DNA of 64,000 bases from an uncultured Erysipelotrichaceae bacterium (GTDB lineage Bacteria; Bacillota_I; Bacilli_A; RF39; UBA660), in assembly GCA_902795215.1 (NCBI GenBank), contig CADBKG010000002.1, positions 2,318-66,317 of the forward strand. The letters are read 5' to 3'. How positions within the stretch are numbered: position 1 is the first letter of the stretch; each line of letters begins with the position of its first letter. Positions 1-64,000 of this stretch are shown here, piece after piece. Made by a program: the position numbers and the translations under genes. Below the pieces are notes generated by a model. That model saw only the letters and a program-made list of their open reading frames with translations, did not search any database and had not been told where the DNA came from.

Positions 1-446
1 CTTGCAACTGCACGAGATACTACTATATCAAAATATTCTCTTTTTGTTTTTATGTATTCTTCTGCCCTATCGTTTATAACTTCATATTCTAAGTTTAATA
101 CTTCTTTTAAAGATTCTAAAAATTTAGTTTTTTTACCATTTGAATCTAGTAATGTAAGTTTTATATTAGGTCTAAGTATTTTTAGCGGCACTCCTGGAAA
201 ACCAGCGCCTGAACCAATATCAAGAATTGTTTCATCGCTTAAATTAACGTGTTTTAAAAGTATAATTGAATCATAAAAGTGTTTTAAATACACCTCTTTG
301 GTTGTTTTTATTGCTGTTAAGTTTGTTGTTTCATTGTATTTAAGTAAGTAAGCAGCATATTTTTTAAATAGTTCTAATTGAGTTTGAGTTATATCAATAT
401 TGTTTTGTTTTAAATATAAAGTAAAATCAGTCTCTGTCATTTGCAT
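1..446 (-). CDS. rsmG: 16S rRNA m7G527 methyltransferase RsmG (GidB); C-terminal part runs off the window
   Basis: Manual translation from ATG at 446: MQMTETDF...YNETTNLTAIK...VYLKHFYDS...LDIGSGAGFPG; overlaps the mnmG stop. Confidence 0.92.
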   Translation of the reverse strand, partial: MQMTETDFTLYLKQNNIDITQTQLELFKKYAAYLLKYNETTNLTAIKTTKEVYLKHFYDSIILLKHVNLSDETILDIGSGAGFPGVPLKILRPNIKLTLLDSNGKKTKFLESLKEVLNLEYEVINDRAEEYIKTKREYFDIVVSRAVA

Positions 447-2295
447 ACTCCTTTTTTAAGTAAACTGCAAGTATTGATATATCTGCAGGATTAACACCGC
501 TTATACGAGTGGCTTGTGCAATAGTTAGAGGTCTAACTTCTTTTAGTTTTTGTCTTGCTTCACTAGCTAGATTTTTAACTTTATCATAATCAATATCTTG
601 AGGTATTTCTTTCTTTTCAAGTTTAATTAATTTATTAGCATCTTCATATGTCTTTTTAATGTATCCTTCATATTTTGTTTCTATTATTACTTCATTAACT
701 ACTTCTTTATCATATTTTGAAAGATCTTCTGATATTTTATAAACTATATCTTCTGTAACATCTGGTCTTTTTATTAGTTCATATAAAGAAGTTGTTTTAT
801 TAATATCAATGAACTTGCTTGTTATGTCTTTTGGTACTTTTGTTTCTTTTATGTAATTTGTTAAATTTTTAATATTCTCTTCTTTTTTTAGAAGTTTGTT
901 ATATCTTTCTTTTTCTATAAGTCCATATTCATAACCGAATTTTCTTAATCTTAAATCAGCGTTATCGTGTCTTAGAATTAATCTAAATTCAGCGCGTGAT
1001 GTAAGCATTCTATATGGTTCTATAGTCCCTTTTGTAACTAAATCATCTATTAGTACTCCAATATAAGCTTCGTTTCTTTTTAGTATTAATGGCTCTTTTT
1101 TTTCTAATTTGCTTGCTGCATTAATACCTGCGATTATACCTTGTCCTGCAGCTTCTTCATATCCACTTGTACCATTGATTTGGCCTGCCGTAAAGAGGTT
1201 TTCTATTATTTTTGATTCTAGTGATGGTTTTATTTGTAATGGATCAATAGCATCATATTCTATAGCATAAGCATATTCTAGTATTTTTGCATTTTCAAAT
1301 CCTTCAAGGGAATGAACTATTTCTTCTTGAACATCATTTGGAAGTGATGTTGAAAATCCCTGTAAGTATAGTTTTTTATAATATATACTATTTTTATCCA
1401 TACTTTGTGGTTCTAAAAATAATATATGTTTTTGTTTTTCTTTAAATCTAACTATTTTATCTTCAATACTTGGACAATATCTAGGCCCTACTCCTGTTGC
1501 ATATCCACCATACATACTTGATTTATCTAAGTTTTCTTCTATTATTTGTTTTGTTTTGTCATTAGTATATACTAAATAACAGTTTTCTTGCTTTTCTGGA
1601 TTATAATCTGCCTCGATATCAAAACTAAATGATAGCTTTTCTTTATCTCCAGGTTCTACTTTCATTTTTGTATAATCAATTGTATCAGCGTCTATTCTAG
1701 GAGGCGTTCCGGTTTTTAGTCTAATTATTTTAAAACCTAGTTTTTTTAAATTATCACTTAAATAATTAGATCTTTTTTCTCCATGTGGGCCTTCTTTTTT
1801 CTTTGTATCCCCTACTAGTATTTCGCTTTTAAGGTATGTTCCTGTTGTAAGTATTAAGGCATCACAAAAATATTTAGAATCATCTTCTAAAATTACTCCA
1901 TTAATTTTATTGTCTATAACAATTAAGTTTTCAACAATTCCTTCAAGTATTGTAAGATTTTTTTGTTTCTTTAGTGTTTCTTGCATATTTTTTGGATAAA
2001 TTTCTTTATCTGCTTGTGCTCTTAAACATCTAACTGCTGGGCCTTTACCTGAGTTTAGCATTTTCATCTGAAGTACAGATTTATCTGCTATTTTTCCCAT
2101 TAAACCACCCAAAGCATCTATTTCTCTTACAATTATTCCTTTACTTGTTCCACCTATTGATGGATTACATGGCATATCGCCAATATTTTTAATATTGCCT
2201 GTAATTAAAAGTGTGTTATGACCTTTTGTGCTTGTGGCATATGCACTTTCAATTCCAGCATGTCCTCCACCTACTACGATTATATCGTATTTCAT
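427..2295 (-). CDS. mnmG: tRNA U34 carboxymethylaminomethyl modification enzyme MnmG (GidA)
   Basis: GGGHAG FAD motif, CNPSIGG, GPRYCPSIEDK, GQINGTSGYEEAAGQG. Confidence 0.98.
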   Translation of the reverse strand: MKYDIIVVGGGHAGIESAYATSTKGHNTLLITGNIKNIGDMPCNPSIGGTSKGIIVREIDALGGLMGKIADKSVLQMKMLNSGKGPAVRCLRAQADKEIYPKNMQETLKKQKNLTILEGIVENLIVIDNKINGVILEDDSKYFCDALILTTGTYLKSEILVGDTKKKEGPHGEKRSNYLSDNLKKLGFKIIRLKTGTPPRIDADTIDYTKMKVEPGDKEKLSFSFDIEADYNPEKQENCYLVYTNDKTKQIIEENLDKSSMYGGYATGVGPRYCPSIEDKIVRFKEKQKHILFLEPQSMDKNSIYYKKLYLQGFSTSLPNDVQEEIVHSLEGFENAKILEYAYAIEYDAIDPLQIKPSLESKIIENLFTAGQINGTSGYEEAAGQGIIAGINAASKLEKKEPLILKRNEAYIGVLIDDLVTKGTIEPYRMLTSRAEFRLILRHDNADLRLRKFGYEYGLIEKERYNKLLKKEENIKNLTNYIKETKVPKDITSKFIDINKTTSLYELIKRPDVTEDIVYKISEDLSKYDKEVVNEVIIETKYEGYIKKTYEDANKLIKLEKKEIPQDIDYDKVKNLASEARQKLKEVRPLTIAQATRISGVNPADISILAVYLKKEYANDRD

Positions 2296-2311
2296 TTAAA
2301 ACACCCTCTTT

Positions 2312-2773
2312 TTAAAGTTTATCTTCATAAATACTACTTTTTGGTTTTAATCCTAAATGTTTATAAAACTCTATTGCACTTTGATTAAATGACCAAACAT
2401 TAAGTTCTATTGCATCAATACTATTTTTTTTAGCTTCTTCTTTTATAGCTAAGTATAATTTTTTTCCTATTCCTTTTCTTATATGATTTTCATCTACTCC
2501 TAGACCTTCTATAAAGTATGTTGTTCTTTGTTTTAATACAGGAATATCTTTAGATTTATTTTCTTTTGCAATAATAAAGCCAAGAATTTCTTTTTCTTCT
2601 TTATATACTAGACATATAGCATTTGTTATTAGTTCTTTATAATAATCTAATGGTAAAGAATCTACTTTATTAAATATATCATTTCTCTTATCTGCATGCA
2701 TATCATATATTTTTTGATATATTGTTTTAACTTTATCATAATCTTCTATACTCATTTTATAAATATTATTCAT
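2312..2773 (-). CDS. GNAT family N-acetyltransferase
   Basis: motif A (IEGLGVDENHIRKGIGKKL) and LNVWSFNQSAIEFYKHLG. Confidence 0.85.
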   Translation of the reverse strand: MNNIYKMSIEDYDKVKTIYQKIYDMHADKRNDIFNKVDSLPLDYYKELITNAICLVYKEEKEILGFIIAKENKSKDIPVLKQRTTYFIEGLGVDENHIRKGIGKKLYLAIKEEAKKNSIDAIELNVWSFNQSAIEFYKHLGLKPKSSIYEDKL

Positions 2774-2779
2774 AATATC

Positions 2780-4117
2780 CTACTTTCCTATACAAAATCT
2801 TGAAAATAATTCATCTAGTAAATCTTCTTTGTAGTTTTCACCTAATATTTCACCTAAATTATTCTTAGCACTTTCTATATCTATTGTTATAACATCAACT
2901 GGGATATTTTCTTTTAAACCTTGTAATGCTTTTTTTAGTGAGTTATCAGCTTTTTTAATAAGTGATAGTTGTCTTGCATTAGATATATAAGTCATATCTT
3001 TATTTATATTAGTATTAGATTCTATTTCTTTTATAATTGCTTTTTTTAGATCATCTAGACCATTTGTTTCTTTGGCATTTCCAGTTATACCTTCTATATT
3101 TAGTTTTTTGTTTAAATCGTTTTTATTTATAAATATAATATGGTTTTTAGTTTTTACTTTTTCTATTAATTCTTTTTCATCCTCTATTAGTTTTCTTGAT
3201 CCATCTAGTACTAATATTACTAAATCTGCATCATTTAACTTTTCTAAAGACTTATCTACCCCTATTTTTTCAACAATATCTTTTGTTTCTCTTATTCCTG
3301 CGGTATCTATAAAGTTAATCATAATTCCATTAAGTATGATTCTACCCTCAACAATATCTCTTGTTGTACCTTCTATGTCTGTAACTATTGCTTTATTTTC
3401 TTCAAGTAATGCATTTAAAATACTACTCTTACCAACGTTTGGTGCGCCTATAATTGCTACATCTAAACCATTTTTGATTATTTTTCCAGTTTTACTTTCT
3501 TTAATTAATTCATCGAATTTTTCTGTTATTTTTTCAAGTGCAATTATAGCTTTTTCATTAGTTATATCTTCTATATCTTCATATTCTGGATAATCTATGT
3601 TTACTTCAATATTTGCTTCTAAAGCAAGTAATTCTTTTTTTACTTCTCTTATAATACTTGAAAGTTTACCTGTTAGGTTATTAACTGATAAACTTCTTGC
3701 ATTTTCTGTTTCAGCATTTATAACATCTATTACAGATTCTGCTTTTATTAAGTCTATTCTTCCATTTAAAAATGCTCTTTTGGTAAATTCTCCTGGTTCT
3801 GCTTCTCTGCATCCAATTAATAATAGTATTTCTAATATTTTGTTTGTAACTGCTATTCCACCATGGGAATTGATTTCTACAATATTCTCTTTTGTATAAG
3901 TTTTAGGAGCGCGCATTATAGAAACTAGCACTTCATCAATTATTTCGTTATTATATACAATATGACCATAATTAATAGTATTACTATCTACTTTTGTTAA
4001 GTCTTTTCCTTTAAATATAGAGTTTACTAACTTAATAGAATCATTACCACTAACCCTAATAATTGATATTCCCCCTACTCCAACTGCAGTTGAAATTGCG
4101 CATATAGTATCTTCCAT
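2780..4117 (-). CDS. mnmE: tRNA modification GTPase MnmE (TrmE)
   Basis: DTICAIST, GAPNVGKSS, DTAGIR, C-terminal FCIGK. Confidence 0.98.
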   Translation of the reverse strand: MEDTICAISTAVGVGGISIIRVSGNDSIKLVNSIFKGKDLTKVDSNTINYGHIVYNNEIIDEVLVSIMRAPKTYTKENIVEINSHGGIAVTNKILEILLLIGCREAEPGEFTKRAFLNGRIDLIKAESVIDVINAETENARSLSVNNLTGKLSSIIREVKKELLALEANIEVNIDYPEYEDIEDITNEKAIIALEKITEKFDELIKESKTGKIIKNGLDVAIIGAPNVGKSSILNALLEENKAIVTDIEGTTRDIVEGRIILNGIMINFIDTAGIRETKDIVEKIGVDKSLEKLNDADLVILVLDGSRKLIEDEKELIEKVKTKNHIIFINKNDLNKKLNIEGITGNAKETNGLDDLKKAIIKEIESNTNINKDMTYISNARQLSLIKKADNSLKKALQGLKENIPVDVITIDIESAKNNLGEILGENYKEDLLDELFSRFCIGK

Positions 4118-4176
4118 ATAGCACTCCTCCTTCGGCGGTATTATAGCACAAAAAAACTAGAATAATCTAGCCCTCA

Positions 4177-4590
4177 TTATTTTTTTGTTTCTTTTGTATC
4201 TATAGTACCTCTAAATACAACGTATTTATCATATAAATATTCAAGAACAAAATTACATAGCATACTAATTCCTGTAACAATATATTCATTAACTTTTAAG
4301 TTTTTAACTAAGTAGTTACCACCTATTGTAGATGCTGGTGTAAATATTAAATAAAATATAAATACTTTTATCATTGCTTTTGGAATATTTGCAGTTGATT
4401 TAAAGGTATATTCTCTATTTAAAGTAAAGTTCCATATTACACTAGCGACAAGCGCTGTTAGATAGCATACCCAGTATCCAAAACTAGTTAGTTCATTTAA
4501 AATAGTAAAAATTATTATCTCTATTATTCCTGCAGATATTGAAAATAAAGTAAATTTTATCTTTCTAAGTAATTCTTTTTTATCTTTCAT
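4177..4590 (-). CDS. GtrA family membrane protein
   Basis: four hydrophobic segments, WNFTLNREYTFKS motif, C-terminal YVVF. Confidence 0.75.
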   Translation of the reverse strand: MKDKKELLRKIKFTLFSISAGIIEIIIFTILNELTSFGYWVCYLTALVASVIWNFTLNREYTFKSTANIPKAMIKVFIFYLIFTPASTIGGNYLVKNLKVNEYIVTGISMLCNFVLEYLYDKYVVFRGTIDTKETKK

Positions 4591-4642
4591 GTTAACCTCG
4601 CAAGTTTAATTATACATTATTTATTAAATAAAAAAAAGATGA

Positions 4643-5257
4643 TTATTTTTCATCTTCTTTATATTTGATAACAACATGTCTATTAGGTTCTTCACCAGTA
4701 CTTTCTGAATATACATGTTTAAAGTCTTTAATAGCTTCATGAACTACTAATCTTTCATATGAATTCATATTATCAAGTTCTACGTCTTGTTTTGTTTTAG
4801 ATACTTCTCTAGCTATTCTCTTAGCAGTTTTTTGTAAATACATTATTTGTTTATCTTTATAATTTTCAACATCTAATGAAATATAAGGCATTGTACCATA
4901 TTTGTTTTTTACTGCTGCCCTTGTAATAGTTTGAAGAGCTGATAAGTTTTTACCAGTATGTCCTATAAGTAATGAGTTATCGTCAGAATAGATTTTAACT
5001 TTTAATTGTTTTTCTCTTATTTGAGACTCAAAAGATACATCTAATCCCATATTAGTTAGTACTTTTTGTAAGTATCCTTTTATATATTCTACAACATCTT
5101 TTAAAGGAGTTACTGTTAATTCTATTTCTTTTCCTTTAAATAAACTCTTTTTTACTTCTTTTTTACTTACTATTACGTCATCTTCAGTTAGTTTTAATTC
5201 TTCTAAAGCTTGCGCTAGTATTTCATCATAGTTTTTTCCAACATATACATTTAACAT
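4643..5257 (-). CDS. jag: RNA-binding protein Jag/EloR/KhpB (KH + R3H)
   Basis: LIGHTGKNLSALQ KH motif, MNSYERLVVH R3H motif; start moved to ATG 5257 (MLNVYVGK) after the yidC stop. Confidence 0.92.
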   Translation of the reverse strand: MLNVYVGKNYDEILAQALEELKLTEDDVIVSKKEVKKSLFKGKEIELTVTPLKDVVEYIKGYLQKVLTNMGLDVSFESQIREKQLKVKIYSDDNSLLIGHTGKNLSALQTITRAAVKNKYGTMPYISLDVENYKDKQIMYLQKTAKRIAREVSKTKQDVELDNMNSYERLVVHEAIKDFKHVYSESTGEEPNRHVVIKYKEDEK

Positions 5258-5258
5258 A

Positions 5259-6269
5259 TTACTTCTTACCTTTCTTAGTACTATTTTTTGTTTTTGCTTT
5301 ATTTTTAACAACTTTAATTTTGTTATCCTTTTTATTATCTTTTTTTATAAATAAATTTTGAATTATCATAAATACATTAGATACTATCCAATATAGTGCA
5401 AGAGCGCTTGGTAAGCTTAGAGATGCTATTGATATAAATACTATCATTGTATACATCATCATTTTCATTTGACCTTCTTGACCAGTCATACCGTTTTGCC
5501 CTGCCATTGAATTTTTGTATGAAAAATATGTTGTTGCAATTATTAACAATACTAATATGATATAACCAATATTCCCTGATTTAATACCTACAAACGGTGT
5601 TGTACCAAGTTGTAATCCTAAGAAATATCCTTCAAATACTACTGGGATTCTATTAATAGCTTCATAAAATGCAATAATTATAGGTAGTTGTATAAATGAT
5701 GTTACGCATCCTCCCGCTGGAGAAATATCGTATTTTTTATAAATCATCATCATTTCTTGACTCATTTGCATTCTTTCTTCTTGACTAGTTACATTTTCAT
5801 ACTTTTTTTGTAGTCTATTAAGTTCAGGTTGAGCTTTTTTCATATTTTCTGATTGTTTTAATGTCTTTTTTGTTGATGGTATTAAGAATATTCTAATAAT
5901 AACACCCAGTATCATTACAGATAAACCATAATTTTTAACAATCATACCTATTTTAATAATTAACCATGCTAGTGGTTTAATAAGTATTCCATCCCATAAA
6001 CCAACATATTTTAGATCACTTGGTTTATATTCTTCACATTTAGATAATTTATCATAATCTACATCTAGGTATTTTTTATATTTTTTATAAATCTTAATGT
6101 TTTCTTTAGATTCAGGCAAGCATAATATATTAGAAGTTACTGCTTGTCCAGTTGTTTCATTAACTACCCTATTCTTTTTTCCATCAGATAAATACTTGGT
6201 ACATCCTGTTGATAAAAGTATTAATAATGCTAGTATAATAGCTAAATACTTTTGTTTTTTCTTTTTCAT
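5259..6269 (-). CDS. yidC: membrane protein insertase YidC/SpoIIIJ (lipoprotein)
   Basis: lipobox LSTGC, YGLSVMILGVIIRIFLIP, GCVTSFIQLPII, LALYW. Confidence 0.95.
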   Translation of the reverse strand: MKKKKQKYLAIILALLILLSTGCTKYLSDGKKNRVVNETTGQAVTSNILCLPESKENIKIYKKYKKYLDVDYDKLSKCEEYKPSDLKYVGLWDGILIKPLAWLIIKIGMIVKNYGLSVMILGVIIRIFLIPSTKKTLKQSENMKKAQPELNRLQKKYENVTSQEERMQMSQEMMMIYKKYDISPAGGCVTSFIQLPIIIAFYEAINRIPVVFEGYFLGLQLGTTPFVGIKSGNIGYIILVLLIIATTYFSYKNSMAGQNGMTGQEGQMKMMMYTMIVFISIASLSLPSALALYWIVSNVFMIIQNLFIKKDNKKDNKIKVVKNKAKTKNSTKKGKK

Positions 6270-6596
6270 TTAATCTATCCTTTCTAATAATTCTTTTAAA
6301 GAAGCATCCATATCTTTAAAAGAACTAGTTAAACATCCATCTCTAATCATTATAATATAATCATTTCTTTTTTTAAACTCTTTTTTATGATTATCAATTA
6401 TTTCTCTTGTTTGTCTTTTTAGTCTATTTCTAATATAAGCTTTACCTATTTTCTTCTTAACAGCTATACCGAATTTAGGAAGTTCTTTATCCTTATCTAT
6501 ATAATATATAACAAAATTTTTGTTTTTTTGGAATTTACCATTTTTTATTATATTTGAAAAATAATCGCTATTTTTTATCATTTCTATTCTTTTCAT
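6270..6596 (-). CDS. rnpA: ribonuclease P protein component
   Basis: FGIAVKKKIGKAYIRNRLKRQTRE; likely start ATG 6596. Confidence 0.95.
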   Translation of the reverse strand: MKRIEMIKNSDYFSNIIKNGKFQKNKNFVIYYIDKDKELPKFGIAVKKKIGKAYIRNRLKRQTREIIDNHKKEFKKRNDYIIMIRDGCLTSSFKDMDASLKELLERID

Positions 6597-6631
6597 TGTT
6601 TCTCCATAGAAAAAAAGCCACATAAAAGTGG

Positions 6632-6754
6632 TTATTTGCTTAGTACTTTACGACCTTTTTTTCTTCTAGATTTTAATATATTAGTTTTTTTTCTAGCAAA
6701 AAAGCCATGTTTTTTCTTCATTTTACGATTATTTGGTTGATAAGTTCTCTTCAT
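6632..6754 (-). CDS. rpmH: 50S ribosomal protein L34 (40 aa, not in the ORF track)
   Basis: manual translation [40 protein letters not shown], preceded by SD GGAGG. Confidence 0.95.
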
Positions 6755-6820
6755 GAATATCCCTCCTTCAAAACTGCAACAGTATTATATTATAAAGAAT
6801 AAGCAAAAGTCAAGGCCAAG

Positions 6821-6986
6821 TTATCAACAAATTTTTGAACATTTAATCAACACCATGTTCATAAGTTTTCAACACTGTGTATTTTGCAAATTTGTTGAAA
6901 CTGTTGAAAAGTTTTAAAGGTTAAGGTAGAATAGGGCTTAAAGCGAAATAGTTATCAACATTTCTTGTTTATAACTATGTTGAAAA
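6821..6986. promoter_or_regulatory. oriC, left DnaA-box cluster (variant boxes TTWTCAACA)
   Basis: exact TTWTCAACA at 6821(+), 6866(+), 6902(-), 6952(+), 6978(-); one-mismatch copies at 6844, 6856, 6893, 6966; lies between rpmH and dnaA. Confidence 0.88.
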
Positions 6987-7057
6987 AAATTTTTTTAAAA
7001 TTTAGTCTTTATCTTTTGTTACATTTAAGTTAAAATATTTATACATGGAGTGGGGTG

Positions 7058-8470
7058 ATGGATTTGAATGAAGAAAACACTATCATTTGGGAAAACTTTA
7101 TAAATTTGCTAAAATCAAAAATAGCAATGGTATCCGTCAACTCATGGTTCAAGAATTGTAAAATCTATAAAATAGAAGACTCTAGTGAAAACAATAAACC
7201 TATAAAGATTATTACAATTGAATCAAGCTCAAACTTTATAAGAAATGAAATAAAAAAACGTTATACTGATACTATAGAAGAATTAATGGAAAGTATTCTT
7301 GGGAAGCCTTGTAATATTAAATTTATCATACCTGAGGAAAAAGAAAATACTAATAATACTGAAGTTAAAAATCTAACTACTGAAACGGTAATTCCTGTGG
7401 AAAAGAGTAGTACTTATGAACAAAATTATAGTTTTAGTAGTAATCTGCTTAGTAAGTATTCTTTTGATAACTTTGTAATAGGGGACTCAAATAGACTTGC
7501 CTGTAGTGCATCTAAGTCTGTTTCAGAACAACCTGGTAAGCTTTATAATCCTTTCTTTATTCACGGAAAGAGTGGACTAGGGAAGACTCATTTAATGCAT
7601 GCTATCGGTAATTATATAGAAAATACTAGCAATTTAAAGGTTTTATATGTGACATCAGAACAGTTTATAACGGACTTTACTTCAATAAATATGAAAAAAG
7701 ATGCTGATTATACGGAAGCATTTAAAGCTAAATATAGAAATATAGACGTTCTAATGATCGACGATATACAATTTTTAGGTAATGCTGAGAAAACACAACA
7801 AGAATTCTTTCATACATTTAATAATCTATATGATATGAATAAACAAATAATTATTAGTTCAGATAGAAGTCCAGATGATTTAAAACTATTAGAAGAAAGG
7901 CTTAGAACTAGATTTAGTTGGGGATTAACTGTTAATATATATCCTCCAGATATTGAACTAAAAAAGCGTATTATAAAAAATAAAATGTCGGGACATGCTG
8001 TTGCAAAGCTTGTAGATGAAGAAGTAATTGACTATATAGCAAGTAATAGTGAAAACGATGTAAGACATATAGAAGGGGCCGTTACTAGACTTTATGCTTA
8101 TGCTGCTATAATGGGGCCACATAAAATAGATCTCCAATTTGCAAACGAAGCATTAAAAGACTATATTAAAAACTCTATATATATGGATAGTAATATATCA
8201 AAAATTCAAAAAGCTGTCGCTGATTACTATAAAATAACAGTAGAGGACTTAAAAAGTAAGAAAAGAAGTGCTAATATCAATTATCCAAGACAGGTTGCAA
8301 TATACTTATGCAGGAATTATACAGACGAATCTTTTCCTAAAATAGGACTGGAATTTGGAAACCGCAATCACTCGACAATAATACATGCCTGTGATAAAAT
8401 TAAGGAGGATTTAAAAGAAAATCAAACTTTAAGAGAAATAATTAAACAAATAAAAAATAATATAAGTTGA
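7058..8470 (+). CDS. dnaA: chromosomal replication initiator DnaA
   Basis: YNPFFIHGKSGLGKTHL Walker A, LMIDDIQF, domain IV helix-turn-helix. Confidence 0.98.
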   Translation: MDLNEENTIIWENFINLLKSKIAMVSVNSWFKNCKIYKIEDSSENNKPIKIITIESSSNFIRNEIKKRYTDTIEELMESILGKPCNIKFIIPEEKENTNNTEVKNLTTETVIPVEKSSTYEQNYSFSSNLLSKYSFDNFVIGDSNRLACSASKSVSEQPGKLYNPFFIHGKSGLGKTHLMHAIGNYIENTSNLKVLYVTSEQFITDFTSINMKKDADYTEAFKAKYRNIDVLMIDDIQFLGNAEKTQQEFFHTFNNLYDMNKQIIISSDRSPDDLKLLEERLRTRFSWGLTVNIYPPDIELKKRIIKNKMSGHAVAKLVDEEVIDYIASNSENDVRHIEGAVTRLYAYAAIMGPHKIDLQFANEALKDYIKNSIYMDSNISKIQKAVADYYKITVEDLKSKKRSANINYPRQVAIYLCRNYTDESFPKIGLEFGNRNHSTIIHACDKIKEDLKENQTLREIIKQIKNNIS

Positions 8471-8590
8471 AAACTTGTTAAAACAATATTAGTTTTCAAC
8501 AATTTATAAACAAGCAAAAATCAAGGTATAACCTAATAAATCGACACTTTTCAACAATATAAACAACACTTATTAATATTATTATATATA
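8465..8590. promoter_or_regulatory. oriC, right cluster with putative unwinding element (DnaA boxes plus DnaA-trio-like run)
   Basis: TTTTCAACA at 8493 and 8548, TTATAAACA at 8504, ATATAAACA at 8557, then TTA TTA ATA TTA TTA (8570-8584) and an AT-only tract; dnaA-dnaN spacer as in Bacillus oriC. Confidence 0.8.
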
Positions 8591-8612
8591 AAAAGAAAGA
8601 AGGAATGAAAAA

Positions 8613-9731
8613 ATGAAATTTACGATTGAAAGAAATATTTTACTAGAAAATTTAAATAATGTTATTAAAGCTATTTCTATTAGAAATGTAATACCTATAT
8701 TAAATGGTATTAAATTTGAACTAACTGATGAAGGACTATACTTAACAGCAAGTAATACTGATTTAACTATTAAATCCTTTATTGAAAAGAAAAAGATAAA
8801 AAAGATAGAAAGTAATGGTAGTATTGTAGTACAAAGTAAATATATAAATGAAATTATTAGAAAACTTCCAGATGATACTATAAATATAGAAGTAATAGAT
8901 GGATTAAAACTACTTATAGAATCTAAGAATAGTCAATTTAATTTAAACTGTTTAAAAGTAGAGGATTATCCACAGATAAAATTAGAATATCAAAAAGATC
9001 CTATTATAATTAAAGGTAATGTGTTTAAATCTATGATAAAACAAACAGTTTTTGCTATAAGTAATCAAGAATCTAGACCTTTATTTACAGGAATTAACTT
9101 TAAATTACAAGGCAATATACTAGAAGTTACTGCTACTGATTCATATAGACTTGCAAAAAAGACAGTTGAACTATCCGATTTTGTAAAAGAAGAAATAAAT
9201 ATAACAATACCTGGTAATAATATTAGTGAATTAGATAAAATAATAAATGATGATGAAAATGTAGAAATGCATATATTTAATAGTAAAGCGTTATTTGTAT
9301 ATAAAAATATTAATTTCCAAACAAATTTACTAAGTGGTAATTATCCAAATACTAATAACTTAATACCAGATAATTTTGCAATTATATTTAATGCAAACTA
9401 TAATGATTTATACGATGCAGTTGATAGAGCAGCATTACTTACTCAAAATAAAGACAAAAATATTGTAAAAATGGAAACAAATGGAAATAATTTAACTATT
9501 TCTAGTTATGCTTCAGAAATAGGTAGAACAGAAGAAGTAATTAGTATTAATAAAAATGAAGGAATTGATATTGGTATATCGTTTAGTTCTAAATTTATGT
9601 TAGAAGCACTTAGAACATTAAATGATGATGAAATAGTAGTACTACTTAATAGTGAAACTAAACCAATAGTTATTAAATCAAGTAAAGATGAAACATTAAT
9701 ACAACTTATTTTACCTATAAAAACATATTAG
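8613..9731 (+). CDS. dnaN: DNA polymerase III beta sliding clamp
   Basis: PILNGIKF, ESRPLFTG, ATDSYRLA, C-terminal LILPIKTY. Confidence 0.98.
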   Translation: MKFTIERNILLENLNNVIKAISIRNVIPILNGIKFELTDEGLYLTASNTDLTIKSFIEKKKIKKIESNGSIVVQSKYINEIIRKLPDDTINIEVIDGLKLLIESKNSQFNLNCLKVEDYPQIKLEYQKDPIIIKGNVFKSMIKQTVFAISNQESRPLFTGINFKLQGNILEVTATDSYRLAKKTVELSDFVKEEINITIPGNNISELDKIINDDENVEMHIFNSKALFVYKNINFQTNLLSGNYPNTNNLIPDNFAIIFNANYNDLYDAVDRAALLTQNKDKNIVKMETNGNNLTISSYASEIGRTEEVISINKNEGIDIGISFSSKFMLEALRTLNDDEIVVLLNSETKPIVIKSSKDETLIQLILPIKTY

Positions 9732-9757
9732 AGACTTTCAAAAAAGTCTTTTTTTTT
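9732..9757 (+). terminator. intrinsic terminator after dnaN
   Basis: AGACTTT-loop-AAAGTCT followed by a T-tract. Confidence 0.75.
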
Positions 9758-9784
9758 GTTCAAAAATAACAAATTTTAAACATA

Positions 9785-9814
9785 TTCGACAAATTATGAC
9801 AAATTTCGACAAAA
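9785..9814. promoter_or_regulatory. tandem Spo0A (0A) boxes upstream of comK
   Basis: three 10-bp direct repeats TTCGACAAAT/TATGACAAAT/TTCGACAAAA; TTCGACA is the reverse complement of the 0A box TGTCGAA. Confidence 0.7.
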
Positions 9815-9851
9815 TAAAAGAGTATAAGGGATGGCGAGGGGAGGTGATGGT

Positions 9852-10325
9852 ATGGAAAAATATAGAATTAGTTCAAAAACACTTGCAGTATTACCGATTT
9901 CTAAAAATAGAACAAAGGTATATGAAAACGATGATATTATTATTGTGGACCAAAATGTTCAAAAAATAATAGAAGAAAATTGTTCATATTATGGTAGTTC
10001 ATATAATTTAAGAAAAGAATATACTGAAAAACTAATAGGAGTAACACACAAATCACCAATTATTATTGAAGATGCATCAAATATTATATTTTTCCCTACA
10101 AGTAGTCCTAGATTAAGAGAATGTGGGTGGATATCACTTAATAATCTTGAATCTAATAAGCAAGTAGGGGACTTTAGTCAGATTACTTTCTTTAATAATT
10201 TAAAGGTTAATCTTAATGTTTCTAATAGGATTATTAGTAATCAAATACTTAGATCAACAAGATTAGAATCAATCGCTAGAAAAAGACAGTTAGAATTAAC
10301 AAAGAATTTGAGTAAAAACCTTTAA
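9852..10325 (+). CDS. comK: competence transcription factor ComK family protein
   Basis: IIEENCSYYGSSYNLRKE, THKSPII, IIFFPTSSPR...CGWI pattern of the ComK family; start ATG 9852 after GGAGGTGA. Confidence 0.85.
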   Translation: MEKYRISSKTLAVLPISKNRTKVYENDDIIIVDQNVQKIIEENCSYYGSSYNLRKEYTEKLIGVTHKSPIIIEDASNIIFFPTSSPRLRECGWISLNNLESNKQVGDFSQITFFNNLKVNLNVSNRIISNQILRSTRLESIARKRQLELTKNLSKNL

Positions 10326-10352
10326 TAATAGCTTATTTTGTGATATAATTAA

Positions 10353-10384
10353 TACTAGGTATAGAGGTACGACTATACCTAGTA
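10353..10384. repeat. perfect 12-bp inverted repeat just downstream of the recF promoter -10
   Basis: TACTAGGTATAG-aggtacga-CTATACCTAGTA; TG-A-TATAAT immediately upstream. Confidence 0.8.
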
Positions 10385-10415
10385 AATTTATTTTAGGAGA
10401 TTTTAGAGGGCAATT

Positions 10416-11513
10416 ATGAAAATCACAAACTTAAAATTATATAATTTTAGAAATTATGAATTTTTAAATATAGACTTTTCAAATAAACAAAATATCATAA
10501 TTGGTCCAAATGGAAGTGGTAAGACAAATATAGTTGAAGCTATATATGTTCTTGCTATGACCAAATCCTATAGGGGAACTCTTGATAAAGTTTTAATCAG
10601 AAACAATGAAAGTATTATGAGTATAGAGGGGGTAATTAAAGATAAAGTTACTCATAAATATAAAATTAATATTTCTGAAAATGGGAAAATAGTTAAAATA
10701 AATAATAATAAGATTTCTAAACTAAGTGATTATATTTCTAAAATTAACGTTGTAATGTTTACTCCTGAAGACGTTAACATAATTAAGGATTCACCAAAAT
10801 CTAGGAGAAAAATGTTAAATATAGAAATATCACAGTTAAATACTGAATATTTGCACTTACTAAATGAATATAACCAGGTTTTAAAGCAAAGAAACGCTTT
10901 TTTAAAACTAATGTATGTTAATAATTTAGCAAGTCCAGATTATTTATGGATTTTAACTGATAAACTAATTAATCTTGGTCTTAAAATTTCTAATATTAGA
11001 AGAGATTATATCAATGATATTAATAAATATTATGATGATATTAATTATAAGATAACAAGAAAAAAAGGTTTAAAAGTACTTTATGTTAGTTCTTTTAAAA
11101 ATAAAACGCAGGAAGAACTAAAAGAAAAGTATAAAGCTAGTTTAGAAAAGGACTTAGCTATTGGAAAAACTAGTTTTGGAGTGCATCATGATGATTTATT
11201 ATTTTCTCTTGAAGGAAAATCGCTTAAGGATTATGGTTCAGAGGGAGAACAAAAAAACGCCATAGTGTGCTTTAAATTAGCCGAGATTGAGATTTTTATC
11301 AAAGATAAGGGAATTTATCCAATTTTGATTTTAGACGATTTATTTAGCGAATTAGACGCCAAAAAAATCAATAATATCCTAAAGAAGGTAAATAAGAATC
11401 TCCAAATATTTATAACTACAACTGATTTAAAAAATATAAATACTAAAATATTAACTAATTGTAGTGTGTATGAATTAAAAAATAAGAAAGTGGTGAAGAG
11501 AGTATATGAATGA
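10416..11513 (+). CDS. recF: DNA replication/repair protein RecF
   Basis: [34 protein letters not shown]. Confidence 0.97.
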
Positions 11514-13440
11514 AACTAAAGTTGAAAAAGAATATACTGATAGTGATATTCAAGTGTTAGAAGGCCTTGAAGCAGTAAGAAAAAGACCAGGAATGTATAT
11601 CGGAACAACTAGTGAAAGAGGATTACATCATTTAGTTTGGGAAATTGTTGATAACTCTGTTGATGAAGCTTTAGCAGGATATTGTGATGATATTTACGTA
11701 ACTATCGAAAAAGATAATAGTATTACTGTATCAGATGATGGTAGAGGTATGCCAACAGGTAAAAACGAAAAAACTGGACTTTCTACAATAGAAACTATAT
11801 TTACTGTGCTTCATGCCGGAGGAAAATTTGGTGGAGGCGGATATAAAGTCTCTGGAGGATTACACGGAGTAGGTGCAAGTGTTGTTAATGCATTATCTAC
11901 TTGGCTTGAAGTATATGTTTATCAAAAAGGTAAAGTATATTATCAAAGATTTGAAAATGGTGGAAAACCTGTAAGTGAATTAAAGATAGTAGGGGACTGT
12001 GAAGAAAATAGAACAGGTACAACTGTTAAATTTAAACCAGATCCTGAAATCTTTACTGAAACTACAGAATATAAATATGATATTTTATATCAAAGATTAC
12101 AAGAAATCTGTTTTTTGAATAAAGGGCTTAGAATAGTTTTAACTGATGCTAGGGTAGATGGAGAAACAAAAACAGATGAATTCTTGTATGAAGGTGGTAT
12201 TATTGAATATGTTAAGATGCTTAACGAAAATAAAACACCAATTCATGATGATATTTGCTATTTTGAGGGACAAGAAGATGGTATTTCTATAGAAGTAGCA
12301 ATGCAATATAATACAACATTTAGTCCATCAATTTATTCATTTACAAATAATATTAATACTCATGAAGGTGGAACTCATGAAGATGGAGTTAAAAGAGCAT
12401 TAACAAGAGTAATTAACAATTATGCTAGAAATAAAAATATATTAAAAGAAAAAGATTCAGCATTATCAGGTGATGATGTAAGAGAAGGTTTATCAATGAT
12501 AATTTCTTGTAAGCATCCTAATCCTCAGTTTGAAGGACAAACAAAGACTAAACTTGGAAATGCAGAAGTAAGAAAAATAGCAGATAATATTTTTGCAGAA
12601 GGATTTGAAAGATATTTAATGGAAAATCCAAGTGATGCTAGAATAATTGTTGAAAAAGCAATGACAGCTTCACATGCAAGACTTGCAGCAAAAAAAGCAA
12701 GAGAAAGTGTTATTAAGCATAGCGAGAATGAAATTGCAGCTTTTGGTGGTAAATTAAATGATTGTAAGTCAAAAGATCCAAAAGAAAGAGAAATCTTCAT
12801 AGTCGAGGGTGACTCTGCCGGAGGAAGTGCCGTTAAGGGAAGAAATAGTATGACTCAAGCAATATTGCCACTTAGAGGAAAAATACTTAATGTAGAAAAA
12901 GCAAGACTTGATAAAGCATTATCAAATGATGAAATAAAATCTATTATTACTGCTTTTGGAACAAGTATTGGAGAAACATTTGATTTAAGTAAGTTAAGAT
13001 ACGATAAAATTATAATCATGACCGATGCCGATGTAGATGGTGACCACATTAGAGTACTACTTTTAACATTGTTCTATAGATTCTTTAGACCAATCGTTGA
13101 AGCAGGGCATGTTTATGCTGCACAACCGCCATTATTTTGTATAAAACACGGTCAAAAGATTAAATACGTATTAGACGAAGAAGAAAGAGATAAATATTTA
13201 TCTTCACTTGACCCAAAAACAAAAATTGTAGTAACTCGTATGAAAGGTCTTGGCGAAATGGATGCTGAGGAATTAAACGAAACTACAATGGATATAAATA
13301 CAAGAGTATTAAGGAAAATAACGGTAGAAGACTTACAAGAAGCGGATTCTACATTTAATATGTTAATGGGAGAAGAAGTTGCACCTAGAAGAGAGTTTAT
13401 CGAAACAAACGCTCAATATGTAACTGATCTTGATATATAG
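11506..13440 (+). CDS. gyrB: DNA gyrase subunit B
   Basis: [33 protein letters not shown]. Confidence 0.98.
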
Positions 13441-13449
13441 GAGGTTTAT

Positions 13450-15993
13450 ATGGATATCGAAGAAGAAAACAATTTAGAAGAAAACGAATCATTTGATGAA
13501 GCAGCAGATAGAAAACAAGAAAATAACATAGTTAATGAAATAAGCAAATCCTTTTTAAGATATTCAATGAGTGTTATAACTTCTAGAGCTATTCCTGATT
13601 TAAGAGATGGTTTAAAACCTGTTCAAAGAAGAATACTTTTCGACATGTATAAGGAAGGTATAACTCCTGATAAACAACATAAAAAATCCGCAACAACTGT
13701 TGGGTCTGTTATGGGTCTTTACCATCCGCATGGGGATTCATCAATATATGAAGCTATGGTACGTATGGCACAAGATTTTAATTATCGTTATATGCTTATA
13801 GATGGCCATGGTAACTTTGGTAACGTTGAATCTTCAAGACCAGCAGCAATGCGTTATACAGAATCAAGATTATCTAAAATTTCTCTTGAAATGTTAAGAG
13901 ATTTGAACAAAGATACTGTTGATATGATGCCTAACTATTCTGAAGATAAAATGGAACCAGTTACGCTTCCATCTAGATTTCCAAACATTTTAGTTAATGG
14001 AACTATGGGTATCGCAGTAGGTATGGCTACAAATATTCCGCCACATAACTTAACAGAAGTAATTAATGGATGTATTGCTTATATTGACAATCCTGAAATA
14101 GATACTGCAGGACTAATGGAATACGTAAAAGGTCCAGATTTCCCTTTAGGTGGTATAATTTTAGGTAATAAAGGCATAAAAGATGCTTATGAAACTGGAA
14201 GAGGCAGTCTTACAATACGAAGTAATGCTGTTATAGAAGAAAAGGGCGGTAGAAACTATATAGTAGTTGATCAAATCCCTTATGGAGTTAATACTTCTGA
14301 ATTAAAACAAAAAGTAGCAGATTTAGTTAAGAACAAAATAATAGAAGGTATTGCGGATTATCATACAGATTTAAAACATGGAGTTAAAATAACAATTACA
14401 CTTAAAAAAGATGCTAATCCTCAAGTTGTATTAAATCAATTATATAAACATACGGATTTTCAAACAAAATTTGGTATTATATTTTTAATGCTTGATAATG
14501 GAGTTCCTAGAACTCTAGGTTTAAGGGATATTATTGAAAAATATATAATGTACCAAAAGGAAGTAATTGTAAGAAGAACAAAATACGATTTAAAAGTTGC
14601 AGAAGATAGAGTTCATATATTAAAGGGCCTATTAATCGCTGTTGATAACATTGATGAAGTTGTTAAAATCATTAGAGGCGCAGAAACTAGTGAAGAAGCA
14701 CTTGAAAAACTAACTAAACGCTTTGGATTAGATGAAATTCAAGGAAATGCAATTCTAGAAATGCGTTTAAGAAAATTAACAGGCTTAGAAAGAGAAAAGA
14801 TTGAAAAAGAGACTGAAGAACTACTAAAATTAATTGAAGAATTAAAAGCAATTTTAGCTAGTGATGAAAAAATATATGAAGTTATTAAGAATGAATTAAT
14901 TGAAATTAGAGATAAATATGGTGATGAAAGACGTACTCATATCGATATGACTGCTATTGATTATATCGAAGATGAATCTTTAATTCCAGATGAAAATAGT
15001 ATCATTACATTAACAGAAAAAGGATATATTAAACGTTTATCTGTAGATACTTATAAAGTTCAAAACCGTGGAGGTAAGGGAATTAAAGGAATGAGTACTA
15101 ATGAAGAAGATAATGTTAAAATTATGCTTAATATAATGACTCATGACGATATATTATTCTTTACTAATAAAGGAAAAGTATACAGAATTAAAGGATATGA
15201 AATACCTGAGTTTAGTAGACAAGCGAAAGGATTACCTATTATTAATCTTCTAAATATTGAAAAAGATGAACAAGTAAGTTCACTAATAAAGATAACTAAG
15301 GATGAAATTGAAGATGTAAAATATTTATTCTTTGCTACTAAAGACGGTGTAGTTAAGAGGACAAGTCTAGAAGAGTTTAAAAACATTAGACAAACAGGTA
15401 AAATAACAATTACATTGAAAGAAAATGATGAATTAATCGCAGTTAGAAAAACAACAGGCCAAAACAAGATATTACTCGGATCTACAAATGGACATGCTGT
15501 ATTATTTGATGAAAATGAAGTTAGAGTAATGGGAAGAACTGCATCTGGTGTAAGAGGAATTAATATGCCTGATGGCAAATGTATTTGTTGTGAAGTATGT
15601 ACTTTAGATTCTAATTTACTTATTGTTAGTGAAAAAGGGTATGGTAAGCGTACTTTTGTTAAAGAGTTTAGAGAAACTAAACGTGGAAGCAAAGGAGTTA
15701 AAGCTATTAATATAACAGAAAAGAATGGTAAGATTGCTGCAATTAATCTAGTAAGTGATGAAAATGATGCAATTATTATTACTGATTCTGGCATGGTTAT
15801 AAGAATTGGTGTTGAAACTGTATCTCAATTAAGTAGAAATACTCAAGGAGTAAGACTTATTAATCTTAAAGATGAACAATTAGTAACTTCAGTAAGTATT
15901 GTTGATAAATCTGAAGAGGATGAAGAAACTGACGAAGAAAGCAAAGAAACAGCTGAAGAAACTAATAGTGAACAAAAAAACGAAGAGAATTAA
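13450..15993 (+). CDS. gyrA: DNA gyrase subunit A
   Basis: [26 protein letters not shown], GyrA box QNRGGKG, acidic tail. Confidence 0.98.
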
Positions 15994-16011
15994 AATATTC
16001 TCTCTTTTTTT
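15985..16011 (+). terminator. intrinsic terminator after gyrA
   Basis: AGAGAAT-taaaat-ATTCTCT followed by a T-tract. Confidence 0.65.
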
Positions 16012-16020
16012 ACTCAAAAA

Positions 16021-16078
16021 TATTTCCCGGGAAATATTTTAGGGGTACCCCCTCCTTGTGAAACCAGGTACAACCACG
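16021..16078. repeat. composite repeat copy A: Noc-box palindrome + GGGGTACCCC palindrome + conserved tail
   Basis: TATTTCCCGGGAAATA 16021-16036; GGGGTACCCC 16042-16051; tail gaaaccaggtacaacc. Confidence 0.88.
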
Positions 16079-16120
16079 ATTTAGAGCTTTTAAAACACAT
16101 ATTTTTAGTTAAAATGTAAT

Positions 16121-16177
16121 TATTTCCCGGGAAATAATCCAGGGGTACCCCCTAGCTGGAACACTAGGTGCAACCGT
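16121..16177. repeat. composite repeat copy B
   Basis: TATTTCCCGGGAAATA 16121-16136; GGGGTACCCC 16142-16151; tail ctagctggaacactaggtgcaacc. Confidence 0.88.
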
Positions 16178-16219
16178 AATTTGTGCAAAAAATGATTTTT
16201 TGAAAAATTTATTTTTTGA

Positions 16220-16235
16220 TATTTCCCAGGAAATA
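16220..16235. promoter_or_regulatory. Noc-box-like palindrome (one mismatch), 8 bp from parS
   Basis: TATTTCCCAGGAAATA. Confidence 0.7.
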
Positions 16236-16243
16236 AAAAACTA

Positions 16244-16259
16244 TGTTTCACGTGAAACA
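16244..16259. promoter_or_regulatory. parS site 1
   Basis: TGTTTCACGTGAAACA, perfect ParB/Spo0J consensus palindrome. Confidence 0.95.
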
Positions 16260-16317
16260 TTTAGTCAAAAATCTAGTTATTAATATTATAAACTCAAATG
16301 ACAAATATACTTGAAAT

Positions 16318-16424
16318 AAAAAAATGCACCCATCTAGTAGATAGGTGCAACAGAAGGGCAAGATTTCAACTTGCATCTCTTATATTATTATAAGTGTTTT
16401 CACTCGTAAACTACTCTCCTGTGC
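16318..16424 (-). ncRNA. putative orphan sRNA / micro-ORF transcript (about 107 nt; encodes MKTLIII at 16403-16380)
   Basis: extended -10 TGCTATAAT (16438-16430), start near G16424, multibranched fold, terminator TGCACC...GGTGCA plus T-tract ending near 16318. Confidence 0.55.
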
Positions 16425-16498
16425 AAGTTATTATAGCATATATTTTCTTTTTATTAAAACAAATAATATAAAATATATGTTTATTTATAAAATTATGA

Positions 16499-16514
16499 TG
16501 TTTCACGTGAAACA
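16499..16514. promoter_or_regulatory. parS site 2
   Basis: TGTTTCACGTGAAACA. Confidence 0.95.
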
Positions 16515-16695
16515 TCTATAGTGGTATTTAACTACCTGCTAAAAACTGTAATTATACTGCAAAATATCAAATAACAAGATGATTGTTAATTGCTATTAGT
16601 GTAATAAAATAATGGGCAATATTGTAAATGGTCATGTTTAAAAAGTTTAAATTATTATATATGTTTATTATATTATGGTTTTTTGTTAAAATTTA

Positions 16696-16711
16696 TGTTT
16701 CACGTGAAACA
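16696..16711. promoter_or_regulatory. parS site 3
   Basis: TGTTTCACGTGAAACA; the palindrome extends to TTTATG...CATAAA. Confidence 0.95.
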
Positions 16712-16773
16712 TAAAAAAAGAAATTAAATATGCAAAAATTTAATTTTTGAAAAAAACGTTTTTTGTATATAAT

Positions 16774-16830
16774 TATTTCCCGGGAAATAATCCGGGGGGT
16801 ACCCCCTAGCTAGAACACTAATTACAACCG
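16774..16830. repeat. composite repeat copy D
   Basis: TATTTCCCGGGAAATA 16774-16789; GGGGGGTACCCCC 16794-16806; tail ctagctagaacactaattacaacc. Confidence 0.88.
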
Positions 16831-16943
16831 TTATACTATTAAAATTTTGTGATTATATTATTGATATATCCCTATAAATACATTGTGATATATACTAAAA
16901 AAAAGTTGCAAAAATTTGTTTTTTGAAATTGATGCATTATATG

Positions 16944-16972
16944 TTGATAAAATAAATGTAGTTTGATATAAT
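16944..16972 (+). promoter_or_regulatory. sigmaA-type promoter of ffs
   Basis: TTGATA-17 bp-TATAAT. Confidence 0.75.
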
Positions 16973-16978
16973 TAAAAA

Positions 16979-17049
16979 GCACAACGGGCGATTATTGAAA
17001 CTGGTCAGGACTGGAAGGTAGCAGCCATAAAATTTGAACTCGTGTGTGC
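16979..17049 (+). ncRNA. ffs: signal recognition particle RNA (small 4.5S type, about 71 nt)
   Basis: domain IV motif GGTCAGG-ACT-GGAA-GGT-AGCAGCC; closing stem GCAC/GTGC and ACGGG/CTCGT; T-tract after; next to tadA-dnaX as in Bacillus. Confidence 0.9.
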
Positions 17050-17068
17050 TTTTTTGTTGGAGGGAAAT

Positions 17069-17503
17069 ATGGAAGAAAAAATACTAAAAAAACTATTTCA
17101 GTTAGCTAACAAATCATATAATAAAAAAGAATTTCCGGTTGGAGCAATTATATTTGACGACAACTTCAATATTATAAGCACTGGATATAATAGAAGGAAT
17201 AAGAGTAATATAACTATTGATCATGCTGAAATAACTGCGATTACAAAAGCTAACAAAAGACTCAATTCATGGAGGTTAAATGATCTATGTATGATAGTTA
17301 CCCTTGAACCTTGTGATATGTGCAAAACAGTTATTAAAGAAGCAAGATTAAAAGAAATATATTATATTGTTCCAAGATTAAAATACAAAAAACAATATAA
17401 AAATATAATTATCAAACAATACAAGATAAAAAGCGATAAAATCAATAAACAAATAGAAGAATATAGTCAAAAAATATCTACTTTTTTTAATGAGAAACGC
17501 TAG
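17069..17503 (+). CDS. tadA: tRNA adenosine(34) deaminase TadA
   Basis: EFPVGAII, HAE...TLEPCDMC zinc motif; start ATG 17069 after GGAGG. Confidence 0.9.
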   Translation: MEEKILKKLFQLANKSYNKKEFPVGAIIFDDNFNIISTGYNRRNKSNITIDHAEITAITKANKRLNSWRLNDLCMIVTLEPCDMCKTVIKEARLKEIYYIVPRLKYKKQYKNIIIKQYKIKSDKINKQIEEYSQKISTFFNEKR

Positions 17504-17547
17504 CTATTAAGGGCTTAATTTGCTATAATATTTATGGAGATGGTTAT

Positions 17548-19059
17548 ATGGCATACAAAGTTTTATACAGAAAATATAGGCCGAGTACTTTTTCGGAAAT
17601 AGTAGGGCAAGAAGTAATTGTTAAAACTCTACAAAACAGCATAATTAACGATAAAATTTCCCATGCCTATTTGTTTACAGGGCCACGTGGAACTGGAAAA
17701 ACATCAACAGCTAAAGTGCTAGCAAAAGTGCTTAATTGTCAAAATATAAAAAATGGTGAAGCCTGCGGTAAATGTGATTCTTGTAAAAATTTTAATTCTT
17801 CGCCAGATATTTTGGAAATCGATGCGGCATCTAATAATGGCGTTGAAGAAATAAGAGAGTTAAGAAATAATATATCTCTCGCACCATCTGTTTCAAAATA
17901 CAAAGTATATATTATTGATGAAGTACATATGTTATCAAGTGGCGCTTTTAATGCTTTACTCAAAACGTTAGAAGAACCTCCTGAACATGCAATATTTATA
18001 CTTGCAACTACGGAAGTATATAAGGTTCCAATTACTATTTTATCTAGATGTCAACGATTTGATTTTAAGAAAATTACAGAAGAAGATATGTCTTCCCATC
18101 TTAAAGAAATATGTAAAAAAGAAAAGATTGATTGCAATGATGATGTGATTAAAGAAATATATAATTTGAGTGATGGCTGTATGAGAGATGCCTTAAGTAT
18201 ACTTGATCAAAACTCAAAATTAGATGGTAAAGTAACTATTGATGAACTCGAAAATAATTATGAAATTGTTACCAGAAAATCAATTGATGAGCTCTTAGAT
18301 TCAATTAAAACTGCAAATGTTAAAAAAACTGTTGAAATTATAGATACATACGCTAATAATGGAATGAATTCACAGAAACTTATAAAAGGAATTATAAGGT
18401 ATTTAAACCAAATAGCAGTGGATTGCAAACTACATAAAATAAATAATTATGATTTTAATAAAATAAAAAAAATTATAATGAAATTAAATGATTGCTATAT
18501 TGATGCTAGAATTAATGACAACGTTTTTGACATCATTAAGCTTTCTTTCTTGGAAGAAATGGATGAAATATCAGTTAGTTCTTCGGAAGAAAAAGTATTA
18601 CCTAAAGAAAATGAAGAAAAGCCAAAAGACAAAAGTTTAATTGACATAAGAATAAATAACTGTTTTAGCTCTGCAAATAAAGAATCCTTGACAAAGATTA
18701 AAGAAATATGGGATGAAGCAAAAAAACAAAGGATTAATAATATAAATTTAAGTGATTATTCACCAATTGCAGCTTCTGATACTAATATAATATTTACATC
18801 AGAAGACGAATCTCTAGCTAACTTAATGAATGTTAATGCAACATCTGTTGAAAAGGTTGTTAAAAAACTCGGTTTTCCAGCTAAGGTGGTAGGTATTTCA
18901 TCTAAAAAATGGGATGAATTAAAAAAAGAATTTATATTAAATAAACAAAAAGGAATAAAATATGAATATATTGAAGAACCGAAAAAAACTGATAAAGGAA
19001 ACAAAATAAAAGAAGAAGTTAATCAAATATTTGAAAGTGAAATTGTTGAAATTTCATAA
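17548..19059 (+). CDS. dnaX: DNA polymerase III subunit gamma/tau
   Basis: YRKYRP, GPRGTGKTS, IDEVHML, ILSRCQRF. Confidence 0.97.
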   Translation: MAYKVLYRKYRPSTFSEIVGQEVIVKTLQNSIINDKISHAYLFTGPRGTGKTSTAKVLAKVLNCQNIKNGEACGKCDSCKNFNSSPDILEIDAASNNGVEEIRELRNNISLAPSVSKYKVYIIDEVHMLSSGAFNALLKTLEEPPEHAIFILATTEVYKVPITILSRCQRFDFKKITEEDMSSHLKEICKKEKIDCNDDVIKEIYNLSDGCMRDALSILDQNSKLDGKVTIDELENNYEIVTRKSIDELLDSIKTANVKKTVEIIDTYANNGMNSQKLIKGIIRYLNQIAVDCKLHKINNYDFNKIKKIIMKLNDCYIDARINDNVFDIIKLSFLEEMDEISVSSSEEKVLPKENEEKPKDKSLIDIRINNCFSSANKESLTKIKEIWDEAKKQRINNINLSDYSPIAASDTNIIFTSEDESLANLMNVNATSVEKVVKKLGFPAKVVGISSKKWDELKKEFILNKQKGIKYEYIEEPKKTDKGNKIKEEVNQIFESEIVEIS

Positions 19060-19078
19060 AAGGAAAGGATGATAAATT

Positions 19079-19375
19079 ATGAATATGCAAAATTTAATGG
19101 CTCAAGCACAGAGAATGCAAAAAGATATAACAAAAAAACAAGAGGAGATATATAAAAAAACATTTGTTGGTAAATCTGAATGGATTGAAATTACGATGAA
19201 TGGAAAAAAAGAAATTATTGATTTAAAAATTAAATATGAAGGCGATCTTAATGAAGATAAAGATATGCTACAAGATATGTTATTACTTGCTATGAAGGAT
19301 GCTACTTCACAAATTGAAAAAGAAGTTGAATCTAGTCTTGGCATGTATGGTAATATGCTTGGTGGTTTAATGTAA
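19079..19375 (+). CDS. nucleoid-associated protein YbaB/EbfC (YaaK)
   Basis: MNMQNLMAQAQRMQ N-terminus, DMLQDMLLLA; between dnaX and recR. Confidence 0.9.
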   Translation: MNMQNLMAQAQRMQKDITKKQEEIYKKTFVGKSEWIEITMNGKKEIIDLKIKYEGDLNEDKDMLQDMLLLAMKDATSQIEKEVESSLGMYGNMLGGLM

Positions 19376-19977
19376 TGAATATTTATCCAGAACTTTTAAA
19401 AACTTTAATAGAATACTTTAGAAAATTACCGGGAATAGGTGAAAAAACAGCCGAGAGATATGCTCTTGCTTTAATTGATTTAGATGAAGATGACTTAGAA
19501 TCTTTTGCTAGTTCTATTAATCAAATAAAAAAAGAACTAAAGACATGTGAAATATGTGGTCATTTAACGGATAAAAGGAAATGCTATATTTGCGATGACG
19601 AAACTAGAAATCAAAATTTAATATGCGTTGTAGAAGATTATAAAAGTGTTTTTATGTTTGAAAAAACCGCTAAGTTTAATGGAGTATATCATGTTTTAAA
19701 TGGTTTGATTTCCCCAATTGATGGTGTTAATCCAGACGATTTAAATATCAATTCACTAGTTAAAAGATGTGATAAACTAGAAAATGCAGAATTGATACTT
19801 GCTCTAAAGCCAAATATTGAAGGAGATACAACTACTTTATATATTAAAAAAATACTAGAGGATAAAGATATTAAAATAACTAGACTATCAAACGGTATAC
19901 CTATGGGCGCTGATATTGAATATATTGATATTCTAACTCTAGAACGAGCATTAAGTGATAGAAAAGAAATTGTATAA
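19375..19977 (+). CDS. recR: recombination mediator RecR
   Basis: LPGIGEKTAER, CxxC...CxxC zinc finger, Toprim YHVLNGLISP. Confidence 0.97.
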   Translation: MNIYPELLKTLIEYFRKLPGIGEKTAERYALALIDLDEDDLESFASSINQIKKELKTCEICGHLTDKRKCYICDDETRNQNLICVVEDYKSVFMFEKTAKFNGVYHVLNGLISPIDGVNPDDLNINSLVKRCDKLENAELILALKPNIEGDTTTLYIKKILEDKDIKITRLSNGIPMGADIEYIDILTLERALSDRKEIV

Positions 19978-20004
19978 TTTAAAGTTTTAAACATATAGTT
20001 TAAC

Positions 20005-20187
20005 ATGAGAACTATATATATAATATTAAAAAGAATTATTTTTGCATTTGGTTTAATATACGGATTTAATATGATAATGCAGAGAATAGATATATTTATA
20101 CCATTAAACGAATTTACTATAGGAACTATATCTTTTCTTGGATTCCCTGGATTATTTTTGATAGTAGGGTTGATTAATTTTATATAA
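20005..20187 (+). CDS. bofA: pro-sigmaK processing inhibitor BofA family protein
   Basis: small two-TM protein with IPLNEFTIGTISFLGFPG (IPIN...LG.PG motif); follows recR as in Bacillus. Confidence 0.75.
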   Translation: MRTIYIILKRIIFAFGLIYGFNMIMQRIDIFIPLNEFTIGTISFLGFPGLFLIVGLINFI

Positions 20188-20196
20188 TGGAGAATT

Positions 20197-20985
20197 ATGG
20201 AAGCACAAAAAGAAGTAAAAAAAATAATTACAGAATTTAATGAGAATATTAATTCCCATGTTTTTTTGGTAGAAACAGATAACCTAGAATTAGCATATAA
20301 AGATATTAAAAACGTTATTAAAGAGAATATTAAAGACAAAATAAGCAAAGAACAAATAGAAAATGAAACTTATTTAGAGTTAACAATAATAAAGCCCAAT
20401 AATAAAGATATTGGTAGAGATGAAATATTAAATTTGCAACAAAAAATAAAGACAAAACCTATATTATCAGAAAATCAATATTATATTATATATAGTGCTG
20501 ATCAAATGACTCTAAATGCTGCCAATAAATTGTTGAAAACAATAGAAGAACCTTACGATGGGACTATCGGATTTTTAATTACAACAAATGTTGATTTAAT
20601 AATTCCGACAATTAAAAGTAGATGTGAAGTAAAAAGTGTTATTTATAATAATAAAAAAGAAGAAATTGATAGCGAAAATGATAAAATAGCTCTTAAATTT
20701 ATTGAGCTTGTTGAAGAAGGAAGTCTTTATGATTGGCATGAATATAGTGCGAGTATAAACGATTTAAAAGATAAAGCTGTTGAAATAGCAAATATAGTAA
20801 AAAAATACTATACAGATGCTGCTAAACAAGAAAATGTAATAAAAACTATAGAAAAAAATAATAAATATGATACAATTGTTAAGAAATCACTGTTTTTAAA
20901 CAGATTTTTAACAAAATTAAGAATTAATATGAATAGTTTGTTATTGCTTGAAACACTTTATATTAATTTAAAGAAGGTGAAATAA
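20197..20985 (+). CDS. holB: DNA polymerase III delta' subunit
   Basis: ADQMTLNAANKLLKTIEEP, IIPTIKSRC; N-terminal P-loop degenerate. Confidence 0.85.
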   Translation: MEAQKEVKKIITEFNENINSHVFLVETDNLELAYKDIKNVIKENIKDKISKEQIENETYLELTIIKPNNKDIGRDEILNLQQKIKTKPILSENQYYIIYSADQMTLNAANKLLKTIEEPYDGTIGFLITTNVDLIIPTIKSRCEVKSVIYNNKKEEIDSENDKIALKFIELVEEGSLYDWHEYSASINDLKDKAVEIANIVKKYYTDAAKQENVIKTIEKNNKYDTIVKKSLFLNRFLTKLRINMNSLLLLETLYINLKKVK

Positions 20986-21746
20986 TGGTTGTAGGAGTAA
21001 AATTTTCTGAATTAGGTAAAAGCTATAATTTCTTATGTGATTTAGACGTCAAAGAAAATGATAAAGTTATCGTTGAAACTGAAAGAGGATTACAATTAGG
21101 ATTAATTAGTGAAATTAACGTAACAACTAAAAATAAAGATTTAAAAGATGTTAAATCAATCGCAACTGATAAAGAATATGATACATATTTAAAAAATATT
21201 GATGATGCTAAAGAAGCGCTAGAAAAATGCAAGAATTTAATTGAAAAATTAAAACTTGATATGAACGTTATAGATGCTAGTTATTCATTAGATAAAAAAA
21301 TATTACTTTTTAATTTTTATGCAGACGAAAGAGTTGATTTTAGAGAATTAGTTAAGGAGCTTGCAACTATATATCATACAAGGATTGAATTGCACCAAAT
21401 AGGTATTCGAGATAAAGCAAAAATTGTTGGTGGTATTGGCATGTGTGGTAGAACTTTATGCTGTTATAATCATTTAAGAAATATTGATACAGTAAATATT
21501 AACATGGTTAAAAATCAAAATATTGCTCTTAATCCTACAAAAATAAATGGAGCATGCGGTAGATTATTATGCTGTTTCAATTATGAAAATGAAGTTTATA
21601 CAGAATGTCGTAAAAATTTACCTAAAGTAAAAGATATTGTAGATTATAAAGGTAAAAAGGGAGAAGTTGTAAGTGTAGATATTCTTAAAAAGAAGTACAC
21701 TTTAAAATTTGAAGACGAAGAATATAAAGAAGTTGAAGTTAAATGA
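20985..21746 (+). CDS. yaaT: PSP1-domain protein YaaT/RicT
   Basis: VIVETERGL, RVDFRELVKELA, GMCGRTLCC, GACGRLLCC. Confidence 0.93.
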   Translation: MVVGVKFSELGKSYNFLCDLDVKENDKVIVETERGLQLGLISEINVTTKNKDLKDVKSIATDKEYDTYLKNIDDAKEALEKCKNLIEKLKLDMNVIDASYSLDKKILLFNFYADERVDFRELVKELATIYHTRIELHQIGIRDKAKIVGGIGMCGRTLCCYNHLRNIDTVNINMVKNQNIALNPTKINGACGRLLCCFNYENEVYTECRKNLPKVKDIVDYKGKKGEVVSVDILKKKYTLKFEDEEYKEVEVK

Positions 21747-22438
21747 TAGAATTAAATGATTTATTTGATTATGGATTGAAAATATATCAAAATTCTGATT
21801 ATTTTAAATTTAGCATTGATTCTTTACTACTTGGTGAATTCGTAGAAATAAAAAAGAATGCTAATATACTTGATATGTGCACTGGAAATTGTCCTGTGCC
21901 TCTTTTGCTTTTAACAAAAGAAAAATTATTACATATTGATGCTGTTGAAGTACAAGAAGAAGTCTATAATCTAGCTAAAAAATCAATAGTATATAATAAA
22001 CTAGATGAAAATATAAATTTAATTAATGATGACATAAATAAACTTGTATTAAATAAAAAGTATGATATAATTACATGCAATCCGCCTTACTTTAAGGTAA
22101 ATAGCAATAAAATGCAAAATAAAAATGATATAAAAAAGATAGCAAGACATGAAGTTTTAATTAAATTAGATGATATTGCTAGAATAGCAAGTAGTAATCT
22201 AAAAGAAACAGGTGACTTTTATTTAGTACATAGACCAGAAAGAATGGTAGATATCATAAATGCTCTTAATAAATATAATTTAGGTATTAGAGAAATATGT
22301 TTAGTTAATACTAATGATACGCATATATCAAAGCTAGTATTATTTAAAGCATCTAAAAATAAAAAGAACGATGTAAAAGTTTATAATATAAATATTAAAG
22401 ATTTAAAAAGTTATAAAAGTATATTTGATTGGAGGTAG
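21743..22438 (+). CDS. tRNA1(Val) A37 N6-methyltransferase (YabB/TrmN6 family)
   Basis: FSIDSLLL, LDMCTGN, CNPPYF, ARHEV. Confidence 0.88.
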   Translation: MIELNDLFDYGLKIYQNSDYFKFSIDSLLLGEFVEIKKNANILDMCTGNCPVPLLLLTKEKLLHIDAVEVQEEVYNLAKKSIVYNKLDENINLINDDINKLVLNKKYDIITCNPPYFKVNSNKMQNKNDIKKIARHEVLIKLDDIARIASSNLKETGDFYLVHRPERMVDIINALNKYNLGIREICLVNTNDTHISKLVLFKASKNKKNDVKVYNINIKDLKSYKSIFDWR

Positions 22439-22442
22439 GAAT

Positions 22443-23000
22443 ATGAAATTGATAGTTGGACTTGGAAATCCCGGAAAGAATTATGAAAAAACAAGACACA
22501 ATGTTGGTTTTATGGTTCTTGATCACTATTTAAATGGAGAAAAATATGAAAAAAAGTTTAATGGCGAATATATAGAAAAAAATATAAATGGCGAAAAAGT
22601 TATATTTCTAAAACCTCTTAGTTATATGAACCTATCAGGCGATGTAGTAGTTAAGTTTAAAAATTATTATAAAATTGAATTAAAAGATATTTTAATAATT
22701 CATGATGATTTAGACTTAAACTTAGGAGTAGCTAAAATCAAATATTCTTCTTCATCTGGAGGAAACAATGGTATAAAGTCAATAATTGATAGATTAAATT
22801 CTAAAGACTTTGGACAATATAAAATAGGGATTGCTAATTATAACTTTCTAGATGCTAAAGACTATGTATTAGGAAAGTTTTATAAAAGCGAAGAAGAAAT
22901 ATTAAATAAGAAAATAGATGAAAGTGTAGAAGTTATTAATTATTTCATATCCAATGGAATAGAAAAAACAATGAATTATTATAACGGGTTGATAAAATGA
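22443..23000 (+). CDS. pth: peptidyl-tRNA hydrolase
   Basis: LIVGLGNPG, TRHNVGF, KPLSYMNLSG, HDDLD; the usual GGHNG motif reads GGNNG. Confidence 0.95.
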   Translation: MKLIVGLGNPGKNYEKTRHNVGFMVLDHYLNGEKYEKKFNGEYIEKNINGEKVIFLKPLSYMNLSGDVVVKFKNYYKIELKDILIIHDDLDLNLGVAKIKYSSSSGGNNGIKSIIDRLNSKDFGQYKIGIANYNFLDAKDYVLGKFYKSEEEILNKKIDESVEVINYFISNGIEKTMNYYNGLIK

Positions 23001-26000
23001 AATTTATAACTGATAAATTTATATATGATGATTCTAAGGAAATAAGTGGGTTAACCCCAGAATTAATTGCTTTATATGTAGATAATTATTTTAAATCTAA
23101 TAATGAAAATGTTGTCTTGCTTACAAGTAATATGTATGAAGCAAATAATTATTTCAAATTATTACAGGAGTATAATGACGATACCCTGTTTTTTCCAATG
23201 GATGATTTTATAACATCGATGGCAGTAGCGGTATCTCCAGATTTTAAAATAAAAAGGTTAGATACTTTAGATAAAATAAATAGTGAAAATAAGAAACATA
23301 TTATTGTTACATCACTAATGGGATATTTAAAATTTTTACCTAGCACTACGGAAAAACAGTGTCTCACAGTTACCCCCCTCCCCCAAAATATTTCCCGGGA
23401 AATAATTTTAGACACATTAGATGAGTTTGGATATCATAGAGATTCACTTGTAACATCAACTGGTGAATACGCAGTTAGAGGATTTGTAATTGATGTTTTT
23501 CCAATAGGCTATGATCATCCATTTAGAATTGAATTTTTTGGTGATGAAATAGAAGAAACAAAAGAATTTGATGAAAATACCCAGCTTACACTAAAAAAAG
23601 TAGAAAGGTTCGATTTAAAAAGAGTAAATGAAACAATTAACGAGGAAACAAGTTCATTAATGGATTATGTTAATAATGAATCTTTATTTATTATAGACAA
23701 TAATCAACTAGAAATAGCATATAAAATGCTTTCTGAAGAAATAGTCGCATATAATGAAAAAAAAGAAATTACTACTAAACACATGTATGAATTAAATGAG
23801 ATAAAGGCCGGGAAAACATTTAAAGTAAATTCTCTTAACTTATATAAAACTAAAAATCAAATTGTTTATAATTCTAAAACTATCACTAATTTTAATAGTA
23901 ATTTTGATAATTTAAAAAGATATGCATTGGAATCTTTGTTATCTAAGACTGTTTTATTCGCATTGTCAAACGATAAACAAATAGAAAGAATTAAAGAATT
24001 ATTTGATGAGGTATATTTAAATCCTAAAAAAATAGTGGATAACAAAATAAATATTATTAAAAGCAACATAAAAAATGGCTTTATATTTGAAGACTATATT
24101 ATAATTGGACCTTATGACATTGAATCATTAAAGACTAAGAACGTAAAATATAAAAATCCTATTAAAATGGGACATAAAATTAAGAACTTTGATGAACTTA
24201 CAATTGGAGATTATATTGTACATGAATCATATGGAATTGGTATATATAATGGTATAAAAACTCTTAAAAAAGGAGAATATTTAAATGATTATATTCAGCT
24301 TTTATATGCCGACAATGATAAAGTATATGTATCAGTAGATAATATTGGTAAGTTGTATAAGTATTCATCAAAGTATTCTTCTGTTAAATTAAATAAGTTA
24401 AATAGTCCAGCTTGGACTAAAAAGAAGCTTGCGGCAAGACAAAAAATAGATGATATAAAGGAAGAATTAATCAAGCTATATCAAGAAAGATCAAAAATTA
24501 AGAAAGATAAAATGAAAGACTATCCTGAAGAAGAAGCTTTTGCTTTTGAATTCCCATATGAACTTACTAAAGATCAAGAAAAATGTATATATGAAATTAA
24601 TGAGGATTTAAAAAGTACAATTCCTATGGATAGATTATTGTGCGGTGATGTTGGTTACGGAAAAACAGAGGTAGCTTTTAGGGCCATGTTTAAAACAGTA
24701 TTAAATGGTGGATGTGTAGCGTATCTTTGTCCAACAACTATTCTTTCTAGGCAACAATATGAAAACGCTTTAGAAAGATTTAAGAATTATCCAGTAAATA
24801 TAGCATTACTAAATAGATACACATCACAAGCAGAAACAAGCAAAATAATTGAAAAACTAAAAACAGGCAAGATAGATATATTATTTGGAACACATAAACT
24901 TTTAAATGATAAAATAGATTATAAGAATTTAAAACTACTCGTAGTAGATGAAGAACAAAGATTTGGAGTTAAACATAAAGAAAAAATTAAAAGTTTAAAA
25001 AATGATATAAACGTGCTTACACTATCTGCAACTCCAATACCAAGAACACTAAAGATGGCTATGAGCGGGTTAAGAGGATTATCTATCCTTGATACACCAC
25101 CAGTCAATAGATATCCGATAGAAACTTATGTAATAGAGGAAAACGAACTTATTATTAGAGACGCTATTTATAAAGAGTTATCAAGAGATGGACAAACTTA
25201 TATTCTTGTAAACAATATTGAAGAAATGCAAGCTTTGGTAACAAAAATTAAAGAATTAGTACCAACTGCAAGCGTAGTCGGTGCGCATGGTCAAATGAAT
25301 AGTAATGATTTAAATGGAATCATGCAAGACTTTGTTAAAGGTAATTATGATATTTTGGTCTGCACAACAATTATTGAAACCGGTATAGATATACCTAATG
25401 TAAATACTATTATAATTATTGATTCAGATAACTTTGGTTTATCCCAGCTTTACCAAATAAGAGGAAGAGTAGGTAGAAGTGATAAAATAGCATATGCCTA
25501 CCTTATGTATAAACCATCTAAAATACTAACTGAAACTGCAACAAAAAGATTAGAATCAATAAAAGAATTCACAGAACTAGGTAGTGGTTATAAAATAGCT
25601 TTAAGAGATTTATCAATCAGAGGCGCCGGAGACATACTTGGAAAAGAACAAGCGGGATTTATAGAAGCAATTGGACTAGATTTATATACAAAACTAATTA
25701 ATGAAGAAATATCTGGTGAAAAAGAAGAAGAAACAGAAAAGAAAATGTTAAATATTTCTACTCATATAGATGATAATTACACAGAAGATGAATCAATAAA
25801 AATAGAAATACATAAAATGATTAATGAAATCAAATCAAAAAAAGATTTAACAAAAGTTAAAGAAGAACTTGAAGATAGATTTGGAAATGTTCCAGAAGAA
25901 ATAGAAATATACATGATAGAAAAGTGTATAGAAAATATCTTTGAAGAATTAAATATTAAAAATATAATTCAAACAACAAGAGAAATAGAAATAAGCTTGC

Positions 26001-26188
26001 CAAAAGAAGTTTCAGATAAAATAAATGGAGAAAAGCTATTCTTAGAAGTTTATAATATTAACCCTAAATTTAAATTAAGTTATAAAAGTGGAGAAATACA
26101 TGTTAATCTAAATTTATTTAACTTACAAAAGAATTATATTTATTATATCTTTGATTTAGTAACTATTATTCATAATCAAGTAAAATAG
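22997..26188 (+). CDS. mfd: transcription-repair coupling factor Mfd
   Basis: GEYAVRGFVIDVF, CarD/RID, GDVGYGKTEVA, DEEQRFGV, QIRGRVGR, TRCF C-terminal domain. Confidence 0.97.
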   Translation: MKFITDKFIYDDSKEISGLTPELIALYVDNYFKSNNENVVLLTSNMYEANNYFKLLQEYNDDTLFFPMDDFITSMAVAVSPDFKIKRLDTLDKINSENKKHIIVTSLMGYLKFLPSTTEKQCLTVTPLPQNISREIILDTLDEFGYHRDSLVTSTGEYAVRGFVIDVFPIGYDHPFRIEFFGDEIEETKEFDENTQLTLKKVERFDLKRVNETINEETSSLMDYVNNESLFIIDNNQLEIAYKMLSEEIVAYNEKKEITTKHMYELNEIKAGKTFKVNSLNLYKTKNQIVYNSKTITNFNSNFDNLKRYALESLLSKTVLFALSNDKQIERIKELFDEVYLNPKKIVDNKINIIKSNIKNGFIFEDYIIIGPYDIESLKTKNVKYKNPIKMGHKIKNFDELTIGDYIVHESYGIGIYNGIKTLKKGEYLNDYIQLLYADNDKVYVSVDNIGKLYKYSSKYSSVKLNKLNSPAWTKKKLAARQKIDDIKEELIKLYQERSKIKKDKMKDYPEEEAFAFEFPYELTKDQEKCIYEINEDLKSTIPMDRLLCGDVGYGKTEVAFRAMFKTVLNGGCVAYLCPTTILSRQQYENALERFKNYPVNIALLNRYTSQAETSKIIEKLKTGKIDILFGTHKLLNDKIDYKNLKLLVVDEEQRFGVKHKEKIKSLKNDINVLTLSATPIPRTLKMAMSGLRGLSILDTPPVNRYPIETYVIEENELIIRDAIYKELSRDGQTYILVNNIEEMQALVTKIKELVPTASVVGAHGQMNSNDLNGIMQDFVKGNYDILVCTTIIETGIDIPNVNTIIIIDSDNFGLSQLYQIRGRVGRSDKIAYAYLMYKPSKILTETATKRLESIKEFTELGSGYKIALRDLSIRGAGDILGKEQAGFIEAIGLDLYTKLINEEISGEKEEETEKKMLNISTHIDDNYTEDESIKIEIHKMINEIKSKKDLTKVKEELEDRFGNVPEEIEIYMIEKCIENIFEELNIKNIIQTTREIEISLPKEVSDKINGEKLFLEVYNINPKFKLSYKSGEIHVNLNLFNLQKNYIYYIFDLVTIIHNQVK
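23369..23404 (-). repeat. inverted partial copy of the composite repeat inside mfd
   Basis: perfect TATTTCCCGGGAAATA at 23389-23404; on the minus strand it continues TTTTGGGGG-A-GGGGGGTAAC; 27 bp identical to the copy at 28487-28513. Confidence 0.8.
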
Positions 26189-26226
26189 TGAATAAAATAT
26201 TATTATTGATTTAAAATATTACTAAG

Positions 26227-26718
26227 GTGATAAACTTGAATAATAGTAATATTAGATCAATAGATGGACTTGGTAGAATTGTAATTCCTAAAAATATTAG
26301 AAATAAACTACATATTAATAGCAATGAGGAATTAGAAATATACATTGAAAATGAAAAAATAATTATTTCAAAATATTCTTCTATAAAAGAATTTATTGAA
26401 TATATTAAATTTTTAGAGGATACTTTTTCTAGAATTACAGAAAAAAACTATTTGTTTACAGAAAATGATACGGTTATCTCTTCTACAAACAAGGAATTAA
26501 TTGGCAAAAAAATGGATGACTACGATAGTCTATATGAAAAAAATCTAATTAATCACTATTATAATGGAATAGTCAATGGATATATATCAACTGAAATAAT
26601 AATTATAGATGGTCATAAAAAAGGATTGATTATCGAATATGGAAATGAAAAAACAAATGATACTAAATATTTAAGACTTTTAAAGGCTATAATTGAAAAA
26701 GCTGGAAACACATATTGA
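26227..26718 (+). CDS. spoVT: SpoVT-like regulator (AbrB-type N-terminal domain + GAF-like C-terminal domain)
   Basis: IRSIDGLGRIVIPKNIRNKL AbrB motif plus about 110-aa C-terminal domain; directly after mfd as in Bacillus. Confidence 0.75.
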   Translation: MINLNNSNIRSIDGLGRIVIPKNIRNKLHINSNEELEIYIENEKIIISKYSSIKEFIEYIKFLEDTFSRITEKNYLFTENDTVISSTNKELIGKKMDDYDSLYEKNLINHYYNGIVNGYISTEIIIIDGHKKGLIIEYGNEKTNDTKYLRLLKAIIEKAGNTY

Positions 26719-26750
26719 AATTAACAAACAATTGTGTTATATTACATTTA

Positions 26751-26945
26751 TTAAGCGGTGAAGAAAAGAGTAGATTATAAGAGTTTTAAGAGAGACTTTG
26801 GTTGGTGAAAAAAGTTAAACTCGAGTTTTTGAACATGGTTTTGGAGCTTAAACGTAATTCTTGCGTTAAAAGAAAAAAGAGCATGGGAACATGAATTAAG
26901 GTGGTACCGCGGGTTAATCTCGTCCTTTAGTTCGTGTTTTTTTTA
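26751..26945 (+). promoter_or_regulatory. T-box riboswitch (Met specifier) upstream of metG
   Basis: AGAGAG and GGTTGGTGAAA stem I motifs; specifier ATG at 26835-26837; T-box AATTAAGGTGGTACCGCG at 26894-26911; antiterminator closes with CTCGTCCTT. Confidence 0.9.
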
Positions 26946-26963
26946 TTAGAAAGAAGGGTTTTT

Positions 26964-28487
26964 ATGAACAAAGGAAAATTTTATATTACAACTCCTATTT
27001 ATTATCCATCTGCAAACTTTCATATTGGACACTGTTATACAACAATAATATGTGACTCAATCGCTAGATATAAAAGATTAGATGGATATGATACTTATTT
27101 TTTAACTGGTAGTGATGAACATGGTGAAAAAATTGAAAAGAAAGCGAATGAAGCAGGAGTTACACCAAAAGAATATGTTGATAAGATTGTCGATAATTCT
27201 AAAGATTTATGGAATGCACTTAAAATAACATATGATAGATTTATTAGAACTACTGATGAAGACCATGTTAAAATTGTTCAACATATTTTCAAAAAATTAT
27301 ATGATCAAGGTGATATTTACAAAGGAGAATACAAAGGTTTATATTGTACTCCTTGTGAATCTTTTTGGACTGAAACACAACTTGTAGATGGAAAATGCCC
27401 AGATTGTGGCAGAGATGTACATGAAGTTAGTGAAGAAGCATACTTTTTAAAACTATCTAACTATCAAGATAGACTTGAAAAATATTTAGAAGAACATCCT
27501 GATTTTATTCAACCTGAATCTAGAAAGAATGAAATGATTAATAACTTTATAAAACCAGGTCTTGAAGACTTATGTGTATCAAGAACTAGTTTTAAATGGG
27601 GTATTCCAGTTACATTTGATGAAAAACACGTTGTTTATGTATGGATAGATGCTTTATCAAACTATATAACTGCACTTGGATATTCAACAGAAAATGATGA
27701 ATTATTTAAAAAATATTGGCCTGCTGACGTACATGTTGTAGGTAAAGAAATCGTTAGATTCCACACTATTATTTGGCCAATTATGTTAATGGCACTAGAT
27801 TTACCGCTTCCTAAAAAGGTATTTGGTCATGGATGGCTAATAATCGATGGTGGTAAAATTTCTAAAAGTTTAGGTAACTACAAAGATCCAAGAGAGTATA
27901 TTGCTTCATATGGTGTAGATGCTGTTAGATATTATTCTTTAAGAGAAATTCCTTTTGGAAATGATGGTAACTTCTCTGAAGAATTATTAGTATCAAGAAT
28001 TAATTCAGATCTTGCTAATATTTGGGGTAACTTAGTTAGTAGAACTATAGGAATGGCAAATAAATACTTTGATGGTAATATTACAAATAAAAAAGTAAAT
28101 GAAGATCTTGATAAAGAATTTATAAGTCAAATTAATAAACTAAAGTCAAAGTGTGATGAAAATATTGATAATCTTCAAATATCAAAAGTATTAGAAGAAA
28201 TATTTGATGTGCTTCGCTTGAGCAATAAATATATAGATGAAACAACTCCATGGATACTTGCAAAAGATAATTCTAAAAAAGATAGACTTGAAACAGTTCT
28301 ATATAATTTATTAGAAGCTATTAGGGTTACAAATATATTGCTTAGACCATTTATGCCAGAAAGCACTGAAAAAGTTGTCTCTTATTTAAATACAAATAAT
28401 AATGAATTTAATGATACTTTATTTAAAGAAGATACAAAATATAAGGTGGCTAAAGAAGTTACACCTCTATTTGAAAGAATTAAATAA
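26964..28487 (+). CDS. metG: methionine--tRNA ligase (short form, no C-terminal tRNA-binding domain)
   Basis: YITTPIYYPS, HIGH, CTPCES...CPDC knuckle, KISKS; start ATG 26964. Confidence 0.97.
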   Translation: MNKGKFYITTPIYYPSANFHIGHCYTTIICDSIARYKRLDGYDTYFLTGSDEHGEKIEKKANEAGVTPKEYVDKIVDNSKDLWNALKITYDRFIRTTDEDHVKIVQHIFKKLYDQGDIYKGEYKGLYCTPCESFWTETQLVDGKCPDCGRDVHEVSEEAYFLKLSNYQDRLEKYLEEHPDFIQPESRKNEMINNFIKPGLEDLCVSRTSFKWGIPVTFDEKHVVYVWIDALSNYITALGYSTENDELFKKYWPADVHVVGKEIVRFHTIIWPIMLMALDLPLPKKVFGHGWLIIDGGKISKSLGNYKDPREYIASYGVDAVRYYSLREIPFGNDGNFSEELLVSRINSDLANIWGNLVSRTIGMANKYFDGNITNKKVNEDLDKEFISQINKLKSKCDENIDNLQISKVLEEIFDVLRLSNKYIDETTPWILAKDNSKKDRLETVLYNLLEAIRVTNILLRPFMPESTEKVVSYLNTNNNEFNDTLFKEDTKYKVAKEVTPLFERIK

Positions 28488-28488
28488 T

Positions 28489-28522
28489 TATTTCCCGGGA
28501 AATATTTTGGGGGTACCCCCTA
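28489..28522. repeat. composite repeat copy E (Noc-box + GGGGGTACCCCC) between metG and tatD
   Basis: TATTTCCCGGGAAATA 28489-28504; GGGGGTACCCCC 28509-28520. Confidence 0.88.
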
Positions 28523-28535
28523 GTTAGGAGGCCTT

Positions 28536-29282
28536 ATGTATACGGACACTCACTGTCATATAAGAAGTGATATTTATAAAAATATCGATGAAATTATTGA
28601 GCTTTCTATTAATGCTGGTGTTACAAAAATGATAAATAATGGTACAAATTTAGAAAGCAATAAAGAAGTTTTAGAGCTTTCAGAAAAATACAAAGCTCTT
28701 TATCCAGCATTAGGTATTCAACCTGAAGAATTAGATGATGACATAAACAAATCTCTTGATTTTATTGAAAATAATATTGATAAAATAATTGCAATAGGGG
28801 AGATAGGCCTTGATTATTACTATAGTAACGACACAAAAACTAAGCAATTAGAAATCTTTGAAAAACAAATGAAACTTGCAGATAAATATAATAAACCTGT
28901 AATTATTCATAGCAGGAATGCTTTTGATGACACAATAAAAATAATCAAAAAATATCCTAAAGTAAAAGGAGTTATACATTGTTTTTCAGGTAATTTAAAA
29001 GAAGCAGAGGAATATATAAATCAAGGCTATATGCTTGGAATTGGTGGAATTGTCACATTTAAAAACTCGGATTTAAAGAATGTCTTAAAAGAAATACCTA
29101 TTCAAAATATTGTATTAGAAACAGATTCACCATATTTGAGTCCTGTACCAAATCGAGGAAAACAAAATAATCCATCAAATATTCCACATATTGCTTCATT
29201 TTTAACTAATATATATAATGTTTCTTTAAAAGAAATATCGCAAGAAATCGAAAAAAATGTGAATAGCATATTTAATATATAG
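28536..29282 (+). CDS. tatD: TatD family hydrolase (YabD)
   Basis: DTHCH, GEIGLDY, IIHSR, HCFSG, ETDSPYL. Confidence 0.93.
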   Translation: MYTDTHCHIRSDIYKNIDEIIELSINAGVTKMINNGTNLESNKEVLELSEKYKALYPALGIQPEELDDDINKSLDFIENNIDKIIAIGEIGLDYYYSNDTKTKQLEIFEKQMKLADKYNKPVIIHSRNAFDDTIKIIKKYPKVKGVIHCFSGNLKEAEEYINQGYMLGIGGIVTFKNSDLKNVLKEIPIQNIVLETDSPYLSPVPNRGKQNNPSNIPHIASFLTNIYNVSLKEISQEIEKNVNSIFNI

Positions 29283-29349
29283 GATTTATAATTTTGTAAA
29301 TCCTTTTATTTTACCTTAAAATATGGTAATATGACTTTGGTGAAAGATT

Positions 29350-30129
29350 ATGCAAAATTTTAATTTCAAAAAAAAGTTTGGGCAAAATTTTTTAAACAAT
29401 AATTCTATTATTGATACAATAGTAGAAAGTATTTCTCCATCCAGCAACGACTTAATAATAGAAATAGGCCCAGGCGCAGGGGCTCTTACTAAAAAACTCA
29501 AAAAATATAACTCTATATTAATTGCATATGAAGTAGATATTGATACAAAAAAATACTTAAATTCTTTAGAAGATGATAAATGCAAGATTATTTATGAAGA
29601 CTTTTTAGATAGTAATATAAAAGAAGTAATAAAAAAATATAAATATGACAACTTATATATAATTGGTAATTTACCATACTATATAACTACAAAGATTATA
29701 TCTCACATTATAGAACTTAATATAAATCCTAAAGAAATGGTATTTATGGTCCAAAAGGAAGTGGCGGATAGATTCATGGCTATTCCAGGTAATAAAGAAT
29801 ATGGTTACATGACAGTTATACTTAATTATAATTATAATTTAAAAAAAGTAATTGATGTCCCAAAGCACAACTTTACACCCGTACCTAAAGTAGATAGTAG
29901 TGTTGTAAAATTAATCTCTAAAAAAACAAATAATGATATTAATTACAAATTGTTTGATAATTTTATTAAGTCAGCATTTAAATTTAAAAGAAAAACAATT
30001 AAAAATAATTTAACTAATTATAATGAGGAAATATTAAATAAAATATTATCAAAATACAACTTAACTTCATCTAGTAGACCAGAAGAAATTCCACTTGAGG
30101 CATATATAGACTTATTTTTAAATAAATAG
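29350..30129 (+). CDS. rsmA: 16S rRNA dimethyltransferase RsmA/KsgA
   Basis: KKKFGQNFL, IEIGPGAG, GNLPYYIT, PKVDS. Confidence 0.96.
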   Translation: MQNFNFKKKFGQNFLNNNSIIDTIVESISPSSNDLIIEIGPGAGALTKKLKKYNSILIAYEVDIDTKKYLNSLEDDKCKIIYEDFLDSNIKEVIKKYKYDNLYIIGNLPYYITTKIISHIIELNINPKEMVFMVQKEVADRFMAIPGNKEYGYMTVILNYNYNLKKVIDVPKHNFTPVPKVDSSVVKLISKKTNNDINYKLFDNFIKSAFKFKRKTIKNNLTNYNEEILNKILSKYNLTSSSRPEEIPLEAYIDLFLNK

Positions 30130-30169
30130 GTCTTTTTTTTAGTTTTTTACATATATTTAATTGGTGATA

Positions 30170-30949
30170 ATGATGGATATCAAAAAAGGTGATTTTGTTA
30201 CAAGAAAAAGTTATAACAATGATACTGTATTTAAAGTATTAAACATTAAAAATGATATTTATTATTTAAAAGGCGCAGATGTAAGATTATATGCCGATAG
30301 TCCTAAATCAGATTTAATCAAAGTAATCAAAGAGGAAGATAAAGAAGATTATTCTAATAGAGTTAAAGATAAAATGATACTAGATAGAAGCGAATATTTT
30401 TATTTGCCTGGAAAAATTCTTCACTTTGATGGTGATAAAGATTATTTAGAAAGATGCTTAAAGTTTTATAAAGAAACAGGAATAAAAGCAGTTGGTAAAA
30501 TGGTTAAAGAAAGCGAATTACCAAATGTGATAAATAAGTATTTAACAGAAATAAAACCAGATATTGTAATTATTACAGGGCATGATGCTTATTATAAGAA
30601 AAAAGGAAATATAAATGATCCAAACAATTACCAAAATTCACTCAGTTTTATAAAAAGTGTTACAAATGCAAGAAAATATGAAAAAAGTCACGATAAACTT
30701 GTAATAATTGCAGGGGCGTGTCAAAGCGACTATGAAGATTTAATAAAAGCAGGGGCAAATTATGCTTCTAGTCCTAAACGAGTAAATATACACGCACTTG
30801 ATCCAGCTATAATCGCGGTTACTGTGGCCTTAAGTGAAAGGAATAAACAGATAGATTTAATAAAACTTCTAGAAAGAACTAAATATGGAATAGATGGAAT
30901 GGGGGGAATAATGGGGTCTGGAGTTATGTATGTAGGATACCCTAGATAA
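30170..30949 (+). CDS. yabG: sporulation peptidase YabG (U57)
   Basis: RLYADSP, PGKILHFDGD, ITGHD, AGACQS, ASSPKRVNIHALDP. Confidence 0.93.
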   Translation: MMDIKKGDFVTRKSYNNDTVFKVLNIKNDIYYLKGADVRLYADSPKSDLIKVIKEEDKEDYSNRVKDKMILDRSEYFYLPGKILHFDGDKDYLERCLKFYKETGIKAVGKMVKESELPNVINKYLTEIKPDIVIITGHDAYYKKKGNINDPNNYQNSLSFIKSVTNARKYEKSHDKLVIIAGACQSDYEDLIKAGANYASSPKRVNIHALDPAIIAVTVALSERNKQIDLIKLLERTKYGIDGMGGIMGSGVMYVGYPR

Positions 30950-30950
30950 T

Positions 30951-31163
30951 ATGAATCCATACGTTATTAGAGAAGTATTAAGACAAAATAAGGGAAGAAA
31001 AGTGGAAGCGAAAATATTTGGTATGAGAAATAAAAAAGAAACATTGGTTGGAATATTAGAGGAGGTTTATCCACAAATATTTATAATTCGCACTGATAAT
31101 AATACAAGAAGCTTTAGTTTTTCAGAAATAATAAATGGTGAAGTGAAGCTTACATTTGTTTAA
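30951..31163 (+). CDS. veg: Veg family protein
   Basis: GILEEVYPQIFII...SFSFSEI; follows yabG. Confidence 0.85.
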   Translation: MNPYVIREVLRQNKGRKVEAKIFGMRNKKETLVGILEEVYPQIFIIRTDNNTRSFSFSEIINGEVKLTFV

Positions 31164-31229
31164 AAAGCTTGCATTTTCATGGCCGTTGTTATAAAATTAA
31201 AATAGCAATAGACAAAAGGAGAGTGTATT

Positions 31230-31526
31230 ATGGAAATAACTAAAGTTTCAGTTAGAAAAGTCGAAAGCAGTAATCCAAAAATGAAAGGAACAGCATATGT
31301 TGAACTTGACAATTGTTTTGCTATTGAAAGTATTAGAATAATTGAAAAAAGCGATGGTACTTTATTTGCAGCAATGCCTAGCAAAAAACGTAGTGACAAC
31401 GAATTTCATGACATCTGTCACCCAATCAATGAAGCAACAAGAGAAATGTTCAATAAAGCTATTATCGATGAATATAATAAAGTAAAAGAACTTGAAGAAG
31501 AATCTAAAGAAGAAACTGAAGAATAG
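31230..31526 (+). CDS. spoVG: septation regulator SpoVG
   Basis: MEITKVSVRKV, FAAMPSKK, FHDICHPIN. Confidence 0.95.
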   Translation: MEITKVSVRKVESSNPKMKGTAYVELDNCFAIESIRIIEKSDGTLFAAMPSKKRSDNEFHDICHPINEATREMFNKAIIDEYNKVKELEEESKEETEE

Positions 31527-31548
31527 ACTTAAATTAAGTCTTTTTTTT
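31525..31548 (+). terminator. intrinsic terminator after spoVG
   Basis: AGACTT-aaatt-AAGTCT plus T-tract. Confidence 0.65.
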
Positions 31549-31579
31549 GTTTTATTTCATATAATTAATTGGTGATATT

Positions 31580-31867
31580 ATGGATAAAATAATAGAAAGT
31601 ACTACATTTAGTCATTTAGTAAACATAAATGAAAGAAAAAGCATAACAATTACTGGTATTAAAAATATAGAAAGTTTTGATAGTGAAGAATTTATCCTTA
31701 ACTCTAACTTAGGAACTATTCTTCTTAAAGGTCAAAATTTAGAAATAATAAAGCTAGATACTATAGAAGGAAAAGTTAGCATAAAAGGAGATATAAATAG
31801 CCTTGCTTATGTTGATAACTTAAAAGAAAATAAAGAAGCAAGTCTATTTAGTAAATTATTTAAATGA
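31580..31867 (+). CDS. yabP: sporulation protein YabP
   Basis: ITGIKNIESFD, LKGQNLEI, C-terminal SLFSKLFK. Confidence 0.9.
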   Translation: MDKIIESTTFSHLVNINERKSITITGIKNIESFDSEEFILNSNLGTILLKGQNLEIIKLDTIEGKVSIKGDINSLAYVDNLKENKEASLFSKLFK

Positions 31868-32139
31868 AAATAGAAATACAGATAATTTCATTATTATACT
31901 TTTTTATATATGGCCTACTTATTTATCCATTAAGATTATTAATTAAAAAATATTATATGATTTATATTATTAATATTTTATTAACTTTAATTTTTTTATA
32001 TGGCCTTTTTATAATAAATGATGGAATAATACATACATATTTTATCATTATGTTTATTGCTGGAATAATAATTAGTAAAATTTACGTAAACAAAATAAAA
32101 AATAAAATTATTATATTGAAAAACAAAAAATCAAAGTGA
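31864..32139 (+). CDS. yabQ: YabQ-like spore cortex membrane protein (short)
   Basis: hydrophobic, INDGIIHTY motif; between yabP and divIC. Confidence 0.65.
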   Translation: MKIEIQIISLLYFFIYGLLIYPLRLLIKKYYMIYIINILLTLIFLYGLFIINDGIIHTYFIIMFIAGIIISKIYVNKIKNKIIILKNKKSK

Positions 32140-32149
32140 TATAATTAAA

Positions 32150-32449
32150 ATGGCGATAGATATGAAAACAAGTGAAAAGGCAAAATTAAGAATTAAAATA
32201 TATTTAACTGTAATAGCTTTATTACTTGGTTTTTTTGGTTACAAAATGTATTATTATTGGCCAAAAATATATTCAAACTATCATGAAAAACAAGTTCTTG
32301 AAGCTAAATATAACGATTTATTAGCAGAAGAAGATACATTAAGTGACGATATTGTTAAATTACAAGATCCTGATTATATTGCAAGATACGCAAGGGAAAA
32401 GTACTTATATTCTAAAAATGGAGAAATAATAATAAGAATCCTTGAGTGA
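32150..32449 (+). CDS. divIC: cell division protein DivIC/FtsB (septum formation initiator)
   Basis: TM + coiled coil + LQDPDYIARYAREKY...GE motif. Confidence 0.88.
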   Translation: MAIDMKTSEKAKLRIKIYLTVIALLLGFFGYKMYYYWPKIYSNYHEKQVLEAKYNDLLAEEDTLSDDIVKLQDPDYIARYAREKYLYSKNGEIIIRILE

Positions 32450-32466
32450 TTCTTTTTTGATTTAAT

Positions 32467-32880
32467 ATGAAAAAACTTGATATAAAAACATTTTCTAAAT
32501 ACATTTTTTCTTCCGGAATATCTTTTATAATAGATTATTCTCTTTTTGCAGTATTCGCTCACTTCTTAAAACTAAGTATTGGAAATAAAGGAATAATATT
32601 CGCAACCATATTTGCAAGAATTATTTCTTCAATTATAAATTATCTTTTAAATAAAAACAAAGTATTTAACACTGGAGACAAAAGGGTTTTTGATAAAGAA
32701 ACATTTATTAAATACGCTCTTTTGGTAGTATTCCAAATGATGATGTCGGCCTTTTTAGTTTATACTTTATATAATATAACTTCTATTGATGAAAAAATAA
32801 TTAAACCACCAGTTGAAGGCCTATTATTTTTAGTTAATTATTTTGTTCAAAAAAAATTCATATTTAAAAAGAAGAATTAA
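32467..32880 (+). CDS. GtrA family membrane protein (second copy)
   Basis: KYIFSSGISFIIDY, NYLLNKNKVF, NYFVQKKFIF. Confidence 0.8.
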   Translation: MKKLDIKTFSKYIFSSGISFIIDYSLFAVFAHFLKLSIGNKGIIFATIFARIISSIINYLLNKNKVFNTGDKRVFDKETFIKYALLVVFQMMMSAFLVYTLYNITSIDEKIIKPPVEGLLFLVNYFVQKKFIFKKKN

Positions 32881-34562
32881 TTTTCTTCTTTTGTTTTATT
32901 ATAATAAATAAAATCATCATTAATGTTTTCTAAACCAGTAAAACAACTATATACAAAATTACATTTATAATATGATTCCTTTATAAATTTTTCCGAATCC
33001 AAATATGATTTAATACTTGTTTTGGTATATAACTCTTCATCCTTTGTTAAAACATGCTTTAAATCTTTGTCATTGCATATATTAGATGTCATAATAGAAA
33101 ATGTATTAATTTTATTCCAATTTTTAATATAGTCATCTATTATTTTAATAACTACTGGTTTTATTGATTCGTCTTTTAATATTTTTATTGCACTTTCAAA
33201 ACCTAGTATAGATAATTCAAGATATGAATAATTTGATTTTAAGTATTTATCTATTATTTCGTCTTTTTTTAATGAAGATATTCCTTTATATTGCCAATGG
33301 ACTGGACTTTTTCCGGCTTGAACTCCCTTTAAGTTATGATTTATACATAAAAATCCTTCAAATACAACATCCAGTGTTTCTTTTAATTTATCTAAAAAGG
33401 TATCTTTATATTTTTGAGCTATTGAATAAAGATTAATTGCAATTGAACCTTGTTTAAATTTCTTAATGTGAGATTTAAAATTAGAATAAGTTTCTTCACT
33501 TAATAATATAAATGATGAATCACCTTCTACTAACTCCTTTAAAATATAATCATAATTCTTAGTTATTTTATATATTATTTTTGGATATATCGTTTGAATA
33601 TTTTTGTTGTTTTCGTCAACTATTCCTTGGTTTTTTTGCTTTATAAATTCGAATATTATATGCTCTTCTATAGGATCCATAACCTCATCAGTATCAACTA
33701 AAAAATTAATTCTAGGAATAGAGGCATTACTAAGAGTAATAGTATTTAATTCATAATAAATTGTTTGTAACCCAGATCTTACTTCGTCAAAAGTTCTGTT
33801 TTTTGCAAGAGATATTATTTCTTCTTTAGTAATTGAATCTCCCATGATAGATAAATATAAATTTATTCTTTTGTTTAAAGATAAATAATAATATTCAAAT
33901 AAATCACTAAAATCAATATATAATTCTCCTGTCTGTAAACTTAGAAGAGAAGCTATTACTTCTACTATGACATTACATGCTGATTGGAAATTTTTTGGTT
34001 TTTCTATTTTGATGCCATTTAAAACAATGCCGTTTTCTATCATTTTTTTAATACTTACATATGAACTTTCAATTATTGGTTCAGTAAAATATTCAACGTT
34101 ACAAAATTTAATTAAATTTTCTTTTTCATATTCTGTAATATTTTTTGGAAGTAATATTCTATAAGCTAGATCCTTGCTGACCTCTCCAGCCATAGTTTCT
34201 CTTTGTTTATTTGCAACTAAATATTCATCGCTAGAAGTGCTTTTATTTTTAAGTAACGCAAGAAGTGAAGAGTCAGTAGTGTTTGTTTTCCTTATTAAAG
34301 ATCTCGTATATCTATAAATTATATATTTTTTTGCAAGATTAAATTTCTTTTTGTCCATTAATTTTTCTTCAATTATATCTTGTATATCTTCAACTAACAT
34401 CCTTTTTTTATCCAGTTTTTCTATATAATCAATAATACTGTCTATATCTTTTTGAGATATTTTATCTTCATCTCTTACTTCATTATTTGCTTTATTAATA
34501 GCTATTACAATTTTTTCTCTATTATAATCAACTATTCTTCCATCTCGTTTAATTATTTTCAA
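32877..34562 (-). CDS. ATP-cone-containing, catalytically degenerate NrdD (class III RNR) paralogue
   Basis: ATP cone MKIIKRDG, MAGEVSKDL, EKPKNFQSAC, YPKIIY, FKQGSIAINL and SPVHWQY align with NrdD; both active-site Cys motifs and the Zn/glycyl-radical C-terminus are absent. Confidence 0.8.
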   Translation of the reverse strand: MKIIKRDGRIVDYNREKIVIAINKANNEVRDEDKISQKDIDSIIDYIEKLDKKRMLVEDIQDIIEEKLMDKKKFNLAKKYIIYRYTRSLIRKTNTTDSSLLALLKNKSTSSDEYLVANKQRETMAGEVSKDLAYRILLPKNITEYEKENLIKFCNVEYFTEPIIESSYVSIKKMIENGIVLNGIKIEKPKNFQSACNVIVEVIASLLSLQTGELYIDFSDLFEYYYLSLNKRINLYLSIMGDSITKEEIISLAKNRTFDEVRSGLQTIYYELNTITLSNASIPRINFLVDTDEVMDPIEEHIIFEFIKQKNQGIVDENNKNIQTIYPKIIYKITKNYDYILKELVEGDSSFILLSEETYSNFKSHIKKFKQGSIAINLYSIAQKYKDTFLDKLKETLDVVFEGFLCINHNLKGVQAGKSPVHWQYKGISSLKKDEIIDKYLKSNYSYLELSILGFESAIKILKDESIKPVVIKIIDDYIKNWNKINTFSIMTSNICNDKDLKHVLTKDEELYTKTSIKSYLDSEKFIKESYYKCNFVYSCFTGLENINDDFIYYNKTKEEN

Positions 34563-34600
34563 TTAATATCACCAAAGTAAATATATCATAATTAGTCCAT

Positions 34601-34628
34601 TTTTTTTGTTGCAACCGCAACAAAAAAA
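34601..34628. promoter_or_regulatory. palindromic operator in a divergent promoter (CRP/FNR-like geometry)
   Basis: TTTTTTTGTTGC-AACC-GCAACAAAAAAA; overlaps TTGCAA (-35), which is 17 bp from TATAAT (34632, +) and 18 bp from TATGAT (34590-34585, -). Confidence 0.7.
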
Positions 34629-34656
34629 TAATATAATTTTCGTAAGGGGACATTAT

Positions 34657-35292
34657 ATGGAGAATATAGGAATTTTTTACAATTTAACATCTAATGATAT
34701 TGAAGATATAATTAAAACATTAAAATGTCGAAAATTATCTTTTAAAAAGGGTATGACTATAATGTCAAACCTAAAGAGGTCTAATGAAATAGGCATTGTT
34801 TTAGATGGGGAAGTATCTTTAGTTAGAATAGATTTTTATGGGACCTTAAGTAATGTTTCTACATACTATATTGGTGATATATTTGGTGGTAAATTCTCTG
34901 ATGATTCAAACGAAGAATTATCCATAATAGCTAGTAAGCAAAGCACAATATTATTTACAGACTATAATCAATTAATAAAAGGACAATTAAATAAAACATG
35001 GGGTGAACAATTAAATGAAAATATTATGGAACAATTGGTTAGTAAAATAAATAATTATAATACACGTATAGAAGTATTAACAAAAAAGACAATTCGTGAT
35101 AAACTACTTGAATATTTTCATATTTTAGAAAAAAGAACTTCTAGCACTAGCTTTATGCTACCTATGACATTAACGGCTTTGTCTGAATATCTCGCTGTAG
35201 ATAGAAGTGCAATGCAAAGGGAGTTAAAAAATTTAAAACAAGATGGTATAATTGAGATAAATGGAAAAAGAGTTACATTAATATATAGATAA
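34657..35292 (+). CDS. Crp/Fnr family transcriptional regulator
   Basis: cNMP-binding fold (IGIVLDGEV, GDIFG) plus HTH (LSEYLAVDRSAMQRELKNL); start ATG 34657. Confidence 0.9.
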   Translation: MENIGIFYNLTSNDIEDIIKTLKCRKLSFKKGMTIMSNLKRSNEIGIVLDGEVSLVRIDFYGTLSNVSTYYIGDIFGGKFSDDSNEELSIIASKQSTILFTDYNQLIKGQLNKTWGEQLNENIMEQLVSKINNYNTRIEVLTKKTIRDKLLEYFHILEKRTSSTSFMLPMTLTALSEYLAVDRSAMQRELKNLKQDGIIEINGKRVTLIYR

Positions 35293-35309
35293 AAAGAATG
35301 GAGGATAAT

Positions 35310-36095
35310 ATGAGAAAAATTCTTGAATTTAGAAATAATAACTTTTCATATAACAATGAAAAAGGATTTAAAGATTTATGTTTAGAAATATTTGAAGGAG
35401 ATATTATAAGTTTAATAGGTCCATCAGGTTCTGGTAAAACAACAATTTTAAAAATGATTTGTCATAAACTACCTAATGAAAATTTATATTATGATGGATT
35501 AAATATTAATAAATGTGACATTAGTGAAATTAGAAGAAATGTGGTTGTAGTATTAGATACTGAACTTAGAAAAGATAATATAGTTGATGAATTAAAACAA
35601 TTTTTAAATGTATGTGGTATGACAGACTCTGAACAAAGAGCAAAATCAGAAAAGATGATACAATTATTTGATTTGCAAAAATATATAAATGTTAGAACTA
35701 AGGATTTGCCTAATGATATCAAGAACTTAGTTAAAATACTTAGATTCTTAATTATTGATCCTGCTTTTATTGCAATAGATGGCTTATTTGGGGGAATAGA
35801 TACTGTTGATAAAGAAAAGATTATAGAATATGTTAAAGAAAGTAAAATTACTTTATTAAACGTCTTATCAAATCTAAACGATACATTGTATGGTAACAAA
35901 ATATTCGTACTAGATAATTTTTCACTTGTATTAGAAGGAAGTACAAAATCAATTCTTAAAACCGATACAATGCTAAAAAAATTGGGTTATGATTTACCTG
36001 ATGAAGTTGAACTATCCATAGAACTAATGAATTATGGTGTTTTAAATAAAATATATATAGATAAAGAAAAGTTGGTGAATTCATTATGGAAATAG
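35310..36095 (+). CDS. degenerate ECF-type ABC ATPase (EcfA-like)
   Basis: Walker A GPSGSGKT intact; signature, Walker B and H-loop degenerate; EcfA-like C-terminus LKKLGYDLP; ecfA-ecfA'-truA-rplM synteny. Confidence 0.65.
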   Translation: MRKILEFRNNNFSYNNEKGFKDLCLEIFEGDIISLIGPSGSGKTTILKMICHKLPNENLYYDGLNINKCDISEIRRNVVVVLDTELRKDNIVDELKQFLNVCGMTDSEQRAKSEKMIQLFDLQKYINVRTKDLPNDIKNLVKILRFLIIDPAFIAIDGLFGGIDTVDKEKIIEYVKESKITLLNVLSNLNDTLYGNKIFVLDNFSLVLEGSTKSILKTDTMLKKLGYDLPDEVELSIELMNYGVLNKIYIDKEKLVNSLWK

Positions 36096-36730
36096 TATAT
36101 ACAAATAACGAATTAGATTCACATTATTTCAAAAAATATAAAGTAAATGGTCTTTATAGTAAAAACTCTAATTATTTAAAGTCTCTAGCAATAGATTTAA
36201 AAGAAATAAACATTAACAAAAAAATGAATGTTGGAGTATATTTGAAATATGGGAATAAACAAAAATTTAGTATTATTTCGGAGTTACTAAAAGAATTTGA
36301 TATAGAGCATTTACAAAAACAAAAACTTGGCGAACTATCAACAACAGAACTATTAAAAATACTTACTATAAAAGAGCTAGTTGGTAATAATGAAACTATT
36401 ATACTAAGATCAATAGATAATTATTTAAATACTAGAGATTTAAAAAGATATTTTCAAATACTCAAAAATCATATTGATAAATTAAGAAAAACAATAATTT
36501 TTGAAACAAACAATATCGATAATTTAAGTAAAATATGTTCCAATATATTAATAACCGATAATAATAATGTTCTTTTTAATGGAGATAATTATGATAGGTT
36601 GCCTATGAAAACAAATTTGATGAAAATAGCTGATCTTGCTAATAAAAAAAATGCAAAACTAGACTATTATAAAGATGTAAATGATCTGCTTAAAGCAATA
36701 TATAGAAGTGTAAGTGAAAAAGATTTATGA
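36086..36730 (+). CDS. highly degenerate ABC-ATPase-like protein (EcfA'-like)
   Basis: no Walker A; LSTTE in place of LSGG, IILRS in place of ILDE; position immediately before truA. Confidence 0.5.
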   Translation: MEIVYTNNELDSHYFKKYKVNGLYSKNSNYLKSLAIDLKEININKKMNVGVYLKYGNKQKFSIISELLKEFDIEHLQKQKLGELSTTELLKILTIKELVGNNETIILRSIDNYLNTRDLKRYFQILKNHIDKLRKTIIFETNNIDNLSKICSNILITDNNNVLFNGDNYDRLPMKTNLMKIADLANKKNAKLDYYKDVNDLLKAIYRSVSEKDL

Positions 36731-37452
36731 AATATTTAATTTCTATATCATATGATGGTTCTAAATATCATGGCTTGCAAAAACTAAAAGATAAAAAAAC
36801 AGTTCAAGGAGAATTAGAAGAAGTGCTAACTAGCATGAATGAATCACCAGTTTATGTAAAATGCGCAGGAAGAACAGATAGAGGTGTTCATGCAATGGAC
36901 CAAAAATGTCACTTTGAAATAACTAAAGATACAAATCCATATAAGCTAAGATATTATATTAACAATGCTACATCAAAGTACTTATATGTAAAAGATTGCA
37001 AAATTATAGAAGACGAAAATTTTCATTCCAGGTTTTCTGTAAAAAGAAAAACATACGTATATAAAATTAATACTGGTGAATATGATCCAATAAATAATGA
37101 TTACATTTACAATTATAATAAAGATATTGATATTGATAAAATGAAAAGAGTTTCAAATCTTTTTTTAGGATTACATAATTTTGAAGCCTTTACATCTGGT
37201 AAACGTAAATCATATGAAAGTATAATTGACGACATAAATATAAAAAAGTATAATAAGATTATAGAAATAGAGATAAAGGGAAAATCCTTCTATACTTATA
37301 TGGTAAGGAACATTGTTAAAGTTCTGCTTCTAAATAACGAAGGAAAAACAGAAGATAAAGAAATATGCAAAATGCTACATGATGGTAAGAGGATTTTCGA
37401 TTATGGCCCAGTGCCTGCGTGTGGACTTTATCTTAAAAAAATAGAATATTGA
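36727..37452 (+). CDS. truA: tRNA pseudouridine(38-40) synthase TruA
   Basis: YDGSKYHGLQ, AGRTDRGVHA, FYTYMVRNIV, PACGLYL. Confidence 0.96.
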   Translation: MKYLISISYDGSKYHGLQKLKDKKTVQGELEEVLTSMNESPVYVKCAGRTDRGVHAMDQKCHFEITKDTNPYKLRYYINNATSKYLYVKDCKIIEDENFHSRFSVKRKTYVYKINTGEYDPINNDYIYNYNKDIDIDKMKRVSNLFLGLHNFEAFTSGKRKSYESIIDDINIKKYNKIIEIEIKGKSFYTYMVRNIVKVLLLNNEGKTEDKEICKMLHDGKRIFDYGPVPACGLYLKKIEY

Positions 37453-37453
37453 G

Positions 37454-38017
37454 GTGGATATGACTAAAAAAAGTAAAAGAATAGTTTTAGCACTAATTTT
37501 TATTGCTATCTTAGGTTTAATTGGTCTTATAGTTTACAGTTTTCAAACTAGACCTGTATATCATTTAGAAAGTGAAGAATCAATCGAATCTTTAGAATCA
37601 AATCAAATTTTAGATAATATTGATGTATTTCCGCTAGATGGGGACATTAATCATCATTATATTGGCATTGCTGAAACTACTAAATCTGATGGAATTAATT
37701 TAGATCAAATAGAAGTGATATTACTAAATAATAATAAATTTATAATTATTGAAACATTTGGTACAAGTAAAACAGAGTACATTGGTTTATATGAAAAACA
37801 GGATACAAAATATAATTTATATGTAAAATACAAAGCTACTAACTGTACTAAAGAAGAATATAATCCAGATGTATTAGAAATATTTATTAATATGGATGAA
37901 TCTATTTATTATGAAGAAATAAATTCAAATCCAGATGAAAGCAGAGAAGTAATAAAACTAATAGATGATGAAAACCATGATATAAAAATACTCGATGATT
38001 ATTTATGTTTAAATTAA
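37454..38017 (+). CDS. hypothetical membrane-anchored protein
   Basis: single N-terminal TM helix, acidic extracytoplasmic domain; no family recognised. Confidence 0.6.
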   Translation: MDMTKKSKRIVLALIFIAILGLIGLIVYSFQTRPVYHLESEESIESLESNQILDNIDVFPLDGDINHHYIGIAETTKSDGINLDQIEVILLNNNKFIIIETFGTSKTEYIGLYEKQDTKYNLYVKYKATNCTKEEYNPDVLEIFINMDESIYYEEINSNPDESREVIKLIDDENHDIKILDDYLCLN

Positions 38018-38102
38018 CAGTGTAAATCTGTTAATTTTTTTTACTTTAATTTACAAAGAATATCACAGATGATATAATTGTGTTGAGAATATGGAGGATT
38101 AT

Positions 38103-39818
38103 ATGAACAATAATTTCTTAGAAGGTATTAAAAAAGTAACTGGTGAAGCGATTAATACTGGAACAACCATGTTAAATAATGCCACTAAAGTTGCGACAGA
38201 AAATGTGAATTTAGGAAATGGTTTAACTAGTGTGATAAGCAATACCACTAACTTACTAAATATCAATAATATTGCAAGTGTTTCATCAAATACTATAGGA
38301 AATTTAGCTAATGCAGCATCTGGTTTTTTATCAAGTAATTCAGCAAATCTTAATCAAGCATCTCGAAATTTATTTGATGGCCTAGCAAATACAGGTATTA
38401 TTGATAAATCAGTTGCAAATGCTTGGTCTAATCAAGTAGCGGCTTACTCTAAAAATGCTACTGATGTTTTTTCTAGTATTGCTTCAGGAAGCACAACAAA
38501 TTATCATTCTGCAGTAGAAAAAATAACTGGAGTTATGGGTAATTATAACGAAACTGTTAAAGGACTAACGGAAAATTTAAAAAACACAATGGGTATAAGT
38601 GCTACAAAAGAAGATTTGTTAAGTGGTAAAGTTTCTGCTGCTGAGCTCGTTCCTAGCTTACTTGCATCTTCAAAAGATTTGCTTGCAACTGCTATACATT
38701 TACCATCGTTTTCAATTGATAAAATACATTCTTCTGTAAATGAGGGTTATGATACCTTATTAAAATATAAAAATAAAGTTCTAGGAATAGATAAAACTGG
38801 TAACCATAAAGGTGATGTAATTACGACTCTTGGTGATAGTGTTTTATCGGGATGGTTACTAGATGATTACAACAAAAAACTTAATAATGGAACAAACGTT
38901 GTTGAAGGGGTTGTTGCTCTTCAAAATATTAAAAACTCTGGTCCAACTTTATTAGCACAAGCATTAGGTGGTAAAGTAAATCAAATGCAATATCCTGGAA
39001 TTAGAACAGATGAACTAAGATATGTATTAGATGAAAACTTTAGAAATAGTCCTTTTAACTGGACAGTATCTGATGAAAGAAAAGCATTTTTAGATGCTCA
39101 TAGAGCAGAATATTTAAAAAATATAGACGGTTCTGATACAATTGTTTTAGATATAGGATGGAATAATATTAATACTCCTATAGCCGTATTTAATGAAGTT
39201 GGTAACTTTTGGGGAAAAGCATTTTCAAACGATGAAGGATTACCTCTTGACCAAAAAATTATGCAAGTTGCTGCGGATACACCAGATTTCTTAGGTAAAA
39301 TGGTAACAGGAATTGAACGTTCAGTTGGATCATATGTAATTGATTATCCAATTTTAATGCAAGAAATTTATAAAAGGAATCCAAATGCAACACTTGTAAT
39401 AACTGGTGGATATAATCCTGGTGAAGATGTAGACCTAAGCAGCTTTTTAGGTTTGCCGATAGATGATGATATAACAAGCGCTTTTTGTGAATCTTTATAT
39501 GACTTAACTGCAGAACCATATAAAAAAGCACTATGTTTATTATATCCAGGAGAAGCGGTATATGCTGATATGTCAGGAGTTCAAACAAGGGTTAATGGAC
39601 CATATGATGTATTTACAGGTGGACTTGATTTCCATCCAACACAAGCTGGTGCTATAGAACAAGCAAATAAACTTGCCACTGCACTTGGTCATAATTCAGG
39701 ATTAAAACTTCAAGACGTTAGAACTAATGATAATACAGCAATTGAAACATATCTTGGTAATGTTATAGATGCTACTAATAAAGCAGCTAAAGATATCTTT
39801 ACAAATAATAACAAATAA
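38103..39818 (+). CDS. SGNH/GDSL hydrolase with a long N/S/T/A-rich N-terminal extension
   Basis: TLGDSVLSG (block I), DIGWNN (block III-like), DFHPTQAG (block V). Confidence 0.75.
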   Translation: MNNNFLEGIKKVTGEAINTGTTMLNNATKVATENVNLGNGLTSVISNTTNLLNINNIASVSSNTIGNLANAASGFLSSNSANLNQASRNLFDGLANTGIIDKSVANAWSNQVAAYSKNATDVFSSIASGSTTNYHSAVEKITGVMGNYNETVKGLTENLKNTMGISATKEDLLSGKVSAAELVPSLLASSKDLLATAIHLPSFSIDKIHSSVNEGYDTLLKYKNKVLGIDKTGNHKGDVITTLGDSVLSGWLLDDYNKKLNNGTNVVEGVVALQNIKNSGPTLLAQALGGKVNQMQYPGIRTDELRYVLDENFRNSPFNWTVSDERKAFLDAHRAEYLKNIDGSDTIVLDIGWNNINTPIAVFNEVGNFWGKAFSNDEGLPLDQKIMQVAADTPDFLGKMVTGIERSVGSYVIDYPILMQEIYKRNPNATLVITGGYNPGEDVDLSSFLGLPIDDDITSAFCESLYDLTAEPYKKALCLLYPGEAVYADMSGVQTRVNGPYDVFTGGLDFHPTQAGAIEQANKLATALGHNSGLKLQDVRTNDNTAIETYLGNVIDATNKAAKDIFTNNNK

Positions 39819-39832
39819 TTAACAAAATAAGG

Positions 39833-39861
39833 TTGACAAAGAGCCTTATTTTTTTTATAAT
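39833..39861 (+). promoter_or_regulatory. sigmaA promoter of rplM-rpsI
   Basis: TTGACA-17-TATAAT perfect consensus. Confidence 0.85.
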
Positions 39862-39941
39862 CTAAATCGGTACATTTTATTTGATGGGTGTTTTTGGTGT
39901 GGGAAGCTAAATACATTTATTAAATAGAAAGGGAAATTTTT

Positions 39942-40370
39942 ATGAAAACATATATGCAAAAAAAAGAAGACGTAAACCGTAAATGGTATGTTGTAGACGC
40001 TGAAGGACAAACACTTGGTCGTCTAGCAACTAAAGTTGCTACTATCTTAAGAGGAAAAAATAAAGTTACATATACTCCTCATGTAGATACTGGTGACTAT
40101 GTAATTATCATCAATGCTAGTAAAGTAAAATTAACTGGTAACAAATTAGATGATAAGATGTATTATAATCATAGTGGATATCCAGGTGGACTTAGAGAAA
40201 GAAATGCTAAGACTATGATTGAAAAATATCCAGAAGAAATGGTACAAAGAGCTGTTAAAGGAATGCTTCCTAAGGGACCTCTTGGAAGAAAAATGCTTAA
40301 GAAACTATTTGTTTATGCTGGTGATACACATGAACAACAAGCTCAAAAACCAGAAAAATTAGAAATTTAA
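39942..40370 (+). CDS. rplM: 50S ribosomal protein L13
   Basis: [31 protein letters not shown]. Confidence 0.98.
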
Positions 40371-40382
40371 GGAGGTTAGAGT

Positions 40383-40799
40383 ATGGATAAGAAAACTATA
40401 ACAGCTACTGGACATAGAAAAAGAGCAATCGCTCAAATTAAAATGACTCCAGGAAGTGGAAAAATAACAGTTAATGGCGTAGATGTTAATGAATATATGC
40501 CATTTGCAACATTTGTAATGGATTTAAAACAACCTTTAGTAGCTACTGGTAATGAAAATGCATTTGATATTGTAGTTAAAGCTACTGGTGGTGGATTTAG
40601 TGGACAAACTGGTGCAATTAGACTTGCAATTACTAAAGCATTACTTGAATATGATAAAGAAACAGATCAAACAAGAGAAGATTCTTATAGAAAAATCTTA
40701 AAAGCTAATGGATTTGTTACAAGAGATGCTCGTAAAAAAGAAAGAAAGAAACCAGGTCTTAAGAAAGCACGTAGAGCACCACAATTTAGTAAGAGATAA
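40383..40799 (+). CDS. rpsI: 30S ribosomal protein S9
   Basis: TGHRKRAIA, GGGFSGQ, ERKKPGLKKARRAPQFSKR. Confidence 0.98.
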   Translation: MDKKTITATGHRKRAIAQIKMTPGSGKITVNGVDVNEYMPFATFVMDLKQPLVATGNENAFDIVVKATGGGFSGQTGAIRLAITKALLEYDKETDQTREDSYRKILKANGFVTRDARKKERKKPGLKKARRAPQFSKR

Positions 40800-40812
40800 A
40801 AGAATATTTGGA

Positions 40813-40836
40813 AAGTCCGTATTTACGGGCTTTTTT
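40813..40836 (+). terminator. intrinsic terminator after rpsI
   Basis: AAGTCCGT-attt-ACGGGCTT plus T-tract. Confidence 0.75.
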
Positions 40837-41030
40837 CGATGCCTAAATATAGAAAATAGCAACTTTTTATTAGTTGTAGGCTACAAAGTCGACTTAATCC
40901 CCTTTATCTATCTTAGGCTAGTAGAACCAGCTAGGTGAACAATACTGGTTTTATTACGCAATTATTTAATCTGGTAGTTAAATAATAAAAAAACATGGTA
41001 TAATAAACATGTAGTCAGGGAGGTTTTGCT

Positions 41031-41978
41031 GTGGAAGATTTTAGAAAAATAGAAGATAAATTATATTATGCTAAATATTGTGATTCAAAATTTGACAATC
41101 CAATAGAAATTTGGAGTTCAATAAAAAATAATAGAGAATTATTAGAATGGGCTATTAAGCCAACTAAAGATAAACATGGTAAAAGAGATTTAGTAAATGG
41201 TTTGGCAATATGTGAGAATTTGCTTATTGATTTTAATAATGTTGATAATGAAGTATATCAAAAACTTGTAGGCTTGATTTATTCCAATAAACAAATTGCT
41301 AGAATTGTTCTAAATGGTTATAGTAATGGTGGCTATTCATATTTACTAATGTCCTTATGGAATCCCAATCTAAAATTAACGGATGAACAAAAAGCATTCG
41401 CAGTTGATGAGGCTATGAATAAAATTGGTACCATTAGATATAAAAATACTATGTATCAATATTCTAATCAACTAGATGAAAAAGGTATTACTGATGAACA
41501 AACTATGTACACTGAATTTGGTGGTTCTATTAATCCTGTAGGTGCTAAAACTGGTAATATGTATATGGCAGGTTTGTTTAGTTCATTAAGTGATACTCAA
41601 GCACATGGTTCAGGAGATTTTGATATAAGATATTGGATACTAAGAAATTCTAATTGGTCAATAGAAGAAAAACAAAAGCTAATTATGGATTTTTGGAGTG
41701 ATGATGAAGATTATGATGAAATACTAGAGCAATGGGAATGGGCAATAGTTAATGATAGCGCCAATTATAAAGACGATGCACTACCACAATTCGATAAGTT
41801 TGAAATGTATGAGTATTCTTATGAAGAATTATTAAAATTCTATGGTGATAAAGAAACAACTGATAGAATTTGGGATGAAATACAATTCTGTAAACAAATG
41901 CATCAATTAAGACACCAACAATGGGAATTAGAATTTGTTAAGCCAAAGGTTTTAGAGAAAACACTTAAAAATATGTAA
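41031..41978 (+). CDS. hypothetical protein (315 aa)
   Basis: long ORF with SD GGAGG, GTG start and its own TATAAT; no family recognised. Confidence 0.7.
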   Translation: MEDFRKIEDKLYYAKYCDSKFDNPIEIWSSIKNNRELLEWAIKPTKDKHGKRDLVNGLAICENLLIDFNNVDNEVYQKLVGLIYSNKQIARIVLNGYSNGGYSYLLMSLWNPNLKLTDEQKAFAVDEAMNKIGTIRYKNTMYQYSNQLDEKGITDEQTMYTEFGGSINPVGAKTGNMYMAGLFSSLSDTQAHGSGDFDIRYWILRNSNWSIEEKQKLIMDFWSDDEDYDEILEQWEWAIVNDSANYKDDALPQFDKFEMYEYSYEELLKFYGDKETTDRIWDEIQFCKQMHQLRHQQWELEFVKPKVLEKTLKNM

Positions 41979-42117
41979 AAAATTACTAAGGTATCAATAA
42001 GAACATTAGAAACCTGTTATGTAGGCTATAAATTGAGTACTACAAATATTATAAGGAGAGTTAATAGTTTACAAAATCAGAAGTTTTAATATATAATAAT
42101 GAATTAATGGAGGTTTA

Positions 42118-42651
42118 ATGGTGGAAAAAAAATTTTATAATAGTATAGCTGAAAAACAAATTTATAAGGTTGATTTATATCATTTGTTAGGAAAATCATA
42201 TATATTTGAAGATTATACTTGTGATGTGGAAACATTAGGAAAAATATTAGTATCCGTTTCTGAGAAAAAAGAAAATCCTTACAGAGATAATGCTGGCGAA
42301 TGTATAGAAATATCAGAAGGATTTAGCATACCTCTTATAAAATGTTCTAAGACATCTCGTTATGATGGCTGGTATGATGAAGAGGTAATCGAGCTTCATC
42401 TTCCATATATATATGATTATTGGGATAAATATATGTTATATATAGTTCGTTCTGAGGATATTATAGAATCTAATTTAGCAACTTTAGAAGATATAAAAGA
42501 GTATAATCCTCAAAATGAAACATGGTATAAATTATTAAAAGAAATACAAGAAAAAGGAATAAACTTTGATTATAATCAGGAATCTATAGAAGAAATATAT
42601 GGGAAGAATCTAGATAATGGTAATCAAACGAGTAAAAAGAAAAAAAGATGA
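42118..42651 (+). CDS. hypothetical protein
   Basis: ORF with SD GGAGG; no family recognised. Confidence 0.65.
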   Translation: MVEKKFYNSIAEKQIYKVDLYHLLGKSYIFEDYTCDVETLGKILVSVSEKKENPYRDNAGECIEISEGFSIPLIKCSKTSRYDGWYDEEVIELHLPYIYDYWDKYMLYIVRSEDIIESNLATLEDIKEYNPQNETWYKLLKEIQEKGINFDYNQESIEEIYGKNLDNGNQTSKKKKR

Positions 42652-42725
42652 CATTTTATAAAAAGGCAAAAGAAGTTAATAAAAATTATTGATTTAAATA
42701 AAGAAAATATGTTGGAGCTGGTAAT

Positions 42726-43184
42726 ATGGATTTTAAATATGATTTTTTTATCGCAGGTAGAGCAAGAAACAAAGAAAATATATTAAGAATTTGCGATATA
42801 TTTGATAATAACAAAATTTCTTATTATTGTTTTTTAAAATATGATGATCAATGGGGATATGGAAGTCAAAATCAAACTCCAGAAGAAAACCAGCAGGAAT
42901 TTGAGTCATTAAGTTTAAAAAGTGAAACAGTGTTAAAAATATTTCGCGATGATCTAGAAGGAGAAAAAAAATCTAAAAATCTTTTGTTAGTTCTACCAGC
43001 AGGAAAAGCAGCTCATATAGAAGCAGGAATTGCCTATGGACTAGGTAAGAAGTGTTATGCGATAGGAGAATATGACATTACCGATTCTTTATATAATATT
43101 TTTGATGATATTTTTGCAAATGAAGAAGAGTTAGTTGATTTTTTGCAAGAATATAAAAATAAACAAAAAAACTTTAACTTATAA
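42726..43184 (+). CDS. nucleoside 2-deoxyribosyltransferase-like (NDT/RCL fold) protein
   Basis: FFIAGR..., IFRDDLEG, LLLVLPAGKAAHIEAGIAYGLGK motif. Confidence 0.75.
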   Translation: MDFKYDFFIAGRARNKENILRICDIFDNNKISYYCFLKYDDQWGYGSQNQTPEENQQEFESLSLKSETVLKIFRDDLEGEKKSKNLLLVLPAGKAAHIEAGIAYGLGKKCYAIGEYDITDSLYNIFDDIFANEEELVDFLQEYKNKQKNFNL

Positions 43185-43223
43185 AAAAATACAAAGATGG
43201 CTATAAAATTAGTCATTTTTTTA

Positions 43224-43277
43224 TTGACAATTAATTATGTTTAGTATACAATATTATTGTATTAATCGAGTGACACA
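43224..43277 (+). promoter_or_regulatory. promoter plus putative YtrA-type operator of the GntR-ABC operon
   Basis: TTGACA-17-TACAAT; imperfect inverted repeat TGTATTA-N6-TGACACA at 43258-43277. Confidence 0.5.
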
Positions 43278-43290
43278 GTGAGGTGAATTT

Positions 43291-43650
43291 ATGGAAATAA
43301 CATTTGATAACAACATACCTATATATATTCAGTTGCTAGAATATATGAAGATCTACCTTATATCAGGAGTATTTAAGCAAGGAGAAAAGCTTCCTTCTGT
43401 TAGAGATTTTGCAGCAACATTCAAAGTAAACCCAAATACAATGCAAAAAGCTCTGGCAGAACTTGAAAGTATGAATTTGATTTATACAGAAAGAACTAAT
43501 GGGAAATATGTAACTAATGATGCAAAATTAATAGAAAAACTTAAAGATGAATATGCAATTACTCTTGCTAAAAGTTATTTTCAAGGTATGAAAAGAATTG
43601 GTCTTGGTAAAGCAGATTCAATTAAATATTTGAAAGGAATAGAGGAATAA
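43291..43650 (+). CDS. GntR family regulator (YtrA subfamily)
   Basis: IPIYIQL, GEKLPSVRDFA, VNPNTMQKA. Confidence 0.92.
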   Translation: MEITFDNNIPIYIQLLEYMKIYLISGVFKQGEKLPSVRDFAATFKVNPNTMQKALAELESMNLIYTERTNGKYVTNDAKLIEKLKDEYAITLAKSYFQGMKRIGLGKADSIKYLKGIEE

Positions 43651-43651
43651 C

Positions 43652-44347
43652 ATGAAACTATTAGAAGTTAAGCATATAAATAAGACTTTTGATAATAAAG
43701 ATGTGCTTAAAGACATTAATTTTGATATTACAGGCGGAAGAATTATTGGATTACTTGGAAAAAATGGCGCTGGTAAAACAACTCTAATTAAACTAATAAA
43801 TGATTTATTAACACCTACTTCTGGAGAAATACTCGTTAAAGGAAAAAAAGTTGGAGTTGAAACAAAAAAAGTTATATCTTATTTGCCAGAAAGAACATAT
43901 CTAAATAAACAAATGAAAGTATCAGAAGTAATCGAATTATTTAAAGACTTTTATGAAGATTTTGATGAAGAAAAAGCAAAAAAATTACTCATCGATTTAG
44001 ATCTTGATATAAATGAACGACTAACTAAAATGAGTAAGGGAATGCAAGAAAAAGTTCAGCTAGTACTCGTAATGTCTAGAAAAGCTGATTTATACATTTT
44101 AGATGAACCACTTGGTGGAGTAGATCCAGCGACAAGAGATTATATTTTAGATACGATATTATCTAACTTCAATGAAAAAGCTAGTGTTATTATATCAACA
44201 CATTTAATATCAGACATAGAAAGAATATTAGATGAAGTAATATTTATTGATAAAGGAAAAATTGTTCTTCAAAGTGATGCAGATAAATTAAGAAATAAAG
44301 AAAAAACATCTATAGATGAAATCTTTAGGAGGATGTTCAAATGTTAA
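43652..44347 (+). CDS. ABC transporter ATP-binding protein
   Basis: GKNGAGKT, MSKG signature, ILDEPLGG, ISTH. Confidence 0.93.
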   Translation: MKLLEVKHINKTFDNKDVLKDINFDITGGRIIGLLGKNGAGKTTLIKLINDLLTPTSGEILVKGKKVGVETKKVISYLPERTYLNKQMKVSEVIELFKDFYEDFDEEKAKKLLIDLDLDINERLTKMSKGMQEKVQLVLVMSRKADLYILDEPLGGVDPATRDYILDTILSNFNEKASVIISTHLISDIERILDEVIFIDKGKIVLQSDADKLRNKEKTSIDEIFRRMFKC

Positions 44348-45135
44348 ATAAATTACTTAAATATGATTTAAAATATATGATTAAGAATATGATGGTATTC
44401 TATGTTTTATCTATATTCTTTGCATTTACAACTAGATTACTATTTAATATGGAACAATCAACAATGATTAATATTATTGGTCAAATAAGTGTAGGCTGTA
44501 TGTTTTCAATGGTAATAAGCACTTTAATAAATACAATAATGAGAAGCTGGGTTAGATTTAGAAATTCTCTTTATAAAGATGAATCATATTTAACACATAC
44601 TTTGCCGGTTACAAAAAACAATATATATAATTCAAAGTTTATTCAAACACTTATATTTTTCATTATAGGTTTTGCTATAGTGATCATAAGTTTATTTATA
44701 GCATACTATTCTAAAGAGAATTGGCAAGCGATTACAAGGTATATTAAAACAATTACAACTGGATTAAATATGAGTACAACATTCTTTGTTACAATGTTCC
44801 TAATAATTGTGTTTTTAGAAGTATTCAATGCAATACAATGTGGTTTTTTAGGAATTATTCTTGGCCATCAAAGGAATAATAATAAACTAGGTTATTCTGT
44901 AACAATAGGTTTTATTGTTTATATAATAGCACAAACTATAATACTTGGTTTAGTATATGTTTATGGTTTATTTGATCCAACTGTAATGGAATTGTTTGAA
45001 ACAGGGAACATAAACATAGAAGTAACTGCATTTAAAACACTAGCAGTTTTATCTTCAGCGCTTTATATAGTAATTATTTATATAATGAGTATTATCTGTA
45101 AAAGTGCATTAAACAAAGGTGTTAATATCGAATAA
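44341..45135 (+). CDS. ABC transporter permease
   Basis: six TM segments, YLTHTLPV motif. Confidence 0.85.
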   Translation: MLNKLLKYDLKYMIKNMMVFYVLSIFFAFTTRLLFNMEQSTMINIIGQISVGCMFSMVISTLINTIMRSWVRFRNSLYKDESYLTHTLPVTKNNIYNSKFIQTLIFFIIGFAIVIISLFIAYYSKENWQAITRYIKTITTGLNMSTTFFVTMFLIIVFLEVFNAIQCGFLGIILGHQRNNNKLGYSVTIGFIVYIIAQTIILGLVYVYGLFDPTVMELFETGNINIEVTAFKTLAVLSSALYIVIIYIMSIICKSALNKGVNIE

Positions 45136-45186
45136 GAAAGTTCTAACTTAGAACTTTTTTTATGTTATAATAAATGTGGTGATACT

Positions 45187-45972
45187 ATGGGGCTTGTAAA
45201 TAGTTTAGTAGAAACATTTAGGTTTAAGGATACGATTTTTTATAAAGAAGATAGTGACTTAAATGAGAAATATAACGCATTAAAACTATTAAGTGAAGAA
45301 TATCCAAACAATAAAGAAATTTCAAAAGAAATGTTTATAGTTAAAAAAGGATTAGATGGTGAGAATGAAATAGCTTATCAACTAAAAAAAGCTCATATAG
45401 GCATGTATGTTTTAAGGGATATAAAAGTTCAACATGAAGATTTAAATGCTCAAATTGATTATGTAATTATTACACCAGTATTTACTTATTATGTCGAATG
45501 TAAAAATTTAATTGGAAATATTACTGTAAATGATAAAGGTGAATTCATTAGAGAATATACTTTTAGTGGGAAAAAAATAAAAAAAGGGATGTATTCACCA
45601 CTAAGACAAGTTGAAGCGCAAAGAGAAGTTGTAAGAAAGATATGGGAAAATAATTCTTCAACAATTGATAAATTATTTGCTTCTAAAAAGTTTGATTATT
45701 ATAGAAGAGTTTTAGTAGTCGCCGCTAATCATGAAACAATCCTTAATACAAATAAAGCACCAAAAGATATTAAATATAAAGTTTTAAAAGCTGAAGCACT
45801 TGTAAGACAAATAGAGTATGATTTAAATCATAGGGAAAATAATGAAATACTAGATTCAAAAAAAGAAATGGAAAAAAGAGCCAAAAGTTATTTAGATTTA
45901 TCTATTAAAGATCAAAAAGATTATTATGAAGATTATAAAAATAAATTTATTAACAAAAAGAAGGAGGATTAA
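45187..45972 (+). CDS. NERD nuclease-related domain protein
   Basis: GLDGENEI, AQIDYVII, VECKNL, SPLRQVE. Confidence 0.82.
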   Translation: MGLVNSLVETFRFKDTIFYKEDSDLNEKYNALKLLSEEYPNNKEISKEMFIVKKGLDGENEIAYQLKKAHIGMYVLRDIKVQHEDLNAQIDYVIITPVFTYYVECKNLIGNITVNDKGEFIREYTFSGKKIKKGMYSPLRQVEAQREVVRKIWENNSSTIDKLFASKKFDYYRRVLVVAANHETILNTNKAPKDIKYKVLKAEALVRQIEYDLNHRENNEILDSKKEMEKRAKSYLDLSIKDQKDYYEDYKNKFINKKKED

Positions 45973-46320
45973 ATGGAAACACATAATATGAAATTAAAAA
46001 CCAAATATTTTAATTGTATGAAAAATGGAACTAAAAAAATTGAATTAAGACTTAATGATGAAAAAAGGCAAAAAATAAAAATAGGTGATGAAATAATATT
46101 TGAAGAAATGGCTGAAAAGCCTAAAGAGATAAGAACCAAAGTAGTTGATTTATACCACGAAGATTCATTTGAAGAATTAATTAATAAATTTGAAATATCT
46201 TTATTTGCAGATAAATATACTACAAAAAGTCAACTGCTTGCAACTTTAAATGAGATTTATCCTGAAGATAAACAAAAAGAATATGGAGTAGTTGGTATAA
46301 GAATAGAACTAGTTAAATAA
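45973..46320 (+). CDS. ASCH domain protein
   Basis: YFNCMKNGTKKIELRLNDEKRQKIKIGD. Confidence 0.85.
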   Translation: METHNMKLKTKYFNCMKNGTKKIELRLNDEKRQKIKIGDEIIFEEMAEKPKEIRTKVVDLYHEDSFEELINKFEISLFADKYTTKSQLLATLNEIYPEDKQKEYGVVGIRIELVK

Positions 46321-46331
46321 ATGGAGGCTTT

Positions 46332-47090
46332 ATGGGTTTATTTGATAGATTTAAAAAGAATAAAAAAAGTGATTTTCAAATAGCATTTGAAAAAAACTTA
46401 AAGTATATTTCTAATCTTGAAAAAGAAGTTAGTGACATAGAAAGTCAATTTGTTAAAACTGAAAACAGATTTTATTTAAAAGTGGGGGAAATTGATTGTC
46501 CGACTGGTTGGATAGTTGTTGCAGATCCACTTGCTTATTTACCGAATTTAGAATTTTCTCCAATACTTGAAAAAAGAGTACCAAAAGGTAAATATCCTGT
46601 GTATGTTTCATTAGCTAGAAGTGATGAGCTTGATGTTCGTATGTGCACAGTAAAAATGAAAATAAAAAAGACAAAAGCAGTAAAATACGAACTTGCAAAT
46701 CCAACAGAAAATACAGCATCATTTAAAGCTAGTGACGGAATTGTGCCTGGTTTCCCTGTTGATAGTGGTTTGGTTTCAATCTGTGATGAAAAAGTTGCAA
46801 AGGAATATGCATTATTTTTAGAAAACTGGCAAAAAGAAAATTCAGGCAAAAATTTTTATGGTGATTATTTTGAAAAATTTTTTATAGATAGTTATAATAA
46901 TAACGCAGCATATCAAAGAGATGGAGGAGACTTTATAGAATGGGCAAACCCCATAACAAAGAATAAACTAGTTATGGTTGCAAGTGGATTTGGCGATGGC
47001 TTATATCAAGCATACTTTGGATACGATAAAGATAACAAAATATGTGAAATTATCATACCACTTATAAATCCTGATTTTTTTGGAATATAA
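46332..47090 (+). CDS. DUF4241 family protein
   Basis: GWIVVADPL, FPVDSG, ASGFGDGLYQAYFG. Confidence 0.8.
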   Translation: MGLFDRFKKNKKSDFQIAFEKNLKYISNLEKEVSDIESQFVKTENRFYLKVGEIDCPTGWIVVADPLAYLPNLEFSPILEKRVPKGKYPVYVSLARSDELDVRMCTVKMKIKKTKAVKYELANPTENTASFKASDGIVPGFPVDSGLVSICDEKVAKEYALFLENWQKENSGKNFYGDYFEKFFIDSYNNNAAYQRDGGDFIEWANPITKNKLVMVASGFGDGLYQAYFGYDKDNKICEIIIPLINPDFFGI

Positions 47091-47154
47091 AAGAAAACTA
47101 ATATTTTAGTTTTTCTTTTTTTATAAATTTGATACAATTATAGTGGTGAGTAAT

Positions 47155-47484
47155 ATGGTTAATTTTGAAGATTTTGAAAAATTAGATATTAGGGTTGGAA
47201 CTATACTTGAAGCCACTAATTTTGATAAAGCTAAAAGACCTGCCTATAAACTAAAGATAGATTTTGGAGAAGAAATTGGTATTAAAAATTCTTCAGCGCA
47301 GATAACGAATTTATATAGTTTAGAAGAATTAGCAGGTAAACAAATACTTGCAGTAGTAAATTTTCCTAAAAAGCAGATCGCAGATTTTATGTCGGAAGTA
47401 TTAGTTCTTGGAACATATAGTAAAGAAGGAGTAGTCTTAATAAGGCCTGATAAAAAAGTGGACAATGGGGATAAATTAGGTTAA
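47155..47484 (+). CDS. csaA: CsaA/Trbp111-like tRNA-binding OB-fold protein
   Basis: FEKLDIRVGTI, YKLKIDFG, SSAQIT, NFPKKQIADFMSEVLVLG. Confidence 0.88.
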   Translation: MVNFEDFEKLDIRVGTILEATNFDKAKRPAYKLKIDFGEEIGIKNSSAQITNLYSLEELAGKQILAVVNFPKKQIADFMSEVLVLGTYSKEGVVLIRPDKKVDNGDKLG

Positions 47485-47500
47485 TAATAAGGAGGTAAAC

Positions 47501-47944
47501 ATGTGGTATTTAGAAGATAAGGAAACTATACTAATAGAAGATGAAATCTTATATACTAAAAAAAATATCAAATCAAATATTGTTGTTACAAATAAAAAGA
47601 TAGTTATAGAAAAAGAAAGCGGAATATTTAGGAAAAAGAAAAGTGTTGTAGATCTTATTCCTTTGACTGATGTTAAAACATATAATGATAGTGTAAAAAT
47701 TAAAAATGATAAAGAAACTGTATACTTACAGACTATAACTAGAAACATATCATTTACATGTTCAAGCGTTAAAAATGCCAAGAAGGTTTGTGAAAAAATA
47801 ATAACGGCTAGAACAGGTAAAAACTTTTATATAAGAAATAAAGCAAAACTAAAAAAAGGAATTAAAATAGCTAAAGAAGCAAAAGAAATAATATATATAG
47901 TTGCACCTATAGTAATAGGTTTTCTTGGTAAAAAGAAAAAGTAG
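47501..47944 (+). CDS. hypothetical protein (possible bacterial PH-like fold)
   Basis: IVVTNKKIVI pattern; basic C-terminus. Confidence 0.55.
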   Translation: MWYLEDKETILIEDEILYTKKNIKSNIVVTNKKIVIEKESGIFRKKKSVVDLIPLTDVKTYNDSVKIKNDKETVYLQTITRNISFTCSSVKNAKKVCEKIITARTGKNFYIRNKAKLKKGIKIAKEAKEIIYIVAPIVIGFLGKKKK

Positions 47945-47950
47945 GTAAAT

Positions 47951-48592
47951 ATGTCTAATCAAAAAAAAGCTAGTTATATTAATTTTTTGATTTTTTTATT
48001 AGTAGTAATCGCTACTATATGGATGCTTACTAGCATTTCGGGTCCACTATCGGATAATAGTCCTCGTATGTTAAAGTTTTTTACAGTAGATTCTAATATA
48101 CTTGTGGGAATTATAGCTTTAATCGTTGGATTAAATGAAAGATTAAAAAATGAAATATCTAAAAGTATGTATATTTTAAAATTGGTTGGGACATCTTCTG
48201 TTGCATTAACTATGTTAGTGACTGTTTTTTACTTAACTCCAACTACCACTAGCATATACGGGATACTTGGAATGTACCATAAAAGTAATTTTCTATACCA
48301 TCTAGCAATTCCTATTTTAAGTATTTTAGTCTTTATACTTTATGAAAGAACTAATAAAATAAAACCAAAGGAAATATTTTGGGGACTGGTTCCCATCAGT
48401 ATATATTCTATATATTATGTATATGAAACATTAACGCATATAAATAATGGTGTAATACAAAAAGGGTATGATTGGTATGGATTTTTCATTTTTGGAGTGA
48501 GAAGTGTCATAATTGTTTTACCAATAATACTTATAATATCTTATATAATTAATTATGTTTTATGGAAAATAAATAAAAGAAAGGAAAAATAA
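47951..48592 (+). CDS. integral membrane protein (Pr6Pr-like)
   Basis: FFTVDSN, LYHLAIP, YGFF; 5-6 TM segments. Confidence 0.6.
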   Translation: MSNQKKASYINFLIFLLVVIATIWMLTSISGPLSDNSPRMLKFFTVDSNILVGIIALIVGLNERLKNEISKSMYILKLVGTSSVALTMLVTVFYLTPTTTSIYGILGMYHKSNFLYHLAIPILSILVFILYERTNKIKPKEIFWGLVPISIYSIYYVYETLTHINNGVIQKGYDWYGFFIFGVRSVIIVLPIILIISYIINYVLWKINKRKEK

Positions 48593-48593
48593 T

Positions 48594-49100
48594 ATGGAAT
48601 TTAATGAAGTTATTATAAAAAGAACTGCCACTAGAAAATTTAGCGACAAAAAAGTAGAAGAAAACAAATTGAATAATGTGTTAGAAGCAGGAAGAATAGC
48701 ACCAACAGCTAAAAATATTCAACCTATAAAAATATATGTAATAAATAGCGATGAAGGAATTAAGAAACTTGATGAAGCTACACCTTGCAGATATGGTGCA
48801 AATACAGTTCTTCTTGTATGTGGCGATACAGAACTTGCATATAAAAAAGGAGATTATTCTACATATGAAATGGATGCTTGTATAGTAGCAACTCATTTAA
48901 TGCTCGCAGCAACTAATGAAGGACTAGATAATATATGGGTAGAAATGTTTGATGAAAATGTTATAAGAGACAAGTATAATATTCCAAGTAACTTAAAGCC
49001 AATATGCTTGTTACCTATTGGATATAAAACTGATGATTGTCCTTTAAATCCATTACATAATAAAAGAAAAGAACTAAGTGAAATTATAGAACGTATTTAG
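48594..49100 (+). CDS. nitroreductase family protein
   Basis: RTATRKF, APTAKNIQP, LMLAATNEGL, LLPIGY. Confidence 0.9.
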   Translation: MEFNEVIIKRTATRKFSDKKVEENKLNNVLEAGRIAPTAKNIQPIKIYVINSDEGIKKLDEATPCRYGANTVLLVCGDTELAYKKGDYSTYEMDACIVATHLMLAATNEGLDNIWVEMFDENVIRDKYNIPSNLKPICLLPIGYKTDDCPLNPLHNKRKELSEIIERI

Positions 49101-49161
49101 TTCTTTTTCCTTTACAACAATAAATCTTTTCTTTATAATAATTCTCTAAGGCGAGGTTATT

Positions 49162-49761
49162 ATGGAAATTATAAGAGAAAAAAACAAATATTATGATGAT
49201 ACATATGACTATATATTAATACAAGATAACAAAAAATTATATATAGATCATCCAGGAGTAGGAGATACATATTGGCTAATGTCTGATGGAACACGAATTG
49301 GTTACAAAGAAGAAAAAGAGATAACTTTTGAAATAACCAAGGATAATGAAGAAGTTTATAGTTTGTTTGAAGATCTATATATGGAAGTTGTGAATGGAAG
49401 ACCCTTTGGAATGGATGAAGACTTTAAAGACACATACGAATACCATATATTAGTAGATGAAGACAAAAATATAAATTGGATTTCTGATAATGGTCCTGAA
49501 GAAGGGGAAGATAGAGTTATAATCTCAATGCAGGATGATAAAATCGTTTTAAAGTTTGTAAGAAACGATATAATAAACATGTATGAATTTAAATCTAGTG
49601 AGTATATTTCAGTAAGATTTAGAAATGATGGTTCTAGATATGGTTATTTTCATACATCATTTCAAAATTTATATAACCGAATTCAAGGAATTGATCCAGA
49701 ATACTATCAATACAATAAAAAAAATGAATATATAAAAAAGAAAGAAAAAGTGAAAAAGTGA
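49162..49761 (+). CDS. hypothetical protein
   Basis: ORF with SD GAGG and upstream TATAAT; VRFRNDGSRY; no family recognised. Confidence 0.65.
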   Translation: MEIIREKNKYYDDTYDYILIQDNKKLYIDHPGVGDTYWLMSDGTRIGYKEEKEITFEITKDNEEVYSLFEDLYMEVVNGRPFGMDEDFKDTYEYHILVDEDKNINWISDNGPEEGEDRVIISMQDDKIVLKFVRNDIINMYEFKSSEYISVRFRNDGSRYGYFHTSFQNLYNRIQGIDPEYYQYNKKNEYIKKKEKVKK

Positions 49762-50231
49762 AAATAGAAAAATTTAAATTAACAAAAGATAATTTGCTAA
49801 AAGTTATAAATCTTGATAAAACATTTTATCATGATAAGGAACTAACAGAATCTTGGTATTTTGAAAGATTTAAAAGTTCTTATGAAGGAATTGGGTTATT
49901 TGACAATGATAATTTAGTTGGATATTTAATTACTAGCCCAATAAACAAAGAGTTATACGATGAAATTAAATCAGGAAAATATGACAATGATATTAAATTT
50001 GATCCAAAATTTTATGAAGTTGAATCGGAATACTATTATATAAATTCTATTCTAATATTAGAACCTTATAGAAATAAAGGCTATGGTTTGCAAATGATAA
50101 AGAAACTTAATCCAAATAAAAATTATATAGCAATTATAGTTTCTAAAGAAGGTTATTATCTAGCTTCTTCATATATGAATGAAGTATTAAAAATTAATGA
50201 TAGTACTTTTATATTTACAAAAGAAAAATAA
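49758..50231 (+). CDS. GNAT family acetyltransferase-like protein
   Basis: YYYINSILILEPYRNKGYG. Confidence 0.7.
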   Translation: MKIEKFKLTKDNLLKVINLDKTFYHDKELTESWYFERFKSSYEGIGLFDNDNLVGYLITSPINKELYDEIKSGKYDNDIKFDPKFYEVESEYYYINSILILEPYRNKGYGLQMIKKLNPNKNYIAIIVSKEGYYLASSYMNEVLKINDSTFIFTKEK

Positions 50232-50246
50232 AATGAAATGTTTTCT

Positions 50247-50275
50247 TTGACATTGAATATTCTATTTGCTATAAT
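50247..50275 (+). promoter_or_regulatory. sigmaA promoter of rpsF-ssb-rpsR
   Basis: TTGACA-17-TATAAT (TG-extended). Confidence 0.85.
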
Positions 50276-50292
50276 ACTTTCGGGATTGAAAA

Positions 50293-50340
50293 TCTCTTTG
50301 TTTTAGTTATGCTAAAACCGAAATGACCAAAAGGAGGTGC
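50293..50340 (+). promoter_or_regulatory. S6:S18 autoregulatory leader (probable)
   Basis: CTCTTTG pairs with CAAAAGGAG over the SD, with an internal CCG motif. Confidence 0.55.
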
Positions 50341-50343
50341 GAT

Positions 50344-50634
50344 ATGAGAAAATATGAATTAATGTTTATCGTAAAAACCACTATGGAAAGTGATGGAGCT
50401 AGTAAATTAGCTAAATCTTATGAAAAGATTATCACTGATAGCAAAGGTAAAATCGAAAGTTCTAAAGACATGGGGCAAAGAAAACTTGCTTATCCAATTA
50501 ATAAAGAAATTAATGGATTTTACTATGTAGTTGATTTTTCTGCTAGTCAAGAAACAGTAGCTGAATTAAACAGACGTTTTAGATTAGATGAAAATATTGT
50601 TAGACACATGATCATTAGATTAGATGAAGAGTAG
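50344..50634 (+). CDS. rpsF: 30S ribosomal protein S6
   Basis: [25 protein letters not shown]. Confidence 0.97.
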
Positions 50635-50642
50635 GAGATATT

Positions 50643-51137
50643 ATGAATAGAACAATTTTAGTAGGTAGGTTAACACAAGACCCAGAACTTAGAACAACAC
50701 CAAATGGAATAGCTACAACTCGTATTACTGTAGCAGTTGATAGAATACCAAATGCTAATGGCGAAAGAGTTGCTGATTTTATAAACGTTGTTGTATGGAG
50801 AAGACAAGCTGAAAACGTTGCAAAATATTGTACAAAAGGATCACTTGTTGGAGTAGATGGAAGAATCCAATCTAGAAGCTATGATGCTCAAGATGGAACT
50901 AGAAGATACGTTACAGAAGTAGTCGCTGAAAACATTAGATTCTTAGGATCTAGAAGTTCTTCAGCAGGAACTAGCGCTGCAATGGAACCTAGTGAACCAA
51001 GTGTTCAAGCTCCAGCAGTTGATGATGTACCATTCCCAGAAGGGGAACCAGTAGGTGCAGGCGCAGACGTAAGCGAAGATCCATTCAAAGATTTTGGTTC
51101 TGAAGTTGTCTTAAGTGACGATGACTTACCATTTTAA
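50643..51137 (+). CDS. ssb: single-stranded DNA-binding protein
   Basis: [22 protein letters not shown]-terminal DDDLPF. Confidence 0.97.
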
Positions 51138-51151
51138 GAAGGGAGATAAAA

Positions 51152-51367
51152 ATGGCTGAATTTTATAGAAAAAAGAAAAAAATATGTCAAATGTGCGCAG
51201 GCAAAGATGTTGATTATAAAGATACAATGATTATTTCTAAATATATTAATGATAAAGGAAAAATCATGCCTAGAAGAATGACTGGTGCATGTGCTAAACA
51301 TCAAAGACATATTGCTCAACAAGTTAAAAGAGCAAGATTTATGGCTTTAATACCATTTGTTAAATAA
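51152..51367 (+). CDS. rpsR: 30S ribosomal protein S18 (Cys-containing form)
   Basis: CQMC, VDYKD, GKIMPRRMTGACAKHQR. Confidence 0.97.
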   Translation: MAEFYRKKKKICQMCAGKDVDYKDTMIISKYINDKGKIMPRRMTGACAKHQRHIAQQVKRARFMALIPFVK

Positions 51368-51439
51368 GGAAATACTTTAATAGTATTTCTTTTTTTGTTT
51401 GCATTTGGTATAATATATTTACTTATTGGAGGTGAACTT

Positions 51440-51877
51440 ATGAAAGTTATATTATTGCAAGATGTTAAGAAACAAGGAAAGAAAGATGATATAATAGAGG
51501 TTAGTGATGGATACGCTACAAACTTTCTTTTTAAAAATAAACTTGCAGTCCCATATACTAAAACAAGTAATAAAATATTAAAAAATGAAATCGATACTAG
51601 AAATAAAGAAGAAAAGGAACTTATTAGAGAGTGCGAAGAAATAAAAAAGAAACTAGAGAAAGAAAAGTTTTCTTTTAAAGTAAATTCTGGAAAAGATGGT
51701 AAAATCTTTGGTACAATATCTAATAAACAAATTAGTGAAGAATTAAATAAAAAAGGATATAAAGTAGATAAGAAAAAAGTAGATATTCCTGTTAAAATAG
51801 ATAGTTTAGGAACTTATAATATAAATATTAATTTACATAAAAAGGTGGTTGCAAAAATTAGAATTGAGATTTGTTAG
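51440..51877 (+). CDS. rplI: 50S ribosomal protein L9
   Basis: MKVILLQDVKKQGK, VSDGYATNFL, GKIFGTI. Confidence 0.96.
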   Translation: MKVILLQDVKKQGKKDDIIEVSDGYATNFLFKNKLAVPYTKTSNKILKNEIDTRNKEEKELIRECEEIKKKLEKEKFSFKVNSGKDGKIFGTISNKQISEELNKKGYKVDKKKVDIPVKIDSLGTYNININLHKKVVAKIRIEIC

Positions 51878-51888
51878 GAAGTGAAAAA

Positions 51889-53256
51889 ATGCCCGCAAGG
51901 AAAATGCCTCAAAATTTAGATGCTGAAATGTCAGTCCTTAGTGCTTGTATGCTTATGCCAAGTGCGGCAGATAAAGTGTGCGAAGAAATGAATAAAGATA
52001 TGTTTTTTAGTGAGCCTAACAAGAAAATATTCGAAGCAATTTATAATTTACACGAAACAAAAAGACCTATAGATATTACTACTCTAACAGATGAACTTGA
52101 AAAAAGTAATAATTTGGTTCTTATCGGTGGTCTTGAATATTTAACAGAAGTTGTGGATGCAATGGTAAGTGCAGCAAATTTGGATTATTACATTAAAATC
52201 GTACAAGAAAAATATTTAAGAAGAAGACTTATCGAAGTTGCAACAGATATTACTACAAAAGCATATGAAGAAGATAGTGATACAAATGAAGTAGTGGATA
52301 ATGCTGAAAAAGAAATTTTTACAGTTACTAAAGAAAGAAAAGCAGGAGAATTTAAATCAATAAGTGAGGTATTAAGAGAAACACAAGCGCGTCTTGAATA
52401 CCTAGCCCAAAATGGATCAGCTATAACTGGATTACCAACAGGATTTACTGATTTTGATTTAATGACAAGTGGTCTTCATGAAAATGAACTTATAATTATA
52501 GCTGCTCGTCCTGCTATGGGAAAAACTGCTTTTGCGTTAAACTTAGCAGTTAATGCTGCATTATCTACAACCAAAGCAGTTGCAATATTCAATATGGAAA
52601 TGGGAGCCGAACAACTTGCACAGCGTATGATCGGTGCTGCTGGTGGTATTGACATGAATAAATTAAAAACTGGAAAGCTTGAAGATAAAGACTGGCAAAA
52701 AGTTAATGAAGCAATGAGTGAACTTGGAGAGACTAATCTTTATATTGAAGATACTTCTGGTATAACAGTGGGAGATATTAGAGCTAAATGTAGAAGACTT
52801 GCTAACTCTGAAAAAGGACTGGCACTAGTTGTAATTGACTACTTACAGCTTATTCAGGGTGGTAATAGATATGCAGGTAATAGACAGCAAGAAGTATCCG
52901 AAATATCTAGATCACTAAAAACCATGGCTTTAGAGTTAAAAATACCAGTTATAGCACTAGCACAGTTATCACGTGGTGTAGAACTTAGAGAAGATAAAAG
53001 ACCTATGATGAGTGACCTTCGTGAATCTGGTTCTATAGAACAGGATGCCGATATTGTTGCGTTTTTATACCGAGATGATTACTACAATCCTGATAAAAAG
53101 AATCTAAGTGGCAATACTTCGGTCACAGAACTTATTGTAGGAAAACATCGTAGTGGTAATACAGGTACAATAGAATTATTATTTGAAAAAAATATTTCTA
53201 ACTTTAGAAATTATATTAAAAGGGATGATGAAAAAAGTGAAGAAACAAAAGATTAA
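51889..53256 (+). CDS. dnaB: replicative DNA helicase (DnaB; Bacillus DnaC)
   Basis: AARPAMGKT, VIDYLQL, LSDLRESGSIEQDAD-type motif. Confidence 0.97.
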   Translation: MPARKMPQNLDAEMSVLSACMLMPSAADKVCEEMNKDMFFSEPNKKIFEAIYNLHETKRPIDITTLTDELEKSNNLVLIGGLEYLTEVVDAMVSAANLDYYIKIVQEKYLRRRLIEVATDITTKAYEEDSDTNEVVDNAEKEIFTVTKERKAGEFKSISEVLRETQARLEYLAQNGSAITGLPTGFTDFDLMTSGLHENELIIIAARPAMGKTAFALNLAVNAALSTTKAVAIFNMEMGAEQLAQRMIGAAGGIDMNKLKTGKLEDKDWQKVNEAMSELGETNLYIEDTSGITVGDIRAKCRRLANSEKGLALVVIDYLQLIQGGNRYAGNRQQEVSEISRSLKTMALELKIPVIALAQLSRGVELREDKRPMMSDLRESGSIEQDADIVAFLYRDDYYNPDKKNLSGNTSVTELIVGKHRSGNTGTIELLFEKNISNFRNYIKRDDEKSEETKD

Positions 53257-54715
53257 TATATTATTAATAATATTATTATTGATAACTACTTTTTTAAACA
53301 CGGGCTTTAAAAAAATTAGTTTAGAACCTAAAAAATTATATATGGTATATCTTGAAGGAGAAAAACTTGGTTTAATCGAAGATAAACAAGCATTACTTGA
53401 TTTAATAGATAAAAACCAAGAAAAAATAAAAAAACAATTTAATATTGACAAAGTATATCCACCAGAAGGATTAGAAATCAATTCGTATTTATCATATAAT
53501 ACAAATGTTAAAACAGCTGAAGAAATATATAAAAAGATAGATAAGAAAAGTGATTTTACAATTAAAGGATATGTTATAACAATTACACCTGAAAAAGGTG
53601 ATGTCAAAAAGATTAATGTTCTTGATAAAAAAATTGTTGATGATGCATTAAAAAGTGCTGTTGAAGCTTTTATTCCAAAAGATAAATTAAATGCTTATAT
53701 CAATGATACACAGGCAGAAGTAAAAGAAACTGGAAAAACAATAGAAAATATTTATTTTAAAGAAAAAATAACTATTAAAGAAGACTATATAAACGCTACT
53801 GATTTAATATTAACTAATCAAGATGATTTATCAAAATATTTATTATTTGGTACACTTGAAAAGCAATCTTCTTATGAAGTAAAGGATGGGGACACAGTTG
53901 AAACCGTTGCATATAATAATCACTTATCTACAGAGGAACTTTTAATTGCAAATCCTAAATTGACGAGTACTAATTCGCTTCTTAGTGAAGGCCAAATATT
54001 AAATATTGGGCTTATTAATCCAATGTTCACAGTTGTAGAGGAAAGTGAAGTAATTGAAAATATTGAAACGAATTTTGATACTAAGTATGTAGAAGATTCA
54101 TCTCTTGGAGTTAATCAATCTTATGTAAAACAAGAAGGGCAAAAAGGATTAAATAGAGTTACTGAAAAAGTTCAATATCAAAATGGTGAAATAAAAAATC
54201 TTGTAGTAAGTAATAAACAAGAAATAACAAAACCAATTGATAAAATAATAGTTAACTCTACTCCTACATCAACACTTGGTTGGGGATGGCCAACAATTAG
54301 TCCATATATTGTAAATAGTAGATTTGGTTATAGATGGGGTAGATTACATGCCGGTATCGATATTACAGGTTGTGGTTTTGGTTCACCAATATTCTCTGCG
54401 ACAAGTGGTGTAGTATCTCAAGTAGTATCAGGATGTGCTGATAATGGTACATACGGAAGTTCTTGCGGTAGTGGATATGGAAATCACGTAGTTGTAAGAG
54501 CTAATAATGGATACTATGTTACATATGCTCACTTAAAAGGAAATATTGCAGTATCTACAGGCCAAGTTGTTGGTCAAGGAACTATTGTTGGATATATGGG
54601 TAATAGTGGTTCATCAACAGGAACTCACTTACACTTCCAAATAAATACTACTGGTGGCCAAATATGGGATAGATCAACTGCTGTTGACCCATGTAAGGTG
54701 GCATTCTCATGTTAG
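53225..54715 (+). CDS. peptidoglycan endopeptidase: LysM + G5 + M23 domains
   Basis: N-terminal TM; LysM (YEVKDGDTVETVA); G5 (VKQEGQKG); M23 (HAGIDI, YAHL, STGTHLHF). Confidence 0.9.
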   Translation: MMKKVKKQKINILLIILLLITTFLNTGFKKISLEPKKLYMVYLEGEKLGLIEDKQALLDLIDKNQEKIKKQFNIDKVYPPEGLEINSYLSYNTNVKTAEEIYKKIDKKSDFTIKGYVITITPEKGDVKKINVLDKKIVDDALKSAVEAFIPKDKLNAYINDTQAEVKETGKTIENIYFKEKITIKEDYINATDLILTNQDDLSKYLLFGTLEKQSSYEVKDGDTVETVAYNNHLSTEELLIANPKLTSTNSLLSEGQILNIGLINPMFTVVEESEVIENIETNFDTKYVEDSSLGVNQSYVKQEGQKGLNRVTEKVQYQNGEIKNLVVSNKQEITKPIDKIIVNSTPTSTLGWGWPTISPYIVNSRFGYRWGRLHAGIDITGCGFGSPIFSATSGVVSQVVSGCADNGTYGSSCGSGYGNHVVVRANNGYYVTYAHLKGNIAVSTGQVVGQGTIVGYMGNSGSSTGTHLHFQINTTGGQIWDRSTAVDPCKVAFSC

Positions 54716-55473
54716 TTAGTGTGCTAGCAAGTGGATCAGAAGGAAATTCATGTTATGTAGAAACAAAAGATGCCAAGATTCTTATTGATCTTGGCATGAC
54801 TACTAAATACATAAAAGAAAATTTAGATAATTTGGGTGTAGATATAAAAGATATAGATTATGTCTTTATGACACATACTCATAAAGATCATATCGGTGCA
54901 ATACCAACTTTTATAAAAAAATATAATCCTTATATTGTATTGTCTCAAAAGATGCTTGATACATTAGAAGAATTGAAGGACTATGACAAAAATATATTAC
55001 TTGAAAAAGAAATTAAGATTGGAAATACTATAGTTGATAATATAAAATTAAGTCATGATTCTAGCGATATTAGAGGATATATAATTGAAGATGGTAATTC
55101 TTCTCTTGTATACATAACCGATACTGGGTATATTAATCAAAAATATTTTAAAAAATTATATAATAAAAACATTTATGTGTTAGAAGCTAATCACGATGTT
55201 GAAATGCTTATGAATGGTAAATATCCAAAGTTTTTAAAATCAAGAATACTTAGTGATAAAGGGCATTTATCTAATAGTGCTTCAGGATTTTATTTATCAA
55301 AATTTATTGGGCCTAAAACTGAAAAAGTTATTCTAGCGCATTTAAGCAAAGAGAATAATGATAAAGATATAGCACTTGAAACAATTAGAAATACACTTAA
55401 AGAATATGATATCAACTTTGATTCGTTTGACGTTGCTAAACAAAGAGAAACTACGGAGATTATAAAAATATGA
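54709..55473 (+). CDS. yycJ: metallo-beta-lactamase YycJ/WalJ family
   Basis: LASGSEGN, THTHKDH, DTGY, GHLSN, AHLSKENN. Confidence 0.9.
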   Translation: MLVSVLASGSEGNSCYVETKDAKILIDLGMTTKYIKENLDNLGVDIKDIDYVFMTHTHKDHIGAIPTFIKKYNPYIVLSQKMLDTLEELKDYDKNILLEKEIKIGNTIVDNIKLSHDSSDIRGYIIEDGNSSLVYITDTGYINQKYFKKLYNKNIYVLEANHDVEMLMNGKYPKFLKSRILSDKGHLSNSASGFYLSKFIGPKTEKVILAHLSKENNDKDIALETIRNTLKEYDINFDSFDVAKQRETTEIIKI

Positions 55474-55907
55474 TTAAGGTAATATGTATAGGCAAAATAA
55501 AAGAAAAGTATTTAGAAGAGTTAATAGAAGATTATAAAAAAAGAATAGAAAAGTATACTAAGTTTGAAATAATTGAACTTAAAGAAGGTAAAAGTTTAAA
55601 AGAAGAAGCCGATAATATTCTATCAAGAATAACTTCAAAAGATTATGTTATTGCTTGTGATATAAATGGTAAAACATTAGATAGTTTATCACTTGCAGAG
55701 AATATAGAAAAAGCATTTATTTCTTATAGTAACGTTGTTTTTATAATTGGCAGTTCTGAAGGACTAGATGAAAGGGTACTAGAAAAAGCTAATTTAAAAC
55801 TTTCTTTTTCTAAATTTACAATGCCTCATGGGTTATTTAGAGGTGTGCTTTTAGAACAAATATATAGAAGTTTAAAAATAAATAATAATGAAACATATCA
55901 TAAGTAG
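55470..55907 (+). CDS. rlmH: 23S rRNA pseudouridine-1915 N3-methyltransferase
   Basis: IGKIKEKY, FIIGSSEG, FTMPHGL, EQIYR, ETYHK. Confidence 0.95.
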   Translation: MIKVICIGKIKEKYLEELIEDYKKRIEKYTKFEIIELKEGKSLKEEADNILSRITSKDYVIACDINGKTLDSLSLAENIEKAFISYSNVVFIIGSSEGLDERVLEKANLKLSFSKFTMPHGLFRGVLLEQIYRSLKINNNETYHK

Positions 55908-55915
55908 GTGAGTAT

Positions 55916-56584
55916 ATGGAATTATTTCATAATGATTGGGATAGCGTTTTAGAAGATGTTACCAAAACAAAAGAATTTTATAATACTATGGTAATGGTAA
56001 AAAAAGAATATCAAACTAAAACAATATTTCCACCAAAGGAACATATATTTGAAGCATTAAAGCTAACTTCATATAAAGATACTAAAGTAGTAATAGTAGG
56101 ACAAGATCCATATCATGGAGTAGGAGAAGCACATGGACTATCTTTTTCGGTAAGAAAAGGAATTAGAGTTCCACCATCACTTCAAAATATATATAAAGAA
56201 ATATATGATGATCTAGGAATTGTGGAACCAAAAACTAATGGTGATCTAACTAAATGGGCAAAAGAAGGGGTTCTTTTATTAAATGCTATTTTATCTGTTG
56301 AAAAAGATAAAGCAGGAAGTCATTCTAATATGGGATGGGAATTTTTTACTGATAGTATAATTAAAAAACTTAATGAAAAAGAAACACCAATAGTATTTAT
56401 ATTGTGGGGATCATTTGCAAGAAGCAAAAAGTTTTATATAACTAATAAAAAACATCTAATAATAGAATCAACACATCCATCCCCATTTAGCGCACGAAAT
56501 GGCTTCTTTGGTTCAAAACCATTTTCAAAAGCGAATGATTTTTTAATAAAAAATGGAGAAAAACCAATTGACTGGCAACTGTAA
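55916..56584 (+). CDS. ung: uracil-DNA glycosylase (family 1)
   Basis: GQDPYHG, PPSLQNI, LWG, HPSPFSA. Confidence 0.97.
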   Translation: MELFHNDWDSVLEDVTKTKEFYNTMVMVKKEYQTKTIFPPKEHIFEALKLTSYKDTKVVIVGQDPYHGVGEAHGLSFSVRKGIRVPPSLQNIYKEIYDDLGIVEPKTNGDLTKWAKEGVLLLNAILSVEKDKAGSHSNMGWEFFTDSIIKKLNEKETPIVFILWGSFARSKKFYITNKKHLIIESTHPSPFSARNGFFGSKPFSKANDFLIKNGEKPIDWQL

Positions 56585-56608
56585 AAGTTGCTTTTTTTTG
56601 TATAAAAA

Positions 56609-56638
56609 AATGTTGATAACCAAATAGTTATCAACATT
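56609..56638 (-). terminator. terminator of the lemA operon; both arms are variant DnaA boxes
   Basis: AATGTTGATAAC-caaata-GTTATCAACATT with an A-tract on the left (T-tract on the minus strand). Confidence 0.7.
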
Positions 56639-57182
56639 AATATTTAAAATCTAATAAATCTTTATCATGGAGATTTTTACCATCAAAATAATCTCTTTCT
56701 TCAATTTTATGTATCCTTGCAATTATATTTGATGGAAACTTCTTGACTATCATATTTAATTCTGTAGTGAATTTGTTGTAATAAGCTTTGGATGCCTCAT
56801 TCTTTTCTTCATTAATTTTTAAATCTGTCATTAGTTTTCTGAATTCTTCTTTTTCAAGCTCAACAGGATAATCTTGCCAAATTTTATTAAAAGTACTAGT
56901 TACTTTGGTGAGTTTTCTATCAAAATCAAAACTACTTACTTTAATTTTTTCTTTATCAAAATCCTTGAAGTTTTCTTGAGTAACTTTCGTATTATCATTA
57001 ATGATATCTTCCAAGTCTCTTAATATATCATATCTTTTTCTTAATGTTTCATCTATTTCTGATTCAGCTTCATTAACTCTAATAATATTTTTTTGTAATT
57101 TATTATAAAGATGTATATATATACCTGCTAGAATAGCTAGTATTGCAATTATAATAAAAATTACTATAACAATTACTTTCAT
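56637..57182 (-). CDS. LemA family protein
   Basis: N-terminal TM, IDETLRKRYD, YYNKFTTELN...FPSNIIA. Confidence 0.85.
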   Translation of the reverse strand: MKVIVIVIFIIIAILAILAGIYIHLYNKLQKNIIRVNEAESEIDETLRKRYDILRDLEDIINDNTKVTQENFKDFDKEKIKVSSFDFDRKLTKVTSTFNKIWQDYPVELEKEEFRKLMTDLKINEEKNEASKAYYNKFTTELNMIVKKFPSNIIARIHKIEERDYFDGKNLHDKDLLDFKY

Positions 57183-58558
57183 TGTGCCTCCTTATTTAAT
57201 ATACTTTCTGTCAATATTTTACCAAATTCTTCACATACAGGATTTGAATCCTTTTGAACATTATATTCAACTAGGAAAGTTTTTTTATCCTTTTCAGTTA
57301 TATAATAATCCGTTTTTTCATTAACATTTCTTGCAGAATATGTATACCAAGTTATATTATTTATATTTTTTATTTCAACTTTATCACTTGATGACCATGT
57401 TTCAAAGAAGTTCATTATTTTTAATAAATTTTCTGGACCAATAATATTTTTCTTTTCGTTTAGTATTAACGTACAAGAAGAATATTCTTCTTCACCAGCA
57501 ATTACATATCTATATTCATAACTTGTTGATTTATTTTCAAACGCATCTGGTATATTAATAGTGTAATAATTTTGAATATTTGTTTTTGTATCTGTAATAG
57601 TTGGGACTGTATGTCTATTTGCTAGATCGTTTATGTTGCTAGGTATTTCCCTAATAACTCCCGTTTTTAAAAGTATTAATAAAGTAATAACAGTAATTAT
57701 TAATTCTAAAAGAATACCTAAGAACACATACCCCATACCGCATCCACCTTCTCTTGTTGCCATATCTTTTAATGCATTAGGTGTTGCTTTAGGATATCTT
57801 TTTTTAATTCTTTTTATTGCTATTTTTCCTTTTAATTTATATACAAAATTAAATGTTAAAGCTACAAAAAGGTTAACAGCTATAATAAAAATAGGATTTA
57901 AATATTTAATGAATGCTAAATCTAATACTGTTACTACCAAACCAGAAAGAATAAACTTTCTATAAAACAAATAAAATGGTGTTAATAAAAGGGCAGGAAG
58001 ATTAAAGAAAATATTAAACTTTTTATAATTCTTTCCTATATATCCTTCTAAAAGGTAATTATCTTGTTCTTGTTCTTTTTTATCTTTAACTTTTTTCCCT
58101 TTTGCTGTAATCTTTTCACTGTTTGGAATTTCTTTTGGCGGTGGTGCTGTTTCACTTACTCCTGCATTACTTATTACAGATGGCCCTGATGGTTCTCCAA
58201 AAGGCATTACTTGAGGTTGAACTACTTCATTAGTTGTTTGCATCTGTGGTGTGTTTTGCACGGGTTGTGGTGCTTCCATAGGTTGTATTTGTGGCTCTGG
58301 CATCGGAGTAGGCGCTTGCACTTGTTGCTGCGCTTCAATATTCTGTGGTTGCATCATAACATTTTGATTATTTTGAAAAGGGTCCATGCCGGGATTATTA
58401 GATGGATTGTCAGAAGGTAATACAGAATTTTCAAAAAAAGCATTTTCTTTTTGAAATGAGTCTAATGCCGGATTACTATTTTGTAATAAGTTATTGGTGT
58501 TATCCGGTGTTGGCTCGGGACCATTATCAATAATAAACTTATTAGAATTATTATCCAT
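57179..58558 (-). CDS. membrane protein with Pro/Gln/Asn-rich N-terminal tail, DUF2628-like TM core and extracellular domain
   Basis: YIGKNYKKF...FNLPALLL...YLFYRK pattern; REGG motif; N-terminal low-complexity region. Confidence 0.7.
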   Translation of the reverse strand: MDNNSNKFIIDNGPEPTPDNTNNLLQNSNPALDSFQKENAFFENSVLPSDNPSNNPGMDPFQNNQNVMMQPQNIEAQQQVQAPTPMPEPQIQPMEAPQPVQNTPQMQTTNEVVQPQVMPFGEPSGPSVISNAGVSETAPPPKEIPNSEKITAKGKKVKDKKEQEQDNYLLEGYIGKNYKKFNIFFNLPALLLTPFYLFYRKFILSGLVVTVLDLAFIKYLNPIFIIAVNLFVALTFNFVYKLKGKIAIKRIKKRYPKATPNALKDMATREGGCGMGYVFLGILLELIITVITLLILLKTGVIREIPSNINDLANRHTVPTITDTKTNIQNYYTINIPDAFENKSTSYEYRYVIAGEEEYSSCTLILNEKKNIIGPENLLKIMNFFETWSSSDKVEIKNINNITWYTYSARNVNEKTDYYITEKDKKTFLVEYNVQKDSNPVCEEFGKILTESILNKEAQ

Positions 58559-58678
58559 TTTTTACCTCCTTTTTATATCCTACAAAAAGTATACTATAAA
58601 AAATTAATTATTACAAATCAAAAATACTTTTAAAAAACAATTTTTGTGTTAAAATAATTAGGACTAGGAGTGATTTCT

Positions 58679-61486
58679 ATGGATAAAATTATTATAAAAG
58701 GCGCTAGAGAAAATAACTTAAAAAATGTTAATTTGGAATTACCAAAAAACAAACTAATAGTTATGACTGGCGTAAGTGGTTCTGGAAAAAGTAGTTTAGC
58801 ATTTGATACGATATATGCAGAAGGTCAAAGAAGATATGTTGAAAGTTTATCTAGTTATGCTAGACAATTTTTAGGTGGTTCTAAAAAACCAGATGTAGAT
58901 TTAATTGAAGGATTAAGTCCTAGTATATCTATAGATCAAAAAACAACAAGTAAGAATCCTAGAAGTACTGTTGGAACAGTTACAGAAATATATGATTATT
59001 TAAGACTTTTATATGCAAGAATAGGAGAACCAATTTGTCCAAATCATAATATACCAATTAAAAGTCAAAGCTTAGATGAAATAGTTGAAAAAATATTTTC
59101 TTATGGTGAGGGAACAAAAATAGAAGTTATGGCACCTGTAGTACGTGCAGAAAAAGGAGAACATAAAAAAGTATTAGATTCACTTAGAAAAGATGGATAT
59201 ACAAAAGTAAGAATAAATGGAGAGGTTAAAGATTTAAGTGAAGAAATAACTCTAGAAAAAAACAAAAAAGATGTTATTGAAGTAATAGTTGATAGAATAA
59301 TCATAAAAGAAACTGCAAGAGGAAGATTATCTGAAGCAATAGAGCAAAGTGCCAAACTTGCAGATGGAAGAATATTAATTAATAAAGTAGGGGATAAAGA
59401 AATTCTTTTTAGTGAAAATTATGCTTGTCCAATTTGTGATTTTTCTTTACCTAATTTAGAACCAACTATGTTTTCTTTTAATAATCCATTTGGTGCATGC
59501 CTAGATTGTCATGGACTAGGATTTAAACAAAGAATAAATTTAGATTTACTTATACCAGACAAATCTAAATCTATTAAAAAGGGCGCTATTAAAGGATTAA
59601 ACCTAGATGGAAATATTGCTGAAACAGAACTAAATACAGTAGCTAAAAAATACGATATAGATCTATCAATGCCAATTTCAAAAATGCCAAAGAAAAAACT
59701 AGATATCGTTTTGTATGGTAGTCCTGATTTAATCGAATTTAATTATGTTGCTAAAAATGGAAATACTAGAAATACAACAAGTTATTACGAAGGTATTGTT
59801 ACTAATTTAGAAAGAAGATATATTGAAACAAATAGCGCTTGGATTAGAGAGTGGCTTGAAACATATATGATGGATACAGAGTGTCCTACTTGTCATGGCG
59901 CTAGATTAAAGGGAGATATGCTTGCAGTTAAAATAGGTGGAAAATCAATTTATGAAGCAACTAATATGAGTATAAAAGAATTAATTGTATTTATGAATAA
60001 CCTAAAATTAACAAATGAACAGAAAAAAATTGCCGAGCTTTTGATAAAAGAAATTAATGATAGATTATCATTTTTAAAAAATGTTGGTTTAGATTATTTA
60101 ACTTTATCTAGAAGCGCTGGAACTTTATCCGGTGGAGAACTTCAAAGAATAAGACTTGCAACTCAAATAGGGTCTAGGCTTACAGGAGTGCTTTATGTAT
60201 TAGATGAACCAAGTATAGGTCTTCATCAAAGGGATAATGATAGATTAATAAAATCTCTTGTCGAAATGCGTGACTTAGGAAATACGTTAATAGTCGTAGA
60301 ACATGACGAGGATACTATGCGAGCTGCAGATTATTTAGTAGATATCGGACCAACAGCGGGTAATGGTGGAGGCTATGTAGTATCTAAAGGAACTCCTAAA
60401 GAAGTAATGAATGATGAAAAAAGTATTACTGGAAAATATTTAACAGGCAAACTAAAGATCGATGTTCCGAAAAAAAGAAGAAAAGGATCTGGAAAATATT
60501 TAGAAATAATTGGTGCTAAAGAGAACAATTTGAAAAATATAGATGTTAAATTCCCTTTAGGAAAATTTATATGCGTCACAGGAGTTAGTGGATCTGGTAA
60601 AAGTTCCCTTGTTGATGAAATTGTATATAAAGCTTTAATGAAAAATGTATATAATTCAAAAGTTGAAATAGGTAAACACGAAAAAATAAAAGGTCTTAAA
60701 TATATAGACAAAGTAGTCCAAATATCTCAAGACCCAATTGGAAGAACACCAAGAAGTAATCCCGCAACTTACGTTGGCGTATTTGATGATATTAGAGATA
60801 TATTCGCAGAGATGAAAGAATCTAAACTTAGAGGATTTGGTAAATCAAGATTTTCATTTAATGTAAAAGGCGGACGATGTGAAGCATGCTGGGGAGATGG
60901 AGTAAAAAAAATAGAGATGCATTTTTTACCAGATGTTTATGTACCTTGTGATGTTTGTCATGGAAAAAGATACAATAATGAAACCCTAGAAGTTAAGTTT
61001 AAAGGAAAAAGTATATATGATGTTCTTGAAATGAGAGTAGAAGAAGCATATGAATTCTTTGATGCGGTTCCAAAAATTAAAAACAAACTTAAAGTAATGA
61101 TGGATGTAGGATTATCATATATAAAACTTGGTCAAAGTGCACCAACATTATCAGGTGGTGAAGCAGGAAGAGTTAAACTTGCTAAAGAACTTCAAAAGAA
61201 AGCTACGGGTAAAAGCGTATTTATCTTAGATGAACCAACTACAGGATTACATACGGATGATATTAAAAAATTACTTAATATATTAAACAAAATAGTAGAT
61301 AATGGTGATACCGTAATTGTAATAGAACATAATTTAGATGTTATTAAAGTAGCAGACCACATTATAGATTTAGGCCCTGAAGGTGGAGATGAAGGCGGAT
61401 ATATTGTTGCTACAGGAACTCCTGAAGAAGTAGCAAAATGTGAAAAATCTTATACAGGCAAATATCTTAAAAAATATTTAAAATAG
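58679..61486 (+). CDS. uvrA: excinuclease ABC subunit A
   Basis: two GxSGSGKSS P-loops, LSGGE signatures, zinc fingers. Confidence 0.98.
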   Translation: MDKIIIKGARENNLKNVNLELPKNKLIVMTGVSGSGKSSLAFDTIYAEGQRRYVESLSSYARQFLGGSKKPDVDLIEGLSPSISIDQKTTSKNPRSTVGTVTEIYDYLRLLYARIGEPICPNHNIPIKSQSLDEIVEKIFSYGEGTKIEVMAPVVRAEKGEHKKVLDSLRKDGYTKVRINGEVKDLSEEITLEKNKKDVIEVIVDRIIIKETARGRLSEAIEQSAKLADGRILINKVGDKEILFSENYACPICDFSLPNLEPTMFSFNNPFGACLDCHGLGFKQRINLDLLIPDKSKSIKKGAIKGLNLDGNIAETELNTVAKKYDIDLSMPISKMPKKKLDIVLYGSPDLIEFNYVAKNGNTRNTTSYYEGIVTNLERRYIETNSAWIREWLETYMMDTECPTCHGARLKGDMLAVKIGGKSIYEATNMSIKELIVFMNNLKLTNEQKKIAELLIKEINDRLSFLKNVGLDYLTLSRSAGTLSGGELQRIRLATQIGSRLTGVLYVLDEPSIGLHQRDNDRLIKSLVEMRDLGNTLIVVEHDEDTMRAADYLVDIGPTAGNGGGYVVSKGTPKEVMNDEKSITGKYLTGKLKIDVPKKRRKGSGKYLEIIGAKENNLKNIDVKFPLGKFICVTGVSGSGKSSLVDEIVYKALMKNVYNSKVEIGKHEKIKGLKYIDKVVQISQDPIGRTPRSNPATYVGVFDDIRDIFAEMKESKLRGFGKSRFSFNVKGGRCEACWGDGVKKIEMHFLPDVYVPCDVCHGKRYNNETLEVKFKGKSIYDVLEMRVEEAYEFFDAVPKIKNKLKVMMDVGLSYIKLGQSAPTLSGGEAGRVKLAKELQKKATGKSVFILDEPTTGLHTDDIKKLLNILNKIVDNGDTVIVIEHNLDVIKVADHIIDLGPEGGDEGGYIVATGTPEEVAKCEKSYTGKYLKKYLK

Positions 61487-61509
61487 TTTCACATACATTT
61501 AACAAACAT

Positions 61510-61602
61510 AACAAGAGTAGTTCAAAAAAGAAGGGTATATTTAAATCACAGAAACGGAAGTGATATTAAAAAAATATTTTTCATAGAAAACTACTCTCTC
61601 TT
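61510..61602 (-). ncRNA. putative structured RNA / micro-ORF element (MKNIFLISLPFL at 61584-61546), related to the element at 16318-16424
   Basis: shares GAGAGTAGTTT-n-TGAAAA...CCCTTCT with the 16.4-kb element; long-range stem AGAGTAGTT/AACTACTCT. Confidence 0.45.
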
Positions 61603-61622
61603 AAGTCCTATTGGACTTTTTT
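61603..61622 (+). terminator. terminator downstream of uvrA
   Basis: AAGTCC-tatt-GGACTT plus T-tract. Confidence 0.65.
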
Positions 61623-61671
61623 CTTGTTTTAAATTTATTTATATTATATAATATTAATATAGGAGTGTATT

Positions 61672-62193
61672 ATGAAAAAAGAGAATAGGAATTTACAAAG
61701 AATTATCACACTTTTGATACTTATAATTTTTGCATTAGTATGTTTTATAGTATTTGATAAAACAAAACAAGACATCAAAACTAGTCCAAAAGAGTCTACA
61801 GAAAGCATAGAATCTATAATTGAGTCAGAAAATACTGCTGTTAAAGATTATACTAAAGAAGAATTAATATCAATTTTAAAAAAGGAATTTACTGACAAAG
61901 ATAAACTAGAACCAGAAAATATTGATGAATGGAATATTGAAAAAGTTATGTACTTAGGACATTTTGAAATTGCCCCTAATACAAGATATTATGCATTTGA
62001 AGGTTATTTTTCTTGTAAAGATAATCAGCCTACTTGTGTATATCAAGAACAAACAAATGATGATATAGAATCTGGCAAATTTATTTTTAGTGTTGTACTA
62101 ACTATAGATGAGAATGAAAATGTTGAGATGGCTGGAAGTTATGTTCCAACTGCAGATCAATCATTTATACAAGTTAATAAAACTATTGATTAA
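61672..62193 (+). CDS. hypothetical membrane-anchored protein
   Basis: N-terminal TM, CxxxxxxC, acidic domain; no family recognised. Confidence 0.65.
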   Translation: MKKENRNLQRIITLLILIIFALVCFIVFDKTKQDIKTSPKESTESIESIIESENTAVKDYTKEELISILKKEFTDKDKLEPENIDEWNIEKVMYLGHFEIAPNTRYYAFEGYFSCKDNQPTCVYQEQTNDDIESGKFIFSVVLTIDENENVEMAGSYVPTADQSFIQVNKTID

Positions 62194-62268
62194 GCTTAAT
62201 GCTTAATTTTTTTTGACTTTACTTTTTTAATTAAAAAATATATACTAATTAAGAAAAAAGGAGGAGTT

Positions 62269-63072
62269 ATGAATCCAATCGCATTTTCTATAGGAAATTT
62301 TGAAATAAGATATTATTCTCTTTTTATTCTACTTGGAGTAATCATTGCTTATATAATGATAACAAAGGAAGCCAAAAGGTTTAATATGGACGAAGATAAA
62401 GTTTTTAACATGTTTTTTTGGACTATTATTATAAGTATTATAGGGGCAAGACTTTATTATGTTATGTTTAATTGGGATTATTTCGGTGATAACATAGGTG
62501 AAATATGGCAAATATGGCAAGGAGGTCTTGCTATTCATGGAGGAATGCTTTTTGGTCTTGTTACACTTGCATTATTTTGTAAAAAGAATAACTTTGAATT
62601 TTTAAGAGTACTCGATATGTGCGTTGTACCTTTAATAATTGCACAGGGCCTAGGTAGATGGGGTAATTTCTTTAATAGTGAAGCATATGGAAGCATAACT
62701 TCTTATGAACATCTCAAGTCGTTACATATTCCTGGTTTCATTATAAAGGGAATGCATATTAATGGATCATATTATACTCCAACATTCTTATATGAATCAG
62801 TATGGTGTATTGCAGGATTTATATTATTAATGATATTAAGAAATAGAAAGTTTGTTAAATGTGGTCAAACCACAGGCGCATATCTTTTATTTTATGGAAT
62901 AGGAAGATTTTTTATAGAAGCTTTAAGAATGGACTCTTTAATATTTATGGGATTCAAAATAGCTCAAATAGTTTCTATAGTTATGATAATAATTGGTACA
63001 ATATTATTGGTTAGAGGATTTAATAAGAGCAAATATGAAAACCTTTATAATGAATACACTGGTTCTAATTAA
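62269..63072 (+). CDS. lgt: prolipoprotein diacylglyceryl transferase
   Basis: GARLYYV, WQGGLAIHGG, GRWGNFFN, PTFLYES. Confidence 0.96.
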   Translation: MNPIAFSIGNFEIRYYSLFILLGVIIAYIMITKEAKRFNMDEDKVFNMFFWTIIISIIGARLYYVMFNWDYFGDNIGEIWQIWQGGLAIHGGMLFGLVTLALFCKKNNFEFLRVLDMCVVPLIIAQGLGRWGNFFNSEAYGSITSYEHLKSLHIPGFIIKGMHINGSYYTPTFLYESVWCIAGFILLMILRNRKFVKCGQTTGAYLLFYGIGRFFIEALRMDSLIFMGFKIAQIVSIVMIIIGTILLVRGFNKSKYENLYNEYTGSN

Positions 63073-63083
63073 GGGAGTAAAAT

Positions 63084-63449
63084 ATGGAAAACTTAGTTTA
63101 TGCCTACTTAGGTGATGCAGTATATGAATTATATATTAGAGAATACTTAATTAATAAAGGTTTTAAAAAAGTAAAAGATTTACAACAAGAAGCTATAAAA
63201 TATGTAAGTGCAAAAGCACAGTGTGAAATATTACATATATTAGAAAATAAAAATATATTTACTAAAGCAGAATTAGATATTATAAAAAGAGGTAGAAATT
63301 CTCATAGTCATAGTAGTAAAACAACTGATATAGTAACTTATAAAGAATCTACGGGATTTGAATGTTTAATAGGATATTTATATCAAAATAATAAAGAAAG
63401 ATTAGAAGACATAATGAAGGAGGTAATATCATATGAAGGTAACAACTAA
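63084..63449 (+). CDS. mrnC: Mini-ribonuclease III
   Basis: AYLGDAVYELYIR, KRGRN, YKESTGFECLIGYLY. Confidence 0.92.
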   Translation: MENLVYAYLGDAVYELYIREYLINKGFKKVKDLQQEAIKYVSAKAQCEILHILENKNIFTKAELDIIKRGRNSHSHSSKTTDIVTYKESTGFECLIGYLYQNNKERLEDIMKEVISYEGNN

Positions 63450-64000
63450 AAATGTTTTTAATGAATTAAAAAGTAATTTAGATAGAATAAAAAAAGTATA
63501 TATTACTCCAAATTTTAAAGATAAAGAAATTATTGATTTTATAAAAGAAAATAAAATACCATATGTTCAAATAGAAAAACAAAAACTTGACAAAATGGAA
63601 AGAAAAAATCAAGGTATTCTAATAGAAATAAAAGACTATGATTATAAAGATTTAAAAGATATAGATACAAATGACAAAAAAATAATAATACTTGATCATC
63701 TAGAAGATCCACATAATTTTGGGGCGATTATAAGAACTTGTGAAAGCGCAGGAATTAAATCAATTATTATTCCAAAAGATAGAAGTATTCATATTACTCC
63801 AACAGTATTAAAAACAAGTACAGGGGCACTTGAATATGTAGATATTTATGAAGTAACTAATTTAAAAAATGCAATCGATTATTTAAAAGATAATGGTTAT
63901 TTTATATATGGTGCAGAAGCTGATGGAAAAAATTATAATGAAATAGATTATGCTGATAAAATAGTTTTAATAATTGGAAGCGAAGGATTTGGTTTATCAA
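63433..64000 (+). CDS. rlmB: 23S rRNA Gm2251 methyltransferase RlmB (TrmH family); runs off the window
   Basis: manual translation MKVTTKNVF...NQGI...ILDHLEDPHNFGAIIRTCESAG...KTSTGA...IIGSEGFG. Confidence 0.9.
   Translation, partial: MKVTTKNVFNELKSNLDRIKKVYITPNFKDKEIIDFIKENKIPYVQIEKQKLDKMERKNQGILIEIKDYDYKDLKDIDTNDKKIIILDHLEDPHNFGAIIRTCESAGIKSIIIPKDRSIHITPTVLKTSTGALEYVDIYEVTNLKNAIDYLKDNGYFIYGAEADGKNYNEIDYADKIVLIIGSEGFGLS

Follow-up and report, generated by a model that had tools for sequence, protein, structure and literature searches.

The mfd locus beside the origin

The window, i.e., the whole 64,000-nucleotide stretch of DNA that we analyzed (G000:C2:2318-66317), comes from the 1.34-Mb assembly of an uncultured Erysipelotrichaceae bacterium (G000; 37 contigs, 27% GC). 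It spans the origin region, with rnpA, dnaA, dnaN, recF, gyrB, and gyrA. Beyond gyrA lie a 1-kb spacer, the SRP RNA, and tadA, dnaX, ybaB, recR, holB, ricT, and a methyltransferase gene, followed by pth, mfd, an AbrB-like gene, a T-box, metG, and tatD. Matches to the Noc-binding site (NBS) are found in the spacer between gyrA and the SRP RNA gene ffs, within mfd, and upstream of tatD. The features of this region are:

16021-16805: array in the gyrA-ffs spacer, made up of NBS, GGGGTACCCC boxes, and parS
16021, 16121, and 16774: perfect NBS of the array; a further copy at 16220 has 1 mismatch
16042, 16142, and 16796: GGGGTACCCC boxes of the array
16244, 16499, and 16696: parS (TGTTTCACGTGAAACA)
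16973-17058: SRP RNA (Rfam scan of 15900-29000)
22997-26188, plus strand: mfd, encoding the transcription-repair coupling factor (1063 aa), with the NBS at the start of the UvrA-binding domain D2
23373-23384, minus strand: G-box GGGGGAGGGGGG, 4 nt from the NBS; the plus strand reads (AC)C CCC CTC CCC, i.e., T-P-L-P
23389-23404, palindrome: perfect 16-bp NBS TATTTCCCGGGAAATA within mfd, an exact match to the Noc-binding site
26749-26930: T-box (Rfam scan of 15900-29000)
28489-28504: sister NBS between the metG stop codon and the tatD ribosome-binding site, with 27 bp in common with the mfd copy and then the palindromic GGGGGTACCCCC

A perfect Noc-binding site is spelled within mfd

The stretch 23369-23406 of the window is GTTACCCCCCTCCCCCAAAATATTTCCCGGGAAATAAT, and the plus strand of mfd around the site reads GTT ACC CCC CTC CCC CAA AAT ATT TCC CGG GAA ATA ATT. 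The encoded peptide is T126-P-L-P-Q-N-I132-S-R-E-I136 of Mfd, spelled ACC CCC CTC CCC CAA AAT ATT TCC CGG GAA ATA; the 16-mer covers the third base of N131 together with I132, S133, R134, E135, and I136. In line with the sequence-only reading of this DNA, which had placed a perfect NBS read as ISREI at 23389-23404, the exact 16-mer is found there, and the site matches both the 14-bp core ATTTCCCGGGAAAT and the 16-bp palindrome. It differs from the parS consensus TGTTNCACGTGAAACA at both diagnostic positions of each half-site. The window contains five perfect NBS and one copy with 1 mismatch, compared to a chance expectation of 0.05. The 27 bp that had been described as common to the mfd and tatD copies are likewise present on opposite strands: the 27-mer ATTATTTCCCGGGAAATATTTTGGGGG is found without a mismatch on the minus strand at 23380-23406 and on the plus strand at 28487-28513, the latter upstream of tatD.

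The codons that make up the site are rare in this genome. Among 541 long ORFs, CGG provides only 18 of 7833 Arg codons (0.2%), TCC 2.3% of Ser codons, CCC 1.8% of Pro codons, CTC 1.1% of Leu codons, and ACC 4.8% of Thr codons, which bears out the earlier remark that the GC-rich codons used here are atypical of an AT-rich gene. The spelling TCC CGG GAA is used for one of the 49 S-R-E tripeptides in the long ORFs, namely that of mfd. Chance or mutational bias, acting together with protein-level conservation of ISREI, is an exceedingly improbable source of such a spelling. The ISREI peptide is indeed conserved in the genus; however, given the peptide, the probability of the NBS spelling is ~0.427 x 0.023 x 0.002 x 0.883 x 0.506, or ~1e-5 for each species, and the other ISREI and SRE peptides of the genome, including two further ISREI peptides, use TCA AGA.

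The site is conserved at the nucleotide level across the genus

We gathered Mfd orthologues from 40 relatives and built a codon alignment of 14 full-length mfd genes of the same genus. The hexacodon ATT TCC CGG GAA ATA ATT is identical in G000 and in 16 of the 17 other species of the genus, at the same position of Mfd, and its flanks vary. Mfd identity to G000 among these species is ~60% (55-65%). The longest invariant nucleotide run in the 14 genes is 19 nt (TATTTCCCGGGAAATAATT), and the next longest in 3.2 kb is 5 nt; mean pairwise identity at third positions is 0.44. Among 377 invariant degenerate residues, only 15 have identical codons in all 14 genes: six of these frozen codons are the consecutive I132-I137, and the other nine are the common GAA, AAA, or TTT. 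Judged from this alignment, protein constraint or chance cannot explain the 19-nt run, which reflects purifying selection on the DNA letters. Taken together, the sequence data strongly support a DNA signal that is overprinted on mfd and dictates codon choice at ISREI. In a genus of uncultured gut Bacilli, six codons in a row, two of them among the rarest of the genome, are thus frozen, with other synonymous sites near saturation; mfd illustrates how a chromosome-organization signal can dictate the spelling of a protein-coding gene in nature.

Several proposals of the sequence-only reading could be assessed with the same orthologues. Synonymous-site conservation was evident, with the NBS codons the same in all 17 site-bearing genomes of the genus and third positions otherwise ~44% identical. 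The CGG codon tracks with the element, being present in all 17 site-bearing genomes and replaced by AGA in the site-less species G004. The residues upstream do so as well: P-S/L-P with CCC/TCC codons is found only in species bearing the G-box. The broader claim that a DNA motif shapes the protein sequence held in part, i.e., for codon choice and for the upstream P-S/L-P residues, but not for the core peptide, which predates the motif (LSRD in E. coli, LTRD in G004).

A role of the palindrome in RNA, as a hairpin of the mfd mRNA affecting translation, stability, or pausing, might be considered because the transcript contains a perfect palindrome and the rare CGG, TCC, and CCC codons could slow ribosomes. 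We regard this as very unlikely. No base varies, even where the loop would be, and compensatory changes are absent; the minimum-free-energy fold of 61 nt (23360-23420) leaves the palindrome unused. The Rfam scan of 15900-29000 returned only the T-box, the SRP RNA, and one sub-threshold sRNA match, with no family at the mfd site. Moreover, the identical 16-mer is present in non-coding spacers of all relatives, in both orientations and beside parS, which points to a double-stranded DNA site, and the loss of the site coincides with an altered DNA-binding protein (G004, see below).

A restriction-site reading was also considered and rejected. There are 7 CCCGGG in 1.34 Mb, compared to ~8 estimated from base composition, i.e., no avoidance, and a restriction site also leaves the 19-nt invariant run unexplained.

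The site arose on an older peptide

No indel is seen at the site in an alignment of 30 Mfd orthologues, nor is there the length gain relative to orthologues of an inserted repeat or mobile element (MITE/REP-like). Residues 133-140 of E. coli Mfd, QRLSRDAL, align with QNISREII of G000 Mfd, where the 4dfc D2 fragment covers residues 128-207. In G004 the aligned position reads K-L-T-R-D-S-I, with AGA. The hydrophobic-S/T-R-D/E peptide at the start of D2 is, on this comparison, old. The absence of an indel and the LSRD of E. coli together argue that the site was made by substitution and not by insertion: the NBS probably arose on a compatible peptide by a few conservative and synonymous changes.

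These alignments also weigh on the possibility that the site is the remnant of a mobile or repeated unit of NBS and G-box, inserted or gene-converted into mfd and kept because it is now coding. The 27 bp identical with the tatD copy speak for such a remnant, as do copies 1-3 of the array, which are duplicates judging from a common tail of ~65 nt. In contrast, the Mfd alignment shows no length change at the site, the (L/I)(S/T)R(D/E) residues are homologous in G004 and E. coli, and coding constraint alone cannot hold rare synonymous codons across 17 species. Short-patch gene conversion of the G000 flank is conceivable, yet it leaves the conservation unexplained. We therefore give this origin very little credence and favor substitution on the older peptide.

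We then scanned 401 genomes from 214 genera of the family, where the mfd version of the site occurs only in this genus and in genus g82, whose members G098 and G296 carry it. An NBS is found inside rsmI, there too with the reading I-S-R-E-I, in representatives of four other genera of the family (G018, G019, G022, and G023) and in a genome from another family (G037). In those genomes, rsmI is directly upstream of pth-mfd. This gene is absent from the pth-mfd gene row in both G000 and G004, and a search of the whole of G000 did not find it. With rsmI missing from the row, the station, i.e., the place at which NBS are found, seems to have moved into mfd, and it appears to have shifted by ~1.3 kb from rsmI to mfd. 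Further NBS copies lie in ybaB and rsmG of relatives. When small gene-dense genomes are annotated, NBS-type sites should be sought inside ORFs too (mfd, rsmI, ybaB, rsmG).

A G-box accompanies the site

Past the mfd NBS, the minus strand reads TTTT GGGGGAGGGGGG. A homologous (G)AC CCC TCC CCC, read (D)-P-S-P, is present at the mfd site in nine species of the genus: six have exactly CCC TCC CCC, and three are one base off (CCT TCC CCC, CCC TCC TCC, and CTC TCC CCC). Species with the box occur throughout the Mfd tree, its deepest branches included, and the other eight have unrelated residues at this place. By this distribution, the G-box is ancestral at the mfd site and was lost at least four times.

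The G-box also follows NBS outside genes. A non-palindromic GGGGGAGGGG(T) lies after intergenic NBS in two copies in G014 and one in G015, at a spacing of 4-5 nt, and the same GGGGGAGGGG(T) box recurs at eight loci of related MAGs. The palindromic composite of NBS and GGGGTACCCC gave 0 matches in 185k species genomes, and the GGGGTACCCC form is seen in G000 only. The suggestion that only the proximal half of a second palindrome could be kept in frame within mfd found no support, given that the non-palindromic box is also found at intergenic NBS (G014 and G015) and is ancestral on the Mfd tree. Nor does the reading frame force a truncation: at the mfd spacing, a palindromic box would be translated as G-Y-P and introduce no stop codon. 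As far as the sequences tell, the mfd box is the common form and not a frame-truncated palindrome.

In about half of the species, the G-box is probably kept by selection at the level of the DNA. Its fixed spacing and the retention of rare codons argue for a role at the DNA level, e.g., in recruiting a partner protein or in a loading or sliding effect. An antisense small ORF, with the G-box as its Shine-Dalgarno sequence, was rejected: no conserved start codon follows the box in the nine species, and G015 has ATG TAA.

A Noc-like ParB paralogue is the candidate reader

G000 encodes two ParB_N proteins, one in a Soj-ParB pair on contig 4 and one adjoining rsmG. The latter is encoded at:

G000:C2:1-1425: Noc-like ParB paralogue gene, just left of the window, adjoining rsmG

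A small RelB/YafQ-like pair lies between this gene and rsmG. Among PDB matches of the Noc-like protein, Noc structures score best (205 bits, compared to 173 bits for Spo0J). Its TIGR04285 score is 282.8 bits, compared to 233 for the canonical ParB; the score lies below the curated cut-off of 315, and this is still the best family match of the protein. The CTP-pocket motifs of the ParB N-domain (GERRxR and ENxQR) are represented by IIAGERRYKAS and ENVQRKNL, which align with Noc structures.

The specificity of Noc for the NBS lies in Q173, K179/K184, and R201, and one lysine is enough (Jalal et al., 2020; PMC7383237). The recognition region of the Noc-like protein is GVTQATIANKIRLLNL...ISERHAR, which places Q, K, N, and R at the specificity positions (position 184 thus has N where Noc has K); the corresponding residues of the Soj-linked ParB are R, V, T, and A. 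The Q/K/R form of the Noc-like protein is present in all 17 NBS-bearing genomes of the genus.

The protein departs from Noc at its N-terminus, where it lacks the amphipathic membrane-targeting helix. Members of the family begin MN(E)EQVQEIFVEDIIPNRFQPR, this Met being preceded within a few residues by a stop codon, and the Noc-like protein itself starts ~7 residues before the conserved VEDIIPNRFQPR segment. Noc proteins of other families in the class have N-termini of the MGLFDFLG- or MASLFNIL-type. Every Noc protein examined has the N-terminal helix, which is needed for Noc function and nucleoid occlusion (PMC4331003). An acidic linker of 100-350 aa with conserved short motifs precedes a Noc-like C-terminal domain. 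The biochemistry of the Noc-like protein may differ from that of B. subtilis Noc. G000 also encodes FtsZ and SMC; MinD was looked for in G000 and was not found.

It is conceivable that another protein, either the canonical ParB or another dimeric regulator, binds the site and that the Noc-like protein is a bystander. In favor of this, NBS copies have parS as a neighbor and in places directly adjoin it, the Noc-like protein has atypical features, and the G-box suggests a second factor. Nevertheless, we consider another binder unlikely. In sequence, the site is identical to the NBS defined by experiment, and the Noc-like protein has the amino acids demonstrated to read the two diagnostic NBS bases. 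In contrast, the canonical ParB, which has perfect parS sites of its own, carries R and A there. The history of G004, in which the NBS copies were lost along with the Q and R of the Noc-like protein, likewise points to the Noc-like protein as reader.

Site and specificity residues are lost together in G004

G004 is the earliest-branching member of the genus on the Mfd tree and the sole member without the mfd site. No NBS was found in its assembly. Its syntenic contig is fully assembled, and the gyrA-ffs spacer contains six parS-like palindromes and no NBS. These parS-like sites are TGTTCCACGTGGAACA; the hybrid NBS/parS pattern TNTTTCNCGNGAAANA gave 0 matches in G004, the TGTTCCACGTGGAACA sites lying outside that pattern. 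metG and tatD overlap, leaving no spacer. The Noc-like protein of G004 has GIDKSTIDNKLKLLQL...ISEGHAR, i.e., K, K, Q, and G, with Q and R lost. In this species, the site and the specificity residues of its candidate reader were lost together, and the mfd codons relaxed to common ones; such a pattern would be expected if the Noc-like protein reads the NBS.

The joint loss is one event in a single lineage and is not a statistic. As a release of constraint, it would serve as an independent evolutionary test of the ParB/Noc specificity model (PMC7383237), and it provides a ready protein pair for biochemical comparison (Q/K/R versus K/K/Q/G).

Noc-binding sites form stations next to the origin

In the whole 1.34-Mb assembly of G000, there are six NBS, three parS, and four GGGGTACCCC, all within positions 16021-28519 of the window (~12.5 kb). 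The scattering of sites over the chromosome except the terminus, typical of the NBS class, is not seen, and relatives share the origin-restricted layout: they have 1-7 NBS per genome, all within ~13 kb beside oriC and parS. Three stations recur in relatives, i.e., the gyrA-ffs array of alternating or abutting NBS and parS, the mfd site ~6.5 kb further on, and often a site upstream of tatD ~5.2 kb past mfd. Only the mfd station is kept in all 17 NBS-bearing genomes of the genus; the array has between 1 and 6 copies, and several species have no tatD copy. The genes from dnaX to mfd abut or overlap, and a station at the position of mfd must therefore be spelled within coding sequence. The regular spacing of the stations is a consequence of conserved gene order and need not be selected itself.

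We conclude that the 16-mer at 23389-23404 is very probably a selected binding and loading site of the Noc-type ParB paralogue, substituted onto an older peptide, and the middle of three stations. The sequence of the site, its rarity, its nucleotide conservation, the lack of an indel, the right specificity residues in the protein, and the joint loss in G004 form the basis of this conclusion. Binding itself, spreading that depends on CTP, and what the station layout is for we infer. In the proposed mechanism, the start of Mfd D2 already encoded an (I/L)(S/T)R(D/E) peptide, and point substitutions there would have created the NBS. If it behaves like B. subtilis Noc (PMC8429893), the Noc-like protein would use the palindrome as its nucleation site, bind CTP, shut into a clamp, and slide away along the neighboring DNA. 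With stations 5-6.5 kb apart, it might coat, or be confined to, a ~13-kb domain next to oriC.

A more speculative extension, which is possible and rather less likely than its opposite, is that the lineage uses a Noc-derived CTP clamp that has given up classical nucleoid occlusion. Such a protein, having lost its membrane helix and gained a long acidic linker with conserved short motifs, would load only in the ~13-kb domain that it shares with ParB-parS and serve as a second organizer of the origin domain. mfd would be its most stable station, and the site would be bipartite, with the NBS accompanied by a G-box read by a partner. Its specificity could revert, as in G004 (K, K, Q, and G, with arrays of parS only), and the codons would then relax.

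Relation to known systems

NBS can lie inside genes in B. subtilis, and several B. subtilis parS sites are reportedly located within coding sequences, including spo0J itself. More generally, overprinted DNA signals in ORFs, such as binding sites and Chi/KOPS-type motifs, constrain synonymous sites. The mfd site resembles these other overprinted signals in that a signal read in DNA keeps its synonymous positions fixed on rare codons. In contrast to them, a full exact palindrome of 16-19 nt is held genus-wide, and the release of constraint coincides with a change in reader specificity. A literature search for overprinted NBS combined with synonymous constraint found nothing relevant.

Among known systems, likeness is closest to Noc and the NBS of B. 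subtilis (Wu et al., 2009; PMC4331003; PMC7383237; PMC8429893): the 16-bp palindrome is identical, and the paralogue adjoins rsmG (the place of noc in Bacillus), with a GERR CTP-binding motif and Q/K/R. Nevertheless, B. subtilis has ~70 NBS round the chromosome except in the terminus (Adams et al., 2015; PMC4331003), whereas here there are 1-7 sites per genome, all within ~13 kb beside oriC/parS. The reader also differs from B. subtilis Noc in having no N-terminal membrane helix and a 100-350-aa acidic linker, and many of the sites differ from B. subtilis NBS in carrying a G-box at 4-5 nt. These features flag a Noc lineage whose sites are confined to the origin region and whose protein has no membrane helix. 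From the sequence comparisons, the mfd site adds to the NBS class a deeply conserved member that lies within a gene, belongs to an origin-restricted, helix-less Noc variant, and is accompanied by a G-box.

The layout is also reminiscent of ParB/Spo0J and parS, being centromere-like, with a few palindromic loading sites close to the origin for a CTP-dependent clamp, overprinted where needed. The sequence differs from parS at two diagnostic positions per half-site, and perfect parS sites and a Soj-ParB pair exist separately in the genome.

Intragenic Noc-Binding Sites in Relatives

In these gene-dense genomes, an intragenic position seems to be the norm for Noc-binding sites (NBSs). Five relatives, four from other genera of the family (G018, G019, G022 and G023) and one from another family (G037), carry an embedded NBS in rsmI (loci L043, L045, L049, L050 and L052), in each case directly upstream of pth-mfd. 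The site is translated as I-S-R-E-I(S/T)K and falls at the RELTK-like motif of RsmI. Additional intragenic copies lie within ybaB in G022 and within rsmG in G018. In the source genome of the window, rsmI (TIGR00096) was not found in the whole assembly (93% complete).

Array Organization

Three copies of the NBS followed by the box GGGGTACCCC are present in the gyrA-ffs spacer array:

16037-16100, at the first copy
16137-16200, at the second copy
16790-16850, at the third copy

A longer unit has been duplicated locally to give these copies; all three share a further tail of approximately 45 nt (CTAGCTGGAACACTAGGTGCAACCGTAATTT-like), which is missing at the tatD and mfd copies. In G021, from another genus, at least three tandem repeats of a 66-bp unit make up the array up to the contig end (L047, G021:C24:15000-16106); each unit has an NBS followed, after a 13-nt spacer, by a parS-like site. 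NBSs are absent from the gyrA-ffs spacer of the genus member G004 (L092, G004:C31:3000-22900, positions 4215-5110), where six sites of the parS-like form TGTTCCACGTGGAACA occur, and the four specificity positions of the G004 Noc-like protein (L078) are K, K, Q, and G. The G004 protein and spacer may represent a natural reversion toward parS-type binding.

The Noc-Like Protein and Its Surroundings

Two features lie just left of the window on locus L002:

G000:C2:1-1425, minus strand, Noc-like ParB paralogue gene, its reading frame extending past the contig end
L002:1460-2067, minus strand, small two-gene pair (100 and 101 aa) flanked by rsmG and the Noc-like gene

The Noc-like paralogues of this family lack an N-terminal membrane helix. 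Ahead of a Noc-type C-terminal domain they have a linker, acidic and rich in proline, that spans 100-350 aa and includes the conserved short motifs KNLFG, LETSAPNL, FNPF, and ETFDMFGD. By sequence, the gene pair resembles an antitoxin of the RelB/DinJ type and a toxin of the YafQ/RelE type. The soj-parB genes of G000 adjoin ftsH on contig 4, apart from the noc-rsmG locus. FtsZ and SMC are both present in the assembly (93% complete); MinD (TIGR01968) was not found in it.

RNA Features

Three RNA matches were recorded in the window:

16318-16424, minus strand, sub-threshold match to the streptococcal sRNA SpF41
16973-17058, SRP RNA
26749-26930, T-box leader upstream of metG (108.8 bits)
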